A stretch of 42,596 nucleotides of DNA from Chloroflexota bacterium (lineage in GTDB: Bacteria; Chloroflexota; Dehalococcoidia; SM23-28-2; RBG-16-64-32). How positions within the stretch are numbered: the stretch's first letter is position 1; each line of letters begins with the position of its first letter. The position numbers were made by a program, and so were the translations under genes. The notes beneath the pieces were generated by a model. The model was not told where the DNA came from, searched no databases, and saw only the letters and a list, made by a program, of their open reading frames with translations. The DNA is taken from the NCBI GenBank assembly GCA_005880075.1, contig VBJT01000001.1:4379-46974 (forward strand), in the 5' to 3' direction. Shown piece after piece: positions 1 through 42,596 of the stretch.

Positions 1-138
1 GGGGTCCGTGTCTGTGCTGTCATACAGGACGCATGTGTCCTGCGCCGCCGATCGATTCGGCCCAAGCGCAACGACACCAGCCACCAGCGCCAGCAATAAG
101 CCAGCTCCCGCCAGCCAAAGAAGATTCCTTCCGTTCAT
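1..138 (-). CDS. Partial CDS (5' end only) for a secreted protein; it runs off the left edge of the window. An alternative in-frame ATG lies at 186.
   Basis: My own minus-strand translation from the ATG at 138 gives MNGRNLLWLAGAGLLLALVAGVVALGPNRSAAQDTCVLYDSTDTDP, which looks like a signal peptide. A GGAAGGA lies 10 nt upstream. It is absent from the ORF track because there is no stop codon inside the window. Confidence 0.35.
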   Translation of the reverse strand, partial: MNGRNLLWLAGAGLLLALVAGVVALGPNRSAAQDTCVLYDSTDTDP

Positions 139-251
139 TGGGCGACCGTCCTTCCGACGGAACCCACTTCGCAGTTCGGAAGACATCGCCCACGCGGGCC
201 GGCCCCTTCAGCCTGCTTCGAACGCTCCGCCCCAGTTAGTTGTGGTGCTAT

Positions 252-280
252 CTTTTAGTGCGCTCGGATTGGGATGTCAA
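252..280 (-). promoter_or_regulatory. Sigma-70-like promoter for the leftmost partial gene
   Basis: Minus strand reads TTGACA (275-280), a 17-nt spacer, then TAAAAG (252-257). It sits in a locally AT-rich stretch. Confidence 0.35.
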
Positions 281-433
281 TCCATTATTGTAAATATCTG
301 AATATTCTTACACATTCCCCGCCGGTAAGGAAAGAAATAGTTATGTCTGCTTGGCTGTCGTCCGCTATCAATTCTAGAATTAGCCCGTAACGGCAGATCC
401 AAAAAACGAAAAACGGACTGCCTCTCGCAACCC

Positions 434-461
434 AAGTTCCGAGCCCTCAGTTCCCAGTTCC
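434..461 (-). repeat. Heptanucleotide-phased repeat, GGAACTN on the minus strand
   Basis: Plus strand reads aagttcc gagccct cagttcc cagttcc. Three of four consecutive heptads carry AGTTCC in the same phase. Confidence 0.4.
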
Positions 462-882
462 AAGGTGCCCAGTGGCCATCTCCCCCTTTGAGATCGCCCT
501 CCGCTTTGTTTACCTCCAACCATGAGCAACGGTCTCGCGGACCAACGGCAGCAGAGGACAACCTCGTGAACTACTTCCGCCTCGACGGCATGCACCTCGA
601 GCCTTTGACACGCAGAGAACTCGATCCGCGTCGCCTCCTCAGCTTCGCGCCGCCTGCGCTGTGCGCTCCACACGTTCGGCCGGCATAACCGGAATGGCGG
701 CGCTTCAACAGCCCGGCCTGGCTGGACTGGAAGGGCCAACGCAACCAAAGACGCCTCTACGCTGCGCCTCGCAGCGGGGAGCACGAGGGAGCGTCGCATT
801 AATACGGCGGGTGAGAGGCATCTTGCTGAGGCGTTTACCCCCAGTATCTTTCCCCTCTCCACGCGCTGCTTTTTGAGGCAGT

Positions 883-2427
883 TTAGAGGATCGGCAGGTC
901 GGATTGTGACAGCGCGCGGACCGTGAGAACCAGTCCCACCGCTATCAACGCGAAGGCACCGCCGATTGGAGCTGCCCGGAAGAGGACCGTGCCGGAGCCG
1001 ATTGTGCCCGCTAAGCGGCCCAGGTAGGGGTTGCCCGCCGTGCTGTCCTTGCGAGCGCTCATCCAGTCGAACAAGCGCCTCGCGTAGATCAGGCCGAGAC
1101 ACACAAGCGTCAGGACGGCCGCGAGACCCAAACTAAAAGCGACAATCAGTAGGAGGCCGAGGCCGATCCGGTTGAGCGAGACCGCGGCCAGCAGGACAAC
1201 CAGCGCCGAGGGGCTGGGCGTGAGGCCGTCTGCAAGCCCGAGCGCCACCAGACTCTTCCAGGGCGGCGCGCCGTCGCCTGAACGCCCGTGGGTGTGGCCA
1301 TGGGCAAGCGAATGGTTGTGCTCGTGGCCGCCGTGGCCGCGAATCACGGCCAGGATGCGCCGGAGAGAGCGCCGGCCGCCTGCGCGCGCTGCAATCAGAC
1401 GCAGGCCGAGGGCGAGGATCATGAGCGCGGAAGCGAGGCTCAGCCCGGGGTAAAGCTTCTCTGGCAGAATGAAACGCGATCCGAACAGGGTGACCAGCCC
1501 TATCGCCAGAACCCCGATGGTATGCGTTACGGCGATGGTCAGACCAAGCGACAGCGCTTGCCGGGTCGTGCCCTTCACTCCCACGAAGTAAGCCGCTAGG
1601 AACGTCTTGCCGTGGCCCGGCTCCAGCGCGTGGATGGCGCCGAACCCGAGCGCCAGGAGAAGCGATAGCAGTAGGACAGGCAGTGTCAGGTTGTCGGTGT
1701 CGATCAGCGACGCGAACCCGGCGCCCGCCCGCGAGGGCGCCTTCTGCGGCGCGGACAGCGCCGCCGTCACCGCTGGAGCAGCCGCGCCGCCGCTGGCATC
1801 GAACGATAGATGCGCCTCCCGAACATCGAGCGGGCTCGAGAGCAGATCGGCCGGATAGGCGGTAAGCTCGTGACTGATGTCCTCCATCGACGCCGTGGAC
1901 GTCAGTAGAGAGGTCCCGTCCGCAGGCTGGACGACGATCTCTTTCCAGCCGATGCGGTCGGAGTAGTTGTCGTCGCGGTACTGTATGGCGCCAAGCGAAC
2001 TTGCGCCGGCCGTCTCAAGGAGCAAATTTAGCCGCAAAGTGCGCAGTCCGGCCTGTCCCTCGGGGAAGGAGATATCCCGCGTGAGCACCCGCAAATCTAG
2101 TGGCGAGCCATCCTCGGTCAGGTGAAGGTTATTCAGAATCTCCGGCGACTTTCTCTCAAGGTAAGCCTCATTCTCGCTCGCGCTGGGCTGTCCATCACCG
2201 TCGAGATCGATGTCGTCCATCTCCTGGAATGCCGGTATCTCCGCCATGTCGAGGACGTAGCGAACGCGAATGGCGTCCGAATATAGCTCCAGGCGGCTGT
2301 AGCGGTTGACTGTAAAGTTGCCGAGCGGATGCGCTTCCGCGCTCGGCGGCGGCGCAAGCGCGAATGCTGTCAGCGCCAGGACGGAGACGGCGATCGCGAC
2401 GGCCGTGGCAGTTACTCGAAACGTCAT
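883..2427 (-). CDS. RcnA/NicO-family nickel/cobalt transporter-like membrane protein with an N-terminal extracytoplasmic domain of about 250 aa
   Basis: Signal peptide, then HPLGNFTVNRY. The HALEPGHGKT motif is characteristic of RcnA/NicO. A His-rich loop reads HGGHEHNHSLAHGHTHG. There are several transmembrane helices. The start overlaps the upstream stop as ATGA, which indicates translational coupling. Confidence 0.75.
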   Translation of the reverse strand: MTFRVTATAVAIAVSVLALTAFALAPPPSAEAHPLGNFTVNRYSRLELYSDAIRVRYVLDMAEIPAFQEMDDIDLDGDGQPSASENEAYLERKSPEILNNLHLTEDGSPLDLRVLTRDISFPEGQAGLRTLRLNLLLETAGASSLGAIQYRDDNYSDRIGWKEIVVQPADGTSLLTSTASMEDISHELTAYPADLLSSPLDVREAHLSFDASGGAAAPAVTAALSAPQKAPSRAGAGFASLIDTDNLTLPVLLLSLLLALGFGAIHALEPGHGKTFLAAYFVGVKGTTRQALSLGLTIAVTHTIGVLAIGLVTLFGSRFILPEKLYPGLSLASALMILALGLRLIAARAGGRRSLRRILAVIRGHGGHEHNHSLAHGHTHGRSGDGAPPWKSLVALGLADGLTPSPSALVVLLAAVSLNRIGLGLLLIVAFSLGLAAVLTLVCLGLIYARRLFDWMSARKDSTAGNPYLGRLAGTIGSGTVLFRAAPIGGAFALIAVGLVLTVRALSQSDLPIL

Positions 2428-3764
2428 CTTAGTTTGTCCAAGTCGTCGAGGGTCGCGGCCGCTTCATCGGCGTAAAGAACAGAGAATCGTGGGTTGATTT
2501 GAAGTGCGGCACCCAGGTACTCCCGTGCCTTGTCGTGGTTGCCTAGCCGAAACTCGATCATGCCTGCGTGGAAGAGCAGGAGCGAATCGCGTGTACCGAG
2601 ACGGAGAGCTTCTTGTGAGTAACCAAGGCCTTCATCGTAGCGGCCATCCTTGTAGAGTGCCCAGGCGAGCACATCCGCGACCGGAACGCTTCCCGAGCGC
2701 TGTTCATATACTGCGCGGGCTTGCGAGACGGCATCATCGAGGCGAAGGTCGTGGTCGGCGAAGAATAGAGCCATCTGCAGATCGGTGTTTATGCCGTTTG
2801 CCTTGTACAGGCGGTCGATCGCTTCTACGAGAGCGTATTGCCTGTCGGCGTCGTCAGGCCGGCCCGCCGCCCGGTAAACATCGCCAAGCGCGGAGACGTA
2901 TTCGGGAGTAGGCTGCCGCGCGACGACCTGCTCATAGAGCGAGGTCGCTTCTCCGTAATCCCCCCTCGCCGCGTGGACCTTTGCCAGCCCCGCTAGCGCG
3001 TGCGCGTAGCCCGGGAAGGCGCGAAGGGACGCCTCATATTGCGCTTCAGCTTTTTCCAGATCACCTCGCGTGAAGTAGAAATTGCCGAACTGCACCCGCG
3101 CCCACGCGGTGTTGTCCGGCTGGCGGCCGCCGTCAGTGCTAAGCGCGTTCTGCCACGCCAATTCCGCTGCATCGGTCTCGCCCCGCTGCTCCAGAATGTA
3201 GGCCAGCCGGCTAAAGGTGGAGAGCCCCGGCGCCTTCGCGACAAGCCCCTCGTAGGTCTGGGAGGCCTCGTCGTATCGCCCGAGCGCCATCTTAGCGTCG
3301 CCGAGAACACCCTGGGCATAAGGGTCTACCGGGTCGACAACGATTGCCCGCTGCGCTGTCTCGAGCGCCCCTTGGAAATCGTGCTTTGTTGCCTGCAGAG
3401 ACGCCAGCATCGCCAATGCGTTGTAGTTGTCGCCCGGCAGTTCCCGAAGTGATGCGCGGGCGGCGGCCTCCGCCCGGCTGTAGTCAGACACGTCGTTTGT
3501 CGCACGCGCTCGTCGAGCGTAGGCCTCGGCCAGCTTATCGTAGCCAATGAAATCGCCAGGATTGTCGTGCACCCGCTGTTCCCAGAAGCTGATCACTCCA
3601 TTCGTAGCGGCCAGCGCATCTTTGGGTGCTGGCGCGACCGCGCCGTTCTCCCGTCCGATCAGTTGCCGGTAGCTTAGGAGCAAGAGCGCGAGAGCCAAGA
3701 GCAAACTGCCGGCGAGCAGCAGCACACTGCCGCTTCTCGGTGGCTCGATGCTCCCGGCTCTCAT
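2424..3764 (-). CDS. Membrane-anchored tetratricopeptide (TPR) repeat protein
   Basis: N-terminal hydrophobic helix VLLLAGSLLLALALLLL, followed by repeated A/Y/G-patterned TPR units along the whole length. Confidence 0.8.
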   Translation of the reverse strand: MRAGSIEPPRSGSVLLLAGSLLLALALLLLSYRQLIGRENGAVAPAPKDALAATNGVISFWEQRVHDNPGDFIGYDKLAEAYARRARATNDVSDYSRAEAAARASLRELPGDNYNALAMLASLQATKHDFQGALETAQRAIVVDPVDPYAQGVLGDAKMALGRYDEASQTYEGLVAKAPGLSTFSRLAYILEQRGETDAAELAWQNALSTDGGRQPDNTAWARVQFGNFYFTRGDLEKAEAQYEASLRAFPGYAHALAGLAKVHAARGDYGEATSLYEQVVARQPTPEYVSALGDVYRAAGRPDDADRQYALVEAIDRLYKANGINTDLQMALFFADHDLRLDDAVSQARAVYEQRSGSVPVADVLAWALYKDGRYDEGLGYSQEALRLGTRDSLLLFHAGMIEFRLGNHDKAREYLGAALQINPRFSVLYADEAAATLDDLDKLR

Positions 3765-3795
3765 TCTCGATTCCCTGCTCTTTGTTCCCGGCGCC

Positions 3796-5124
3796 CTAGC
3801 GTGTAAGGCGTCGCCTGATCACCATGACAGCGCCGGCCACAGTCAGTAAGGCACCGGCAATCAGCGTCCCTCCAATGGGCCAGCCGAGGTCAGCCCCGTC
3901 GCCGGGCTCGCCGCCCGTTTCCGGAACTGCGGCCGGTTGCGGAGCGGTCGTGGGCGCCGCCGTCGCTCCCGTGGTGGGGGTGGCGGTCGCCTGCACCGCC
4001 GCTGGCTGGTGGGGCGGCGCGAAGTAGGGGAAGGTGCTGAGGAACGCCACGTCGTTGCCGCTAATCGCGTCCGTAATACCGGCGGTGCGGTTCAAGACGA
4101 GCTTGAGGGCAGTATCGATCACGTCGTCCGTTAACTGGCGACCGTTGGTGAACTGGACCGGCTGCGAGAAGTCGATGCGAACGATATCCGGCTGAACGAT
4201 ATCGGCGACTTCGGCCGGGGTCTTTTGCCCGAACGGCCCGCCGTCTTCAGGACCGACTGGTCCATCCAGAACGGCGTTGACAGCCGTCCTCAGGTTCTGG
4301 TCCTCGGTCTGAACCGTGCTCTGAAAAGTCGCGGCGTCTGTCGCTGGCGCGCCGGCATTGAAGGCGTCCTTTTGTGCAGTCGGAATCAGCGCAGTATTTA
4401 GGGCGGGGATGGCCATGCGGTCCACTTGCGCTCCCTGTGACGTCGAGGCCCAGGCTTGAATAACGCCGGTGTTCGGGTCGGCTATGGCGCTGATCGGGAA
4501 TTCAATCACGATATACGAGACGTTGGTGCCCTTGAAGGTGTCCGAGGGCTGGTCGGGAGACTTGCAGAGTCCCGAAGTCGGGACATAGGGTGCAGCCTTG
4601 AACTTCTTGAAGCACGTCAGGTCGAAGAAGAAGGCGTCGTCGCGCTGACCGGCGAAGCTCTTTATACCGCCCTGGTCTTTGATCTTTGGGGCCGGCGCCG
4701 TCGGGTCCACTGATGGTGGCGTCACGTCGCCGGTGATCGCACCGCCGGGCAACCCCGTGATCGTATACGTTTGCGTCGCTCCACTGCCGGCGAAATTGAT
4801 GTTAACGGTAGCATCATCAACGAGATCGCTGTTTAGATCGACATGGATCATGTAAGTCACGGCGTTGCTGAAATTGGCGCTCAGGTTGTCCGCTGGCGCC
4901 GTGAGGCCATTCACGCCAAGACCCAAGACTAGGTTGGCTGAGTTCGCAGGGCTACGGAATGCGTAGACATCTGTAATGTCCGCTGGCTTATTTGCCTCAG
5001 CGCCGGGCGCGTCCCGGTGATCGGCGCCGCTCGACGGGCGGCCTGGACCACCGGTAGCGAGGAGAACGACCGCCGCCACGAGAACACACAGGCTGGCAAA
5101 GCCGCTTAGTACAAACTTCCGCAT
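3796..5124 (-). CDS. DUF4331 family surface protein with a C-terminal LPXTG-like sorting signal
   Basis: N-terminal signal peptide. DHRDAPGAEANKPADITDVYAF matches the DUF4331 N-terminal signature. The C-terminus has VPETGG, a hydrophobic helix and an RRRLTR tail. A GGAGG SD lies 11 nt upstream of the ATG. Confidence 0.75.
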   Translation of the reverse strand: MRKFVLSGFASLCVLVAAVVLLATGGPGRPSSGADHRDAPGAEANKPADITDVYAFRSPANSANLVLGLGVNGLTAPADNLSANFSNAVTYMIHVDLNSDLVDDATVNINFAGSGATQTYTITGLPGGAITGDVTPPSVDPTAPAPKIKDQGGIKSFAGQRDDAFFFDLTCFKKFKAAPYVPTSGLCKSPDQPSDTFKGTNVSYIVIEFPISAIADPNTGVIQAWASTSQGAQVDRMAIPALNTALIPTAQKDAFNAGAPATDAATFQSTVQTEDQNLRTAVNAVLDGPVGPEDGGPFGQKTPAEVADIVQPDIVRIDFSQPVQFTNGRQLTDDVIDTALKLVLNRTAGITDAISGNDVAFLSTFPYFAPPHQPAAVQATATPTTGATAAPTTAPQPAAVPETGGEPGDGADLGWPIGGTLIAGALLTVAGAVMVIRRRLTR

Positions 5125-5600
5125 GATATGTCTAACCTCCTTTTGCGGGTCATGGAATACTGGGTGCCTGACAGTTATTTCGCAGCGCCGCCGGCGGCAG
5201 ATCAGCGAAATCGGGGCGGAAGGCCAAAAAAAATTCGTTGTCGAGCTTACGAAATGTCGAGCGCTAAAGACAAGGAGGCTACTGTTCTGATCGAGGCGTC
5301 AGCATAGGCTGACACCAGCTAACTCGAAGTCTCCGGCCAGGAGTGCCACTTCCCCCTTAGACGTCGACCTGCTTTCCGCTATCCTCAATCTCGGAGGGGC
5401 GACCCGTTCTCGCGCACATTAACAACGGCTCCATCCGCCTACCACCGGACTTTCCGCGTAGTATCACCCTGACAGGCGAAAAGCGATCATGTTGAAGTCA
5501 ATCGAGAATGGCGACGCCAACCATGCGCCGGAAGCCCAGTTAAAGCGAAAATCTTCGGAAAGCAATCAAGGCAGAGCCGCCAATTTCACGGCACAGTCAA

Positions 5601-5627
5601 GCGAAAAGGGCGGCCTTTCGGCCGCCC
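5601..5627 (-). terminator. Intrinsic terminator downstream of the aldehyde dehydrogenase gene
   Basis: Minus strand reads GGGCGGCC-GAAA-GGCCGCCC (perfect 8-bp GC stem, 4-nt loop), followed by TTTTCGCTT. Confidence 0.7.
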
Positions 5628-5633
5628 CAATCA

Positions 5634-5668
5634 TCTGTTCCTCGTTCGCTGTTCCTTGTTCCTAGTTG
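5634..5668 (-). repeat. Five tandem heptads (GAACNNN on the minus strand) starting at the ALDH stop codon
   Basis: Minus strand reads caacTAG gaacaag gaacagc gaacgag gaacaga. This lies between the stop codon and the terminator hairpin. Confidence 0.5.
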
Positions 5669-7167
5669 AGCTTCAACGACACGCTCTTCGTCTCCATGAA
5701 CATCTCCATCCCCTCCTGCCCCAGCTCGCGCCCGATGCCGCTCTGCTTGTAGCCGCCGAACGGCATCAGCGGCACGCCGAGCGTCCCCGCCGCGTGGTAG
5801 CTGTTGATCCAGACAGTGCCCGCCTTGATCCCCTTCGCGAACTTGAACGCCCTGTCGATGTCCTTCGTCCACACCGCCGCCGCCAGCCCGTACATCGTAT
5901 CGTTCGCCAGCCGCAGCCCCTCATCCGCATCCTTGAACGGGATCACCGAGAGCACCGGCCCGAAGATCTCCTCCTGCGCGATCTTCATCCGGTTGTCCAC
6001 CTGGTCGAAGATCGTCGGTTCGTAGAAATAGCCCTTATCGTAGCCTTCGCCCGTCAGGCGCTTGCCGCCGCGCACGAGCGTCGCCTTCTCATCGTTCCCC
6101 GATTTCACGTACGACTCCACGGTCCCCAGCTGTGAATCCGAGACGACGGGGCCCATTCGCGTAGACGGGTCCATCGGGTCGCCCACCTTCACGCCGTTCA
6201 CGAAGTTGCTGAACATGTTCAGGAACTGATCGTGCACGCTCTCCTCCACCAGCAACCGCGAGCCCGCCTGGCACACCTGCCCGGCGTTCATGTAGATGCC
6301 GAACAGCGCGCCGATCACCGCTCCCTGCAGGTTGGCGTCCGCGAACACAATGTTCGGCGACTTCCCGCCCAGCTCCAGCGAGATCTTCTTCACGTTGCTC
6401 GCTGCCGCCCGCATCACCTGCTGCCCGACCTCGGTCGAGCCCGTAAACGCCACTTTGTCCACCAGCGGAGAAGCGGCTATCCGGTCGCCCACGGTCTTGC
6501 CGGACCCCGTCACGACGTTCACGACCCCCGCCGGCGCGCCCGCCTCAGTCAAGATGCGGCCCAGCTCGTACGTCGTGCACGGCGTGTACGTTGCCGGCTT
6601 GATCACGCAGGTGCAACCAACCGCCAACGCCGGAGCAAGCTTCCACGTCGCTAGCAGCATCGGAAAGTTCCACGGCGTGATGATCCCGACAACGCCCACC
6701 GGCTCCTTGAGAATCATACCGATCGCATCGCTGACGTAGTTCGATACCACTTGACCCTTGATGTCGAGCGCCAACCCGGCGTAGTACTCGAACACATCAG
6801 CCGTAAGCGACACCTCGATTCCTGCCTCGCTCAGCGGCTTACCGACTTCCGAGGCTAGCAGCCTTGCGAGGTCGTTCTGCTCGGCGCGGATCTTGTCGGC
6901 CGCTCGCCTCAGGACTGCCGAGCGGTTCCGCGCCGGCGCGTTCGACCAGCCACCGCTGTCAAACGCCTTCCGCGCCGCTTCGATCGCGGCGTCGACGTCC
7001 TCTTCGCTCGCCTTCGGGAACTTCGCGACCGTTACGTCGTTGTTCGCCGGATAGCGCCGCTCCATCATCTCGCCGGATTTAGGAGCAACTTGCTGGCCGT
7101 TGATCAGCAGCTGGTACTCCTTGCCGGTGACAGCCTGCGGGGCGGCAGGCGCAGTCTCGGTGGTCAT
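5662..7167 (-). CDS. NAD(P)-dependent aldehyde dehydrogenase
   Basis: Motifs FTGSTEVG, ELGGKSP, catalytic Cys context NAGQVCQAGSR, and EEIFGPV. The start is set at the ATG at 7167, preceded by AAGGAGGAG with a 6-nt spacer. The track ORF begins 6 codons earlier at a GTG. Confidence 0.9.
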   Translation of the reverse strand: MTTETAPAAPQAVTGKEYQLLINGQQVAPKSGEMMERRYPANNDVTVAKFPKASEEDVDAAIEAARKAFDSGGWSNAPARNRSAVLRRAADKIRAEQNDLARLLASEVGKPLSEAGIEVSLTADVFEYYAGLALDIKGQVVSNYVSDAIGMILKEPVGVVGIITPWNFPMLLATWKLAPALAVGCTCVIKPATYTPCTTYELGRILTEAGAPAGVVNVVTGSGKTVGDRIAASPLVDKVAFTGSTEVGQQVMRAAASNVKKISLELGGKSPNIVFADANLQGAVIGALFGIYMNAGQVCQAGSRLLVEESVHDQFLNMFSNFVNGVKVGDPMDPSTRMGPVVSDSQLGTVESYVKSGNDEKATLVRGGKRLTGEGYDKGYFYEPTIFDQVDNRMKIAQEEIFGPVLSVIPFKDADEGLRLANDTMYGLAAAVWTKDIDRAFKFAKGIKAGTVWINSYHAAGTLGVPLMPFGGYKQSGIGRELGQEGMEMFMETKSVSLKLN

Positions 7168-7274
7168 GGGGCGCTCCTCCTTCACATCGTCTGCGTGCTT
7201 ACGACTATATTACCCTCGAATGGAGGAAAGAGGCGGCCTGTCGGCCGCCTCCGCTCACGTCTTATGATTACCTT

Positions 7275-9008
7275 CTAACCGGTGGCTCTCATCGCGAACA
7301 TTTCCTCGCGCCATGGAGTTCTTTCCTTCGCCTGCCTGATGATTTCCGCCGAGACATCGAACTTCATCATGCCGCCGGGCCCAACGCCCTCTTCGCGAAG
7401 ACACGTGGGGAGATCATCGTCCGCTTCGGTCAGGCCGGCCCGGTCGTTGAACGCCCATTCGTCTTGCAGGCACTGCCAACCCACCTCCGCCATATCCTCG
7501 GGCTTCACAGGCTCGCCGTACAGCAGGCTGTAGAACTCCGCGATGTCCTTCAGGCTGGGCTGCAGGAACTGACAGAAGCCGGAAGAATCGCAGACCGCGT
7601 TCACAAGCTGTGACTCGCGCGATGCCTGCGCGAACTGGTCTTCCGGCATGCCGGGTTTGATCACGAGTCCGGCGGTGTGGTCGGCGCCCATCGGGCTGCT
7701 TGCGTAAGTCACGCCGGTCGCCTTCAGCGGGCGTGGGTCCCAGGCGGGCACCGCCTGGCCTTTAACAACCGGCACGCGGGCGTGGTTGAAGCGCTTGCCG
7801 ACGCTGGCCGCGCCGTTACCCACCGTCTTCCCGAGGTCCGTCCCGTTCCCAACGTCCGCGAGCAGCTTCTTCATTGCCTCGGCGTCACCCCACTCCAGCT
7901 GTCCGGCGTCCATCAGCACGGCGATCGCTGCACCGGCCTCTATCGTATCCACCCCGATCTCATCGCATAGCCGGTCGAGGTCAGCCACTTTCTCCCAGCT
8001 GTCGACGCCGCAGTTCGAGCCGAGCAGGGCCAGTGTCTCGAACTCGAGCGCCGATGTCAGGTAATTCCCGTCCTCCCCGTGCACGACGTTGCTGCACTGG
8101 ACGATGCAGCCGGTCATGCAGTTGTGCATGCCGCCGCCGCGGACCTCGAAGCTCTCGACGATCTTCATCCCCGCCAGGTTGGCCGCGTCAGGCGACTGCC
8201 CCTCCGTCCGGTTCTTGTAGGGGAGCGTGTTGAGCAGGTTCGCCGTCGGAAGGATCGCGGACGTCCCGTACTTGAAGATCTGCGGTCCGTCCCGGTAGGC
8301 CTTACTGTAGTTCTTGACGAGCGCATTGAAGCCCGGCGTGTCCGCGGGCTGGCGTGGACGCGCCCGCGCCGGGTCGACGAGCACCCATTTGAGTCCCTTC
8401 GAGCCCATGACTGCCCCGAGCCCACCGCGAGCAGCCGCGCGGGCTGGATGGCGTTGCTTTTCCTGATCGGTGCAATGGATCGATGCCCCCCGGAGCTGGA
8501 GTTCGCCGGCGGGGCCGATGCAGATCGCAGACGCACTGGCGGGTTGGTCCGCGAAGAGCTTCTCGCAGGCGGCGTAGTTCCACATTCCCTTGTAATCGTC
8601 CGCGGACACTACTCTGGCGCCTTGATCGTCGACTATCACGCCATAACGGCGTTCCGGGTCGGCTGGCTCACCCTTCACTACGACCGCCCGGATGTTCAGC
8701 TTCATCAGGTGCTGACCGGGATTTCCGCCGGCGTTCGCCTCCTTGATGCCGTTGGTCAGCGGGCTCTTGCCTCCCATCGAGATGCGTCCCGAAGTCGGGG
8801 CAGACGTGCCCGAAAGCACGCCGGGCGCCATTACGAGAACATTGTCGGGGCCCAGAGGGTCGCATTCCGGATCGCACTCTTCGAGCATAATCCGGGCGGA
8901 CAAGGCGCGGCCGCCGAGAAGCTTCCAGTCGGCCGGGAATGGATCGAACGAGGTCGTTTGCGTTGTCATGTCCACGCGCAGGATCCGGTCGCCGTTGGAT
9001 TCAGGCAT
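7275..9008 (-). CDS. Aldehyde:ferredoxin oxidoreductase (AOR) family tungsto/molybdopterin enzyme
   Basis: AOR N-domain motif MGGKSPLT, Fe-S cysteine cluster NCMTGCIVQC, and C-terminal DSSGFCQF motif. The length is close to typical AORs. The ATG at 9008 follows GGAGG with a 7-nt spacer. Confidence 0.85.
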   Translation of the reverse strand: MPESNGDRILRVDMTTQTTSFDPFPADWKLLGGRALSARIMLEECDPECDPLGPDNVLVMAPGVLSGTSAPTSGRISMGGKSPLTNGIKEANAGGNPGQHLMKLNIRAVVVKGEPADPERRYGVIVDDQGARVVSADDYKGMWNYAACEKLFADQPASASAICIGPAGELQLRGASIHCTDQEKQRHPARAAARGGLGAVMGSKGLKWVLVDPARARPRQPADTPGFNALVKNYSKAYRDGPQIFKYGTSAILPTANLLNTLPYKNRTEGQSPDAANLAGMKIVESFEVRGGGMHNCMTGCIVQCSNVVHGEDGNYLTSALEFETLALLGSNCGVDSWEKVADLDRLCDEIGVDTIEAGAAIAVLMDAGQLEWGDAEAMKKLLADVGNGTDLGKTVGNGAASVGKRFNHARVPVVKGQAVPAWDPRPLKATGVTYASSPMGADHTAGLVIKPGMPEDQFAQASRESQLVNAVCDSSGFCQFLQPSLKDIAEFYSLLYGEPVKPEDMAEVGWQCLQDEWAFNDRAGLTEADDDLPTCLREEGVGPGGMMKFDVSAEIIRQAKERTPWREEMFAMRATG

Positions 9009-9060
9009 CAAAGCACCTCCAGATAGTGACTCGCATTATGCCAACCGCCTAGCCTACGGG

Positions 9061-9426
9061 TCAACGCGACCAAACGAGCCGCCCATGAGCGTCCCGGCCT
9101 GAAACGTATCCCGCCCGCAACATTGCGGCGACGGCCTCCATCTGGTGGATCCGATCAAGCAGGTCACAGAGCGACTGGCCGGGCGACTGGTTAACGATCC
9201 GCGTCGCCTCGAGCCATGTATCGACCGGCAGGCCGCACTCAGCAGCTTTCTTCTGATTCCACGGCAGGCTGTACCGCCTCATGGCTTTCACGATCTGCGC
9301 GATCGATACGCCCGATTCCGCCAATAGACCCTGCGCACGCAACTCGCGCTGGTACGCCGTAAGCGGTGCGTTAGCGACAGCGTCGAGCTGCGAGAGTAGT
9401 TCGGACAGGGCGTCCTCGTTGAGCAT
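9061..9426 (-). CDS. Hypothetical 121-aa protein, co-transcribed with ppdK
   Basis: The ATG lies 11 nt after the ppdK stop and is preceded by GAGGGAGA. I do not recognise any family. Confidence 0.5.
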   Translation of the reverse strand: MLNEDALSELLSQLDAVANAPLTAYQRELRAQGLLAESGVSIAQIVKAMRRYSLPWNQKKAAECGLPVDTWLEATRIVNQSPGQSLCDLLDRIHQMEAVAAMLRAGYVSGRDAHGRLVWSR

Positions 9427-9437
9427 TCTCCCTCTCG

Positions 9438-12167
9438 CTAGACGTCGCGCTTTCCCGTCGTCGCGTCGGCCAGCGCCGCCTGCGCCGCCGCCAGCCGCGC
9501 TGTCTCCACGCGAAAGGGCGAGCAGGAGACGTAGTCAAGGCCGATCTCGTGGCAGAAGGCGACAGACGCCGGGTCACCGCCGTGCTCCCCGCAGATGCCT
9601 AAGTGCAGATCCTTATTGGCCGCGCGGCCTTCCTCGGTCGCCATCCTCATCAGGCGCCCGACGCCGGGCCTGTCGATAGTGACGAACGGGTTGGCCGGTA
9701 GCAGTCTGCGCTGCTCGTACATGCTCAGGAACTTGCCGATATCATCTCTCGAAAAGCCAAAGCCCATCTGGGTAAGATCGTTGGTCCCGAAGGAAAAGAA
9801 CTCAGCGACCTCCGCGATCTCCCGCGCCGTCACCGCCGCCCGCGGTACCTCTATCATGGTGCCCCACTCGAGGTGCGAAAGCTCCACCTCTTCGCGGCTC
9901 AGCACTTCGCCTGCCACCGGCTCGAGCTCCTCGCGCATCTGCCGGAGCTCTTCGCGTGTGGCCACCAGCGGAATCATGATCTCGACCCTGGCGTCGCAGC
10001 CCTCTTTTTGGACCAGGCAGGCGGCCTCAAGGATCGCCCGCACCTGCATGGCGTAGAGGCCCGACTTCACAATTCCGAGGCGCACGCCGCGAAGGCCGAG
10101 CATCGGATTGACTTCGTGGAGCTCCCGTACCTTTCCAAGGACACGCTCCTGGTCTGCTACGTTCTCGCCCCGCTCCTTCGCCAGCGCGACTTCGACCGCA
10201 AGCGAGGTAAGATCGGGCAGGAACTCGTGCAACGGCGGGTCGAGGAGTCGGACGGTAACCGGCAGGCCGTCCATCGCACGGAAGATCCCCACGAAATCGT
10301 CGCGCTGCAGTGGCAGGAGCTGCGCGTATGCCTCCTCCTCTTCTTCACGCGTCGAGGCGAAAATCATCTGGCGTACGGCCGCGACGCGTTCCTCGCCCAG
10401 AAACATGTGCTCGGTGCGGCAAAGCCCAATGCCCTCAGCCCCACGCTCGCGCGCATTTTGCGCCTGCTCCGGCGTGTCGGCATTGGCCCGGACACGGAGC
10501 CGCCGGGCGCCGTCGGCGTGACCCATGAACCGCGCGAACGCCTTCCAGATCTTCTCCTTGCGCGCGTTTTCATCTCCTCTGCGAGCGCGCTCGAGCTTGG
10601 ACGCTTCGAGCTCCAACTTTCCGACATAGACCGCACCATCAAAACCATCGATCGTCACGAACTCTCCGCCGGCAACAGTAGTCCCGTTGGCGCTGAACGA
10701 CCTCGACGTGAGATCGATCTTGATTCCGTCGGCGCCACACACCGCAGGAATCCCTTCTCCTCTGGCGACGACGGCCGCGTGGGAGTTCGTGCCGCCCGCT
10801 GAGGTAAGAATCCCTTGCGAGCGAATCATGCCGTAATAATCGTCCGGCGTGGTCTCCCGCCGCACCAGGATGACAGGCTCCCCGCGCTGCCCCTGCTCCT
10901 CTGCCTCATCAGCTGAGAACACTACCTTCCCAACCGCCGCGCCAGGCGACGCGTTCAGCCCCTTGGCGATCGAGCGAGCGGTTGCCTTAACGTCGGCCTT
11001 GATGACCGGCTTGAACAGCTGCTCCAGCCGGTTCGCATCCACCCGCAATAGCGCCTCGTCTTCACTGATCAGCCGCTCTTCCAGCATGTCGTATGCCATC
11101 ACCCACTCGGCAAACGCCGTGCGCTTCCCGACGCGGGTCTGAAGGATCCATAGCTTGCCCTTCTCGATCGTAAACTCGATGTCGCACATATCGCGGTAAT
11201 GCCGCTCCAGCGTGTCCATGGCTTTGCGGAGCTCGCCGTACGACTTCGGGTCGAGATTCTCAAGCTCATGTAGCCTGAGTGTGTTGCGGATCCCGGCGAC
11301 CACATCCTCGCCCTGGGCATTCGGCAGGTAATCGCCGTAAGGAACCCTTTCGCCGGTCGCCGGGTCTCGGGTGAAGGCGACACCTGTCCCCGAGTCCATC
11401 CCGCGGTTACCGAAAACCATTGCCACTACATTGACCGCGGTGCCCAAGTCGTCCGAGATCTTATTCTGCCGACGATAGTCGCGTGCCCGCTTGCCGTTCC
11501 AGGACTTGAAGACCGCCTCGATGGCTAGGCGCAGCTGATCGCGTGGTTTCTGCGGGAACTCCTCCCCGACATGTTCGCGATAGATCGCTCGGAAGTCCCC
11601 AAGGAGCGCGTCAAGGTCGCTGGCGTCGAGATCGGTATCCTCCGCATCCTCGCCCATTCGCTTCTTGTATTCGTCCAACTTGCTCTCGAACCTCTCGCTG
11701 GGGACCTCCATCACAATCTTGCTGAACATCTGGACGAAGCGACGGTAGGAATCGAGAGCGAAGCGCATGTCGTCGCCCGATTGCCTGGCCAGCCCCCGCA
11801 CTGATTCGTCGTTGAGCCCCAGGTTCAGCACCGTGTCCATCATGCCCGGCATGGAGAACTTGGCCCCGGAGCGGACCGAGACGAGGAGGGGATCATCAGG
11901 GTCACCGAGCCGCTTGCCCATGTCTGACTCAAGGTCCCGCAAGTGGTCTTCGACTTCCTCTTCGAGGCCTTCAGGCCACCTGCCCGAAGCTAGATAAGCC
12001 ATACAAGCCTCGGTGGTCACAGTAAAACCTGGAGGCACACGGAGCCCCATGTTAGTCATTTCCGCGAGATTCGCGCCTTTGCCGCCCAGCAACTCTCGCA
12101 TCTGCGCGTTGCCCTCGGTGAAGCGGTAGATGTACTTGGGGCCGGCCTTCGGGTCAACAGTGACCAT
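9438..12167 (-). CDS. ppdK: Pyruvate, phosphate dikinase
   Basis: GGKGANLAEM ATP-grasp motif, phospho-histidine motif GGTNSHAAVVARG, and C-terminal LGICGEHGGDP. 909 aa. AAGGAG SD upstream of the ATG. Confidence 0.95.
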   Translation of the reverse strand: MVTVDPKAGPKYIYRFTEGNAQMRELLGGKGANLAEMTNMGLRVPPGFTVTTEACMAYLASGRWPEGLEEEVEDHLRDLESDMGKRLGDPDDPLLVSVRSGAKFSMPGMMDTVLNLGLNDESVRGLARQSGDDMRFALDSYRRFVQMFSKIVMEVPSERFESKLDEYKKRMGEDAEDTDLDASDLDALLGDFRAIYREHVGEEFPQKPRDQLRLAIEAVFKSWNGKRARDYRRQNKISDDLGTAVNVVAMVFGNRGMDSGTGVAFTRDPATGERVPYGDYLPNAQGEDVVAGIRNTLRLHELENLDPKSYGELRKAMDTLERHYRDMCDIEFTIEKGKLWILQTRVGKRTAFAEWVMAYDMLEERLISEDEALLRVDANRLEQLFKPVIKADVKATARSIAKGLNASPGAAVGKVVFSADEAEEQGQRGEPVILVRRETTPDDYYGMIRSQGILTSAGGTNSHAAVVARGEGIPAVCGADGIKIDLTSRSFSANGTTVAGGEFVTIDGFDGAVYVGKLELEASKLERARRGDENARKEKIWKAFARFMGHADGARRLRVRANADTPEQAQNARERGAEGIGLCRTEHMFLGEERVAAVRQMIFASTREEEEEAYAQLLPLQRDDFVGIFRAMDGLPVTVRLLDPPLHEFLPDLTSLAVEVALAKERGENVADQERVLGKVRELHEVNPMLGLRGVRLGIVKSGLYAMQVRAILEAACLVQKEGCDARVEIMIPLVATREELRQMREELEPVAGEVLSREEVELSHLEWGTMIEVPRAAVTAREIAEVAEFFSFGTNDLTQMGFGFSRDDIGKFLSMYEQRRLLPANPFVTIDRPGVGRLMRMATEEGRAANKDLHLGICGEHGGDPASVAFCHEIGLDYVSCSPFRVETARLAAAQAALADATTGKRDV

Positions 12168-12485
12168 GCGCTGTCTCCTTCTCGCGTGGCACAGCAGAGG
12201 CGGGTTGCTGGCCGAATGGCACTTTACATTGTAGCGCGGAGGATCGGCAACATTTGCTATTGAAGCCGATGTAGTATGTCGAACGATTCCGACAAAGAGG
12301 AAGCGTCCATTCGAGTTACGGTCCGCTAGCGGGGCAGCGATTGTAATGTCATCGCTGGCCCGGTGCCGGACTGTAGCTACAGCGCAGCTAGCATCGGCCG
12401 CAGCTTCGGCGCTAGCTCGTTTGTAGCACCAACAGGGTATGAGGACGTTAGCATGGGGTAGGAACTTGGTTTGATTTTATGTCTC

Positions 12486-14012
12486 CTAAGACGGCTTGAA
12501 TAAGTTCCGCCCATCATCCGAGGCGACCCGCCCTCGTGTCCCGACGAACTCCTCGCGCGTCATTGCGAGCATCAAATCCCGCTCAGGCGGCGTGTTGGCG
12601 AAGAACCGCGCGTGGGAGCCGGCGCCCAGGTTTCCGATGACTATTCCCTGCTCCGGCTCGCCCTCACGGTTGAATATGACGGTGTAGGTCTCGACCCTCG
12701 CCTCGCCCTCCGCCTGCTCGGCGAACGGCGGACTTTCCATCGCGTCGACCTCTCGCTGGTCGACGGCGGGCGGTGTTCGCTTCCATTCGTCGTCCGGCGG
12801 TCCCGCGCTGTACACACCGGCCGAATGCTTTGTCGCGAACCAGCCGAGGCCCGTCACGAGGCCGTACTCGCGGGGCGCCTCACGTAGATGCCGCACCATT
12901 GTCGCAATGGAATGCATCACGTAGTTATTACCGGGGCCGCCGGCATACGGCAACCCACCAGTAACAGTCAGCGGCCGGGGATCGTCTGGCCTGAGCCCAA
13001 GCGCTTCCAGCCCCATCTGCACCGCGGACGGGAAACAAGAATAAAGGTCGAATCTCGCGACGTCGTCCACGCCGATTCCCGCCATGGCGAGCGCGCGCTG
13101 TGTGGCAGCGCGAATCGCGGGCGACGAATGATAGTCCACTCGCTCGCTGACGAACCACTTGTCTGTTGCATCGCCGCAACCGCGCAGGTACACGCAGCGG
13201 TCTTCCGGAATGCCAAGTTCGCGGGCTGTCTGGAACCCGGTCATGATCAGCGTCGCTGCTTGGTCGGTCTCGATAATCGCGTTCATCAGCTTCGGGTACG
13301 GAAAGCCGACCATGCGGTTGTCCGCGCGCACCGAAGCGATCTCTTCTGGGGAGTGCAAAACGGGAAACCAGGCGTACGGGTTCCCCGCCGCGACGGCTGC
13401 GAAACGAGAGCAGAGCTCGCCCAGCCCGACTTGATGTGCCTCAATCGAGTGGCCGAGGTTCGCCCGAATGGCGTTCTCGAACAGCGGGTAAACGCGTGTC
13501 GGCATGGTGGCACCGTGGCGCGCCTCGACCTCGTTGAAGCCGGGGCGGTTGTCGCCGTCGGTTCGTCCTGGTGTCTCACGTTGCGACCAGGAAAGTTGCA
13601 TGCCTAGCTTACGCGACAACCGCCTCGATTCGAGCGCCTCGGCCCCGGCGAGCAGTGCTATGCGAATGCGGCCCTCCACGATGGCCTGGGCGGTCTCGTT
13701 AACCAGTCGCTGCGGTGTCTCCCCGCCGATACTGGAGTAAACCGTGTGGGCCGGCGTCGCGCCGAGACGAGCGGCGAGCATTCCCGGCGCGTCCGCATAC
13801 GACCACGACATGAAATTAACGACCTGGACAGAGTCGAGCTTCTCCAGCAAGCCCAGCCCGCCCGCGTCATTCTCTGCCTCGCGCGCCACCCGCTCCATCA
13901 TCTCCAGCGGCTCGATTGTCTGGTCGATGGCCTTCGGATGGTTTGTGAGCTGGGCCGCGCCGACGATTACGGGAAAGTTATTGCTTGTCATCGCCTCGTT
14001 TGACGTGCGCAT
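12486..14012 (-). CDS. Thiolase-like (SCP-x / acetyl-CoA acetyltransferase-like) protein with a C-terminal OB-fold-like extension
   Basis: Thiolase-like pattern throughout (VIVGAAQ, CFPSAVQ, GGLPYAGGPGNNY). The last 110 aa or so resemble a DUF35-type OB fold. The start is uncertain; an alternative ATG lies at 13991. Confidence 0.7.
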   Translation of the reverse strand: MRTSNEAMTSNNFPVIVGAAQLTNHPKAIDQTIEPLEMMERVAREAENDAGGLGLLEKLDSVQVVNFMSWSYADAPGMLAARLGATPAHTVYSSIGGETPQRLVNETAQAIVEGRIRIALLAGAEALESRRLSRKLGMQLSWSQRETPGRTDGDNRPGFNEVEARHGATMPTRVYPLFENAIRANLGHSIEAHQVGLGELCSRFAAVAAGNPYAWFPVLHSPEEIASVRADNRMVGFPYPKLMNAIIETDQAATLIMTGFQTARELGIPEDRCVYLRGCGDATDKWFVSERVDYHSSPAIRAATQRALAMAGIGVDDVARFDLYSCFPSAVQMGLEALGLRPDDPRPLTVTGGLPYAGGPGNNYVMHSIATMVRHLREAPREYGLVTGLGWFATKHSAGVYSAGPPDDEWKRTPPAVDQREVDAMESPPFAEQAEGEARVETYTVIFNREGEPEQGIVIGNLGAGSHARFFANTPPERDLMLAMTREEFVGTRGRVASDDGRNLFKPS

Positions 14013-14030
14013 GAGGATAGGAACCGGCGG

Positions 14031-15419
14031 TCAAGGTACCGTCGCGACAACCGCCGACACTTGTGCCGTCGCCTCGACCTCCTCTCGATGCGTAACGTAA
14101 TACAGGAAGCCGACGGCGACGCCGACCAGGCAGGCACCGGCCAGCAGTCCGATGGTCACCCGTACACCCAACACTTCGGCCATGAACCCCGTCAGCGATG
14201 CTCCGATAGGCGTGGACCCGGCAATAAGCAGCATATACAGCGCCATGACTCTGCCACGCAGGTGATCGGGCGTCGCCAGTTGCAGCGACGTGTTTGAAGT
14301 TGCCGCAAAGATGATGTTCGCCACTCCAGTGAGAAAGAGGAACAGCATCGACAGGTAAAATGACTCGCTAAGGGCAACCGCCCCGAGCAGCAGTGCGAAC
14401 AACGCGCCGCCCACAAACAGCTGGGAACGCGTCGCCCGCCGCTGGCCCGCGATCACCAGGGCCGATAGAAAGGCCCCCAGTCCGAGCGCAGCGGTCAGGA
14501 ATCCTAGGTCAACCGAATCGCCCTGCAGCACGTACCGGGCGACGAGAGGCAGCACCGTTATGAAGTTGTAGCCGAAGGTGCCCAGGAATGAAGCGATGAT
14601 AATGATCATCAGCGCCGCCGGCGTGCGTCGTACAAACTAGAGGCCCTCCCGCAGCTCTCTGAGCGGATTGGCTCGCGCGACTGGCCGATCGTTTACCTTG
14701 AGTTCGCTCAAATCCATCATGGTAAGCGCCAGGATGCTTGGTATGAAGCTGACCGCATTAATCGCGAACGCTGCTTCGGTCCCGGCCACCGCGATCATCA
14801 CGCCCGCGACCGAAGGACCAACAAGCCGCGCCCCGTTGAAGAGCCCGGAATTCAGCGCCACGGCGTTGATCAGGTCGTCCTTCCCCACCATCTCCACGAT
14901 CATCGCTTGCCGTGTCGGCTGCTCAAAAGCGTTGGACACCCCAAGCATGAGCGCCAGTAGGTAAACATGCCACAGCTGGACGCTGCCGGCCGCTACCAGG
15001 ACTGCCAGAAGTAACGCCTGGACCATCGCCAGGGCGCGCGTGGCGAGGATGAGGTCCCTCTTATTGACGCGGTCCGCAATCACTCCCGCCGGTAGCACGA
15101 AGATCGTGATCGGCAGGAACTGGAGTGTCGTGACAATCCCCAGCGCCGCCTTCGAATCCGTCAGCTCGATGACGAGCCACGATTGGGCCACCGTCTGCAT
15201 CCACGTCCCTGTCAGCGAAATCGCTTGCCCGGTATAGAACAGCCGGTAATTGCGGTGCCGCAGCGCCCGAAACGTCTCGCTCAACCGCGTCGTACGGGCA
15301 ACCTCGATCGAGGGCGCAGCTGGCTCCCCGATTTCGGGTGCCGCCAGCTCTGCGGTGGGATCAACTTCGGCGTGCTGCCGGAGCAACCGCAAGCGGCGGG
15401 CACGCCACGGACGCGTCAT
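14031..15419 (-). pseudogene. MFS transporter (EntS/MFS_3-like) interrupted by one in-frame TAG
   Basis: The two track ORFs (14637-15419 and 14031-14609) are in the same frame. Reading through the TAG at 14637-14639 gives ...LRELREGL*FVRRTPAALMIIIIASFLG..., a continuous MFS sequence. Confidence 0.7.
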
Positions 15420-15475
15420 GAGTGGGGCTCCATATACCTGATGTTGCGTTGTGATCGGGCGTGTTGCAAGCGACC

Positions 15476-17260
15476 CTAAGGCGGTGCGAGTAGCATGAAG
15501 GCTGCACAGACGCGGTCGGTCGGGTCAACAAAGAGGTCCACCTCCCGGGCGAGCCTCCATTCGCCGTTTTGCTCGAACACCAGTAGGCGCTTCTCATCGA
15601 TCAACGCGGCTCGCCGGGCGTCGGCCTCCTGCGCCGCCCACAGCAACACTCCAAGCTCCCTGTTCGGCCCCTCACGACGCGTGTCGTCCCAGTCACCGCG
15701 GTTGATCCGGTCGAGGAACGTATCTAGGTCGACCGCGAAGCGCCGCCACTTGTGCTTCGCTTCGATGTGGAATACTTGCACGCCGCGAGCGGATAGCACG
15801 TAGTCGCGCTTGGTCTGCGCGGAAGGCAAGTCCCACAAACTCGCCATGTGCTGCGAAACCGGCAGCCATACTTGCGTGTTCGTGGAGTCAAGCCGCCAGC
15901 CGAGCGCTGTCAGGCAGAACTCCACTAGCCGGTTCTGTACATCCTCTTTGTTGATGAAGACGGCCCGGGAGAGCCGTTCCAGTACGCGCTGGACAGCCTC
16001 CGGCGCGTCATCCCGGCTGCGAGCCTCAGCGCTTGCCCTCGCCAGCCGGCCAACCTTGCTTATCGCCGTTGCTACGTCACCCATATCATCGAGCGTCACC
16101 GTCGGATGGACGAGCAGCGTGAACAGCTCCCCACTAAGCTTCTCGGCGATCGGGCACGGTTGCTTGCCGTACCCCGCATCTCGGAACACCGGTTGCCGGG
16201 TTAGCGGAGTTGGGTACCGGCGAGAGACCGGAATGCCCTCAGCCGCTACGGCGTTCACAAACCAATCGACACCTATTCCGGTCTCAGGCTTCAGCCGGCA
16301 GATGTACTTGTAATAGCTGTGGACACATTCATCGGCTACGAAAGGAGGATCAACCGACACGCTCTCCGCCAGATGCTCCGTCAGGAAGGCTGCATTCCGC
16401 CTGCGCGCCTCGAGATATTCTTCCAGCCTCCCCAGTTGCGCCAACCCGGTCGCCGCCTGCAACGACGACATGCGATAGTTATACCCCAACTCGGCGTGAT
16501 AGTAGCTGCGCTCACCCTCAATCGGCTGTTCCCCGTGATGACGGATGCGCCGCATCCGCTCCGCTAATTCGTCGTCGTTCGTGATCACACAGCCGCCCTC
16601 GCCGCCGCTAGTGATGATCTTGTCCTCCCAGAAGCTGAAGCACCCGGCTCGGCCGATCGTCCCCACTTTCCCGTCCTTGTACAGCGCTCCGTGCGCCTGC
16701 GCGGCATCCTCGATGACCGCGATACCTTGTGGCTTGGCCAACGCAAGGAGCGCGTCGAGATCTGCCGGGTGACCGTTCAGGTGCACCGCGATGATCGCCT
16801 TCGTCCGCTCCGTAATCCGCTCAGCCACGCTGTGAGGCGATATACAGAACGTCCTCGCGTCTACGTCGGCAAACACCGGCCTCGCGCGCTGGTGCAGCAC
16901 CGGCGTGGCCGATGCGATGAATGTGTGCGCCGGCACGATCACTTCATCGCCCGGCCCCACGCCGAGAGCGACGAGCACCGCATGGATGGCGGTCGTACCG
17001 GAACTCGTCGCCGCACAATGGTCGACGCCGTGCCAGCCCGCGAACGCCGCCTCAAAAGCCGCGACGTGGTCGCCCGTCAGCTGCGTGAGTTTGCCGGAGC
17101 GAAGGACTTCAGTGACTGCAGCCACCTCTTCGTCTCCAAGAACCGGCCACGGCGGGTACGGGCGCTCCCGCACCTTGGGCCCGCCGTTGATCGCCAGTTC
17201 TTCGCCGCCCACGCCCGAATTATCGCACGGCAATCGCCTTCCTTCTTTGTTCGCCCTCAA
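15476..17260 (-). CDS. DegT/DnrJ/EryC1/StrS-family PLP aminotransferase fused to a C-terminal PD-(D/E)xK nuclease-like (HsdR-N-like) domain
   Basis: The first 405 aa or so carry AIHAVLVALGVGPGDEVIVPAHTF and the PLP-lysine context EDKIITSGGEGG. The last 185 aa or so carry RLVEFCLTALGW and DYVLSARGVQVFHIEAK, a D...E-x-K core. The annotated start is a TTG, and an internal TTG at 17233 behind AGAAGGAAGG is also possible. Confidence 0.8.
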   Translation of the reverse strand: MRANKEGRRLPCDNSGVGGEELAINGGPKVRERPYPPWPVLGDEEVAAVTEVLRSGKLTQLTGDHVAAFEAAFAGWHGVDHCAATSSGTTAIHAVLVALGVGPGDEVIVPAHTFIASATPVLHQRARPVFADVDARTFCISPHSVAERITERTKAIIAVHLNGHPADLDALLALAKPQGIAVIEDAAQAHGALYKDGKVGTIGRAGCFSFWEDKIITSGGEGGCVITNDDELAERMRRIRHHGEQPIEGERSYYHAELGYNYRMSSLQAATGLAQLGRLEEYLEARRRNAAFLTEHLAESVSVDPPFVADECVHSYYKYICRLKPETGIGVDWFVNAVAAEGIPVSRRYPTPLTRQPVFRDAGYGKQPCPIAEKLSGELFTLLVHPTVTLDDMGDVATAISKVGRLARASAEARSRDDAPEAVQRVLERLSRAVFINKEDVQNRLVEFCLTALGWRLDSTNTQVWLPVSQHMASLWDLPSAQTKRDYVLSARGVQVFHIEAKHKWRRFAVDLDTFLDRINRGDWDDTRREGPNRELGVLLWAAQEADARRAALIDEKRLLVFEQNGEWRLAREVDLFVDPTDRVCAAFMLLAPP

Positions 17261-17263
17261 GAT

Positions 17264-18694
17264 ATGATGCGACCGGTAATGAGCGACGGGCCGGTACGCA
17301 AGGAGAAGGACTCGATGGGGGAAATGGACGTCCCGGCAGACGCCTACTATGGAGCCTCAACTCAGCGCGCCGTCCTCAATTTCCCTATAAGCAGCCTTCG
17401 CCTGGGCCGGCCGTTCATTCGCGCCCTCGGCCTCATCAAACTCGCGGCCGCCCGCGTCAACGCTGACCTTGGCCTGTTAGAACCACGCATCGCCGATGCG
17501 ATTGCGACTGCGGCGAAAGAGGTCGCAGATAGCAAGCTCGACAAGCACTTCGTGGTCGACGTCTTTCAGACCGGGTCCGGCACGTCGACGAACATGAACG
17601 CCAACGAGGTCATCGCGAACCGGGCGAGCGAAATCATGGGCGGTGAGCGCGGCTCCAAGACCATCCATGCAAACGATCACGTCAACCTGGGTCAGTCCTC
17701 GAATGATGTAATCCCGACCGCCATCCACATCTCGGCGCTGCTCGAGATAGAGGAACGCCTCATCCCCGCTCTGCAGCGGCTCCAAATCGCTCTTGAATCG
17801 AAGTCAAAGGAGTTCTGGGATGTCGTTAAGACCGGCCGCACTCACCTTCAAGACGCAACGCCGATCCGTCTCGGCCAGGAGTTCCTCGGTTATGGGGGCC
17901 AGATCGAGCGCGGGATCAAACGCCTCCGTCGCGCCCAAGAAGAGCTATCGGAAGTCGCGCTGGGTGGCACCGCCGTCGGCACTGGCATCAACACGCACCC
18001 GGAGTTCGCTTCGCGCGTCTGCACCGTGCTGGCGCAGGAACTGGGGGTGGCCATTCGTGAGAGCGATAATCACTTTCAGGCGCAGAGCACTCTGGACGCC
18101 GTTCTCGAGGCGAGCGGTTCCCTGCGTACCGTCGGCGTCAGCCTTCAAAAGATCGCGAACGACGTCCGCTGGCTAGGCTCGGGCCCGCGCGCCGGCCTCG
18201 GCGAGTTGGCGCTGCCGGAGGTGCAGCCTGGCAGCTCGATCATGCCCGGCAAAGTCAATCCGGTCATCGCCGAATCGCTGATCCAGGTGAGCGCGCAGGT
18301 GATAGGCTGCGACGCCGCAATCGCTCAGGCAGCGCAGGGCAGCTATTTTGAGCTCAACCTGATGCTGCCAGTGGCGACATACAATCTGCTCGAGGCGATC
18401 GAACTCCTGGCTTCCGCGAGCCAGAACTTCACTGAGCGCTGCGTTGAGGGCCTAGGCGCCACGCCTCGCGGCCCGGAGATAGTCGAGCGCGGACTGATGC
18501 TCGCTACTGGCTTGGTGCCGGCCATTGGCTACGACGCCGCGGCTGACGTCGCCAAGGAAGCGGCGAGGACTGGGCGCACCATCCGCGAGGTCGCGCGCGA
18601 AAAGACAGACTTGTCCGAGGACCAACTCAACCAACTGCTCGACGCCGCGAAAATGACGGCGCCCCGCCTCGACCCGGGACCCCTCTCGGGCTAG
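17264..18694 (+). CDS. fumC: Class II fumarate hydratase
   Basis: KEKDSMGEMDVPADAYYGASTQRA N-terminus, FQTGSGTSTNMNANEV, and the GSSIMPGKVNP signature. The long 5' extension of the track ORF is a shadow of the divergent gene. The start could be the ATG at 17264, 17267 or 17279. Confidence 0.9.
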   Translation: MMRPVMSDGPVRKEKDSMGEMDVPADAYYGASTQRAVLNFPISSLRLGRPFIRALGLIKLAAARVNADLGLLEPRIADAIATAAKEVADSKLDKHFVVDVFQTGSGTSTNMNANEVIANRASEIMGGERGSKTIHANDHVNLGQSSNDVIPTAIHISALLEIEERLIPALQRLQIALESKSKEFWDVVKTGRTHLQDATPIRLGQEFLGYGGQIERGIKRLRRAQEELSEVALGGTAVGTGINTHPEFASRVCTVLAQELGVAIRESDNHFQAQSTLDAVLEASGSLRTVGVSLQKIANDVRWLGSGPRAGLGELALPEVQPGSSIMPGKVNPVIAESLIQVSAQVIGCDAAIAQAAQGSYFELNLMLPVATYNLLEAIELLASASQNFTERCVEGLGATPRGPEIVERGLMLATGLVPAIGYDAAADVAKEAARTGRTIREVAREKTDLSEDQLNQLLDAAKMTAPRLDPGPLSG

Positions 18695-19632
18695 CGCGCC
18701 CGCGGGTCGAGAGCGTCCCTTAGCCCGTCGCCGAGGAACGTGAAGCAGAGCATTAATAGCGCCAGGGTGCAGGCCGGGAACAGAACAAGGTAGATGTTTG
18801 ACCGGATGTATGCGTAGCCATCATAGATGAGCCGTCCAAGGCTCGCCGTAGGCGGCGGGAGCCCAATTCCTATGTAAGCGAGGACCGCTTCTGCGAAGAT
18901 CGCCAGCGGGATGCCGAAGACGATAGCGACAATCACAGGACCAAGCGTATTAGGAAGCATGTGCTTGAAGACGATTTGGAACGAGGAAGCGCCCATGGAT
19001 CGCGCGGCAATGACGAAGTCGCGCTCCTTGAGCGAAAGCATCTGACCGCGCACGAGGCGGGCTACTGTCACCCAGGCAACGAATGAGATTGCGAAGATCA
19101 CGAGCAGACGCTGGGATGTGTCGTGCCCCACGAGAGGCAGGTCGCGATCCACGAAGGCGGCCCTGAGCAGAATGATCGCGAGAAGGTCGGGGAAAGCGTA
19201 GAAGAGATCGGTCATACGCATCATGATGTTGTCGAGCGTCCGCCCGCCCAGCGCGGCCGTGCCACCCACGAAAAGTCCAATCGCCAGCACTATGACCTGT
19301 ACGCCCAGTCCAACTTGAAGCGAGATGAGCGTACCTTCCAGGACGCGCGCCCATGTATCTCGCCCCAGATTGTCTGTGCCAAAGAAATTATGACTTGAAG
19401 GACCCTCCTGAATGTGCGTGTAGTCCTGGGCCGAGGGGCTGTAACGCTGAACGCCGCCGACGGTGTTTCCGAGAATCGAAACGATTAGCAAAACCGCCAG
19501 GACTATTAGCGCCATCATCGCCAAGCGATTCTTTATCAGCCGCCGGAAGGCATCGCTCCAGAGGCCTCGCTCCCGCCTCCTGAGCTCCCCCCCGACGAGC
19601 CATTCGCGTTCGACGGCTTCTTGCGCTTGCAA
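18691..19632 (-). CDS. Peptide/nickel-type ABC importer permease (DppC/OppC-like)
   Basis: Six-helix pattern with a permease EAA-loop region FVIAARSMGASSFQIVFKHMLPN. Confidence 0.9.
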   Translation of the reverse strand: MQAQEAVEREWLVGGELRRRERGLWSDAFRRLIKNRLAMMALIVLAVLLIVSILGNTVGGVQRYSPSAQDYTHIQEGPSSHNFFGTDNLGRDTWARVLEGTLISLQVGLGVQVIVLAIGLFVGGTAALGGRTLDNIMMRMTDLFYAFPDLLAIILLRAAFVDRDLPLVGHDTSQRLLVIFAISFVAWVTVARLVRGQMLSLKERDFVIAARSMGASSFQIVFKHMLPNTLGPVIVAIVFGIPLAIFAEAVLAYIGIGLPPPTASLGRLIYDGYAYIRSNIYLVLFPACTLALLMLCFTFLGDGLRDALDPRAR

Positions 19633-19644
19633 CCTAGGACGACC

Positions 19645-20565
19645 TCACTGGTAACGGATCCGCGGGTCCACGACTGCGTACAACAGGTCGACAATCAAAT
19701 TGGCGATCGCAATAACGGCGGCATAGAAGAGGGTTGTCCCCATGATCAGCCCATAATCCCGTTCAGAGACAGCCGCGACAAACCGCCGGCCAACACCATT
19801 GATCTGAAATATCGTCTCCGTGATAAAGGAGCCGGTAACAAGGAAGGCGAAGATCGGCCCAATCACCGTGAGCACGGGGACCATTGCGTTCTTGATCGTG
19901 TGCCGGATAACCACGATCCATTCGGCGAGGCCCTTGGCTCGCGCCGTGCGGATGTAATCCTGGTTCAAGACCTCGAGCAGGCTCGCTCGTGTAATACGGG
20001 CGATGTAGGCGGCCGGAAGCACCCCTAGGGTCAAAACTGGAAGCACCATCTTATGGTAATTTCCGAACTCCCAACCGAGCACATCAAACCACCCTAGTTT
20101 TACTGAGAAGACGATCACGAGGAAACTGCCGATAACGAAGCTGGGCATCGCCGTGCCGGCGGTCGCGAAGAATACGCCTAGGTAGTCTGGAAGTTTGTTG
20201 TGGTTTAACGCTGAGATCGTGCCCAGAGACATCCCCAAGAAGACGGCAAAGATGAAGGTGACAACGCCTAACTGAGCCGTCGTCTTCCACCCGTCTTTGA
20301 TCAGATCAAGCACTGGCTGCTGACTACGAAACGACACGCCGAGATCGCCGTGTGCGAGGTCCCAGAAGAAGAGGCCATATTGCTCGTAAAAGGTTTTGTC
20401 AAGGTTGTACTTTGCGTTTAAGTTGGCGACTACGGCCGGCGGAAGCTGTTTCTCCTGATCGAACGGCCCCCCCGGCACGATGTGCATGAGGATGAAGGTA
20501 ATCGTGGCCACCGCCCACAAGACGGGAATCATCCACAGGACTCGGCGTATCACGTAGCCGGTCAT
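19645..20565 (-). CDS. Peptide/nickel-type ABC importer permease (DppB/OppB-like)
   Basis: MTGYVIRRVLWMIPVL N-terminus typical of DppB/OppB. EAA-loop region IRTARAKGLAEWIVVIRHTIKNA. Confidence 0.9.
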   Translation of the reverse strand: MTGYVIRRVLWMIPVLWAVATITFILMHIVPGGPFDQEKQLPPAVVANLNAKYNLDKTFYEQYGLFFWDLAHGDLGVSFRSQQPVLDLIKDGWKTTAQLGVVTFIFAVFLGMSLGTISALNHNKLPDYLGVFFATAGTAMPSFVIGSFLVIVFSVKLGWFDVLGWEFGNYHKMVLPVLTLGVLPAAYIARITRASLLEVLNQDYIRTARAKGLAEWIVVIRHTIKNAMVPVLTVIGPIFAFLVTGSFITETIFQINGVGRRFVAAVSERDYGLIMGTTLFYAAVIAIANLIVDLLYAVVDPRIRYQ

Positions 20566-20591
20566 GGTAGTCGCATTATCGTGCTAACCAG

Positions 20592-20628
20592 CGGAAAAAG
20601 AAATACGGGAGCCCCCATCGGGCTCCCG
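20592..20628 (-). terminator. Stem-loop plus T-tract after the binding-protein gene (intra-operon attenuator or terminator)
   Basis: Minus strand reads CGGGAGCCC-GATGG-GGGCTCCCG (9-bp stem), followed by TATTTCTTTTTCC. Confidence 0.6.
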
Positions 20629-20654
20629 TATCCCTTCACGACTGCAGTCTCTCT

Positions 20655-22394
20655 CTACTTCGAGCGCCCCCAAGCCTCTGCTATCCAGTCGCCTGGGAGT
20701 CTTGTGTCCTGCGCGGTCGAGTTCTCCTTCATGCCTACGACATAGGGCTTAAGAATGTTGTTATTAGCCTCATGATAAGTAGGTGCGTAGCCGCACAGTC
20801 TCGTCGTGACGAGTTCGTTTATTTTCTTGTATTGATCCCGGCGCTCCGAGTCGTTCGTGTTGGTCTGGGCCTTGTCCGCAAGCGCGTCCACCTCGGGATC
20901 GCTGCACGCCGAGGTGTTGTTGCTGCCGCCAGTGGTGAACAGCCCGGCCGCATGTCCCATCCAGTCTTCGGGATCGGGGTAGTCCTGGATCCATCCGCTT
21001 CTCGGCGCCAATTCATAGTCGTGGCCGTTCAGGCGCTTCGAACGCGTTGGAGAGTCGGCCTGCTGGATCTCGGTTTCAATACCGAGCGTCGTCTTCCAGA
21101 CATTCTGCAAGAACTCCGCCTGAGCCTTCCCCTCGGGGGTATCCCGCACGAGCACGGTGAGTTTCGGGAAATCCTTCCCGAACTTCTCTCGGGCCTTTGC
21201 CAGGTTTTCCTTTGCCTTGTCCGGGTTGTAGCCGATCTGCTCTTGGAACGCATCCGGCGCGGCGCCGCCCACGCCCTCCGGCTGGAAGGTCGTCGTCGGA
21301 ACGTATGCTCCGCCGCAGCAGACTTTGATCATCTGATCACGGTCTATCGCCTGCGAAAGCGCCAGCCTGAACTCGAATATATCCAGCGGCGGGTGCTTCA
21401 GCTCCATCTCAACCGCCCTGGTTCCCGGGAGGATCGCCTGGAAGAATTCGTTGCCGAACTCAGACTTGACAGCATCCAGGTTGGCGATGTCCGCCGCGAC
21501 GACATCTAGCTCGCCGTTGCGGTAAGCGTTGTTAGAGACATCGTCCTTCTCGATGAAACGGATCACGATCTTGTCCAGCGTTGGCTTGATCCCATTCGGT
21601 GCCGACCAGTTGGGGTTCGGGACCAGGACTGCGCTGTCCTGCGGCTTGTAGTCCTGGATCATGTACGGCCCGTTGTATGCAAGGCTTGTGCTGGGCGGTG
21701 CCGGCCACTTCGCGCCCGGGTCCGGTAGCAGATGGGAGGGCACCGGGAAGTAGGTCCACATCGAAAGGAGCAGCTTGAAGGTCGGCTGGGCGGTCTTCAG
21801 CGTGAACTCGACCGTGTTGCCCGTAGCCTTCGCTTCCACTGCATTCTTCAGCGCCTCAAGTTCTTCAGGCGTCGGAGTCTTCGGAGCGTCCTTCGTCCCC
21901 TTTGCACCAAAGTACTCATCACAGCCCACAATGTTCGTGACGAACGACTGGTAGTTACTGGCAATATCAGGATTGCAAGCCCGCAAAACCGCGAGCTCGA
22001 AGTCCTTTGCCGTAAGCGGCTGTCCGTCTGACCACTTCAGGCCTTCCTTGACCTTGACTGTGTAAGTCAAGCCATCAGAGGACACCGTAGGCTCGCCGTC
22101 AGCCATTGCGGGCTGGGGCTTGTTGTCCTTATCCAACGTGTACAGACCGCGCCACAACATGCGCTCGAGGGATATGTCCTGGACAAAGTTCGAAAAATGA
22201 GGGTCTGTGGACTGGGGTTCGAGGTTCTGCACAGTAAGTGTGCCACCCTGGATTCGCTCACCCGCCCCACCTCCGCCGGGTGACGTCGTGCCCCCAGTTT
22301 TGTTCTCGTCACTGCTGCCGCAAGCAGCGAACGCCAGTATCGTCCCGATCGCCACGAGGGATAAGAGATAACCGCGCTGCTTAAGGAAACTCAT
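20655..22394 (-). CDS. ABC importer substrate-binding lipoprotein, family 5 (peptide/nickel)
   Basis: Lipobox LAFAACGSS and family-5 SBP length and pattern. The start is moved to the ATG at 22394 (MSFLKQRG...), which follows AAGGAG with an 8-nt spacer. Confidence 0.9.
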   Translation of the reverse strand: MSFLKQRGYLLSLVAIGTILAFAACGSSDENKTGGTTSPGGGGAGERIQGGTLTVQNLEPQSTDPHFSNFVQDISLERMLWRGLYTLDKDNKPQPAMADGEPTVSSDGLTYTVKVKEGLKWSDGQPLTAKDFELAVLRACNPDIASNYQSFVTNIVGCDEYFGAKGTKDAPKTPTPEELEALKNAVEAKATGNTVEFTLKTAQPTFKLLLSMWTYFPVPSHLLPDPGAKWPAPPSTSLAYNGPYMIQDYKPQDSAVLVPNPNWSAPNGIKPTLDKIVIRFIEKDDVSNNAYRNGELDVVAADIANLDAVKSEFGNEFFQAILPGTRAVEMELKHPPLDIFEFRLALSQAIDRDQMIKVCCGGAYVPTTTFQPEGVGGAAPDAFQEQIGYNPDKAKENLAKAREKFGKDFPKLTVLVRDTPEGKAQAEFLQNVWKTTLGIETEIQQADSPTRSKRLNGHDYELAPRSGWIQDYPDPEDWMGHAAGLFTTGGSNNTSACSDPEVDALADKAQTNTNDSERRDQYKKINELVTTRLCGYAPTYHEANNNILKPYVVGMKENSTAQDTRLPGDWIAEAWGRSK

Positions 22395-22448
22395 GTCGCT
22401 GTCTCCTTTCGACCTAACCCCTTCGCGCACCCGCCTATAGCACTCTCA

Positions 22449-22477
22449 AATATATTCCTTCAAATTATTCGATTCAA
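22449..22477 (-). promoter_or_regulatory. Sigma-70-like promoter for the peptide ABC operon
   Basis: Minus strand reads TTGAAT (22472-22477), a 17-nt spacer, then TATATT (22449-22454), in an AT-rich intergenic region. Confidence 0.4.
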
Positions 22478-22608
22478 CGCCTGGCTCGCGCAACAGCGAA
22501 AATTATGCTGTTCGGCCGGACGCTACAAATGAGACGCTTGACTGTGCCGAAACGTTTCCCGACATATAAACGTACGTCGCGCCCGAAAGGTATACGTTCG
22601 ATGACGGT

Positions 22609-23160
22609 CTAGAGGTTCGCGCGGGAAGGCTTCGCCGGCGCTCGCCGCGAACGCTGCACCCGCGGCAGGAACAAGTCGCCCAGCGTGACGACCAGCCCGG
22701 TCCCGATTACCAGGTCGCCGATGCTCAGGATCGGAACATAGACCGGGTTGTCGAATACCAGCCGGTCGGAGAGCACGTAGAACTTGGCGTCATCCTTGTT
22801 CTTCAAGACGTTCTTCGTCCGCGGTATAGCATCGCCTTCGGCACGACCGTCGATCCGGTGGAGCTGGTCTATTTTCGCGAGGCTCACGGCGGTGACCGGC
22901 ATCAACCCGCCGTTCGCTACGATCGGCAGAAAATTCAAAAGCAACCCGACGCCAATGATCAGAAAGCCGGGACGAGGGAGATTGACGATCGCGAAGAAGA
23001 TAAGAACCACGTACGACATTTCGAACAACAACCGCTTTGGCACATCGTCGAATCCAAGGGGGGCGAATATGGCGATGACTTGCATTGCCAAAGCAAAAAG
23101 CGCCAGCACTCCCGCCCTGATATGCACCCTGGGGAAGTGCAGGCGCAGTTCGCGCTTCAC
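22609..23160 (-). CDS. DUF5317-like integral membrane protein
   Basis: LLLNFLPIVANGGLMPV and C-terminal ILSIGDLVIGTGL resemble the DUF5317 pattern as I recall it. Four to five hydrophobic helices. GTG start. Confidence 0.55.
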   Translation of the reverse strand: MKRELRLHFPRVHIRAGVLALFALAMQVIAIFAPLGFDDVPKRLLFEMSYVVLIFFAIVNLPRPGFLIIGVGLLLNFLPIVANGGLMPVTAVSLAKIDQLHRIDGRAEGDAIPRTKNVLKNKDDAKFYVLSDRLVFDNPVYVPILSIGDLVIGTGLVVTLGDLFLPRVQRSRRAPAKPSRANL

Positions 23161-23231
23161 AGGCTCCCCACGAACTCAGGCAGCGCGCGCGGAACCAGTG
23201 GGCTCTTCGTTTGCTTCGTTAGGCGATGCCT

Positions 23232-23306
23232 CTACGGCATGAAGCCGGCGACTGCAGAAGCCACAACCGCGCAAACGATGAGAAGTGAGGCTAACCGTGC
23301 GACCAT
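23232..23306 (-). CDS. Candidate 24-codon small ORF encoding a hydrophobic peptide
   Basis: My translation is MVARLASLLIVCAVVASAVAGFMP. The ATG is preceded by AAGGGGGG about 7 nt upstream. It lies just downstream of the promoter at 23353-23381 and upstream of the DUF5317-like gene. Confidence 0.35.
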   Translation of the reverse strand: MVARLASLLIVCAVVASAVAGFMP

Positions 23307-23352
23307 CCCGAAACCCCCCTTCTGAGGCGATTACCTCATATATGGTGGTTTC

Positions 23353-23381
23353 ATTAGATGGCCAATATATTGGCCTGTCAA
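23353..23381 (-). promoter_or_regulatory. Near-consensus sigma-70 promoter whose spacer is almost entirely a 16-bp perfect palindrome (candidate operator)
   Basis: Minus strand reads TTGACA (23376-23381), a 17-nt spacer containing GGCCAATATATTGGCC (23360-23375), then TCTAAT (23353-23358). Confidence 0.5.
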
Positions 23382-23492
23382 TGCTCTACTAGACAGATTC
23401 CGGAAAAGATTGCAAACTTCTTACAGTTTGGCGGGTTATCGTCAACAAACCAAGGGCGAATGGCCGGCGAAGCCGTCAGGGCCGGACCCGGT

Positions 23493-23777
23493 TCACCCGC
23501 ACCACGTCGCGACTAACGACGTAGCACCGGGTTCCTGTGAGATGTAGCGCATCAGGTGCAAGTCGGCTGTCGCGCAGCCGCCCAGGAGGACGTCGTGGCT
23601 AATGACGAACTGCCCGCCACCGTCCAGGGAAGGCTCTTCGCAGCCCGTCCCCTGGACGGAGCAGGCAGCAACGACCGGGGTAATTGATTCGGTTGAGGGT
23701 ATGTCTAAACGGATGGCTCCTGCCGCTGCGACCGCCAGAATTGATCCCGCAGCGACGACGAGCGCACGTGCTCGCAT
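23493..23777 (-). CDS. Small secreted protein with four cysteines (94 aa from the ATG at 23777)
   Basis: MRARALVVAAGSILAVAAAGA signal peptide, then a mature part of about 70 aa with 4 Cys. The track ORF (to 23819) would overlap the upstream small gene, so the internal ATG 7 nt after that gene's stop is preferred. Confidence 0.5.
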   Translation of the reverse strand: MRARALVVAAGSILAVAAAGAIRLDIPSTESITPVVAACSVQGTGCEEPSLDGGGQFVISHDVLLGGCATADLHLMRYISQEPGATSLVATWCG

Positions 23778-23784
23778 ACGCCGG

Positions 23785-23880
23785 CTAGAAGAGCGGGCTC
23801 TGGGCGGCGACGGCTGCAAGCGTCAAAGCGAGCAGAGTGACAATCCAGTTGAGCTTTGCCGTCTTGGTGATCAGGTCCAT
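23785..23880 (-). CDS. 31-codon prepeptide gene, copy 1
   Basis: My translation is MDLITKTAKLNWIVTLLALTLAAVAAQSPLF. GAGGAG SD lies 7 nt upstream of the ATG. It is a paralog of 24014-24109, and many of the differences between the copies are synonymous. Confidence 0.55.
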   Translation of the reverse strand: MDLITKTAKLNWIVTLLALTLAAVAAQSPLF

Positions 23881-23920
23881 CGTTCGTTCTCCTCGGATCT
23901 CGGTTCTCTCGTCTGTCGCT

Positions 23921-23964
23921 AGTTTCTCAGGTGGTTCTCGCCAAAATCTCGCCGGAAACTCGCC
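23921..23964 (-). promoter_or_regulatory. Three GGCGAG direct repeats at 11-bp phasing plus a conserved TGAGAAACT (candidate activator-dependent promoter of copy 1)
   Basis: Minus-strand GGCGAG at 23959-23964, 23948-23953 and 23937-23942. TGAGAAACT (23921-23929) lies 7 nt downstream of the proximal repeat. Confidence 0.45.
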
Positions 23965-24013
23965 ATAGCGGTCCGGACGAGAAATGGTGCTTAGTTTGCC
24001 GTCTACTTCTGCC

Positions 24014-24109
24014 TTAGAAGAAAGGGCTCTGCGCAGCCACCGTTGCCAGTGCTACGGCAACGAGCGTCACCACCCAGTGAAGCCGTATCGTCTTTGCGCT
24101 AAGGTCCAT
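24014..24109 (-). CDS. 31-codon prepeptide gene, copy 2
   Basis: My translation is MDLSAKTIRLHWVVTLVAVALATVAAQSPFF. GAGGAG SD lies 7 nt upstream. It has the same length and architecture as copy 1. Confidence 0.55.
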   Translation of the reverse strand: MDLSAKTIRLHWVVTLVAVALATVAAQSPFF

Positions 24110-24148
24110 CGCTTCGTCTCCTCGACTGCCGGTTCTCTTTCTGGTCCG

Positions 24149-24181
24149 AGTCTCTCAAAGCGCTCTCGCCGAAATCTCGCC
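24149..24181 (-). promoter_or_regulatory. Two GGCGAG direct repeats at 11-bp phasing plus a conserved TGAGAGACT (candidate activator-dependent promoter of copy 2)
   Basis: Minus-strand GGCGAG at 24176-24181 and 24165-24170. TGAGAGACT (24149-24157) lies 7 nt downstream of the proximal repeat, the same geometry as copy 1. Confidence 0.4.
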
Positions 24182-24416
24182 GGAAGGAATGCGGGCAGAG
24201 AAGGGGATAGCCGGAAGAGGCAGTCGCCTATTATGAGCGCGGCGTTATACGCGGAAGGACAAGGAGACCGGGGCAATCGCGCGTCTCCAATTTGTAGCGA
24301 GTTCGGCCAGCCATGATTTCTGGCGCCGCAGGCCGATGAAGGGTATTTCCACATTCCCTGCATGGCCCAGATCTGACATGGCCGACCGAGAGAATCGGGG
24401 TAAGGCAGTGGTTGCG

Positions 24417-27400
24417 TTATCTGCCGCTGGCTATCTGCCGCTGCAGTTCGTCGAAGCTGGCCACATCGTCACCCATCTCTTCGGCCCCAAGCACCTGTAC
24501 GTAGCGTTTGTAGCAGAACTTGGCTGCTTCGCTCTGGCCAGAAAGAACATAATTGCTCATCAGCCGGTACCAGGCCGCTTCGTTATACTCATCGAGCTCC
24601 AGGATCCGCTGGCAGATGTCCGCGCTCCGCTTGTACTCTTTCGCGTCGCTGAACACAGTGGCGAGTGTCGTCAAAATGCTCATGTGCTGCTCAGCCAGCT
24701 GCCACCGCAGCGTCTCCGCCCACTCCGAGTAGAAGTCCATGGCAAATGACCCGCTGTAGAGCGCAAGCGCCTCCTCCATCAGAGCAGTCGCTTCAGCGCT
24801 ACCCTTCGACACGCGACCCGCTTCCGCCAGGAGCTGCTGGAAGCGCTCGACATCAAACGCGAACTCGCTTCGCGGGTCAAGGATGTAGCGCCCCGAGTCT
24901 TTGGCGATACATTCCGAGTATAAGGCCTTGCGTAGCCGGTACATGTTCGAGTGGAACGCGCTTGTCGTTTTCTCGTCCGGAAGGTCGGGCCAGAGAGCGG
25001 CGACGATCTCCTCTTTGCGCAGCGGTCTCCTGTTGCAGAGGAAGAAGAAGAACATCTCCTTGCTCTTCTCGCTTCTCCACTCGAGGTCCGTGATTTCCCG
25101 GCCGGCAAGCTCTACTCTCACGTTTCCGAACCCATAGGCATGGACCGCGGCCTCGATCTGCGCCTCGGGCTGTGATTCAATCGCCTCAGCTTGCACTGGC
25201 GCGGCCGCTTTTCGCGGGCCCTTCATCGTCTTGAGCAGCCGCCCGAAGTATTCCCCGGCAAGCTTATTGGCCGCAGCGTACTGTACGAGAAGCGGGTTGC
25301 GCGCCGCCTCCAGGCGCACGAAGTGGTCGTATCCCAGCTCCGAAACCAGTGTTGCCACTTCCTCGAGCGCCTCCAGCGCCAGCTTTTTACGCTTCAGCGA
25401 GAAATGTACGCTTGCCAGGTGAAATAATGCGGTCGCCAGCTCCCGCTTGGCGTCACTGTCCCTCAGCAGGTTGACGGCGCGCTCGATCGCGGCCGTGGCT
25501 GCCTTTAGATCACCGGAGTCGCGCTTAATTAGACCGAGAGTTGTCGACGAGACCCCGAGCTCGAGAGTCCCCCCCTTTTCTTCAGCCAATGCAAGGGCCC
25601 GCTGGGCCCACGCCTCGGAGTTGGCCGCGTCTCCCATCAACCGATAGGTCTTTGCTACACCGTCGGAGATATAGCTGCTGATTAGCACCTCGTCCATTGT
25701 CTGAGCCAATCGCAGCGCTTCAAAGTAGAGTTCGTTTGCCAGTGCGTACTCGCCCCGGTCCCGTTTAACATCAGCTAGATTTTGACGGAGGTACATTTCG
25801 GGCCTCGCGTTGCTGAGAGGCCCGGCCCTATCCAGTCCTTCCCGAAGCGCCGTTTCGGCCTGGTCAAACTCGCCCTGGAGGTAATAGAGCACGCCCAAGT
25901 TGTTGACGGTGCGCAGGTGGGCTGCATCGTTGCGGAGCTTCAGCCAGCACTGTCTCGCCCGTTCGAAATAGATGGCCGCGTCGGCGAGCCGACCCATCTG
26001 AGCGAGCGCGATGGCAAGGTCGTCCGCAACCGCGGCTACGTTGTAGACGTCTCCTTTTGCTTCGTAAATATCGAGAACGCCCCGTAGTTCGGTCTCCGCC
26101 TGCTTGAGCTCGCCGCACCAGTTGAGTGAAATGCCCAGCTGCTTTCTTGCCTCCGTAAGTAGGGGCGCCGGTCCATCGTGTGCCAGGAGAAGCGCTTCAG
26201 CCTTCTTTAGCGCCTGTTTGGAGGCCTCGTGGTCCCCCTTCGCGCGCAGGCACATACCTTCGATTACCAGCGCTTCCGCCTGCAGCGCCCACTCCTGGCT
26301 CGCCTCGAACGAAGCGATAGCGCGCCAAAGGAGATTGAGCGCAAGGTCAATCTGGCTCACGTTGTGTAAGATGCGAGCCTTCCAGAGCATTAGCTTCGGC
26401 TGTCGCGCGAGTTGCTCGTCTGGTACCGCATCGAGCCATTCGGCCAGCGTGTCCCAGCGTCCCTCTTCGAACATTTGCCAGCCCACACGGTCCGTCACCT
26501 GCACGATGCGCTCCCAGCCGCCCGCCTGGATGTAGTGATAGACCGCCTCTTCCCACTGTTCGGCTTTCTCCATCAGCTCGGCGGCCCGAAGATTCAGCTC
26601 GCGGAAGCGCTCCGGCTGCTGGCTGCGGAGGTGACTTACGAGAAACGCGCGGAACAGCCGGTGATAGCGAGTGCGCCTACCGTTCGTTTCTTCCGTTAGG
26701 ACGAACAGGTTCAACCGTCGCAGCTGATTTAGGCGGGCCTCGGCGTCCGTTACAGCGAGCAGTTCGTCCAAGAACTGCTCATCCAGCCAGCGCGGTATCG
26801 CGCTGCCGGTCAGGAACTCCTTGAGGTCGTTTGGTAGCGGATCGAACTGCTCGAGCTTGACGTACTGAAACAGCGTGTCCGAGCCGCGAAGGTGCTCGAG
26901 CGAAATGGCCGTTCGGCTCATCTGCACCCTGTCCGCCAGCAAGACGAGCGCGCCTGCCCACCCTTCCGATACGTCGGCCAGGTGCTGAGCGTCATCGAGC
27001 GAGACTTCCCTTCGGAGCACATCGCGAAAGAGATGCACGACTTCTTCGCAGGTAAAGGAAAAATCGGTCGCGCCGATAGTGTCCACCTCCTGGCGGACAG
27101 ACATGAGCGGAAGTATTCCGAGCTGGGGCTGCGTCCGCCCGGAGAGGATGACGTGGCAGTCCGGGGGCAGGCGGTAGAGCCAGCCTTCGATTATCTGCGT
27201 CAGTTCGGGCTCCGCCTCGTCTAGGAAGTGGAAGTCATCAAGGATAAACGTCAAGGGCGGACCCGCTTGCATAGCTGAGACTAGCAGCTCTACTGCGCGC
27301 TCAGGTTCAACCGGGTCGCCCATCGCAACGGCGGCGGCCAGCTCGAAGGCAAAATCCGGTTGCCGCTCGCGCCCCGAAGCAACCAGATAACGCAGGAACA

Positions 27401-27782
27401 TGCCGGGGTCACGGTCACGCTCGTCGAGGCTATACCAGCAGACCGGGTCCCTCGCGCCCTGCGCAAAGTCCAGGAGAAGCGTAGTCTTGCCGTAGCCCGC
27501 TGGAGCGCTCACCAAGGTTATCCTTCGCTCGCGTGCGTGCGAAATCGCTTCTATGAGGCGCCGGCGCCTTACGATCGCCGGGCGGCGGACAGGCAGGCGC
27601 ACCTTGGAAGGGTATGGGACTTCCAAGGCGCTATGACCCCGTTTACGGGTCTCTGCGGTTTCTGTCATCTCACCCCGGTCTATAGGGACTGTCCCACTCG
27701 TCTGAACTAAAGACGTGGACGCGAGGTTGGTGTTACGAATCAACAACGAAAGATTTATCGATGGGCCGGGTAAGCGATTCAT
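24417..27782 (-). CDS. Large transcriptional regulator: MalT-like STAND P-loop ATPase, then TPR array, then C-terminal SARP module (OmpR-type winged helix plus BTAD)
   Basis: Walker A in RITLVSAPAGYGKTTLLLDF, and Walker B-like TFILDDFH. A long TPR region follows. The C-terminus has LEWRSEKSKEMFFFFLCNRRPLRKEEIVAALWPD...YRLRKAL (wHTH), then a BTAD pattern (ALALYSGSF...AAWYRLMSNYVLSGQSEAAKFCYKRY). The start is possibly the ATG at 27668 (MTETAE...) behind GGGGTGAG. Confidence 0.85.
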   Translation of the reverse strand: MNRLPGPSINLSLLIRNTNLASTSLVQTSGTVPIDRGEMTETAETRKRGHSALEVPYPSKVRLPVRRPAIVRRRRLIEAISHARERRITLVSAPAGYGKTTLLLDFAQGARDPVCWYSLDERDRDPGMFLRYLVASGRERQPDFAFELAAAVAMGDPVEPERAVELLVSAMQAGPPLTFILDDFHFLDEAEPELTQIIEGWLYRLPPDCHVILSGRTQPQLGILPLMSVRQEVDTIGATDFSFTCEEVVHLFRDVLRREVSLDDAQHLADVSEGWAGALVLLADRVQMSRTAISLEHLRGSDTLFQYVKLEQFDPLPNDLKEFLTGSAIPRWLDEQFLDELLAVTDAEARLNQLRRLNLFVLTEETNGRRTRYHRLFRAFLVSHLRSQQPERFRELNLRAAELMEKAEQWEEAVYHYIQAGGWERIVQVTDRVGWQMFEEGRWDTLAEWLDAVPDEQLARQPKLMLWKARILHNVSQIDLALNLLWRAIASFEASQEWALQAEALVIEGMCLRAKGDHEASKQALKKAEALLLAHDGPAPLLTEARKQLGISLNWCGELKQAETELRGVLDIYEAKGDVYNVAAVADDLAIALAQMGRLADAAIYFERARQCWLKLRNDAAHLRTVNNLGVLYYLQGEFDQAETALREGLDRAGPLSNARPEMYLRQNLADVKRDRGEYALANELYFEALRLAQTMDEVLISSYISDGVAKTYRLMGDAANSEAWAQRALALAEEKGGTLELGVSSTTLGLIKRDSGDLKAATAAIERAVNLLRDSDAKRELATALFHLASVHFSLKRKKLALEALEEVATLVSELGYDHFVRLEAARNPLLVQYAAANKLAGEYFGRLLKTMKGPRKAAAPVQAEAIESQPEAQIEAAVHAYGFGNVRVELAGREITDLEWRSEKSKEMFFFFLCNRRPLRKEEIVAALWPDLPDEKTTSAFHSNMYRLRKALYSECIAKDSGRYILDPRSEFAFDVERFQQLLAEAGRVSKGSAEATALMEEALALYSGSFAMDFYSEWAETLRWQLAEQHMSILTTLATVFSDAKEYKRSADICQRILELDEYNEAAWYRLMSNYVLSGQSEAAKFCYKRYVQVLGAEEMGDDVASFDELQRQIASGR

Positions 27783-27807
27783 TCGACGGGGACGCGTCTA
27801 CCGGGCG

Positions 27808-28575
27808 TTAGGCGCGGCCTTGCTGCTCGAGGCGGCGGCGGCGCTGCGCTAGGAGCCGGCTGTACAGCAGTAGATCGGCGTCGCTGTAGACGGCGTCGCC
27901 CATCTCGCTGCCTCGCTTCAGCGATTTCATCGTCGCTTTCGTTAGCGCGACAGGCAGCGGCGGGTTCGCGATGATGCGCTCGGCAAGCTCACGCGCCATC
28001 CGCTCCTCTTCCTCATCGGCGGAAACGTGGGTAACGAGACCGTACTCATAGGCCTTTTCCGCGCTGAACCGATCGCACGTGATCGTCAATTCGAGTGCGC
28101 GCGCGTGGCCCATTTCACGGGCGAGGCGAGGAAGCGCGTTCCAGCCGAGCGGCAGGCCGAGCTCAACCTCGGGAATCGAAAACCACGCCGATTCCCCGGC
28201 GACCCGGAGGTCGCAGCACGCCGCGAGGACCAGCGCGCCGCCGATGGCGAAACTCTGGACCGACGCGATCGTGATCTGGTCGAGCCCCTCGATCGCCGCT
28301 GAAGTGCGACTCCCGATTCCAGACATGTGCCGGACTTCCAGCTCGTTGGCCGACGCTGATTCGCGCCACTCGCTCGTGTCCGCCCCGGACGAAAAGACGC
28401 CGCCCTCACCCCCGAGGATCACCACTCGGGTCTCGAAGTCGTCAGCCAGCGCTCGGCAGACCGCCTGCACCTCGAGATGCATCTGCCGGTTGATGGCGTT
28501 CTTTTTCTCCGGCCGGTTGAACCGCACCAGCATCAGAGCATCCTGGCGCTCGACCTTTAGCGTCTCGTATTTCAT
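27808..28575 (-). CDS. Enoyl-CoA hydratase/isomerase (crotonase) family protein
   Basis: LVRFNRPEKKNAI, GGEGGVFSSGADTSEW and the crotonase fold pattern. The ATG at 28575 is one codon inside the track GTG. Confidence 0.85.
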   Translation of the reverse strand: MKYETLKVERQDALMLVRFNRPEKKNAINRQMHLEVQAVCRALADDFETRVVILGGEGGVFSSGADTSEWRESASANELEVRHMSGIGSRTSAAIEGLDQITIASVQSFAIGGALVLAACCDLRVAGESAWFSIPEVELGLPLGWNALPRLAREMGHARALELTITCDRFSAEKAYEYGLVTHVSADEEEERMARELAERIIANPPLPVALTKATMKSLKRGSEMGDAVYSDADLLLYSRLLAQRRRRLEQQGRA

Positions 28576-28584
28576 CACGCTCGC

Positions 28585-28613
28585 AGTCTAGGCGAGCCGA
28601 GGTGGTTTGTCAC
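28585..28613 (-). promoter_or_regulatory. Possible promoter giving a very short or absent leader for the crotonase gene
   Basis: Minus strand reads GTGACA (28608-28613), a 17-nt spacer, then TAGACT (28585-28590). The ATG lies only 9 nt further on. Confidence 0.3.
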
Positions 28614-28669
28614 TAAATCGGGGATTTCGTTTTTTGCCTTTTTCGGTTGTACTTACGTGTTTTCTAGAA

Positions 28670-29912
28670 TCATATTACCGGCCCCGCTTCCGGCAGTGGC
28701 GGTGCTGGGTGTTCTGCAGGTTCGGCTGGCGAGGCTCGTAGTCCGCGCACCGGCGAGGCGGCGAGCCACAGCGCGGCGAGCAGCATCGCCACGGAGGCGA
28801 GCGTCAGCGTACCGCGCAGCCCGAGCGTCTCACCCAGACCGCCTCCGGCCAGAATGCCGAGCAGCAATACACCGTGGGCGCAGATCTCGAAGGCGGCATT
28901 GACCCGCCCGAGCAGGCGGTCGGGCGTTATCGTCTGGCGCAAGCTGACCTCGTTGATGCTGTAGACGATGAAGCCCCCGTCGCCCAGCTGCTGAGCCACC
29001 AGGAAGGCTGCCGCCAGGACCGCCCCTCCAGGGGCCAGGGGCACGAGAAGCATCGACGCACCAATGAATGCGAGCCCGGCCACCATCGAAGGGCCTATAC
29101 CGAGCCGCGAGGCTGCCCGCGAAGCGAAGACTGCCCCGACAAGCGAGCTCACGCCGCCGACCGCATAAATCATGCCGAGAACACCTGGCTGGAAATTGAG
29201 CACTCGAATGACGTATAAGCCGAAGGCCGCGCCGAACATTCCGAATGCGAAGTGGTTCAGGCATTCGCTTACTATCGTCGCTCTGAGGAATCGGTTGTCC
29301 AGAATGGTCCGAATTCCTTCCTGCGCCTCGCGGATAATCCCGATGCGCTCCCCTTTGGGCGCCGGCGAGTTTTCCATCTTGTTGATTCGCCCAATGAAGA
29401 ACGCGGAGAAGAGAAAGGACACCGCATCTATCAGGATCGCGATCGGACCGCTGAAGACTTGAACGAGCCACCCGGCCGTACCAAACGCTCCGACCTCAGC
29501 CGCTGACTCACTTGCGGTTAGCTTGCTGTTGCCCTCCAGCAATTGCTGTCAGAAACGCCACCACGTACAGCTGCTCCATTGTCAGAGCATCGAAGGCGTA
29601 GGTTGCCGGGATTGAGGCGAGCAGAGCTGCCCGGCCAAGGTCGGCGGCGATCATAATGGGACGGCGCCGGAGGCGGTCGACCCAGACGCCCACGAAAGGC
29701 GCGAAAATCAGCTCGGGCACGATACCCATGGCGAGGAGTGTCGCGATCTGCAAAGGTCGTGCATCGAGAACGAGAATGGCGGTGAATTGCAGCGCCGTCC
29801 GGCCGATCAATGAGCCGAAGACCGAGATCGTCTCGCCGGCCCAGAGCTTCACGAAGTCGGGATGCTGCCAAAGCCCATCGAAGCGGATGCGCGAAGAGAT
29901 CCACCCGCTCAT
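28670..29912 (-). pseudogene. MFS transporter (EntS/MFS_3-like) disrupted by an internal out-of-frame deletion
   Basis: The N-terminal ORF (29508-29912) and C-terminal ORF (28670-29542) are in different frames and overlap. The junction reads ...LYVVAFLTAI / QLLEGNSKL..., with about 20 residues missing compared with the paralog at 14031-15419. Confidence 0.7.
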
Positions 29913-30169
29913 GACTTCGACACCTCACGAGCGGAGAGGGAGTTTTGCCACCGAGCCGCGGCTGAATTGCAATTGCACGGGCGTGAGAGGGCGACCCGAC
30001 CACGACCGGCGCCCCGGCCGGTCGCCCCATCATCCGCCGGAAGCCGGGGGTTTGGGGCTGTCCCCCAATAACCTCCCGGGCGGGTGGGTGGGAAGATGGT
30101 CGCTCGGGACACAGGGCAAGCGCGGCCAATTTCCCGTTGGCTTGCCTCAGGAACCAGAGAGGTCCCCAC

Positions 30170-31369
30170 TTAGAGCCCTTTGTAGTTGATAAACTGACCG
30201 ATCTTCGTCACCGGCTCGATCAGGTCGGCCGAGTCCTCGATCACCGTCTCGATCGGCTTGTAGGCCGAAGGCGCCTCGTCCAGCAGCTTCTTGGCGTCGC
30301 GGTCCAGCCACGTCTTGCCCGCCATCTGCTTGCGGAACTCTTCCGCCGAGAGCGTCTTCCGCGCCTGGTTCCGGCCCATCACCCGCCCGGCGCCGTGCGG
30401 GCTGGTCGCGTACGCCTCGTCGTTCCCGCGCCCGCGCACGATGTACGTCGCCGCGCCCATGCTGCCGGGGATGATGCCCATCTTGCCCTCGCTTGCGTCG
30501 ATCGCGCCCTTGCGCGTGATCCAGCTGCCATCGTCTAGCCGCTCGGCGTAGTTGTGGTGGCAGTTGATGCGCTGTACCTCGTTCCAATCGCTCCCCACCT
30601 CCAGCGAGACGGCCTCCATCAACGAGTCCATCATCGCCTCGCGCTGCGCATAGGCATAATGCTGCGCCCACAGCATGTCCTCCAGGTAGGCCTCCGCCTC
30701 CTTCGTCCCGGCCATCAGGTAGGCGAAGTCCTTGTCCTCGAGCGCGATCCCCTCGGCGGCGCAGGCGTCCTTCGCGACGTGCACATGCGAAGTCGCGAGC
30801 AGGTTCCCAATGCCCCGCGAGCCCGAGTGCAGCAGCAGCCACACCTGCCCGCGCGCGTCCTCGCAGACCTCAACAAAGTGGTTACCGGCGCCGAGTGTCC
30901 CGAACTGGATTAGCGCCTTATTGCGCAGGTCCGGCGAGCGGCCGACGAGCGCCGCATTGTCGATGCCGGCCGGGAACCCGTTATCGTCGATGAACCGCTT
31001 CGCTTGCGCGAGCGGCCGCTTGTGGCTCGTGCCGACGCCGGAAGGAATCAGCTCGCGAATGTTATGGAGGACGCGGCCCTCCTTGCCGACGAAATCGTTC
31101 CGCTGTACGTCGGTCTGCACAGCGATCATCCCGCAGCCAATGTCCACGCCAACCGCGTAGGGCATTACCGCCTTCTTCGTCTTCAGCGCGCTCCCAACGG
31201 GCGGCCCGAAGCCGAAATGGGCATCGGGCATCAGCGCGAGATAGCCCTCGATGATCGCCAGCCGGCTGATTCGCTCCGCCTGCCGCATCGTTGCGTCGTC
31301 GATAATCGACGCCCAGGACTTGATCGTCCCCTTCCCGTATTCGTTTTCCGTCTCGTAAACCCCGATCAT
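30170..31369 (-). CDS. rtcB: RNA 3'-phosphate ligase RtcB
   Basis: MPDAHFGFGPPVG, DIGCGM, HSGSRGIGN and the INCHHNYA motifs. About 400 aa, the short bacterial form. The ATG at 31369 is preferred over the TTG at 31372. Confidence 0.9.
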   Translation of the reverse strand: MIGVYETENEYGKGTIKSWASIIDDATMRQAERISRLAIIEGYLALMPDAHFGFGPPVGSALKTKKAVMPYAVGVDIGCGMIAVQTDVQRNDFVGKEGRVLHNIRELIPSGVGTSHKRPLAQAKRFIDDNGFPAGIDNAALVGRSPDLRNKALIQFGTLGAGNHFVEVCEDARGQVWLLLHSGSRGIGNLLATSHVHVAKDACAAEGIALEDKDFAYLMAGTKEAEAYLEDMLWAQHYAYAQREAMMDSLMEAVSLEVGSDWNEVQRINCHHNYAERLDDGSWITRKGAIDASEGKMGIIPGSMGAATYIVRGRGNDEAYATSPHGAGRVMGRNQARKTLSAEEFRKQMAGKTWLDRDAKKLLDEAPSAYKPIETVIEDSADLIEPVTKIGQFINYKGL

Positions 31370-31454
31370 CAATAACCCATTCGTATGCGCTTACTAATCC
31401 GTTCGTGCTGAATTCACCGAAGCCGAAGCGAGTGACGGGCACACACGCTCGCCC

Positions 31455-32306
31455 CTAACCCTGCCTCTTCAACTGCCCTGTCTTCCGCGCCCAGCGTTCA
31501 GCCACCGCAAATACGGCGATACTGCCGGGCACGAGCACTATGCCGAAGAGGACCAGAATGCCCAGCGGGCCGAGCAGGTCCTGGACACCGTCGCCGTCGA
31601 TAATCGCCCCGCGGATACCGTCCAGGAGGTAAGTCGCCGGCGAGACGTACGAGAAGACGCGCAGCCACGGCGGCAGCACGTCGACGCTGTAGTACACACC
31701 CGAGATCAGCAGCACGACCGCTTGGATCATGAACGACATCTGCGTCCCGCGCTCTGGGTACAGCAGCGGCAGCACGCCCGTCAGGATGCCAAGGCCGGCA
31801 ACGCTAACGCTGCCCACGATGATCACAACCGCCGCGGCGAACCAGTTGGCCTGCCCCAGGTCCACGCTGAAGAACGGCACCGCGATCGCGAAGATCAGCG
31901 CCGTCCGTACGATCGCGTGCAGCACCCCGAAGATCGACATGCCGATCAAGTGCACGGCACGCGATACAGGCGCCATGAGGGTGTGCTCGATCGTTCCCTC
32001 CCAGCGCTCCCAGGTGATCACGAGGCTAATGTCGTCCAGCACCGCGGACAGGTACGCCCAAACGAGCGTTCCCAGCAGCAGAAAGAGCACGAGGTTCGAC
32101 GCATCCGTCGTGATTCCTGCCTGCTCCGCCTCCTTCGCAATGAATGTGATCGCCAGCGTGTTCACCACGCCGTAGACGAGCCACACCAGCTCCCATGCCC
32201 AGTAGCGCTTCCACAGGTTCGTCTGGCGCTCGACGAACGCGTAGGCAAGGTTGACCGGCCCGCGAATTAGCCCGGGCTGCGCTGTTCGCTCTCCTACGTT
32301 CAACAT
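31455..32306 (-). CDS. ABC-2 type exporter permease
   Basis: Six-helix ABC-2 membrane pattern of about 283 aa, in an operon with the ABC ATPase at 33913-34791. Confidence 0.8.
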   Translation of the reverse strand: MLNVGERTAQPGLIRGPVNLAYAFVERQTNLWKRYWAWELVWLVYGVVNTLAITFIAKEAEQAGITTDASNLVLFLLLGTLVWAYLSAVLDDISLVITWERWEGTIEHTLMAPVSRAVHLIGMSIFGVLHAIVRTALIFAIAVPFFSVDLGQANWFAAAVVIIVGSVSVAGLGILTGVLPLLYPERGTQMSFMIQAVVLLISGVYYSVDVLPPWLRVFSYVSPATYLLDGIRGAIIDGDGVQDLLGPLGILVLFGIVLVPGSIAVFAVAERWARKTGQLKRQG

Positions 32307-32341
32307 CTCGCTACTCCCCGTTCTTAGTTGGCTACCTATGC

Positions 32342-33910
32342 CTAGTCCCGCCGCCGGTCGATCAGCTCGCGGACCGTTCCGTCTTTAACCTCGTACACCC
32401 GCGTCGCGATTCGGTCGAGGATCGCCTGATCGTGCGCCGCGCACAGAATCGTCTCCGGGTACCTCTCAAGGACCTCGAGGAGCTTCCGTCGCGTCGAGCG
32501 GTCGAGGTGGTTCGTGGGCTCGTCAAGTACGAGCACGTTTGTAGGTTTCAGTACCAGTTTCGCGAGGGCTACGCGACTGCGCTCTCCGCCGGAGAGCACC
32601 TCTATTCGCTTGAAGGCGTCGTCGCCGCGGAACAAGAACTGCCCGAGTACCGTTCGCAGCCTCACTTCCGCCTCGTTCGTTGCTACCGATTGCACCTCCT
32701 CGAGCACCGTTCGGCCGCGCTCCAGGGCCTCGTCCTGGTGCTGGTCGTAGTAACCAATGCGAGCCTTGGGGGCCCAGCGCACCCTTCCCTCCAGCGGCGG
32801 GAGAAGCCCGGCCGCAATCCTCAGGAGAGTCGTCTTGCCGCTGCCGTTCGGGCCGACGAGCACCGCCTTCTGGCCGCGCACTAGGTGCAGAGACGCATTC
32901 ATGAGCACCACGTTGTCTCCATATGCATGGGTGATGCGCTCCATCCGCAACACATCGTGCTCTGTGCGGCCGTCCGCCGATAGGGATATGTGGACCTCTG
33001 ACTCGGGCCTTGTGTGCTCGATTCGTTCGATCTTCGCCAGCGCCTTCTCGCGGCTCTTGACAACGGTGGCCTTGCTGTTCTTCGCGCGAAAGCGCTCAAT
33101 GAACCGCTGCTGGCGCGTCATCTCGCGCTCCTGGCGAGCTGCCGCGCGGTCCTGCTGCTGCAGCCGCGCGGCCTTTTGTCGCTGATACTCGCTGTAGTTG
33201 CCGCCGTAGCTCTCGATAGACTGTTCCCGAAGTTCCAGGATTCGCGTGGCCACGCGGTCAAGAAATTCGCCATCGTGCGTGACTACAAGAACTGTGCCGC
33301 GGTAGTTGCTCAGCTCTTCGGCGAGCCAGTCACGTGACCGTGCGTCCAAATGGTTTGTTGGCTCGTCGAGCAGAAGGCAGTCGGGGCGTGTTACCAACAC
33401 CTTCGCCAATGCGATCCGCATCTGCCAGCCCCCACTGAATTCGCCACAGAGCTTTGTCCCTTCTCCGGCAGCGAAGCCGAGTCCATTGAGGACGCGGCCG
33501 ATGCGCTGCTCGATCCGATAGCCCTCCAGCGCCTCGAACCGATCAAAGAGACCGCCCTGCTCGGCGATCAGACTGCCGATGTCTCCTTCACCCCGCTCGA
33601 TTTCCTCAGCAATCTCGTGCAGTCGCGCCTCGGTCTGCCGCGCCTCCGGAAAGGCCCTCCATAGCTCATCGACGAGCGTGCGGTGGGAATCAAGCCCCGC
33701 CTCTTGCCGAAGATAACCAAGCGAGCCGCGGTGTTCCGCCCGACCGGCGTCTGCGTCTTCCTCGCCTGCCAGCAGGCGCAACAGCGTGGTCTTCCCGGCG
33801 CCGTTTGGCCCGACCAGACCCACCAGCTCGCCCGTTCCAACGACAAACGAGACGTCCTCGAGCACATCGAGGCCGCCGAAGGACTTGCACACGCCTTCTG
33901 CAAAGAACAT
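32342..33910 (-). CDS. ABC-F family ATPase (two tandem ABC domains, no membrane domain)
   Basis: Two Walker A motifs (GPNGAGKTT, GPNGSGKTT). Two signature motifs (FSGGWQMR, LSGGERSR). Basic interdomain linker QQRFIERFRAKNSKATVVKSREKALAKIE. Confidence 0.9.
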   Translation of the reverse strand: MFFAEGVCKSFGGLDVLEDVSFVVGTGELVGLVGPNGAGKTTLLRLLAGEEDADAGRAEHRGSLGYLRQEAGLDSHRTLVDELWRAFPEARQTEARLHEIAEEIERGEGDIGSLIAEQGGLFDRFEALEGYRIEQRIGRVLNGLGFAAGEGTKLCGEFSGGWQMRIALAKVLVTRPDCLLLDEPTNHLDARSRDWLAEELSNYRGTVLVVTHDGEFLDRVATRILELREQSIESYGGNYSEYQRQKAARLQQQDRAAARQEREMTRQQRFIERFRAKNSKATVVKSREKALAKIERIEHTRPESEVHISLSADGRTEHDVLRMERITHAYGDNVVLMNASLHLVRGQKAVLVGPNGSGKTTLLRIAAGLLPPLEGRVRWAPKARIGYYDQHQDEALERGRTVLEEVQSVATNEAEVRLRTVLGQFLFRGDDAFKRIEVLSGGERSRVALAKLVLKPTNVLVLDEPTNHLDRSTRRKLLEVLERYPETILCAAHDQAILDRIATRVYEVKDGTVRELIDRRRD

Positions 33911-33912
33911 CC

Positions 33913-34791
33913 CTACAGGGCCGCGAGGACCTCCTCCTTCACGTCCTCGTCCTCCTCGATCCGCTTGCCTGTAAGCTCCATGAATACGGTCTCCATCGTT
34001 ATCTCCTCGACCGGCCGGCCACGCGCGACCCGCTCTCGCAACTCGAACGGGGTTCCCTCTGCCACGATCCGCCCGCCCGCGATGAAGGCGATGCGGTCAC
34101 AGAGAAGCTCCGCCTCTTCCATGTCGTGGGTTGTCAGCAGGATCGTGCTGTCGTGCTCGGCGCGCACTTGCCGCACGAACGCCTGCACGTCCCGCTTGCT
34201 GCGCGGGTCGAGCCCGGTCGTCGGCTCGTCGAGCAGCATCAGAACCGGTGATGTCAGGAACGAACGCGCCACGGCCATCTTTTGCTGCTGCCCGCGCGAA
34301 AGGTGGCTCATCGGCTCCTGCGCCCGCTCCCACTCGAATCCCAGCCGCGCGAGAATACCCGGTAGCCGCCGCTTGATCTCGGCCGGCGAGAGGCCGTAGA
34401 CCCGCCCGAAGAAGAGCAGGTTTTCAACCGCCGACATATTGCGGAAGAACGAAGGGTCAGCGGACACGCGATTGATGAGCGAGCGCACCTCGCTCGACTC
34501 GCGGACGACGTCGTGGCCGAAGATGCGCGCTTCTCCGCTGTCCGGCAGGAGCAGCGTGCTCAGTATGCGGACGAGCGTGCTCTTGCCCGAGCCGTTCGCG
34601 CCGAGCACCCCGTAGATCTCGCCCCGCTGCGCACCAAAGGATATATCCCGCAGGACGTGCGCTGGGCGCTTCCTCGCTCCGGTCGCCCTGAGCCTATCGA
34701 AGGGTTTCCCGATCGGCAGCAGACGGCGGTAGTCGAAGCCGCCGCCGAAATATTTGTTTACATGTCTCGTCTCGATTGCAGGCGTAGTCAT
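33913..34791 (-). CDS. ABC-2 exporter ATP-binding protein (DrrA/CcmA-like)
   Basis: GANGSGKST Walker A, LSRGQQQK signature, [10 protein letters not shown] Walker B. GGAG SD 6 nt upstream. Its stop lies 2 nt before the ABC-F start codon. Confidence 0.9.
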
Positions 34792-34823
34792 CCCTGTCTC
34801 CGTTCAACTACTCACGTACTAGT

Positions 34824-34994
34824 TCACGAGCTCCGGCCCGGCTGTCGCTCACCCCGCCGGGCTACACCGCTCTCCGTCCGCATCTTCCACGCCTTCGTAA
34901 GGGGCGACCTCGACGATGTTAGTGGTCCAGGACCGGCCGGACTGCTGAAGCTCCGTTTCTGCGTTCTCTTCCTCTTCTTTTTCTGGCGCGACAT
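34824..34994 (-). CDS. Candidate 56-codon ORF encoding a very basic peptide, between the leader terminator and the ABC ATPase gene
   Basis: My translation is MSRQKKKRKRTQKRSFSSPAGPGPLTSSRSPLTKAWKMRTESGVARRGERQPGRSS. AAGGAG lies exactly 7 nt upstream of the ATG. The composition is not clearly protein-like. Confidence 0.3.
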   Translation of the reverse strand: MSRQKKKRKRTQKRSFSSPAGPGPLTSSRSPLTKAWKMRTESGVARRGERQPGRSS

Positions 34995-35020
34995 CTGTTT
35001 TCTCCTTGGCTTGTTGGCAA

Positions 35021-35054
35021 CAAAAAACCCACCAGGGCCAGCCCTAGGCGGGTG
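35021..35054 (-). terminator. Intrinsic terminator at the end of the leader upstream of the ABC/ABC-F operon
   Basis: Minus strand reads CCCGCC-T-AGGG-CTGG-CCCT-GGTGGG (10 paired positions including one G-U), followed by TTTTTTG. Confidence 0.7.
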
Positions 35055-35228
35055 AGAACGGAGCGTCGCGGCCGTCAGTTTAACTCAGGTAGGTCCTCCT
35101 GAAACGGGCGCACTCGTCCCACCCACGCGCGGTCCACCGTCCGGCGCAATGGGCACCTGACGGCTGACCGGGGCAACAAACGTGTTTATCAACTGACGAA
35201 TGTCCCTTTCACCAACTCCAAAATATCT
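35055..35228 (-). ncRNA. Unclassified structured leader RNA of about 175 nt (attenuator or riboswitch candidate)
   Basis: It lies between the promoter at 35235-35263 and the terminator at 35021-35054. It contains an 8-bp long-range helix, CGTCAGTT (35191-35198) with AACTGACG (35073-35080). An alternative pairing of GGGTGGGACG with CGTTCTCACCC overlaps the terminator's 5' arm. Confidence 0.4.
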
Positions 35229-35234
35229 TGCCGG

Positions 35235-35263
35235 ATAGTAGCACCAGCGCCGGAAGGTGTCAA
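35235..35263 (-). promoter_or_regulatory. Sigma-70-like promoter driving the leader and the ABC/ABC-F operon
   Basis: Minus strand reads TTGACA (35258-35263), a 17-nt spacer, then TACTAT (35235-35240). Confidence 0.5.
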
Positions 35264-35323
35264 GCATCTCTCACCGGCGGGAGAAACTTGTCCGTCCTCC
35301 GCCGCGACCACCATACTGGATTC

Positions 35324-37156
35324 ATGCCCACACGAGACGACCTCCGCAATGTTGCTATTGTCGCGCACGTTGACCACGGCAAGACCACCCTCGTCGATGC
35401 CATGCTCTGGCAGTCGGGCGCCTTCCGTGCGAACCAGGATGTCGCGGAGCGCGTGATGGACTCGATGGACCTGGAGCGCGAGAAGGGGATCACCATCCTC
35501 GCCAAGAACACAGCGGTCCGCCACTCCGGCGTGAAGATCAATATCATCGACACCCCAGGACATGCCGATTTCGGCGGGGAAGTCGAGCGCGGACTGACCA
35601 TGGTTGACGGCGTGCTTCTGCTCGTCGACGCGAGCGAGGGACCGCTGCCGCAGACTCGTTTCGTCCTACGCAAGGCGCTCGAGGCGCACCTTCCAGTCAT
35701 CCTCGTGATCAACAAGGTCGACCGCCCCGACGCCCGCATCAAAGAGGTCGTCGACGAGGTCTACGAGCTGTTCCTCGACCTCGACGCGGACGAGCACCAG
35801 ATCGAGTTCCCTATCCTATACGCCAACGCCCGCGCCGGTTGGGCATCGCCGGCGCCCAACGATCACGGCATTGACCTAGAGCCGCTCTTTGATGCGCTGT
35901 TTCGGCACATTCCGCCACCCGCATACGACAGCGACCATCCGCTTCAGGCGCTCGTCACCAATCTCGACGCCTCGCCCTACATAGGTCGCCTCGCCCTCTG
36001 CCGGGTGCACCACGGGACTATCCGCCGGGGCCAGACGGTCGCCTGGTGCCGCGTCGACGGGGAGATCGAGCAGGTAAAGATCACCGAGCTCTTTGTCACC
36101 GAGGCCCTCGAACGGGTACCGGCCAACGAAGCCGGTCCCGGCGAGATTATCGCTATCGCCGGCTTGCCGGGGGTGACGATCGGCGAGACGCTCGCGGACG
36201 TCGACGATCCGCGCCCGCTGCCCGTTCCACACATCGATGAGCCAAGTCTCTCAATGACCATCGGGATTAACACTTCGCCAATGGCAGGAAACGATGGATC
36301 CAAGCTGACCGCGCGTCTGGTCAAGAACCGTCTGGACGCGGAAGTGGTGGGCAACGTCTCTGTCAGGGTGCGTCCGACAGACCGGCCGGACACCTGGGAA
36401 GTGCAAGGAAGGGGCGAGCTTCAGCTGGCGATCCTGGTTGAGACGATGCGCCGCGAGGGGTTCGAGCTGACCGTCGGCAAGCCACAGGTAGTCACGAAGT
36501 TAGTGGACGGAAAACTCTGCGAGCCGGTCGAACGGCTGTCGATCGACATCCCTGAGGACTACCTCGGCGTCGTCACTCAGCTTTTGGCGCTGCGCAAGGG
36601 CCGTCTCGAGCACATGGTCAACCACGGGACCGGCTGGGTGCGCCAGGAATACCTTGGCCCAGCGCGCGCCCTTATCGGCTTTCATACGGAGTTCCTGACT
36701 GAAACTCGCGGCACCGGCATTCTGCACCACGTCTTCGAGCTCTACGAACCCTGGCACGGCGACCTCCGCACACGTCCCACCGGCAGCCTTGTCGCAGACC
36801 GCCGCGGCCAGAGCTCCTCCTATGCGCTGATCAACCTGCAGGAGCGGGGGACGCTGTTCATCGGCCCCGGCATCGAGGTCTACGAGGGGATGATCGTCGG
36901 CGAGAACGCCCGACTTGAAGACATCGACGTAAATCCCGCGAAAGAGAAGAAGGCGACCAACATTCGCTCCTCCACCGCCGAGCAGACGGAGGGGCTCATC
37001 CCGCACCGGCAGCTATCGCTGGAGCAGGCCCTCGAGTTCCTGCGTGAAGACGAGTGCCTGGAGGTGACGCCCAACCACATCCGCCTGCGCAAGACGATGT
37101 TGAGCACGCTGGACCGCGGGCGTCGCAAGAAGAACGCGGCTGCCGTCGCTCCCTAG
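35324..37156 (+). CDS. typA: Translational GTPase TypA/BipA
   Basis: [29 protein letters not shown]-terminus, [19 protein letters not shown], and the EF-G-like domain order. The start is set at the ATG at 35324; the track ORF's 32 extra codons are not TypA-like. Confidence 0.95.
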
Positions 37157-37170
37157 CGGAGTGCGGCGCC

Positions 37171-37555
37171 TTACCAGATCACCTCGACGTCGTAGCTGGC
37201 GATATTTGATCGTTAGTCAGTATAGGCAAGTCTTCGAGCTGGGCTTGCGCAATCAATAGGCGGTCGAATGGGTCTCTGTGGATGCCGGGCAGGTAACCGG
37301 AGCGCAGAGCATGATTAGGTCAATCGGAAGCCGTTCGAATCCTTGTCGCTCTATACGCGTGAGCACGTATTCCGCGGCGGTAGTCGGCAAATCCAGATGG
37401 CCTCGCGCATTCTTAACCGAGATCTCCCAGGCCGCTACAGCGCTATGGAGAACCTCGTTCGCCGCGTCTCCAATTAGATTACGAACCCGGGGCGGTATTC
37501 GCTCCGGCTCGCTGTTCAACCAGATGAACGTGTGCGTGTCAAGCAGCGCCCTCAA
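37171..37555 (-). pseudogene. PIN-domain VapC-type toxin carrying two single-base frameshifts
   Basis: Frame 1 gives MRALLDTHTFIWL...ERLPID. A second frame gives PNHALRSGYLPGIHRDPFDRLLIAQAQLEDLPILTNDQ. A third frame gives NIASYDVEVIW followed by a stop at 37171. The shifts map to short homopolymers near 37318-37319 and 37205-37207. Confidence 0.75.
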
Positions 37556-37786
37556 AAGTATTCTTCAAGCTCCGGAACTGGATCGAAGAACTCCGGGTGT
37601 AAGACCACCAGCCCGCGGTCTTGTCCAAGAATTCGGCGAGCTGGTCGGTCCTCAAGCGGGCCGAGCCCGGCTATGGGCTTACCCCCTCGTCGCGATCAAG
37701 ATCTTCTCGCCGGCGGCTGCCCGACTCAGTAATCGCGAAAGTTGAGTCTTCGCGTCGTGAATACTAATAGTTGGCGTCGAGGCCAT
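37552..37786 (-). pseudogene. Phd/YefM-type antitoxin (copy 2) with a frameshift in a G5 run
   Basis: MASTPTISIHDAKTQLSRLLSRAAAGEKILIATRG, then a stop. The next frame continues KPIAGLGPLEDRPARRILGQDRGLVVLHPEFFDPVPELEEYF, and that stop overlaps the VapC TTG start. The run is at 37682-37686. Confidence 0.7.
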
Positions 37787-37796
37787 AGAAATACGT

Positions 37797-38018
37797 TTAC
37801 TCTTCGAACTTAGGGAGGGGATCGTCAAAGCCATCGTGAATGACGATCTTGCCACGATCACGACCGGGCACGCGAGGAGACGGTGTTTCCCTGATAGGCC
37901 GGAGCTTCGCCATGGGTTTACCCGCCCTTGCAATGATGATCTCCTCGCCTGCCTCTACACGCGAAAGCAGCTTTGAAAAGTGCGTCTTCGCTTCGTGGAC
38001 ATTCACTGTCGCAGCCAT
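37797..38018 (-). CDS. Phd/YefM-type antitoxin (copy 1, intact)
   Basis: MAATVNVHEAKTHFSKLLSRVEAGEEIIIARAGKPMAKL is a classic Phd/YefM N-terminus. It is a paralog of copy 2. Confidence 0.8.
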   Translation of the reverse strand: MAATVNVHEAKTHFSKLLSRVEAGEEIIIARAGKPMAKLRPIRETPSPRVPGRDRGKIVIHDGFDDPLPKFEE

Positions 38019-38030
38019 GCCAGTACCGTA

Positions 38031-38053
38031 GACTTAGTCCCTGGGACTAAGTC
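38031..38053. promoter_or_regulatory. Perfect 10-bp inverted repeat (candidate toxin-antitoxin operator) overlapping a TTGACT -35-like element
   Basis: GACTTAGTCC-ctg-GGACTAAGTC, lying 13-35 nt upstream of the antitoxin ATG. Confidence 0.45.
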
Positions 38054-38056
38054 AAT

Positions 38057-39418
38057 TTATACGACCGTCTCGTCGTACTCGATCTCGCCCGCCGCTATTA
38101 AGTCTCGGTACCAGAATCCGCTGTCTTTGACGAACCGCTTCTCCTCGTTCTCGAAGTCGACGTACACGATGCCAAAGCGCTGGCTGTAACCCATCGCCCA
38201 TTCGAAGTTGTCGAGCAGCGTCCAGGCGTAGTAGCCGCGCACATCCGCGCCTTCGTCGATCGCCCGGCCCACCTGGCCGATGTAACCCTTGTAGTACTCG
38301 ATGCGCTTCTGATCGGGTACGCGGCCTTGCGGATCCGGCCCGGTCGAGTATGAGCAGCCGTTTTCAGTGACGTAAGTGGGCAGGCCGTAGTCGCGGTGGA
38401 TACGCATGATCATCTGGTAGAGAGCGGCCGGCCAGACCTCCCAGCCGAACTCAGTCTTCGGCCCGGGCGGCGGTACCTGCCGGATTCCGAGGTACTTGTC
38501 GTCGGGGTTGTGCGCCGCGATCGTGCGCGTGTAGAGGTTAATCCCGATGAAATCGTGCGGCGCCTTCATCGCCTCGTCGTCGCCCGGGCGCATGTCCATC
38601 TCCGCCAGCGCACGCTCCTGGTCGACGTAGGCCCTGGGGTAGACCCCTTGCATAAGGGGACGCAGAAACCAGTCGTTCGAGAACGCGTGCTGGCGCTCGG
38701 CGGCCGCCCCGTCTTCCTCCGTCTCGGTGTACGGATAGGCGGCCGTCATGCTGAACGCGGTGCCGATCGCTTCCGCCGTCCCGACAGCGCGCATCGCCCG
38801 CGTCGCCGAGGCCTGCGCGAGGTTGGCGATGTGCATCGCGCGCATGCCCGTTGGCCGGTCTCGGAGGCCCGGGGCGTGAATCCCGGCGATGTAGCCGAGG
38901 AAGGTGAACACCCACGGTTCGTTGAACACCATCCAGTGCTTGACCCGGTCGCCGAGAGACTTGATGCACGTCTCGGCGTAGTTCGTGAAGTGGCCGCTGA
39001 TGTCGCGGTTCGCCCAGCCGCCTTCGTCCTGGAGCGCTTGCGGCAGATCCCAGTGGTACAGCGTGGGGAAGGGCTGTATGCCATTCGCCAGGAGCTCGTC
39101 GACCAGACGGTTGTAGTAATCGAGGCCTGCCTCGTTCAGCTTTCCCTTTCCTTCCGGAAAAATGCGCGGCCATGAGATGCTGAAGCGGTATCCGCGTAGC
39201 CCGAGCTCCTTCATCAGCGCCACGTCGTCCTTGTACCGGTGGTACTGATCGCAGGCGACGTCTCCCGTATCTCCATTCACGATCCTTCCCGGCTCGTGAG
39301 AGAAGCGGTCCCAGATAGACTCGCCTTTCCCGTCCTCGTTCCACGCCCCTTCCACCTGATACGACGTGGTCGCCGTCCCCCACGAAAAGTCGGGCGGAAA
39401 TTTGACTCGCTTGGTCAT
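38057..39418 (-). CDS. Glycoside hydrolase family 1 beta-glucosidase
   Basis: TTSYQVEGA, the acid/base motif in MVFNEPW, the nucleophile motif YVTENG, and [17 protein letters not shown] 5 nt upstream. Confidence 0.95.
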
Positions 39419-39575
39419 GAATGCCTCCTAAGCTTCCGCCCATTCTACCCCCCGAAAACCGGCCGTCGGGCAGTTGCGGCGGGTGCCGGACGAGCGGCTC
39501 ATCAAAAACGTTGAGACGCATCTAGTTAGATTCGTCCAGTAGCGAGTAGAATTAACTTCACCGAGGTTCGCGAAG

Positions 39576-41117
39576 ATGCAGGCGAGTGGGTACAGTTCAA
39601 GATCGGATACAGAGCTCGCAGCCCGTGCGGCGGCCGGCGACGAGCCGGCGTTTGCTGCCCTCTACGAACGCCACTTCGAAGGCATCTACGATTTCGTCAT
39701 CCGGACGGTTAAAGCTCCAGAGCTCGCTACCGAAGTCATCCGAAACGCCTTCATCAAGGCATGGGACCGCTCCCGCAAGCGCAAAGCGCGCCACCACGTC
39801 AGAGCCTGGCTCTTCGCGACAGCCCGTGAGCGAGCGGTCCAGGCAACCCGTCGCGGCGGGCGTGCAGGGGTTGCCGATAGTCCGCGCCCTGACGAAATAG
39901 ACCCTCACGTGTTCGCTCAGCCGGAGTCTTCCGAAGCCAACGTGCGGGAAGCCGGTCTCAGAGATGCAGAAGCCGCCGCTGTCGTCTGGAAGTTCGCGGC
40001 GCAACTTTCCCCCAAACAGTACTCGCTGCTCGACCTCCATCTCAGGCGGGGCCTCAAAGTAGACGAGCTCGCCGAAACCCTCGGCTTCGCAACAGCGAAC
40101 GCCTACATCATGCTCTATCGCCTTCGAGACGCTCTCGTGCAATCGGTCTCCGTCTCTCTTCTGGCGCGCCATAGCCGGTCGCGCTGCCGGGAGCTCGACA
40201 CGCTTATGTCCGAGTTTCCTGTCGCCGAACACTCGCCTGATTACCGCAGGCCGGTCATCAATCACCTCAAAGCCTGCCCGGGGTGTCAGGCAAACAAAGC
40301 GAACTTCCCTTCAGCGCTGGAAGCCTTCGCCAGCCTCGCGCCGCTCGCGCCACCAACGGGCGTGCAAACCGCGATCTGGTGCGATGTTTCCGCCCATATC
40401 AACGGCATCTCTCCTCAGCCCACGCCGAGATCCATAGAGCCGAGGGATCGCCCGCCCACCCGTCCCGAAGGCGCCGCTTTCCGCCCTAGGGTGCCCGTCA
40501 CCGCCGTCCTGGCAGCCGCCATCGTGAGCATCATCGCGATCCTTGTGGCCGGGGTCCTCATCTTCGGCACGGGCGGCGGCGGCGCGTCGACCGCGCGTGA
40601 CCCCAACGACGTGCACAGCACCGATCACAAGACCGCAGAGCCCTCAAGCGACAACACAATCGACCTAGCATGGAGCGCGATCCCCGGCGCTAAGGCGTAC
40701 TCGACCATGTGGAGCCACCTGCCCATCGATCTCCCCGACACCGTCGCCGACCTTCCCGGCACTGCAACAAGCACGACGAGTCCGCCCCTTGACCCCGGCA
40801 CCTGGTACTTCCATCTGCGCACCCAAAATGAAGACGGCAGCTGGACCAGCACGCTGCACATCGGGCCCTTCGAAGTGATCGCCGCCTCGCCCACACCCGC
40901 GCCGAGCGAAGATCCTTCGCCTTCACCCAGCCAGACCGCCACACCCGCCCCCGGCCCCCGCTTCCCAACCGCGCCGCCCGCCCCGACACCAAGCGAAACG
41001 CCCGCGCCGACTCCGGCACCGACGCCACCACCACCAACACGGGCGCCTTCGACGCCTGCTCCGGCGACGGTTACGCCGGCGCCTCCTTCCGAAACGCCGA
41101 GCCCAAAGCCACGCTAA
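39576..41117 (+). CDS. ECF sigma factor fused to a zinc-finger anti-sigma-like segment, one transmembrane helix, an extracytoplasmic beta-rich domain and a Pro/Thr-rich tail
   Basis: Region 2 (AFAALYERHFEGIYDFVIRTV...FIKAWD). Region 4 (LSPKQYSLLDLHLRRGLKVDELAETLGFATANAYIMLYRLRDAL). H-x3-C-x2-C in HLKACPGC. Transmembrane helix VTAVLAAAIVSIIAILVAGVLIF. FN3-like IDLAWSAIPGAKAYS...GTWYFHLRTQ. A PTPAP-rich C-terminus. Confidence 0.8.
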   Translation: MQASGYSSRSDTELAARAAAGDEPAFAALYERHFEGIYDFVIRTVKAPELATEVIRNAFIKAWDRSRKRKARHHVRAWLFATARERAVQATRRGGRAGVADSPRPDEIDPHVFAQPESSEANVREAGLRDAEAAAVVWKFAAQLSPKQYSLLDLHLRRGLKVDELAETLGFATANAYIMLYRLRDALVQSVSVSLLARHSRSRCRELDTLMSEFPVAEHSPDYRRPVINHLKACPGCQANKANFPSALEAFASLAPLAPPTGVQTAIWCDVSAHINGISPQPTPRSIEPRDRPPTRPEGAAFRPRVPVTAVLAAAIVSIIAILVAGVLIFGTGGGGASTARDPNDVHSTDHKTAEPSSDNTIDLAWSAIPGAKAYSTMWSHLPIDLPDTVADLPGTATSTTSPPLDPGTWYFHLRTQNEDGSWTSTLHIGPFEVIAASPTPAPSEDPSPSPSQTATPAPGPRFPTAPPAPTPSETPAPTPAPTPPPPTRAPSTPAPATVTPAPPSETPSPKPR

Positions 41118-41159
41118 CGACCGCGCTGCGGCCATTGGGCAGCCTGCTACACTTTCCGC

Positions 41160-42119
41160 ATGCAAGCTAGGCTGCTCGGCAGAACAGGACCCCGGGTCTC
41201 GAACCTCTGCCTTGGCACGATGCAGTTCGGCTGGACCGCAGATGAACGCTCGTCGTTCGCGGTCATGGACGCCTTCGTCGAGGCGGGCGGAAACTTCCTC
41301 GACACGGCTGACGTCTACAGCCGCTGGGCGCCCGGCAATCCCGGTGGCGTCTCCGAGCAGATCATCGGGCGCTGGCTGCAGGAGCGCCGTAACCGGGACC
41401 GGCTCATCGTCGCTACCAAGGTGCGGGGGCGAATGTGGGAAGGCCCGGACGGCGAAGGGCTCAGCCGCGCGCATATCCTGCGTGCCATCGAGGATAGCCT
41501 CCGCCGGCTTCAGATCGAGACAATCGACCTCTACCAGTGCCACTCGCCGGACGACAAGACGCCGCTCGAGGAGACGCTGCGGGCGTTTGAGGAGATGATC
41601 TCGTCGGGCAAGGTCCGCCACATCGGCGCCTCGAACTTCACGTCCGCGCAGCTTGCGGAAGCAGTTCGTGTCGCCGGTGAGAACAGCCTCCCGCGCTTCG
41701 AAACGCTCCAGCCCCACTACAACCTCGTCCATCGCGCGGAGTACGAAGTCGGACTCGCCTCGCTCTGCGAGCGCGAAGGGATCGGCGTGATCCCATATAG
41801 CCCGCTCGCCGCCGGCTTCCTCACCGGCAAGTATCGTCCCGGTCAGGCTCAGCCTAGAAGCGCCCGCGCCGGCCGCGTGCGTGAGTACATGAACGCCCCC
41901 GGCTTTGCGGTGCTCGAAGCGCTTGATGGCGTCGCCGCCGCTCACAACACAACACCCGCCGCCGTGGCGCTCGCCTGGCAGATGACGAGGCCCGCTATCG
42001 TAGCGCCCATCGTCGGCGCCAACTCCCCCCAGCAGCTCGCCGACCTCCTCCCCGCGGCTAACCTGGCCCTCTCGCCAGACGAAATCGGTGCGCTCGACCG
42101 CATCAGCGCCTCATTCTGA
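41160..42119 (+). CDS. Aldo/keto reductase
   Basis: LGRTGPRVSNLCLGTMQFG, FLDTADVY, LIVATKV, IDLYQCH and HIGASNF are classic AKR motifs. The antisense ORF 40923-41945 is a shadow. Confidence 0.9.
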   Translation: MQARLLGRTGPRVSNLCLGTMQFGWTADERSSFAVMDAFVEAGGNFLDTADVYSRWAPGNPGGVSEQIIGRWLQERRNRDRLIVATKVRGRMWEGPDGEGLSRAHILRAIEDSLRRLQIETIDLYQCHSPDDKTPLEETLRAFEEMISSGKVRHIGASNFTSAQLAEAVRVAGENSLPRFETLQPHYNLVHRAEYEVGLASLCEREGIGVIPYSPLAAGFLTGKYRPGQAQPRSARAGRVREYMNAPGFAVLEALDGVAAAHNTTPAAVALAWQMTRPAIVAPIVGANSPQQLADLLPAANLALSPDEIGALDRISASF

Positions 42120-42176
42120 CGAACTGCTCCCGCCTGGACGACGTTTGAATCTAGCCCGGTGCCTTCAGGCGCCGCC

Positions 42177-42232
42177 GCACTCTGAACTCGGCACTCAGAA
42201 CTCGGCACTCTGGACTCGGCACTCACCACTCA
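42177..42232 (+). repeat. Tandem repeat: about 3.5 copies of a 14-bp unit (equivalently eight 7-bp units GNACTCN)
   Basis: gcactctgaactcg / gcactcagaactcg / gcactctggactcg / gcactcaccactca. It lies between the AKR stop and the next gene's SD. Confidence 0.6.
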
Positions 42233-42273
42233 ATTCGCGTATTCTTACGCCAGCGACAGAAGAGGAGACGACC

Positions 42274-42596
42274 ATGACCCAAACCGCAGATACCGCGACG
42301 ACGCTCGATGTTATCGATCGCTTCAACGAGGCCTTCAACAGGCACGACGTCGAAGCGATCATGGCCCTCATGACGAACGATGTGGTCTTCGAGAACACCT
42401 CGCCGCGGCCCGACGGCGAGCGCTACGAGGGCCAGAAGAGCGTCCGCAGTTTCTGGGAGCAATTCTTCTCCGGCACGCCGTCCGCCCGTTTCGAGACCGA
42501 GGATATGTTCGCCGCTGACGACCGTTGCACCATCCGCTGGATCTACAACTGGACGGACGCCGAAGGCAAGTCCGGCCATGTCCGCGGCGTTGACGT
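42274..42596 (+). CDS. SnoaL-like / NTF2-fold protein (partial, runs off the right edge)
   Basis: My translation is MTQTADTATTLDVIDRFNEAFNRHDVEAIMALMTNDVVFENTSPRPDGERYEGQKSVRSFWEQFF.... GAGGAG SD 7 nt upstream. It is absent from the ORF track because there is no stop codon in the window. Confidence 0.7.
   Translation, partial: MTQTADTATTLDVIDRFNEAFNRHDVEAIMALMTNDVVFENTSPRPDGERYEGQKSVRSFWEQFFSGTPSARFETEDMFAADDRCTIRWIYNWTDAEGKSGHVRGVD

Follow-up and report, generated by a model that had tools for sequence, protein, structure and literature searches.

A DegT-type aminotransferase fused to a divergent PD-(D/E)xK-like domain in a soil Chloroflexota lineage

The analysed window, a stretch of 42,596 nucleotides of Chloroflexota DNA, carries on its minus strand a single open reading frame of 594 codons plus stop, free of interruptions (positions 15476-17260). 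It encodes a DegT-type aminotransferase, a linker and a PD-(D/E)xK-like tail. In the ORF listing, the frame opens with TTG at 17260. Since most homologous clusters are 578-579 aa long and one related locus (L024) has an in-frame stop within the N-terminal extension, the GTG at 17212, 16 codons downstream, may be the true start instead. This ambiguity is without effect on the fusion. The initial annotation was placed at 15476-16033, an interval that corresponds to the final ~185 codons of the ORF and its stop. It described one uninterrupted 594-codon frame composed of a complete DegT/DnrJ/EryC1-type PLP enzyme (residues ~1-405), an Ala/Arg-rich linker and a last part of ~185 aa, and we found the frame, the linker and all quoted peptide strings at the places given.

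The aminotransferase domain (Pfam PF01041, DegT/DnrJ/EryC1) occupies residues 42-400 (16061-17137, minus strand). It matches profile positions 4-359 of 360 with E=9.4e-112 and 374.2 bits (cut-off 19.8), so the enzyme is indeed complete. The peptide quoted in the annotation as the lysine context, FWEDKIITSGGEG, is encoded at 16595-16633 (minus strand). K214 (codon 16619-16621, minus strand; context FSFWEDKIITSGGEGG) is the predicted Schiff-base lysine for PLP: it aligns with the lysine of 'fslqatKnIPtcGEGG' in structure 8gyh and is kept in every fused homolog read. The SFxxxK...GEGG context is present, typical of the aminotransferase type and not of His-type dehydratases. Nearest solved structures are 8gyh (2e-75), 7b0d, perosamine synthases, QdtB and WbpE. 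The same full domain and Schiff-base lysine are shared with the DegT/DnrJ/EryC1/StrS enzymes 8gyh, 7b0d (glutamine-scyllo-inositol transaminase), 3bn1 (GDP-perosamine synthase), 3frk (QdtB) and 3nyu (WbpE). These solved relatives are 359-445 residues long, which leaves no room for the ~190-residue C-terminal addition seen in the fusion. None of the NCBIfam equivalog cut-offs was reached; PseC came closest (262.2 bits vs 423.5), and the LegC, ArnB, WecE and DesI models scored further below their own cut-offs.

Close DegT orthologs of ~390 aa without tail, 71-80% identical, number in the hundreds (L029 and L030 are examples). Because such unfused enzymes are common, the tail is probably dispensable for DegT. 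They sit together with GNAT, Gfo/Idh/MocA, SDR and MFS_3 genes, and such genes around an aminotransferase make up a typical oxidise-aminate-acetylate set. In the window, an MFS_3 transporter gene (14031-15419, minus strand; Pfam MFS_3 matches in both halves) lies 56 nt downstream of the fusion. It is broken by one in-frame stop at 14637-14639 ('...LRELREGL*FVRRTP...') and is intact in L008. MFS_3 also adjoins DegT in L001-L003, L029 and L030 and is thus a neighbour kept in both fused and unfused relatives. The remaining neighbours in the window code for a thiolase-like protein, PPDK, fumarase and a peptide ABC transporter. Neither hsdM, hsdS nor other restriction-modification domains were found among the window ORFs scanned, and no nucleotide-sugar synthesis genes were found near the fusion in the window. 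DNA-modification, glycosyltransferase and nucleotidyltransferase genes were absent from the window and from the related clusters examined.

Search for orthologs revealed that the fusion is not unique to this assembly. DegT and tail are joined in a single frame in three Chloroflexota MAGs (L008, L009 and L010), in metagenome loci L016, L018-L020 and L024, and in ~15 full-length metagenome protein clusters of 555-623 aa. Fused relatives from MAGs and metagenome clusters show 70-87% identity. Comparison of these sequences shows that the two-domain fusion is genuine and conserved in a soil Chloroflexota lineage. When pairs involving L018 and L024 were left out (their codon map is shifted by an upstream in-frame stop), the tail had a dN/dS of 0.04-0.13 and DegT one of 0.07-0.14. 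These ratios indicate that both domains are under purifying selection and that the tail is clearly maintained by evolution.

The two domains are separated by a linker of residues 401-430, the Ala/Arg-rich SKVGRLARASAEARSRDDAPEAVQRVLERL (15971-16060, minus strand). It is poorly conserved and fast-evolving, with dN/dS of 0.17-0.67 against ~0.1 for both domains. In AF2 model 1, pLDDT is 30-42 over its first ~20 residues, and the linker is predicted to be disordered. In relatives with split genes, the DegT stop and the tail start both map inside this region.

The tail itself is a C-terminal domain of 164 residues (431-594; 15479-15970, minus strand). Its HsdR-N-like core, residues 433-505 (15746-15964, minus strand), consists of helix NKEDVQNRLVEFCLTALGW followed by a beta-hairpin that bears the motif; the core sequence ...INKEDVQNRLVEFCLTALGWRLDS...TKRDYVLSARGVQVFHIEAKHKW was confirmed at these positions. 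The initial annotation read this part as a PD-(D/E)xK, HsdR-N-like fold. Pfam, hhalign and Foldseek searches of both PDB and viral structures converge on the same reading, each of them below usual or curated thresholds.

In Pfam, HSDR_N (PF04313) was the sole recurrent match apart from DegT, sub-threshold in 6 of 16 family members. The best score, that of protein P0010, was 19.8 bits (E=7.7e-4) against a gathering threshold of 25.1 bits; the window tail scored 11.8-12.3 bits (E=0.15-0.22), also below threshold. The matches fall into two collinear pieces, profile positions 2-31 (helix alpha1) and 118-156 (D...ExK hairpin). This is the order known from the N-terminal nuclease domain of HsdR (Vibrio vulnificus HsdR, 3h1t), where helix 'E..v...l..P.L...GW' precedes hairpin 'R.DYvL' and 'vEAK'. 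A single pre-specified hhalign comparison against a low-diversity template, the HsdR-N alignment A4, gave P=2.9e-5 (probability 74%) for alignment A3 and P=1.2e-4 (probability 55%) for alignment A2. Over 73-75 columns the motifs are in register, 'RDYVL' with 'RADYLL' and 'IEAK' with 'VEAK'. The top PDB sequence match of the tail family was again HsdR 3h1t. The window tail alone retrieved nothing from NCBIfam or by phmmer from PDB, and PDB hmmsearch with alignment A1 was likewise negative. Neither the window tail nor P0010 matched PADLOC at E<=0.01 or PHROG at E<=0.1. Only the homolog at locus L014 gave weak matches (E=0.004-0.007); its weak match to PADLOC REase_MTase_IIG covers positions 31-98 of that model.

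For structural comparison, the tail was modelled by AF2 from a more diverse alignment and with the linker left out, which yielded a compact model (pLDDT 91, pTM 0.86). An earlier model (pLDDT 75), for which 10 sequences had been aligned and the linker retained, retrieved only noise in Foldseek, HsdR 3h1t being at rank 5 with E=0.75. With the later model, ranks 1-4 in PDB were taken by chains of DrdV (E=1.4e-3 to 2e-2, probability 0.98-1.00, TM 0.46-0.48), whose alignments of 158-166 columns cover the whole tail domain; BpuSI was at rank 9. In the viral library (BFVD), the top match was an 'HsdR N-terminal domain containing protein' (E=2.3e-3), accompanied by Cas4-like, YqaJ and COG5377 proteins. 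All Foldseek matches of the tail had E >1e-3 and TM <0.5 (0.43-0.48). The Pfam and AlphaFold/Foldseek analyses thus returned a sub-threshold HSDR_N match on one side and DrdV and HsdR-N as top structural matches on the other. Together, sequence profiles and the predicted structure support the tail as a divergent PD-(D/E)xK / HsdR-N-like fold, each test being modest. Because the best Pfam score in the family stays at 19.8 bits against 25.1 and TM stays below 0.5, the tail is not a member of PF04313; it is a related new small family.

The putative active-site motif D486-x13-E500-x-K502, DYVLSARGVQVFHIEAK, is located at 15755-15805 (minus strand). In the AF2 model, D486 falls within strand 482-491 and E500-x-K502 closes strand 494-501; both follow helix 438-452. 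The predicted structure thus has D...(D/E)xK on two adjacent beta-strands behind an N-terminal helix, the arrangement by which the superfamily is recognised. R485, D486, Y487, E500, W505 and D555 do not vary across ~40 family members. Invariance of D486 and E500, together with R485, Y487 and D555, fits a retained metal- or phosphate-binding pocket. K502 is present in every split and stand-alone member. Among fused full-length clusters, it is replaced by Q or E in 6 of 16; locus L016 has L at this position, and P0006 has R. These substitutions in the fused clade argue against universal nuclease activity. However, some restriction enzymes, e.g. BglII, are active with an ExQ version of the motif, so loss of K502 does not prove that nuclease activity is lost.

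The tail differs from known restriction systems in several respects. Compared with type I HsdR/M/S, it comprises 164 aa only, ends the protein and is devoid of the SF2 helicase/translocase module. Compared with HsdR-N itself, the lysine varies within the fused clade and the C-terminal half of the tail (~506-594) is family-specific. This half is made of three helices, a strand, a beta-hairpin and a helix, and W541 and 'RAALID' are invariant in it. The endonuclease domain of the MmeI-family type IIG/IIL enzymes (DrdV 7lo5; BpuSI 3s1s) provides the best structural matches to the tail model. Unlike in these enzymes, there is neither a gamma-class methyltransferase nor a target-recognition domain, and the tail is C-terminal to DegT. 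The endonuclease domain of DrdV is N-terminal (bioRxiv 10.1101/2021.01.06.425610), and we infer that the DrdV region matched by the tail is this nuclease domain. With a pI of 5.9, the tail is not basic.

The tail family is very small, with 22 matches among 1.84 billion (1.84e9) representative proteins, and is limited to a few uncultured Chloroflexota lineages. Its members occur in three arrangements: as a separate gene overlapping the DegT stop, fused to DegT, and stand-alone. In the split form, which belongs to deeper branches of the family, the DegT stop and the tail start overlap as ATGA (L004 and L015) or GTGA (L017), and in L004 the tail gene also shares an 8-nt overlap with the GNAT side. 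In L026, a single in-frame TAG plus 9 nt separate the DegT and tail ORFs. Split tail genes sit within clusters of DegT-GNAT-Gfo/Idh/MocA type; in L017 the genes run DegT, tail, GNAT, Gfo/Idh/MocA. In a neighbour-joining tree, constructed without bootstrap support, DegT-adjacent members are found on three deep branches and the fused clade is monophyletic. The sequence comparison thus shows the fused form to be a single clade, the product of a single fusion event. Counts of DegT-tail association are small and phylogenetically clustered. Stand-alone homologs outside DegT context are found at L012, L014 and L025, and their unrelated contexts show that the family has a DegT-independent role. The one at L014 directly follows DrmA and DrmB (DISARM) and a GmrSD-like enzyme, the single case of a defence island.

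Several candidates for further variants were rejected. P0045 (455 aa, from a locus syntenic with the window) appeared to be a tail-deleted variant; it has a complete tail and is an N-terminally truncated gene call. The candidate tail gene at L011 (Dehalococcoidia SM23_28_2) is a remnant, a 38-aa motif fragment flanked by stops. Locus L030 contains, inside the orthologous DegT/GNAT/MFS_3/Gfo-Idh-MocA cluster, an unfused PDDEXK_3 gene (PF13366, ~165 aa), analogous to the split tail but at a different place in the cluster, between GNAT and Gfo/Idh/MocA. Neither this gene (hhalign probability 0.2% against the tail family) nor an unannotated 175-aa ORF in L029 is a diverged tail homolog, the hhalign probability being below 1% for each.

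In the literature searched, no paper links a DegT-family sugar aminotransferase with a restriction-endonuclease fold, which agrees with the initial annotation, to which no described link of this kind was known. Apparent co-mentions of DegT and this fold were due to the author name Degtyarev, and one co-mention of HSDR_N and aminotransferase came from a PIN-domain survey; both were rejected.

What might the tail do for its enzyme? We favour the reading that it is an accessory partner of DegT, first coupled to it and then tethered, acting as a binding or partner module and being neither an obligate nuclease nor a requirement for transamination. The sequence data leave this reading about evenly poised between right and wrong. 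The tail would have been produced initially in stoichiometric amounts with DegT through translational coupling, and later tethered to it covalently by fusion. DegT enzymes are homodimers, so that the fusion would present two tails per enzyme. As a ligand-binding or partner module, the tail could recognise a phosphodiester, a nucleotide or nucleic acid, or could mediate protein-protein contacts, and in this way modulate or localise the aminotransferase. A binding or partner role is preferred over an obligate nuclease because much of the fused clade has Q, E, L or R in place of the ExK lysine and because hundreds of orthologs are tail-less.

Alternatively, the tail may be an autonomous PD-(D/E)xK nuclease, defence-related or selfish, which hitch-hiked into the DegT operon, was compacted against DegT, was fused by stop loss and kept its own nucleic-acid function with no link to aminotransferase chemistry. 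Such an origin would fit the stand-alone homologs without DegT context, above all the copy directly behind the DISARM genes and the GmrSD-like enzyme, as well as the absence of the tail from most DegT orthologs and the invariance of D486, E500 and D555. The lone stop codon in L026 puts fusion one mutation away, and the unrelated PDDEXK_3 gene of L030 suggests that small nuclease genes have settled in this cluster repeatedly. However, adjacency to DegT recurs on the three deep branches of a small family, and the overlaps with DegT and GNAT speak for co-translation and against an independent cassette. The catalytic lysine was lost in over a third of the fused clusters despite strong purifying selection, which points to selection on something besides canonical catalysis. 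Moreover, the surroundings of the fused locus are stable, syntenic and of housekeeping type rather than those of a mobile or defence island, and the defence context is one case. On the whole, we consider an independent nuclease unlikely. Practically no weight is left for the option, raised in the initial annotation, that the ORF is an artefact of mis-assembly or of a missed stop or frameshift joining two genes. Frame breaks do occur in related contigs L001 (two inside DegT), L002, L003 (one at the junction) and L022, the neighbouring MFS gene of the window has its own in-frame stop, and the two parts are separate genes in distant relatives. Yet these breaks lie at differing, mostly non-junction positions, while the 594-aa protein could be mapped onto 20+ related loci, one continuous frame crosses the junction in the window, the three MAGs and many independently assembled contigs and clusters, and the fused sequences form one clade.

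A further possibility is that the tail directs DegT to DNA, RNA or another phosphodiester-linked substrate, for amination of a keto-sugar borne on that polymer or of a nucleotide-linked intermediate, or that it cleaves the nucleotide-sugar product. This is highly improbable. No DNA-modification, glycosyltransferase or nucleotidyltransferase genes accompany the locus or its relatives, and the GNAT, Gfo/Idh/MocA, SDR and MFS_3 neighbours suggest chemistry on small molecules, either amino sugars or aminocyclitols. The tail has an acidic to neutral pI, close orthologs of DegT function in its absence, and the literature search yielded no precedent. The possibility would nevertheless be in line with the fold, which restriction enzymes use in domains that bind and cleave DNA, and with the joint action implied by fusion and by coupling of the split forms. 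One stand-alone homolog adjoins a GmrSD-type enzyme, a class that targets sugar-modified DNA. Also in its favour, PD-(D/E)xK proteins form a broader phosphodiesterase superfamily (PMC3424549). Most far-reaching would be a two-part machine, in which DegT and the nuclease-fold module connect the chemistry of amino sugars or aminocyclitols with a phosphodiester or nucleic-acid target. It could consist of an aminotransferase aimed at sugar-bearing DNA or RNA, or of a nuclease-like sensor or effector whose activity the aminotransferase, or its product, controls. DegT adjacency, coupling, fusion, the second PD-(D/E)xK gene and the DISARM/GmrSD copy would then all belong to one biology, an idea that we regard as improbable.

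The accessory-partner reading, should the tail truly work with the enzyme, would make this, as far as the literature searched goes, the first DegT-family sugar aminotransferase physically coupled to a restriction-endonuclease-fold module. It would suggest that amino-sugar biosynthesis can be regulated or localised in a new manner, or that this chemistry is unexpectedly tied to nucleic acids or phosphodiester substrates. Practical impact is limited, as the tail is confined to few uncultured Chloroflexota lineages and most orthologous enzymes lack it. The tail represents a previously unmodelled, very small PD-(D/E)xK family, for which no Pfam, NCBIfam, PADLOC or PHROG model reaches threshold. 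Its stand-alone, translationally coupled and fused states constitute a natural series in which the partnership is directly testable.

The fusion gene is a single unbroken ORF of 594 codons with a TTG start on the minus strand of the window (15476-17260). Its enzyme half matches the Pfam family DegT_DnrJ_EryC1 over residues 42-400 (E=9.4e-112, profile positions 4-359 of 360), which bears out the complete DegT-type PLP enzyme recognised in the initial annotation. The lysine context FWEDKIITSGGEG (16595-16633), the Ala/Arg-rich linker (15971-16060) and the tail strings quoted there (15746-15964), all read on the minus strand, were each found at the place described. The closest solved structures are 8gyh, glutamine-scyllo-inositol transaminase 7b0d, perosamine synthases, QdtB and WbpE; these are ordinary DegT-family enzymes, and their Schiff-base lysine aligns with K214. 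No NCBIfam equivalog cut-off is reached by the DegT half. The start is ambiguous between TTG 17260 and GTG 17212, the GTG being chosen in most homologue calls, and in related locus L024 a stop codon lies within the longer N-terminal extension; this choice has no bearing on the fusion. The gene is divergent from a class II fumarase/aspartase gene across a very short intergenic gap (17200-17320). The plus-strand 667-aa ORF at 16691-18694 is an over-extended fumarase call, the likely start being the ATG at about 17312, with AAGGAGAAGG just before it.

A search with the tail alone (residues 431-594) retrieved only nine relatives, every one metagenomic and with fragmented gene calls, because the frame is broken at various positions other than the junction. 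When the 594-aa protein was mapped onto the DNA of these loci, the junction was in frame in L001, L002, L005, L006 and L007. The whole protein lies in one frame in three species-representative MAGs ('Chloroflexi bacterium CF_23', 'CF_22' and an uncultured Dehalococcoidia bacterium; 86%, 76% and 72% identity) and in metagenome loci L016, L018-L020 and L024, and full-length protein search yielded about 15 fused clusters (555-623 aa, 70-87% identity). The option of an artefactual fusion, raised in the initial annotation, is thus not borne out, and an assembly artefact joining two genes is essentially excluded. Gene order is shared with these relatives as well: peptide ABC transporter, divergent fumarase, DegT-tail, MFS_3, thiolase-like protein and PPDK. 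By Nei-Gojobori estimates among the window, the three MAGs (L008, L009, L010) and L016, dN/dS lay at 0.07-0.14 in the DegT part, at 0.04-0.13 in the tail when unsaturated pairs were used, and at 0.17-0.67 in the linker; the tail is therefore constrained as strongly as the enzyme. The fusion is real, conserved and under selection.

Frame breaks within the gene fall at different positions in different related contigs: two in L001 (4999-6771), one in L002 (1-977), two in L003 (4218-6015), one of them at the junction, and one in L022 (891-2595). They may be assembly indel errors or, in some populations, real pseudogenisation. Directly downstream of the fusion gene, the window MFS_3 gene (14031-15419, minus strand) carries one in-frame stop at 14637-14639 ('...LRELREGL*FVRRTPAALMIIII...'). 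The parts on either side of the stop align collinearly to MFS_3, and the orthologous frame runs open for 482 codons in L008; either the window gene is a pseudogene with a nonsense mutation or a base was misread.

The initial annotation also read the tail as a PD-(D/E)xK domain resembling that of HsdR. By itself, the window tail gives a sub-threshold Pfam match to HSDR_N (PF04313) at 'RDYVLSARGVQVFHIEAKHKWR' (E=0.22), and none in NCBIfam, PDB sequences, PADLOC or PHROGs. When family members were scanned singly, no non-DegT family except HSDR_N recurred; it matched 6/16, at best with E=7.7e-4 and 19.8 bits (gathering score 25.1). These matches comprise two collinear pieces: the first helix aligns to positions 2-31 of the profile, and the D...ExK hairpin to 118-156. 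A profile of distant members had HsdR 3h1t as top PDB sequence match, which was not significant (E=1.1). In a comparison set in advance as a test, 25 aligned HsdR N-terminal fragments were matched to the tail family by hhalign with P=2.9e-5 (probability 74%) and P=1.2e-4 (55%) over 73-75 columns. In these alignments the motifs lie in register (RDYVL against RADYLL, IEAK against VEAK).

A confident AlphaFold model of the tail from a diverse alignment (pLDDT 91, pTM 0.86) displays the order helix, strand, short helix, beta-hairpin, helices, strand, beta-hairpin, helix, with D486 in the first hairpin strand and E500-x-K502 closing the second. Foldseek against PDB placed chains of DrdV (Type IIL) at ranks 1-4 (E=1.4e-3 to 2e-2, probability 0.98-1.00, TM 0.46-0.48, 158-166 columns) and BpuSI (Type IIG) ninth. 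DrdV has its endonuclease domain at the N-terminus (bioRxiv 10.1101/2021.01.06.425610). Among viral models the top match was 'Type I restriction enzyme R protein, N-terminal domain containing protein' (E=2.3e-3); Cas4-like, YqaJ, COG5377 and other PD-(D/E)XK proteins ranked below it. Taken together, Pfam, hhalign and modelling support a predicted PD-(D/E)xK fold like that of HsdR-N and Type IIG enzymes, but none of them alone passes a curated threshold; the tail is therefore best regarded as a new family akin to PF04313 and outside that family itself. It is also a very small one: when 1.84 billion representative proteins were scanned exhaustively by HMM, 22 matched.

Invariant in about 40 sequences are R485, D486, Y487, E500, W505 and D555. 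Residue 502 is lysine in every split and stand-alone member; five of the 16 fused full-length clusters have Q at this position and one has E, and the residue is L in L016 and R in protein record P0006. All fused clusters retain the DegT Schiff-base lysine. The tail is not basic (pI 5.9). The 98-aa fragment P0021 has ends flanked by 'SFPTRRSSDL' and 'KSTRLNSSH', peptides that commonly arise when sequencing or assembly debris is translated; the record is probably chimeric and therefore unfit for alignments.

Relatives with the same fusion and with split genes both exist, and the tail occurs in three arrangements: fused to DegT, as a separate ORF right after an orthologous DegT, or alone. DegT stop and tail start overlap in ATGA (L004, L015) or GTGA (L017), and L026 has one in-frame TAG, 9 nt containing GAGG, and the GTG start of the tail. 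No DegT lies within reach of the tail in L012, L014 and L025, nor in L013, a locus too short for certainty. In L017 the tail is followed by GNAT and Gfo/Idh/MocA genes; in L004 the next ORF, GNAT-like to judge from its sequence, overlaps the tail stop by 8 nt. In a neighbour-joining tree (no bootstrap) all fused sequences fall into a single clade whose sister group is L004/L015, and L017 and L026 occupy deep branches interleaved with stand-alone members. This indicates one fusion event and a DegT association spanning the depth of the family.

Two side cases were noted. The tail homologue P0009 (JGI 3300043331, contig of 952 nt) is extended in frame beyond the usual C-terminus by 'SSLETLEFQPLKPDRRRDFETPFG', which matches the start of the L004 downstream ORF 'MDKRSSLETLQFHPVTPDRWR'; a frameshift may explain this, or else a second fusion that arose independently and joined the tail to the downstream gene. 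In Dehalococcoidia bacterium SM23_28_2 (L011, 4835-4948), 38 aa ('RRMRRDYVLSCKTGQVPRIEAKYRWGRR') are 47% identical to the tail D...ExK region, with flanks full of stops and a 411-aa ORF downstream, and appear to be what is left of a tail-family gene that has decayed.

Hundreds of DegT orthologues (71-80% identity) are plain proteins of about 390 aa; the tail is accordingly an accessory confined to certain lineages and lies outside the core enzyme. Two of them (L029, L030) lie in SDR, DegT, GNAT, MFS_3, Gfo/Idh/MocA clusters without the tail. L030 carries between GNAT and oxidoreductase another small PD-(D/E)xK gene, a 165-aa PDDEXK_3 (PF13366; 10234-10731, plus strand), and L029 an unannotated 175-aa ORF upstream of MFS_3 (9822-10349, plus strand); neither shows sequence kinship with the tail (hhalign probability <1% each).

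The main rival to joint function is that an autonomous small nuclease gene settled in the operon and became fused via stop-codon loss, with no functional tie to DegT. Stand-alone tail copies and the independent PDDEXK_3 insertion in L030 speak for it, as does L014 (metagenome contig Ga0114930_10000565, 3-6627). There a stand-alone homologue (6001-6627, 44% identity) directly follows DISARM DrmA (E=7.5e-170), DrmB (E=1.7e-76) and a GmrSD/HEC-06-like type IV restriction enzyme; the downstream ORFs (6687-7316, 7461-8636, 8683-9345, 9831-11384) have no Pfam or PADLOC match. This single instance may be an undescribed defence-island accessory. On the other side, translational coupling, later fusion and deep co-occurrence argue that the tail acts with DegT, and we consider the autonomous nuclease less likely, at roughly half the weight of a joint role. 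An aminotransferase directed at nucleic acids or phosphodiesters gains no support from genomic context and is improbable.

Variability of K502 in the fused clade and absence of the tail from most orthologues argue for an accessory role over obligate nuclease or transamination. We thus favour, at about even confidence, a binding or partner module working with DegT. The tail would first have been coupled to DegT by translation and fused later, and would work jointly with the (dimeric) enzyme. No paper on a DegT and PD-(D/E)xK combination was found, in line with the initial annotation; apparent literature matches were to the author name Degtyarev. Both parts come from well-known superfamilies, and their combination and the tail family itself appear undescribed. 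The fusion is real, testable and moderately surprising, and narrow in distribution.

Follow-up and report, generated by a model that had tools for sequence, protein, structure and literature searches.

A candidate SARP-type operator of 11-bp-phased GGCGAG repeats ahead of tandem small genes beside a STAND-SARP regulator in Chloroflexota

The window, the whole 42,596-nucleotide stretch of Chloroflexota DNA that was analysed, carries on its minus strand the gene for a large multidomain regulator, followed by two very small genes each preceded by phased copies of the hexamer GGCGAG, and a set of conserved downstream neighbours. In the order in which they are read, the features are:

24417..27782, minus strand: regulator with, from N- to C-terminus, a MalT-like STAND ATPase part that includes a winged-helix domain, a TPR region and a SARP module
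24417-25169, minus strand: SARP module of the regulator, residues ~872-1121 of 1121
24165..24181, minus strand: GGCGAG pair of promoter 2 (GGCGAGATTTCGGCGAG)
24149..24157, minus strand: extended -10-like element TGAGAGACT of promoter 2, start predicted near 24142
24014..24109, minus strand: small gene 2, 31 aa, MDLSAKTIRLHWVVTLVAVALATVAAQSPFF
23959..23964, minus strand: distal (third) GGCGAG of promoter 1, predicted to lie at ~-50 to -45
23948..23953, minus strand: middle GGCGAG of promoter 1, 11-bp unit GGCGAGATTTT, predicted to replace a -35 at ~-39 to -34
23937..23942, minus strand: proximal GGCGAG of promoter 1, predicted to lie at ~-28 to -23
23921..23929, minus strand: extended -10-like element TGAGAAACT of promoter 1 (TG, one base, GAAACT), start predicted near 23914
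23785..23880, minus strand: small gene 1, 31 aa, MDLITKTAKLNWIVTLLALTLAAVAAQSPLF, with the Shine-Dalgarno sequence GAGGAG 8 nt upstream
23493..23777, minus strand: sec94, a 94-aa Cys-rich, secreted-looking protein beginning 7 nt past small gene 1
23381-23353, minus strand: TTGACA-type promoter of pepC and the DUF5317 gene, context genes rather than established members of the regulon
23306-23232, minus strand: pepC, a 24-aa ORF and conserved downstream neighbour
23160-22609, minus strand: DUF5317 membrane protein, conserved downstream neighbour
18691..22430, minus strand: OppA-like solute-binding protein and two permeases, found beside the cluster in the majority of loci as a purely positional association

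The preliminary description of this DNA had reported GGCGAG three times in the first copy and twice in the second at 11-bp spacing, and this is confirmed base for base, the hexamers of promoter 1 lying on the minus strand at 23964-23959, 23953-23948 and 23942-23937 and those of promoter 2 at 24181-24176 and 24170-24165 with a start-to-start distance of 11 bp at both. The TGAGA[AG]ACT element that had been placed 7 nt past the proximal repeat and about 40 nt before the ATG corresponds to TGAGAAACT (23929-23921) and TGAGAGACT (24157-24149), each exactly 7 nt past the proximal repeat and ending 40 nt and 39 nt upstream of the ATGs at 23880 and 24109, respectively. Across the 42.6-kb window the pair GGCGAG-N5-GGCGAG has three matches, all at these two promoters, against 0.06 in shuffled sequence, with 0/100 shuffles reaching three. 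Only two one-mismatch pairs occur elsewhere in the window, both within ORFs and without the downstream motif. The two copies in the window are paralogous cassettes and hence not independent.

Conservation was assessed in 31 orthologous loci (278 kb in total, both strands scanned) that were gathered through the regulator protein alone. All 31 genome loci are from Chloroflexota/Dehalococcoidia MAGs. Among complete or near-complete MAGs with the system are CAVQVC010000001.1, CAXXTF010000001.1 and CAVTYE010000001.1. The host organisms of the system are uncultured soil Chloroflexota. The GGCGAG-N5-GGCGAG pair stands ahead of small genes in 24 of the 31 loci, and all 57 exact matches (57/57) lie on the strand of the regulator within 1 kb past its stop codon with none elsewhere in the 278 kb, where ~0.7 would be expected by chance from the measured hexamer frequency. 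The spacing is sharply set, with 57 neighbouring hexamers at 11 bp in the 31 loci vs 6 at 10 bp and 4 at 12 bp, and a third upstream repeat (with at most one mismatch) is present at ~40% of non-redundant sites vs 7/172 in a control window. The consensus of 43 non-redundant sites reads tTt.cGGCGAGAtTtcGGCGAGAgg.g.cTG.gA.ACTG with uninformative flanks. In 52 sites picked by their repeats alone, TGnnAnACT, which has a background frequency of 2.4e-4 per position, follows the proximal repeat at 7 nt in 50 and at 8 nt in the other two. With its 7-nt distance unchanged, the motif is found ahead of ORFs of three unrelated classes, in lineages whose regulators are only ~55% identical. Several loci have a terminator hairpin between the regulator gene and the first repeat, which indicates that regulator and small genes form separate transcription units. 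Cassette copy number ranges from 1 to 4 per locus, tandem cassettes being spaced 130-230 bp apart.

A metagenome scan with the composite pattern returned 80 loci, ~63 of them sharing the same gene arrangement, a set selected by the pattern itself and so unusable for conservation statistics. No repeats were found beside the regulator in the orthologue loci L011, L027 and L028, the fragment L036 or the relative L034 (33% identical), despite ample downstream sequence. A few family-like sites precede unrelated genes where no regulator gene is visible (the L057/L086 group and L043), Flp-pilin sites being noted too, and either the regulon or the range of proteins that read the motif may therefore be wider.

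The promoters of the small genes share an extended -10-like element, TGn[G/C]AnACT, at a fixed 7 nt past the repeat pair, and a search for a sigma-70-type -35/-10 pair at these genes found none. This absence of a -35 carries weight because the same loci use a canonical TTGACA promoter before pepC-DUF5317. GAnACT is read as the probable -10 hexamer from two features, its position and the conserved A2 and T6. According to the published SARP rule, direct repeats spaced by 11 or 22 bp overlap the -35, and ~8 bp separate the 3′ repeat from the -10 (PMC10936776, PMC7040171). The afs box bound by AfsR runs from -40 to -19 and consists of two 11-bp repeats, the first 8 bp of each being contacted (PMC10936776). 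The gap between repeat and putative hexamer is here 9-10 bp, depending on how the unit is drawn (9 bp from the heptamer), vs the textbook 8, and the predicted 11-bp units would occupy ~-39 to -29 and ~-28 to -18, counted from the predicted start. Their predicted positions of ~-39 and -28 are thus within 1 bp of the -40 and -29 of AfsR at the afs box.

Other readings of the promoter were considered and rejected. A sigma-54 promoter is suggested in some lineages by CTGGCA-N-TGC with its -24/-12-like look, but the distance from GG to GC is wrong by one nucleotide, and most lineages, the window included, lack the GG. Taking GGCGAG itself as the -35 hexamer would leave spacers of 10 or 21 nt before the -10, and there is no TTGACA-like hexamer at 16-18 nt. 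The -10-like element might also be a degenerate fourth repeat, as TGAGA in the window shares GAGA with the repeat, but other lineages have TGGCA at this place.

The preliminary description had held that the adjacent 1121-aa protein ends in a SARP module, and four lines of comparison agree. The BTAD domain is matched at residues 976-1104 (Pfam PF03704, E 4e-14, 53.6 bits vs a cutoff of 22.1) and scores 58 bits on the isolated C-terminus; phmmer aligns the module to the AfsR SARP domain (E 1e-9) over the winged helix, including the recognition-helix region, and BTAD; the NCBIfam AfsR model is matched over positions 23-187 (E 7e-20); and a Foldseek search with an AF2 model of the C-terminal 250 aa (pLDDT 76) gave AfsR and EmbR as the top six matches, aligned over the full length (E 1.7e-10 to 2e-8, ~250 columns, TM 0.60-0.64), with all other PDB matches at E >= 3e-3. 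Pfam Trans_reg_C alone is sub-threshold (E 0.015). The N-terminal half matches NCBIfam MalT over residues 58-527 (E 2e-72, below the equivalog cutoff), with AAA_16 and TPR_MalT matched in Pfam and WHD_MalT as a precomputed match, and no LuxR/GerE domain was found in the Pfam scan. Translation of the regulator probably begins at the ATG at 27668, which would make it 1083 aa long like its homologues, of which more than 1000 were found at E <= 1e-20. Regulators are 55-60% identical overall, yet the winged-helix segment is nearly invariant, which, matching an invariant repeat, is taken as support for the pairing of regulator and repeat.

Taken with the geometry of the SARP rule, the conserved footprint agrees with the earlier suggestion that the repeats are plausible sites for the regulator before the small genes, and the GGCGAG repeats are likely to be the operator of an activator-dependent promoter through which the neighbouring STAND-SARP regulator would switch on these genes. 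At each small gene this operator would consist of two or three 11-bp units, each made up of GGCGAGA and a 4-nt spacer rich in T, on one helix face at ~-28, -39 and sometimes -50, ahead of an extended -10 without a usable -35. The C-terminal SARP modules (OmpR-type winged helix plus BTAD) may bind one repeat each, side by side, and by analogy with AfsR at the afsS promoter would replace the contact between the -35 and sigma region 4 and recruit RNA polymerase. Binding would be gated by the MalT-like STAND ATPase and TPR sensor via ligand- and ATP-dependent oligomerisation. The predicted output in the window is two leadered transcripts, one starting near 24142 for peptide 2 and one near 23914 for peptide 1 and the 94-aa secreted protein. 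Autoregulation of the regulator was considered and rejected, no repeat pair being present upstream of its gene in the window or the loci. The positive feedback loop proposed in the preliminary description is accordingly not shown, and any such loop would have to run via the peptides.

Binding to phased direct repeats is a general property of OmpR-family winged helices, and the motif might instead be read by another 11-bp-phased binder, for example an OmpR/PhoB-type response regulator encoded elsewhere, the STAND-SARP gene then being linked to the repeats for some other reason. The occurrence of some family-like sites far from any regulator gene in view speaks for such a binder, but it is improbable given the confinement of every exact site in the 278 kb of regulator-anchored loci to the DNA just downstream of the regulator gene, the near invariance family-wide of both the DNA-binding segment and the repeat, and the finding of no response-regulator gene among the window genes scanned with Pfam. 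The regulator might also bind the repeats but repress, or act architecturally by bridging tandem cassettes, for which the position of the repeats over the seat of RNA polymerase and the ability of STAND oligomers to span several cassettes could be argued. Promoters without a -35 would however be weak unaided, and BTAD/SARP is an activation module which, in the AfsR structures, reaches both sigma region 4 and the core of the polymerase from the same position (PMC10936776), making repression or bridging quite improbable. That the phasing is a functionless by-product of recent tandem cassette duplication hardly deserves credence, since, although the window copies are clearly paralogous and copy number varies between loci, the cassettes differ at 31/96 nt (32%) in their coding parts and are unalignable upstream of the repeats while the repeat hexamers differ at 0/12 positions, and the same motif at 7 nt recurs across lineages before three unrelated ORF classes. 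A role of the repeats as RNA, in a transcribed leader or small RNA, has nothing specific in its favour beyond a region that is intergenic and repetitive and is very improbable, with no Rfam match, repeats that in several loci begin directly past the regulator's terminator hairpin, and conserved positions that lack covarying pairs and keep the rigid spacing of a DNA-type motif.

The reading of the repeats as the operator of an activator-dependent promoter finds its closest parallel in AfsR at the afsS promoter of Streptomyces coelicolor (PDB 8hvr, 8k60). AfsR, too, has SARP, STAND ATPase and TPR sensor parts in one protein and is the best match of the C-terminal module in both sequence and structure. 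It targets a small gene directly downstream of its own, as is predicted here, and binds side by side as a dimer to a pair of 11-bp direct repeats that overlap the -35, a layout that the repeats here are predicted to share. It differs in that the domain order is reversed, the SARP module being C-terminal here, the ATPase is of NB-ARC type rather than MalT-like, the host belongs to the Actinobacteria rather than the Chloroflexota, the repeat sequence is here GGCGAGA, and the target is one 63-aa protein rather than tandem arrays of 24-45 aa ORFs. The SARP-LAL regulators PimR, SanG and FilR also join a SARP module to a LAL/MalT-like ATP-binding half and recognise heptamers that are repeated two or three times and separated by 4 nt (PMC10972967), but they carry the SARP module N-terminally, whereas the order here is MalT-like half, TPR, SARP, and they are found in Streptomyces antibiotic gene clusters, whereas no biosynthetic genes were found nearby among the window genes scanned. 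The N-terminal ~470 aa of the regulator align with MalT, with the WHD_MalT and TPR_MalT domains in common, and the LuxR-type HTH at the C-terminus of MalT/LAL proteins is replaced by the SARP module, such that promoter recognition and polymerase contact should follow the SARP mode. In MalT, inducer and ATP drive oligomerisation and binding to repeated short boxes, and the activation logic of the regulator is by analogy presumed to be the same.

SARP activators are the textbook switches of antibiotic production, and to our knowledge almost no transcriptional circuits have been described in the phylum Chloroflexota. In the published classification (small, medium, large and SARP-LAL) the SARP module is N-terminal and the family is described as Actinobacteria-only (PMC10972967), and with a C-terminal module and all 31 loci in Chloroflexota/Dehalococcoidia the regulator falls outside this definition. 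A literature search found no description of a SARP, or of an RRNPP-like system, in Chloroflexota. A circuit earlier characterised only in Actinobacteria is, judging from the loci compared, probably conserved in many uncultured soil Chloroflexota. It would bring SARP promoter logic to a large Chloroflexota family with the opposite domain order, a MalT-type engine and a sharply defined operator, and offers a base-resolution prediction of regulator, operator and target for Chloroflexota.

The small genes at these promoters form tandem arrays of 24-45 aa ORFs, those of the regulator-anchored loci having been identified by ORF scanning. The two in the window have diverged mostly at third codon positions, and small gene 1 is annotated in public assemblies and has 120 distinct relatives behind the same promoter type. 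The 24-34 aa products have a signal-peptide-like segment and a conserved C-terminal tail (QSPLF, QSPFF or QSVFI), the label 'prepeptide' for the products being a guess. In the window sec94 lacks a promoter of its own and is probably co-transcribed from promoter 1; in other lineages it has its own repeat promoter, and in one lineage the peptide-type N-terminal segment is the N-terminus of sec94. NCBIfam gave no match for the tested type A, type B and pepC peptides, sec94 or DUF5317, and Pfam none for the two window peptides or sec94, with the DUF5317 protein matching its own family only. Nothing mentioning DUF5317 was found in a literature search. Its invariant D132-R133 and G148-D149 prompted the idea of an LspA-like aspartyl signal peptidase that processes the peptides, which was rejected, as a profile search against PDB sequences gave no support and Foldseek on a good model (pLDDT 82) gave a best E of 4.4.

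A speculative extension, which we regard as doubtful, is that the locus is a self-inducing peptide circuit of a new kind, in which the tail of the peptide is re-imported and sensed and amplifies its own genes. The 24-34 aa products would be exported and trimmed, the five-residue tail re-imported by the adjacent OppA-type transporter and sensed by the TPR sensor of the STAND-SARP regulator, which would oligomerise on the GGCGAG repeats and boost transcription of the tandem peptide genes. The OppA-like transporter genes have their own promoter-like site at 22477-22449. The likeness to the RRNPP systems (Rgg/SHP, PlcR/PapR, Rap/Phr) is a functional analogy only and lies in a cytoplasmic regulator with TPRs, very small genes beside it that encode hydrophobic peptides with a conserved C-terminus and are under its predicted control, and an Opp-type importer next door. 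RRNPP regulators differ in having an XRE-type HTH, in place of which there is here a SARP DNA-binding module with a STAND ATPase receptor, and no homology to the receptors Rap, Rgg, NprR, PlcR or PrgX was found, Pfam and NCBIfam giving generic TPR, MalT and AfsR matches only. If the circuit exists, these uncultured soil Chloroflexota would have assembled from MalT and SARP parts a system functionally analogous to Rgg/SHP or PlcR/PapR, and if the peptides are the signal of the regulator, peptide communication of a new type would exist outside Firmicutes. The analysis has brought out a family of more than 150 distinct micro-ORFs that were mostly missed by gene callers.

Two predicted promoters in the window, each ahead of a gene for a 31-amino-acid product, carry phased GGCGAG repeats on the minus strand. 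The preliminary description took these repeats for plausible SARP binding sites of the regulator encoded next door, and on re-reading the minus strand the anatomy that it gave (GGCGAG copies, 11-bp phasing, downstream motif and small ORFs) was matched exactly.

24417-27782, minus strand: regulator ORF, 1121 amino acids
24181-24165, minus strand: promoter 2 repeats, GGCGAG-ATTTC-GGCGAG, from sequence reading
24157-24149, minus strand: promoter 2 -10-like element TGAGAGACT, after AGCGCTT, from sequence reading
24109, minus strand: ATG of small gene 2 (31 amino acids), GAGGAG Shine-Dalgarno
23964-23937, minus strand: promoter 1 repeats, GGCGAG-TTTCC-GGCGAG-ATTTT-GGCGAG, from sequence reading
23929-23921, minus strand: promoter 1 -10-like element TGAGAAACT, after AACCACC, from sequence reading
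23880, minus strand: ATG of small gene 1 (31 amino acids), GAGGAG Shine-Dalgarno

In the window there are three occurrences of GGCGAG-N5-GGCGAG against 0.06 expected, every one at promoters 1 and 2; tolerating a single mismatch adds just two matches, both within ORFs and lacking the downstream motif. Judged by sequence, the two cassettes are paralogous yet diverged, with 31 of 96 coding positions differing, 18 of these being third codon positions, a weighting consistent with purifying selection on genuine genes. The DNA 5′ of the repeats cannot be aligned between them, and the repeat hexamers are identical.

For comparison, 31 loci (278 kb in total) were picked from species-representative genomes via the regulator protein alone. 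In most of them one to three small genes lie immediately 3′ of the regulator, encoding hydrophobic products of 24-32 amino acids with C-termini ...ALALATVAAQSP[LF]F or ...VAGQS[AV]FI, and nearly every cassette is preceded by (tTTc)GGCGAG-aTTTc-GGCGAG-AGnnnnc-TG-n-[GC]A-n-ACT(G). The exact GGCGAG-N5-GGCGAG pair was found 57 times on both strands of the 278 kb, always on the regulator strand and no more than 1 kb past the regulator stop codon, against about 0.7 predicted from the hexamer frequency (1.15 per kb per strand), with 24 of the 31 loci carrying such a pair. Neighbouring hexamers in this set are 11 bp apart in 57 cases, 10 bp in six and 12 bp in four. When 52 promoter-proximal pairs were chosen by their repeats alone, TGnnAnACT (background frequency 2.4e-4 per position) followed after 7 nt in 50 and after 8 nt in two. 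Across 43 non-redundant sites, sequence information is limited to the repeats, the A after each, the T-rich spacer and the -10-like block; some 40% of sites in a non-redundant set have a third repeat further 5′ (at most one mismatch), against 7/172 in a control window, 11 bp being the preferred spacing within a range of 9-14 bp. Despite ample downstream sequence, no repeats were found beside the regulator in the orthologue loci L011, L027 and L028, in the fragment L036 or in L034, which holds a 33%-identical relative. No repeat pair lies 5′ of the regulator gene in the window or the orthologous loci, so that any positive feedback would not be direct autoregulation. In many loci (L008 at 7547, L026 at 7384, L013 at 6373 and others) a short inverted repeat, in the variants CTGTGGCCACAG, CTGTGCACAG or CTGGCAaactggTGCCAG, closely follows the -10-like element, within the predicted 5′ leader, and is weak or absent at window promoters 1 and 2.

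SARP sites consist of two to three heptamers separated by 4-nt spacers and overlapping the -35 region (PMC10972967). They are direct repeats with a periodicity of 11 or 22 bp, and some 8 bp separate the 3′ repeat from the -10 (PMC10936776, PMC7040171). Structures of AfsR with the polymerase show a pair of SARP protomers next to one another on two 11-bp repeats from -40 to -19, touching the first 8 bp of each repeat as well as the polymerase core and sigma region 4 (PMC10936776). With a conserved A2 and T6 and a TG one base upstream, GAAACT and GAGACT fit extended -10 hexamers; if so assigned, transcription is predicted to start near 23914 and 24142, and the 11-bp units would occupy roughly -39 to -29 and -28 to -18, the third lying at about -50, a placement that would match the afs box to within 1 bp. 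At the small-gene promoters of the window and the other loci, no -35-like hexamer was found at 16-18 nt spacing. A canonical TTGACA promoter precedes the pepC-DUF5317 genes in those loci, indicating that these organisms use -35 elements and that the absence of one at the small genes is meaningful.

The claim that the 1121-amino-acid protein ends in a SARP module was borne out by Pfam BTAD (E 4e-14) and by AfsR matches of sequence and model. Its C-terminus matched the AfsR SARP domain in phmmer (E 1e-9, spanning winged helix and BTAD) and positions 23-187 of the NCBIfam AfsR model (E 7e-20). An AlphaFold model of its C-terminal 250 residues (pLDDT 76) had as its sole significant PDB matches AfsR (8k60, 8hvr) and EmbR (2ff4, 2fez), with E 1.7e-10 to 2e-8, about 250 aligned columns and TM 0.60-0.64, the remainder being generic TPR proteins at E 3e-3 or worse. 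Pfam Trans_reg_C by itself was sub-threshold (E 0.015), and the winged helix was therefore assigned from the AfsR alignments and the fold. In the N-terminal half, a MalT-like STAND ATPase is joined to a winged-helix domain of MalT type (NCBIfam MalT E 2e-72, residues 58-527; Pfam AAA_16, WHD_MalT and TPR_MalT), with TPR repeats in the middle part. More than 1000 homologues were found at E <= 1e-20, from Chloroflexota/Dehalococcoidia metagenomes wherever the source was named. Among 25 aligned homologues sharing 55-86% identity with the window protein, the winged-helix segment hardly varies. Since homologues have about 1083 residues, the true start is probably the ATG at 27668, the ORF running 38 codons 5′ of the homologues' start (27668-27782, minus strand). 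The ORF begins only 25 nt past the stop of an enoyl-CoA hydratase gene (27808-28578), a neighbour kept in several loci.

Given the apparent SARP-type geometry, the missing -35 and the use of TTGACA elsewhere in these loci, the GGCGAG repeats are regarded as the putative operator of an activator-dependent promoter, which would be read by the SARP modules of the adjacent regulator; by analogy with MalT and AfsR, the MalT-like STAND/TPR half presumably makes binding depend on oligomerisation driven by ligand and ATP. Reading of the repeats by another winged-helix protein is disfavoured by the strict linkage of repeats and regulator and by the invariance that protein and site share. The regulator is unlikely to repress, or to act architecturally, at a promoter without a -35 where a BTAD-bearing protein would occupy the AfsR position. 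That the repeats are purely a duplication artefact is contradicted by their cross-lineage footprint, and an RNA element, for which Rfam gave no match, has no support.

Its fold and domain content make the module a SARP, and its putative site appears to follow SARP geometry, but the protein fits no described SARP class on account of its C-terminal SARP module, MalT-type ATPase and Chloroflexota origin. SARPs have been reviewed as exclusive to Actinobacteria, with the SARP module N-terminal in all classes (PMC10972967). Unlike AfsR, the regulator has a MalT-type rather than an NB-ARC ATPase; it is in effect a LAL/MalT protein with a SARP module replacing the LuxR helix-turn-helix, and the mirror image of the SARP-LALs in module order. 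The nearest functional parallel is the activation by AfsR of the adjacent small gene afsS. No paper describing a system like the Chloroflexota one was found in the literature searched.

Three ORF classes lie behind this promoter type. Type A comprises hydrophobic peptides (120 distinct sequences), including both window small genes. Type B, with 34 distinct sequences and no member in the window, comprises hydrophilic peptides that begin MKKQTRN[AM]IKW, 25-45 amino acids long and found in L007, L009, L019, L021, L025, L033, L035 and L040, with the unit TRNAIKW..D.DG present twice in some. AfsS is small, hydrophilic and internally repeated, and type B loosely recalls it in these respects. The third class, sec94, is a secreted-looking Cys-rich protein of about 95 amino acids. 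In most loci the gene order is regulator, peptide cassettes, sec94, pepC (a small ORF), DUF5317, and an OppA-like binding protein with permeases.

23777-23493, minus strand: sec94 (94 amino acids), starting 7 nt past peptide gene 1
23381-23376, minus strand: TTGACA of the conserved promoter of pepC, then a 17-nt spacer and TCTAAT
23232-23306, minus strand: pepC, conserved ORF of 24-29 amino acids, here MVARLASLLIVCAVVASAVAGFMP, elsewhere MKARLLYLAYSL...
22609-23160, minus strand: DUF5317 protein, four predicted transmembrane helices and a small beta-rich domain
18691-22477, minus strand: OppA-like binding-protein gene with promoter, and two permease genes

With a 7-nt gap and no promoter of its own, the window sec94 is probably co-transcribed with peptide gene 1. 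The sec94 gene of the L013-type lineage stands behind a repeat promoter of its own, and the protein's N-terminus (MRLGLIVLFVALLLAAIAGQNSLL...) is close to the local type A peptide (MRLSLLVVMVALALATVAGQSVFI), which suggests that type A products are a signal-peptide or membrane-anchor segment with about five extracytoplasmic residues. None of the peptides tested (types A and B, pepC) had a match in NCBIfam, and neither did sec94 or DUF5317; Pfam returned nothing for sec94 and the two peptides of the window, and for DUF5317 its own family only.

pepC has a very strong Shine-Dalgarno (GGAAAGGGGG-like) and lies directly 5′ of DUF5317 in nearly all loci. Its 17-nt promoter spacer (23359-23375, minus strand) is palindromic (GGCCAATATATTGGCC in the window, TCCTAATATTATTAGGA in L018, CCCTATGATATTAGGG in L013), the sequence varying among loci (L013, L018 and L026 equivalents) while palindromy persists, and may serve as an operator or, should this stretch actually be transcribed, form a hairpin. 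In many loci a lone (c)GAGATTTC, similar to a single repeat unit, stands some 12 nt 5′ of the TTGACA of pepC, and TTGAC[CG]ATAAC (window 23436-23446, minus strand) is conserved about 60 nt 5′ of the promoter. The DUF5317 model (pLDDT 82) had no relative in the PDB by structure or sequence, and these comparisons did not support an LspA-like peptidase; its invariant residues are N60, R63, N76, N83, G85, M87, P88, K116, D132, R133, S146, G148 and D149. The OppA-like gene has a sigma-70-like promoter (TTGAAT-17-TATATT, 22477-22449, minus strand), no ABC ATPase genes follow the two permease genes, and a fumarase gene converges at 18694.

By analogy, the locus recalls Rgg/SHP-type peptide signalling in four respects: the precursors are small and hydrophobic and share a conserved C-terminal tail, their genes are amplified in tandem, a regulator bearing TPRs is predicted to control them, and a conserved Opp-like importer adjoins the cluster. 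We consider such a circuit doubtful, however, as the transmembrane-like part is no less conserved than the tail, a pattern that small membrane proteins would fit equally, and the Opp genes have their own promoter.

A metagenome scan with the composite pattern returned at least 80 loci, a pattern-selected set left out of the conservation statistics. Among the matches listed, about 63 have the regulator upstream and/or the known downstream genes, and about six appear chance-like, lying inside long ORFs without the T-rich spacer. Also among the matches listed, a convincing site copy with no regulator gene in view lies before an unrelated 141-amino-acid gene in six loci (L057 at 3630, L086 at 3897, L041, L052, L074 and L116) and before a Flp-type pilin gene in L043 (position 4963). 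These copies suggest that the GGCGAG motif may control a few other genes, the two kinds being candidate further regulon members. The 141-amino-acid gene (MSNRVIVMVSDLDDASHGEINVLE...) is divergent from a gene of about 1000 amino acids, and in L041, L052, L074, L086 and L116 TTGAC[CG]ATAAC abuts the GGCGAG repeats.

Follow-up and report, generated by a model that had tools for sequence, protein, structure and literature searches.

Antibiotic-resistance ABC-F genes of Firmicutes are commonly controlled by ribosome-mediated attenuation through short leader ORFs and terminators, and TnaC and SpeFL, leader peptides that are 24-34 residues long, have a conserved C-terminal portion and a stop codon that matters for their function. 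In the leaders of the resistance ABC-F genes vmlR (PMC9226507), msrD (PMC10314930) and lmrC (PMC8546547), an antibiotic-stalled ribosome on the leader leads to read-through. For the bmrB-bmrCD locus of Bacillus subtilis, induction by protein-synthesis inhibitors was reported to need translation of the leader ORF (Reilman et al. 2014, PMC4191407).

The leader analysed here occupies positions 35021-35263, on the minus strand, of a 42,596-nt stretch of DNA from a Chloroflexota bacterium (contig VBJT01000001.1), hereafter the window. It appears to be a genuine on/off switch of soil Chloroflexota that had previously gone uncatalogued. Comparative sequence evidence indicates, with a probability of about 0.7, that a conserved ABC-2 exporter operon is here under the control of a leader-peptide, that is ribosome-dependent, transcription attenuator, and the choice between stopping at a terminator and continued transcription into the exporter genes most likely depends on translation of an upstream ORF (uORF). 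This analysis established the parts of the leader and how far they are conserved, the frame in which the uORF lies, and that the antiterminator strands co-vary. The attenuator mechanism is classical and the leader family is new; literature searches found no description of this leader.

Judged by analogy, the best functional counterpart of this leader appears to be bmrB-bmrCD, a multidrug-type exporter under ribosome-mediated transcription attenuation, and in both, a small ORF precedes an ABC exporter in the same transcript and is accompanied by an intrinsic terminator and alternative stem-loops, as reported for bmrB in PMC4191407. There is no sequence relationship between the two; the Chloroflexota leader would work alike but is not a member. 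Moreover, BmrCD is a heterodimeric full-size ABC exporter whereas the Chloroflexota operon encodes an ABC-2 ATPase and permease, the bmrB terminator lies inside the coding region whereas the Chloroflexota one starts 33 nt after the stop codon, and bmrB-bmrCD was reported to be induced (PMC4191407) whereas for the Chloroflexota leader we infer induction. The leaders of resistance ABC-F genes likewise combine a short leader ORF with a terminator and an antiterminator, and the window's operon includes an ABC-F gene, but the Chloroflexota leader serves an ABC-2 exporter and its uORF is longer (27-44 codons). The trp-type attenuators of Proteobacteria, too, have a leader peptide and an antiterminator and terminator that exclude each other, with an outcome that depends on where the ribosome stands in relation to RNA polymerase; the Chloroflexota uORF, however, lacks regulatory codon runs, its 1:2 hairpin (anti-antiterminator or pause) is not convincingly conserved, and the regulated genes form an exporter and not a biosynthetic pathway. 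In ermC-type translational attenuation, leader-ORF translation also controls access to a downstream element, although the element controlled in the window would be an intrinsic terminator rather than the ribosome-binding site of the structural gene. Finally, TnaC and SpeFL act on Rho-dependent termination and need their peptide sequence, whereas the Chloroflexota terminator is intrinsic and its leader peptide appears free of purifying selection.

Results

The promoter (35235-35263) comprises TTGACA (35263-35258), a 17-nt spacer with TG, and TACTAT (35240-35235), just as the preliminary description had read it. This is the sole sigma-70-like site within 29500-35400, and TTGAC(A/T)-17/19-TAnnnT recurs at the same position in 58/59 related leaders; transcription would accordingly start near 35228, as judged from the position of these elements. 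Within the window, the promoter scan found nothing promoter-like from the terminator to the genes that could give a start downstream of the terminator. CTGACA, present in 17/58 relatives and considered as a downstream promoter, has no -10 partner and is part of the translation-initiation region of one subfamily. Four metatranscriptomes contained only low-depth contigs, which came from relatives, most of the depth being cross-mapping to ABC and GTPase motifs; one contig (35172-34951, depth 2.7, ~95% identity) crosses the terminator and may be DNA carry-over.

The intrinsic terminator (35021-35052) is formed by a stem of 35052-35042 with 35037-35028, a CUGG loop and a U-tract (35027-35022). The hairpin is rich in GC (35052-35028; 10 bp and a single bulge; -18.6 kcal/mol), starts 33 nt after the uORF stop codon and is followed by UUUUUUG (35027-35021). 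All related leaders have CCCAC...GUGGG(U)5-8, and the upper stem varies with compensatory changes, for instance UA in 59 and CG in 30 sequences at pair 103:123. The hairpin with its T-run and the Shine-Dalgarno (SD)-led genes behind it were thus correctly recognised in the preliminary description, and the former is conserved across the related leaders.

The whole arrangement was found in 59/80 loci retrieved through the ATPase and in ~70/84 metagenome stretches retrieved through the box sequence (described below) alone, far more often than chance would produce. In nearly all of the 84 metagenome matches that have room for them, the terminator and the ATPase gene follow the box, and all named sources of the leader family are Chloroflexota. 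Counts among genome leaders given below refer to 59 leaders, and the alignment of leaders holds 104 sequences.

The preliminary description had seen no convincing ORF in the leader. There is one: a 35-codon uORF (35085-35192) extends from TTG (35192-35190) to TGA (35087-35085), nested inside a 60-aa ORF (35085-35267) of the ORF list, and its frame, start and stop position are conserved. A putative Shine-Dalgarno element, GAAAGGGA (35203-35210), precedes its start codon by 10 nt; the spacing is on the long side (10-14 nt) and the start codon of the window is TTG, two points that weigh against the attenuator reading. In relatives AAAGGAG, GGAG or AGGA stands 5-14 nt upstream of the start codon. 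An ORF of 27-44 codons occupies the uORF frame in 59/59 genome leaders, starting with ATG in 52, TTG in 6 and GTG in 1 and ending with TGA in 55/59, while the other two frames are open in only 5/59 and 28/59. Of 63 metagenome leaders for which the box was the sole criterion of selection, 40 have an in-frame ATG at a distance of 12-32 codons upstream, and the ATG counts in the other frames are 0 and 1. The uORF thus looks translated. A 7-codon GTG uORF proposed earlier does exist in the window, but an equivalent ORF abutting the main start occurs in only 15/59 leaders and few subfamilies, so that it was rejected as a family feature.

Substitutions in the uORF are spread over codon positions 1/2/3 as 197/240/259, and therefore its peptide sequence appears to be under no purifying selection, which agrees with a regulatory leader peptide and led us to reject the peptide as a functional product. 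The N-terminal halves contain many I/V/F and S/T/N, then R; no known stalling motif could be assigned to the uORF peptides, and no runs of any one codon were found in the uORFs, on which ground amino-acid attenuation was rejected.

The codon-position test bears as well on a reading in which the short transcript has a function of its own, either as a trans-acting small RNA or as the mRNA of a functional 35-aa peptide that the ABC-2 transporter might, for instance, export, with the terminator merely setting the stoichiometry of peptide to transporter. A peptide gene, a leaky terminator and an ABC-2 transporter are a common arrangement in bacteriocin loci, which the layout here resembles, and a strong promoter with a strong terminator would yield an abundant transcript of ~205 nt. 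Such a reading is very unlikely given the lack of purifying selection on the peptide, of any signal or leader motif and of modification enzymes in the operon, together with a covarying antiterminator, which argues for a regulated switch and not a fixed leak.

This antiterminator is built on a conserved box inside the uORF. Box 1, GUGGGUGGGACGAGUGCGCCC (35106-35126), lies in codon phase 0, provides the 5′ strand of the antiterminator, and has a single match in the window; it is nearly invariant in the 104-sequence alignment, with a length of 19-21 nt in the family, and starts 39 nt (13 codons) before the uORF stop, a distance kept in most leaders. In the MFE fold it pairs with the 3′ strand, CGCGACGCUCCGUUCUCACCCGC (35048-35070, segment 3), the last 5 nt of which (35052-35048) are the base of the terminator 5′ arm; within these strands, GUGGGUGGGA (35126-35117) is complementary to UCUCACCCGC (35057-35048), which is where the 5-nt overlap with the terminator 5′ arm arises. 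An antiterminator-like alternative pairing that overlaps this arm had been suggested from the window, and the complementary strands indeed co-vary. Cognate duplexes of box and segment 3 average -21.27 kcal/mol, compared with -18.44±0.33 kcal/mol for permuted ones, and 0/5000 permutations were as low; when the invariant GUGGG:CCCAC part is left out, the values are -10.17 for cognate versus -8.73±0.25 for permuted duplexes. Antiterminator pair 12:96 is UA in 68, CG in 15 and UG in 9 sequences, and the covariation score exceeds those of all 500 shuffles.

The two states are nearly isoenergetic, with a mean difference of 2.9±4.9 kcal/mol between antiterminator and terminator across the family, and the window folds to -80.2 in the antiterminator and -77.7 in the terminator state. 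Without the terminator 3′ arm, equilibrium folding prefers the antiterminator in 48/59 leaders, and therefore the ribosome-free state may be ON and termination may need active translation. An 8-bp long-range helix of CGTCAGTT with AACTGACG (35198-35191 with 35080-35073), also proposed earlier, can form in the window and is unchanged in the nearest relatives; it was rejected since it is broken by uncompensated changes in other relatives (for example L107, L089 and L121) and absent further out.

The preliminary description had left the choice between an attenuator and an unclassified riboswitch and could match the leader to no riboswitch class. In the riboswitch reading, the ORF would play no part, and binding of a metabolite or ion to the box and hairpin would select the fold; the conservation of the box at the nucleotide level, the near-equal energies of the alternative structures and a small local hairpin predicted inside the box by RNAalifold would all suit it. 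Rfam 15 covariance models, however, gave no match over the whole window at the gathering score, and within 34750-35400 at E up to 10 only two chance snoRNA matches (E 2.9 and 5.8). Nor was a conserved multi-helix aptamer found, the 5′ half having no consensus structure and weak z-scores, and conservation of the ORF's start, frame and stop greatly exceeds what the other frames show. Because the translated-looking ORF is conserved, no Rfam family matches, and the two alternative pairings account for the conserved nucleotides, we favour the attenuator, and a ligand-binding RNA is highly improbable.

The 5′ half of the uORF (35130-35174) is predicted to fold into a GC-rich hairpin (P1, 35170-35130), for which energy z-scores average only about -1.1. 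Neither fixed-length classes nor MAFFT with RNAalifold of 113 distinct 5′ halves gave any consensus or covariation for it. Here GCCC (35174-35171) is complementary to GGGU (35124-35121) in the box over 4 bp in the window, and this pairing is a possible, if weak, candidate for the anti-antiterminator that the classical four-segment design leads one to expect. Cognate segment-1:box duplexes average -14.28 kcal/mol versus -13.47±0.27 kcal/mol for permuted ones, an advantage of 0.8 (p ~0.002), and upstream pairing of the box costs nothing in folds of the terminator state.

Two further elements surround the end of the uORF. An internal SD-like AGGAGG (35095-35100) lies 7 nt upstream of the stop codon; GGAG, GAGG or AGGA is found 9-16 nt before the stop in 92/104 leaders as against 6/104 in the 24 nt after it, the encoded amino acids vary, and the element is conserved in varying frames. 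The stop itself stands in the context UGA-GU-UAA (35080-35087; family consensus UGAGUUAG), of which T, G, A, and T at +5 are at least 90% conserved. Neither the SD-like element nor the stop context is explained by a simple attenuator model, from which both fall outside, and a ribosome exactly at the stop codon would leave the box uncovered.

These elements invite a reading as an arrest peptide of the TnaC/SpeFL type, in which a small molecule and a nascent VG-G/R-T/M-S-A/V-P motif, 13 to 7 residues from the peptide end, would jointly arrest the ribosome at the UGA or close to it, and the halted ribosome would determine the RNA fold. The box does encode this recurring motif at a 13-codon distance from the stop, the stop codon (TGA in 55/59) and its context are conserved, and the SD-like element 9-16 nt before it (92/104) could hold a ribosome. 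Yet the substitutions are evenly spread over codon positions, the variation within the motif tracks RNA pairing and not amino-acid similarity (S/R, T/M/I, with third positions co-varying with segment 3), the residues from the motif to the stop are not conserved, and the varying frame of the SD-like element would be at odds with a peptide function; an arrest peptide is thus quite unlikely.

The box and the stop context are also conserved more strictly than pairing alone demands, which would be expected if an RNA-binding protein recognised the box or the UGAGUUAG element and stabilised one fold. Such protein-mediated antitermination or termination is very unlikely, as no conserved regulator gene was found adjoining the operon in related loci, repeated binding motifs such as those for TRAP, PyrR or RAT are missing from the sequence, and the conserved ORF would be left without explanation.

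Behind the terminator, the window's operon begins with an ORF for a small, very basic protein (34824-34994; 56 codons; N-terminus MSRQKKKR, C-terminus RRGERQPGRSS), which has a strong SD (AAGGAGAAAACAGATG), is conserved only in the window's near clade, and matched nothing in Pfam or NCBIfam. Then follow the gene of a DrrA-like ABC-2 transporter ATPase (33913-34791), which is the gene downstream of the leader throughout the family, that of an ABC-F ATPase with two ABC domains and a linker (32342-33910), and that of an ABC-2 permease (31455-32306), all on the minus strand. The ABC-F gene is a recent insertion between the ATPase and permease genes, limited to loci with an ATPase of at least 89% identity, that is to the window's closest clade, and ~120 related leaders precede the ATPase and permease without it. 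Its product matches NF000355, the generic "ribosomal protection-like ABC-F" model of NCBIfam, at 415 bits against a cut-off of 380, and its best solved relatives are YheS (376 bits), YbiT and EttA, far from VmlR, Lsa, Vga and Msr. The earlier premise of a resistance ABC-F gene leader is therefore not supported, as the leader belongs to the ABC-2 exporter and the ABC-F is YheS-like; of the conditional read-through control once proposed for an ABC-F operon, the conditional read-through at the terminator is supported, in keeping with the covarying antiterminator strands.

A version of the exporter operon in Acidimicrobiales has a 7-codon uORF complementary to the ATPase SD (~-21 kcal/mol) and looks to be of the ermC type. 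The coupling of this exporter to translation would therefore recur, with a different uORF device. In Chloroflexota and Acidimicrobiales alike, the exporter would be under uORF control, by unrelated devices.

Discussion

Based on these findings, we propose that the consensus sigma-70 promoter would give rise to a transcript whose first ~205 nt contain the 35-codon ORF followed by the intrinsic terminator. The box, 13 codons before the stop, would pair with the terminator 5′ arm and the adjoining upstream sequence and so exclude the terminator hairpin. Since the box is part of a translated stretch, the outcome would depend on where the leading ribosome stands when RNA polymerase makes the terminator. 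With a ribosome on or close behind the box, as in normal translation, the box would be unavailable, the terminator would form, and transcription would stop near 35022. If the ribosome lagged or stalled within the ORF's first half, or if none were there, the box would be free to form the antiterminator, and transcription would read through into the exporter genes. Since a stalled or absent ribosome frees the box, the operon would be switched on when translation is slowed. The signal sensed may thus be slowed or stalled translation, as caused for example by ribosome-targeting antibiotics, and the inducers would most plausibly be ribosome-targeting compounds that the exporter, here also the ABC-F protein, counters.

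The UGAGUUAA context and the AGGAGG at 35100-35095 bear on the idea of a dwell at termination. From the strict 13-codon spacing of box and stop, the conserved UGA context and the SD-like element before the stop, one could suppose that the leader reads not elongation speed but the dwell time of the terminating ribosome and so senses, at the stage of termination, a drug, a metabolite or the capacity of release factors or ribosome rescue, and that the exporter is an ancient translation-stress export system to which ABC-F, and perhaps RtcB, were recruited; we regard this as unlikely. The leader should be portable to model hosts, because its promoter and terminator are canonical.

If the attenuator reading is correct, the leaders described here would constitute a well-defined and widespread cis-regulatory family with at least 130 examples, in a phylum whose gene regulation has hardly been characterised, and absent both from Rfam and from the literature searched. 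Expression of this highly conserved ABC-2 exporter, in soil Chloroflexota and, by way of a different uORF device, in Acidimicrobiales, would thereby be tied to the state of translation, which offers a testable lead to the exporter substrate, perhaps ribosome-targeting natural products. In the window's clade, an ABC-F gene would have been captured inside an operon that was already responsive to stalling, a plausible route by which ABC-F genes may come under inducible control.

A leader with a short ORF and an intrinsic terminator precedes the exporter operon

The leader lies in the divergent spacer between typA/bipA, which encodes the ribosome-associated GTPase BipA/TypA (plus strand, 35324-37156, ATG at 35324), and an operon on the minus strand. 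As the preliminary description had proposed, it carries a promoter consisting of TTGACA (35263-35258), a 17-nt spacer and TACTAT (35240-35235), the only sigma-70-like site that a promoter scan returned in 29500-35400, and a GC-rich terminator hairpin (35052-35042 with 35037-35028, loop CUGG, one bulged U, -18.6 kcal/mol), directly followed by the U-tract UUUUUUG (35027-35021). Downstream, on the same strand, are a 56-codon basic ORF (34994-34824), a DrrA-like ABC-2 ATPase (34791-33913), an ABC-F protein (33910-32342), an ABC-2 permease (32306-31455) and RtcB (31372-30170). No Rfam family reached the gathering score in the whole window, nor E up to 10 in 34750-35400, in agreement with the earlier failure to recognize a known riboswitch class.

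The same description saw no convincing ORF in the leader, which proved wrong, as a 35-codon leader ORF (uORF) runs on the minus strand from TTG at 35192 to TGA at 35085, nested in a longer ORF (35085..35267) whose start falls within the promoter. The uORF is found in every related leader, is 27-44 codons long (median 36) and ends 61-73 nt short of the U-tract's 3' end; among 59 leaders it starts with ATG in 52, TTG in six and GTG in one, and stops with TGA in 55. Across its span frame 0 is open in 59/59 leaders, and the other frames in 5 and 28, while a conserved 19-21 nt segment within it, the box, always lies in codon phase 0. The 7-codon GTG ORF listed previously as a possible uORF has a counterpart in just 15 of the 59. 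Among 63 distinct metagenome leaders picked by the box alone, 40 have an in-frame ATG 12-32 codons upstream with an open frame, against 0 and 1 in the other two frames; the remaining 23 belong mostly to the window's own TTG-starting clade. Substitutions between related leaders of equal length number 197/240/259 at codon positions 1/2/3: the frame is kept, but purifying selection does not act on the amino-acid sequence, as would be expected for a regulatory leader peptide, unlike a functional one.

The window ATPase has hundreds of close homologues in Chloroflexota/Dehalococcoidia-type metagenome genomes. Alignment of these homologues gave 80 genome loci, and 59 of them have the same leader arrangement upstream of the ATPase, all labelled Chloroflexota, Chloroflexi, Chloroflexia or Dehalococcoidia with one exception ('uncultured bacterium'). 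Scanning metagenome contigs with the box alone (GTGGGYSGGAYGAGTGYGYCC) yielded a second set of 84 stretches, about 70 of which have a terminator 91-122 nt 3' of the box and, where the contig is long enough, the ATPase next; about eight, without terminator or ATPase, look like chance matches. Because the ATPase search finds the leader and the box search finds the ATPase, the association holds both ways.

The box and the terminator's 5' arm can form a covarying antiterminator

The box of the window (GUGGGUGGGACGAGUGCGCCC, 35126-35106) has its complement at 35070-35048, a stretch whose final five bases form the foot of the terminator's 5' arm. The antiterminator-like pairing suggested earlier is thus borne out, by this complementarity and by family-wide co-change of box and partner, for example GUGGGUGGGAUGAG with CUCAUCC-ACCCAC, GGACUA with UAGUCC, GUGGGUCGGAU with GUUCGACCCAC, and GGGAUGCGUG with CACGCAUUCC. 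When partners were permuted among leaders (5000 permutations), the whole helix had a cognate energy of -21.27 versus -18.44+-0.33 kcal/mol, and the helix without the invariant GUGGG:CCCAC had -10.17 versus -8.73+-0.25 kcal/mol, with 0/5000 permutations as low in either test. On a MAFFT alignment of 104 leaders, where column counting is limited by the two registers in use in the upper helix, the sixth pair is UA in 68, CG in 15 and UG in 9, the covariation score exceeds all 500 shuffles, and 77.5% of the cells are paired, compared with 54-57% after a one-column shift of the partner. By contrast, the 8-bp helix CGTCAGTT/AACTGACG of the preliminary description, perfect in the window, is not conserved: relatives either keep it intact or carry uncompensated changes in one strand or both, and beyond the nearest clade it is absent.

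Full-length leaders are predicted to be close to bistable, the terminator state being more stable by 2.9+-4.9 kcal/mol on family average and the antiterminator being the more stable fold in 14/59 leaders; the window leader folds at -80.2 (antiterminator) and -77.7 (terminator). Four soil/sediment metatranscriptomes contained only low-depth contigs from relatives. One of these (222 nt; about 95% identical; depth 2.7 in run X19) extends over 35172-34951, taking in the 3' part of the uORF, the terminator and the start of the 56-codon ORF; it is compatible with read-through transcripts without proving them.

Ribosome position may select between terminator and antiterminator

From this anatomy we infer that ribosome position controls terminator choice, as ribosomes would translate the antiterminator's 5' strand. 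With a ribosome on the box or close behind it, the antiterminator would be blocked and the terminator would form; if the ribosome lagged in the uORF's first half, or were absent, the free box would capture the emerging 5' arm of the terminator and the polymerase would read through. The uORF peptides, inspected across the family, contain no regulatory-codon runs; I/V/F and S/T/N abound in their N-terminal halves, with arginines after them. By analogy, inhibition of translation is the natural candidate for the sensed signal; in bmrB-bmrCD, antibiotic induction requires translation of the leader ORF (PMC4191407).

Classical attenuators have a fourth element, an early-ORF segment whose pairing with the box holds the leader OFF unless a ribosome stalls. 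Modelling weakly supports such an element in this family: early segment:box duplexes have a cognate advantage of 0.8 kcal/mol (p about 0.002), and upstream pairing of the box costs no energy in terminator-state folds. In the window the candidate pairing is limited to GCCC (35174-35171) and GGGU (35124-35121), which would stack on a hairpin predicted at 35170-35130. The leader 5' half has a mean energy z-score of -1.1, and RNAalifold found no consensus for this half from fixed-length classes or from a MAFFT alignment of such halves; with the terminator's 3' arm omitted, equilibrium folding pairs the box with CCCAC in 48/59 leaders. ON and OFF untranslated defaults agree in predicting read-through upon slowed or stalled early translation.

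The surroundings of the uORF stop are conserved as well. Most leaders, 51/63 metagenome ones among them, have 39 nt between box and stop, and in the 104-leader alignment (A2) the stop lies in the context UGAGUUAG (NUGA-NU-UAR; minus strand, 35080-35087) with U at +5 at least 90% conserved. An SD-like tetramer occurs 9-16 nt before the stop in 92/104 leaders (window element 35095-35100, minus strand) and in the 24 nt after it in 6/104, and the amino acids that it encodes vary. Together, the fixed spacing, stop context and tetramer point to a role for where the terminating ribosome stands or how long it dwells; with UGA in its A site, the edge of that ribosome would lie just 3' of the box. That the leader is a termination-stage sensor seems unlikely. 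Another possible reading of the stop region is SD-N6-NUG-ANU-UAG, a three-codon 'start-X-stop'.

The leader belongs to the exporter, and the ABC-F gene is probably a late arrival

The exporter is unusually conserved, with ATPase identity of 62-93% across two phyla. Only the window and loci with an ATPase at least 89% identical (L001, L084, L089, L104, L107, L124, L131, L151, L155) have ABC-F between ATPase and permease, whereas in all others, including members of the window's small-ORF clade with 83-86% identity, the permease directly follows the ATPase. The leader therefore belongs to the ABC-2 exporter, and gene order indicates that the ABC-F gene was inserted recently into an operon under uORF control. 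The proposed link to an ABC-F operon accordingly holds for the window but not beyond these loci. The protein passes the generic NCBIfam 'ribosomal protection-like ABC-F' model (415 bits, cut-off 380); among solved structures it is nearest to YheS (376 bits), YbiT and EttA, and it is distant from VmlR, Lsa, Vga and Msr. These data do not justify the label of antibiotic-resistance gene.

The 56-codon ORF between terminator and ATPase gene has a strong SD, and its product, a small and very basic protein (MSRQKKKRKRTQKRS...RRGERQPGRSS), matches nothing in Pfam or NCBIfam. About 20 close relatives have it too, and its C-terminus is near-invariant among them; farther out, its place is taken by other short ORFs or by an ATPase N-terminal extension. 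One subfamily (L005, L010, L015, L017, L021, L026 and others) shares ACUGACAG-N-CCGGAGGC-N6-AUG 20-40 nt after the terminator (CTGACA in 17/58 loci); because a -10 partner is lacking, this is probably a conserved translation-initiation region, not a promoter.

A spacer of 82 nt, in which a site scan found no terminator-like site, separates the permease gene from that of RtcB RNA ligase, downstream on the same strand, and several relatives also have RtcB downstream. On the divergent side, the window and at least nine genome loci have BipA/TypA; both RtcB and BipA/TypA relate to translation or its repair. Farther along, an MFS_3/EntS-like transporter gene (about 28670-29912, minus strand) is apparently split by a frameshift near 29540 that puts the N-terminal part (MSGWISSRIRFDGLWQHPDFVKLW...AFLTAI) out of frame with the C-terminal 290 aa (28670-29542); it is either a pseudogene or an assembly error.

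Acidimicrobiales loci of the same exporter lack the Chloroflexota leader. At least 9 of 18 have a 7-codon GTG ORF (MRTVVFL, MQTVVFL or similar; L049-L057, L067, L079 and others) about 70-150 nt upstream of the ATPase start, with a TTTGGC/TAGGAT promoter-like pair nearby, read by eye, and a GC-rich hairpin next downstream. The ORF sequence CGUCGUCUUCCUC is complementary to the ATPase SD region GAGGAGACGACG, 50-70 nt downstream (about -21 kcal/mol), so that the arrangement looks like ermC-like translational attenuation, unrelated to the Chloroflexota leader.

In conclusion, with its leader ORF, intrinsic terminator and ORF-embedded antiterminator, the leader has three structural hallmarks of an attenuator and would work like the ribosome-dependent class of bmrB, vmlR, erm and trp, and it is outside every described leader family and Rfam class; a literature search found no description of this Chloroflexota leader. 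It is real, widespread and classical in mechanism, and the conserved details at its stop codon could make it more interesting.
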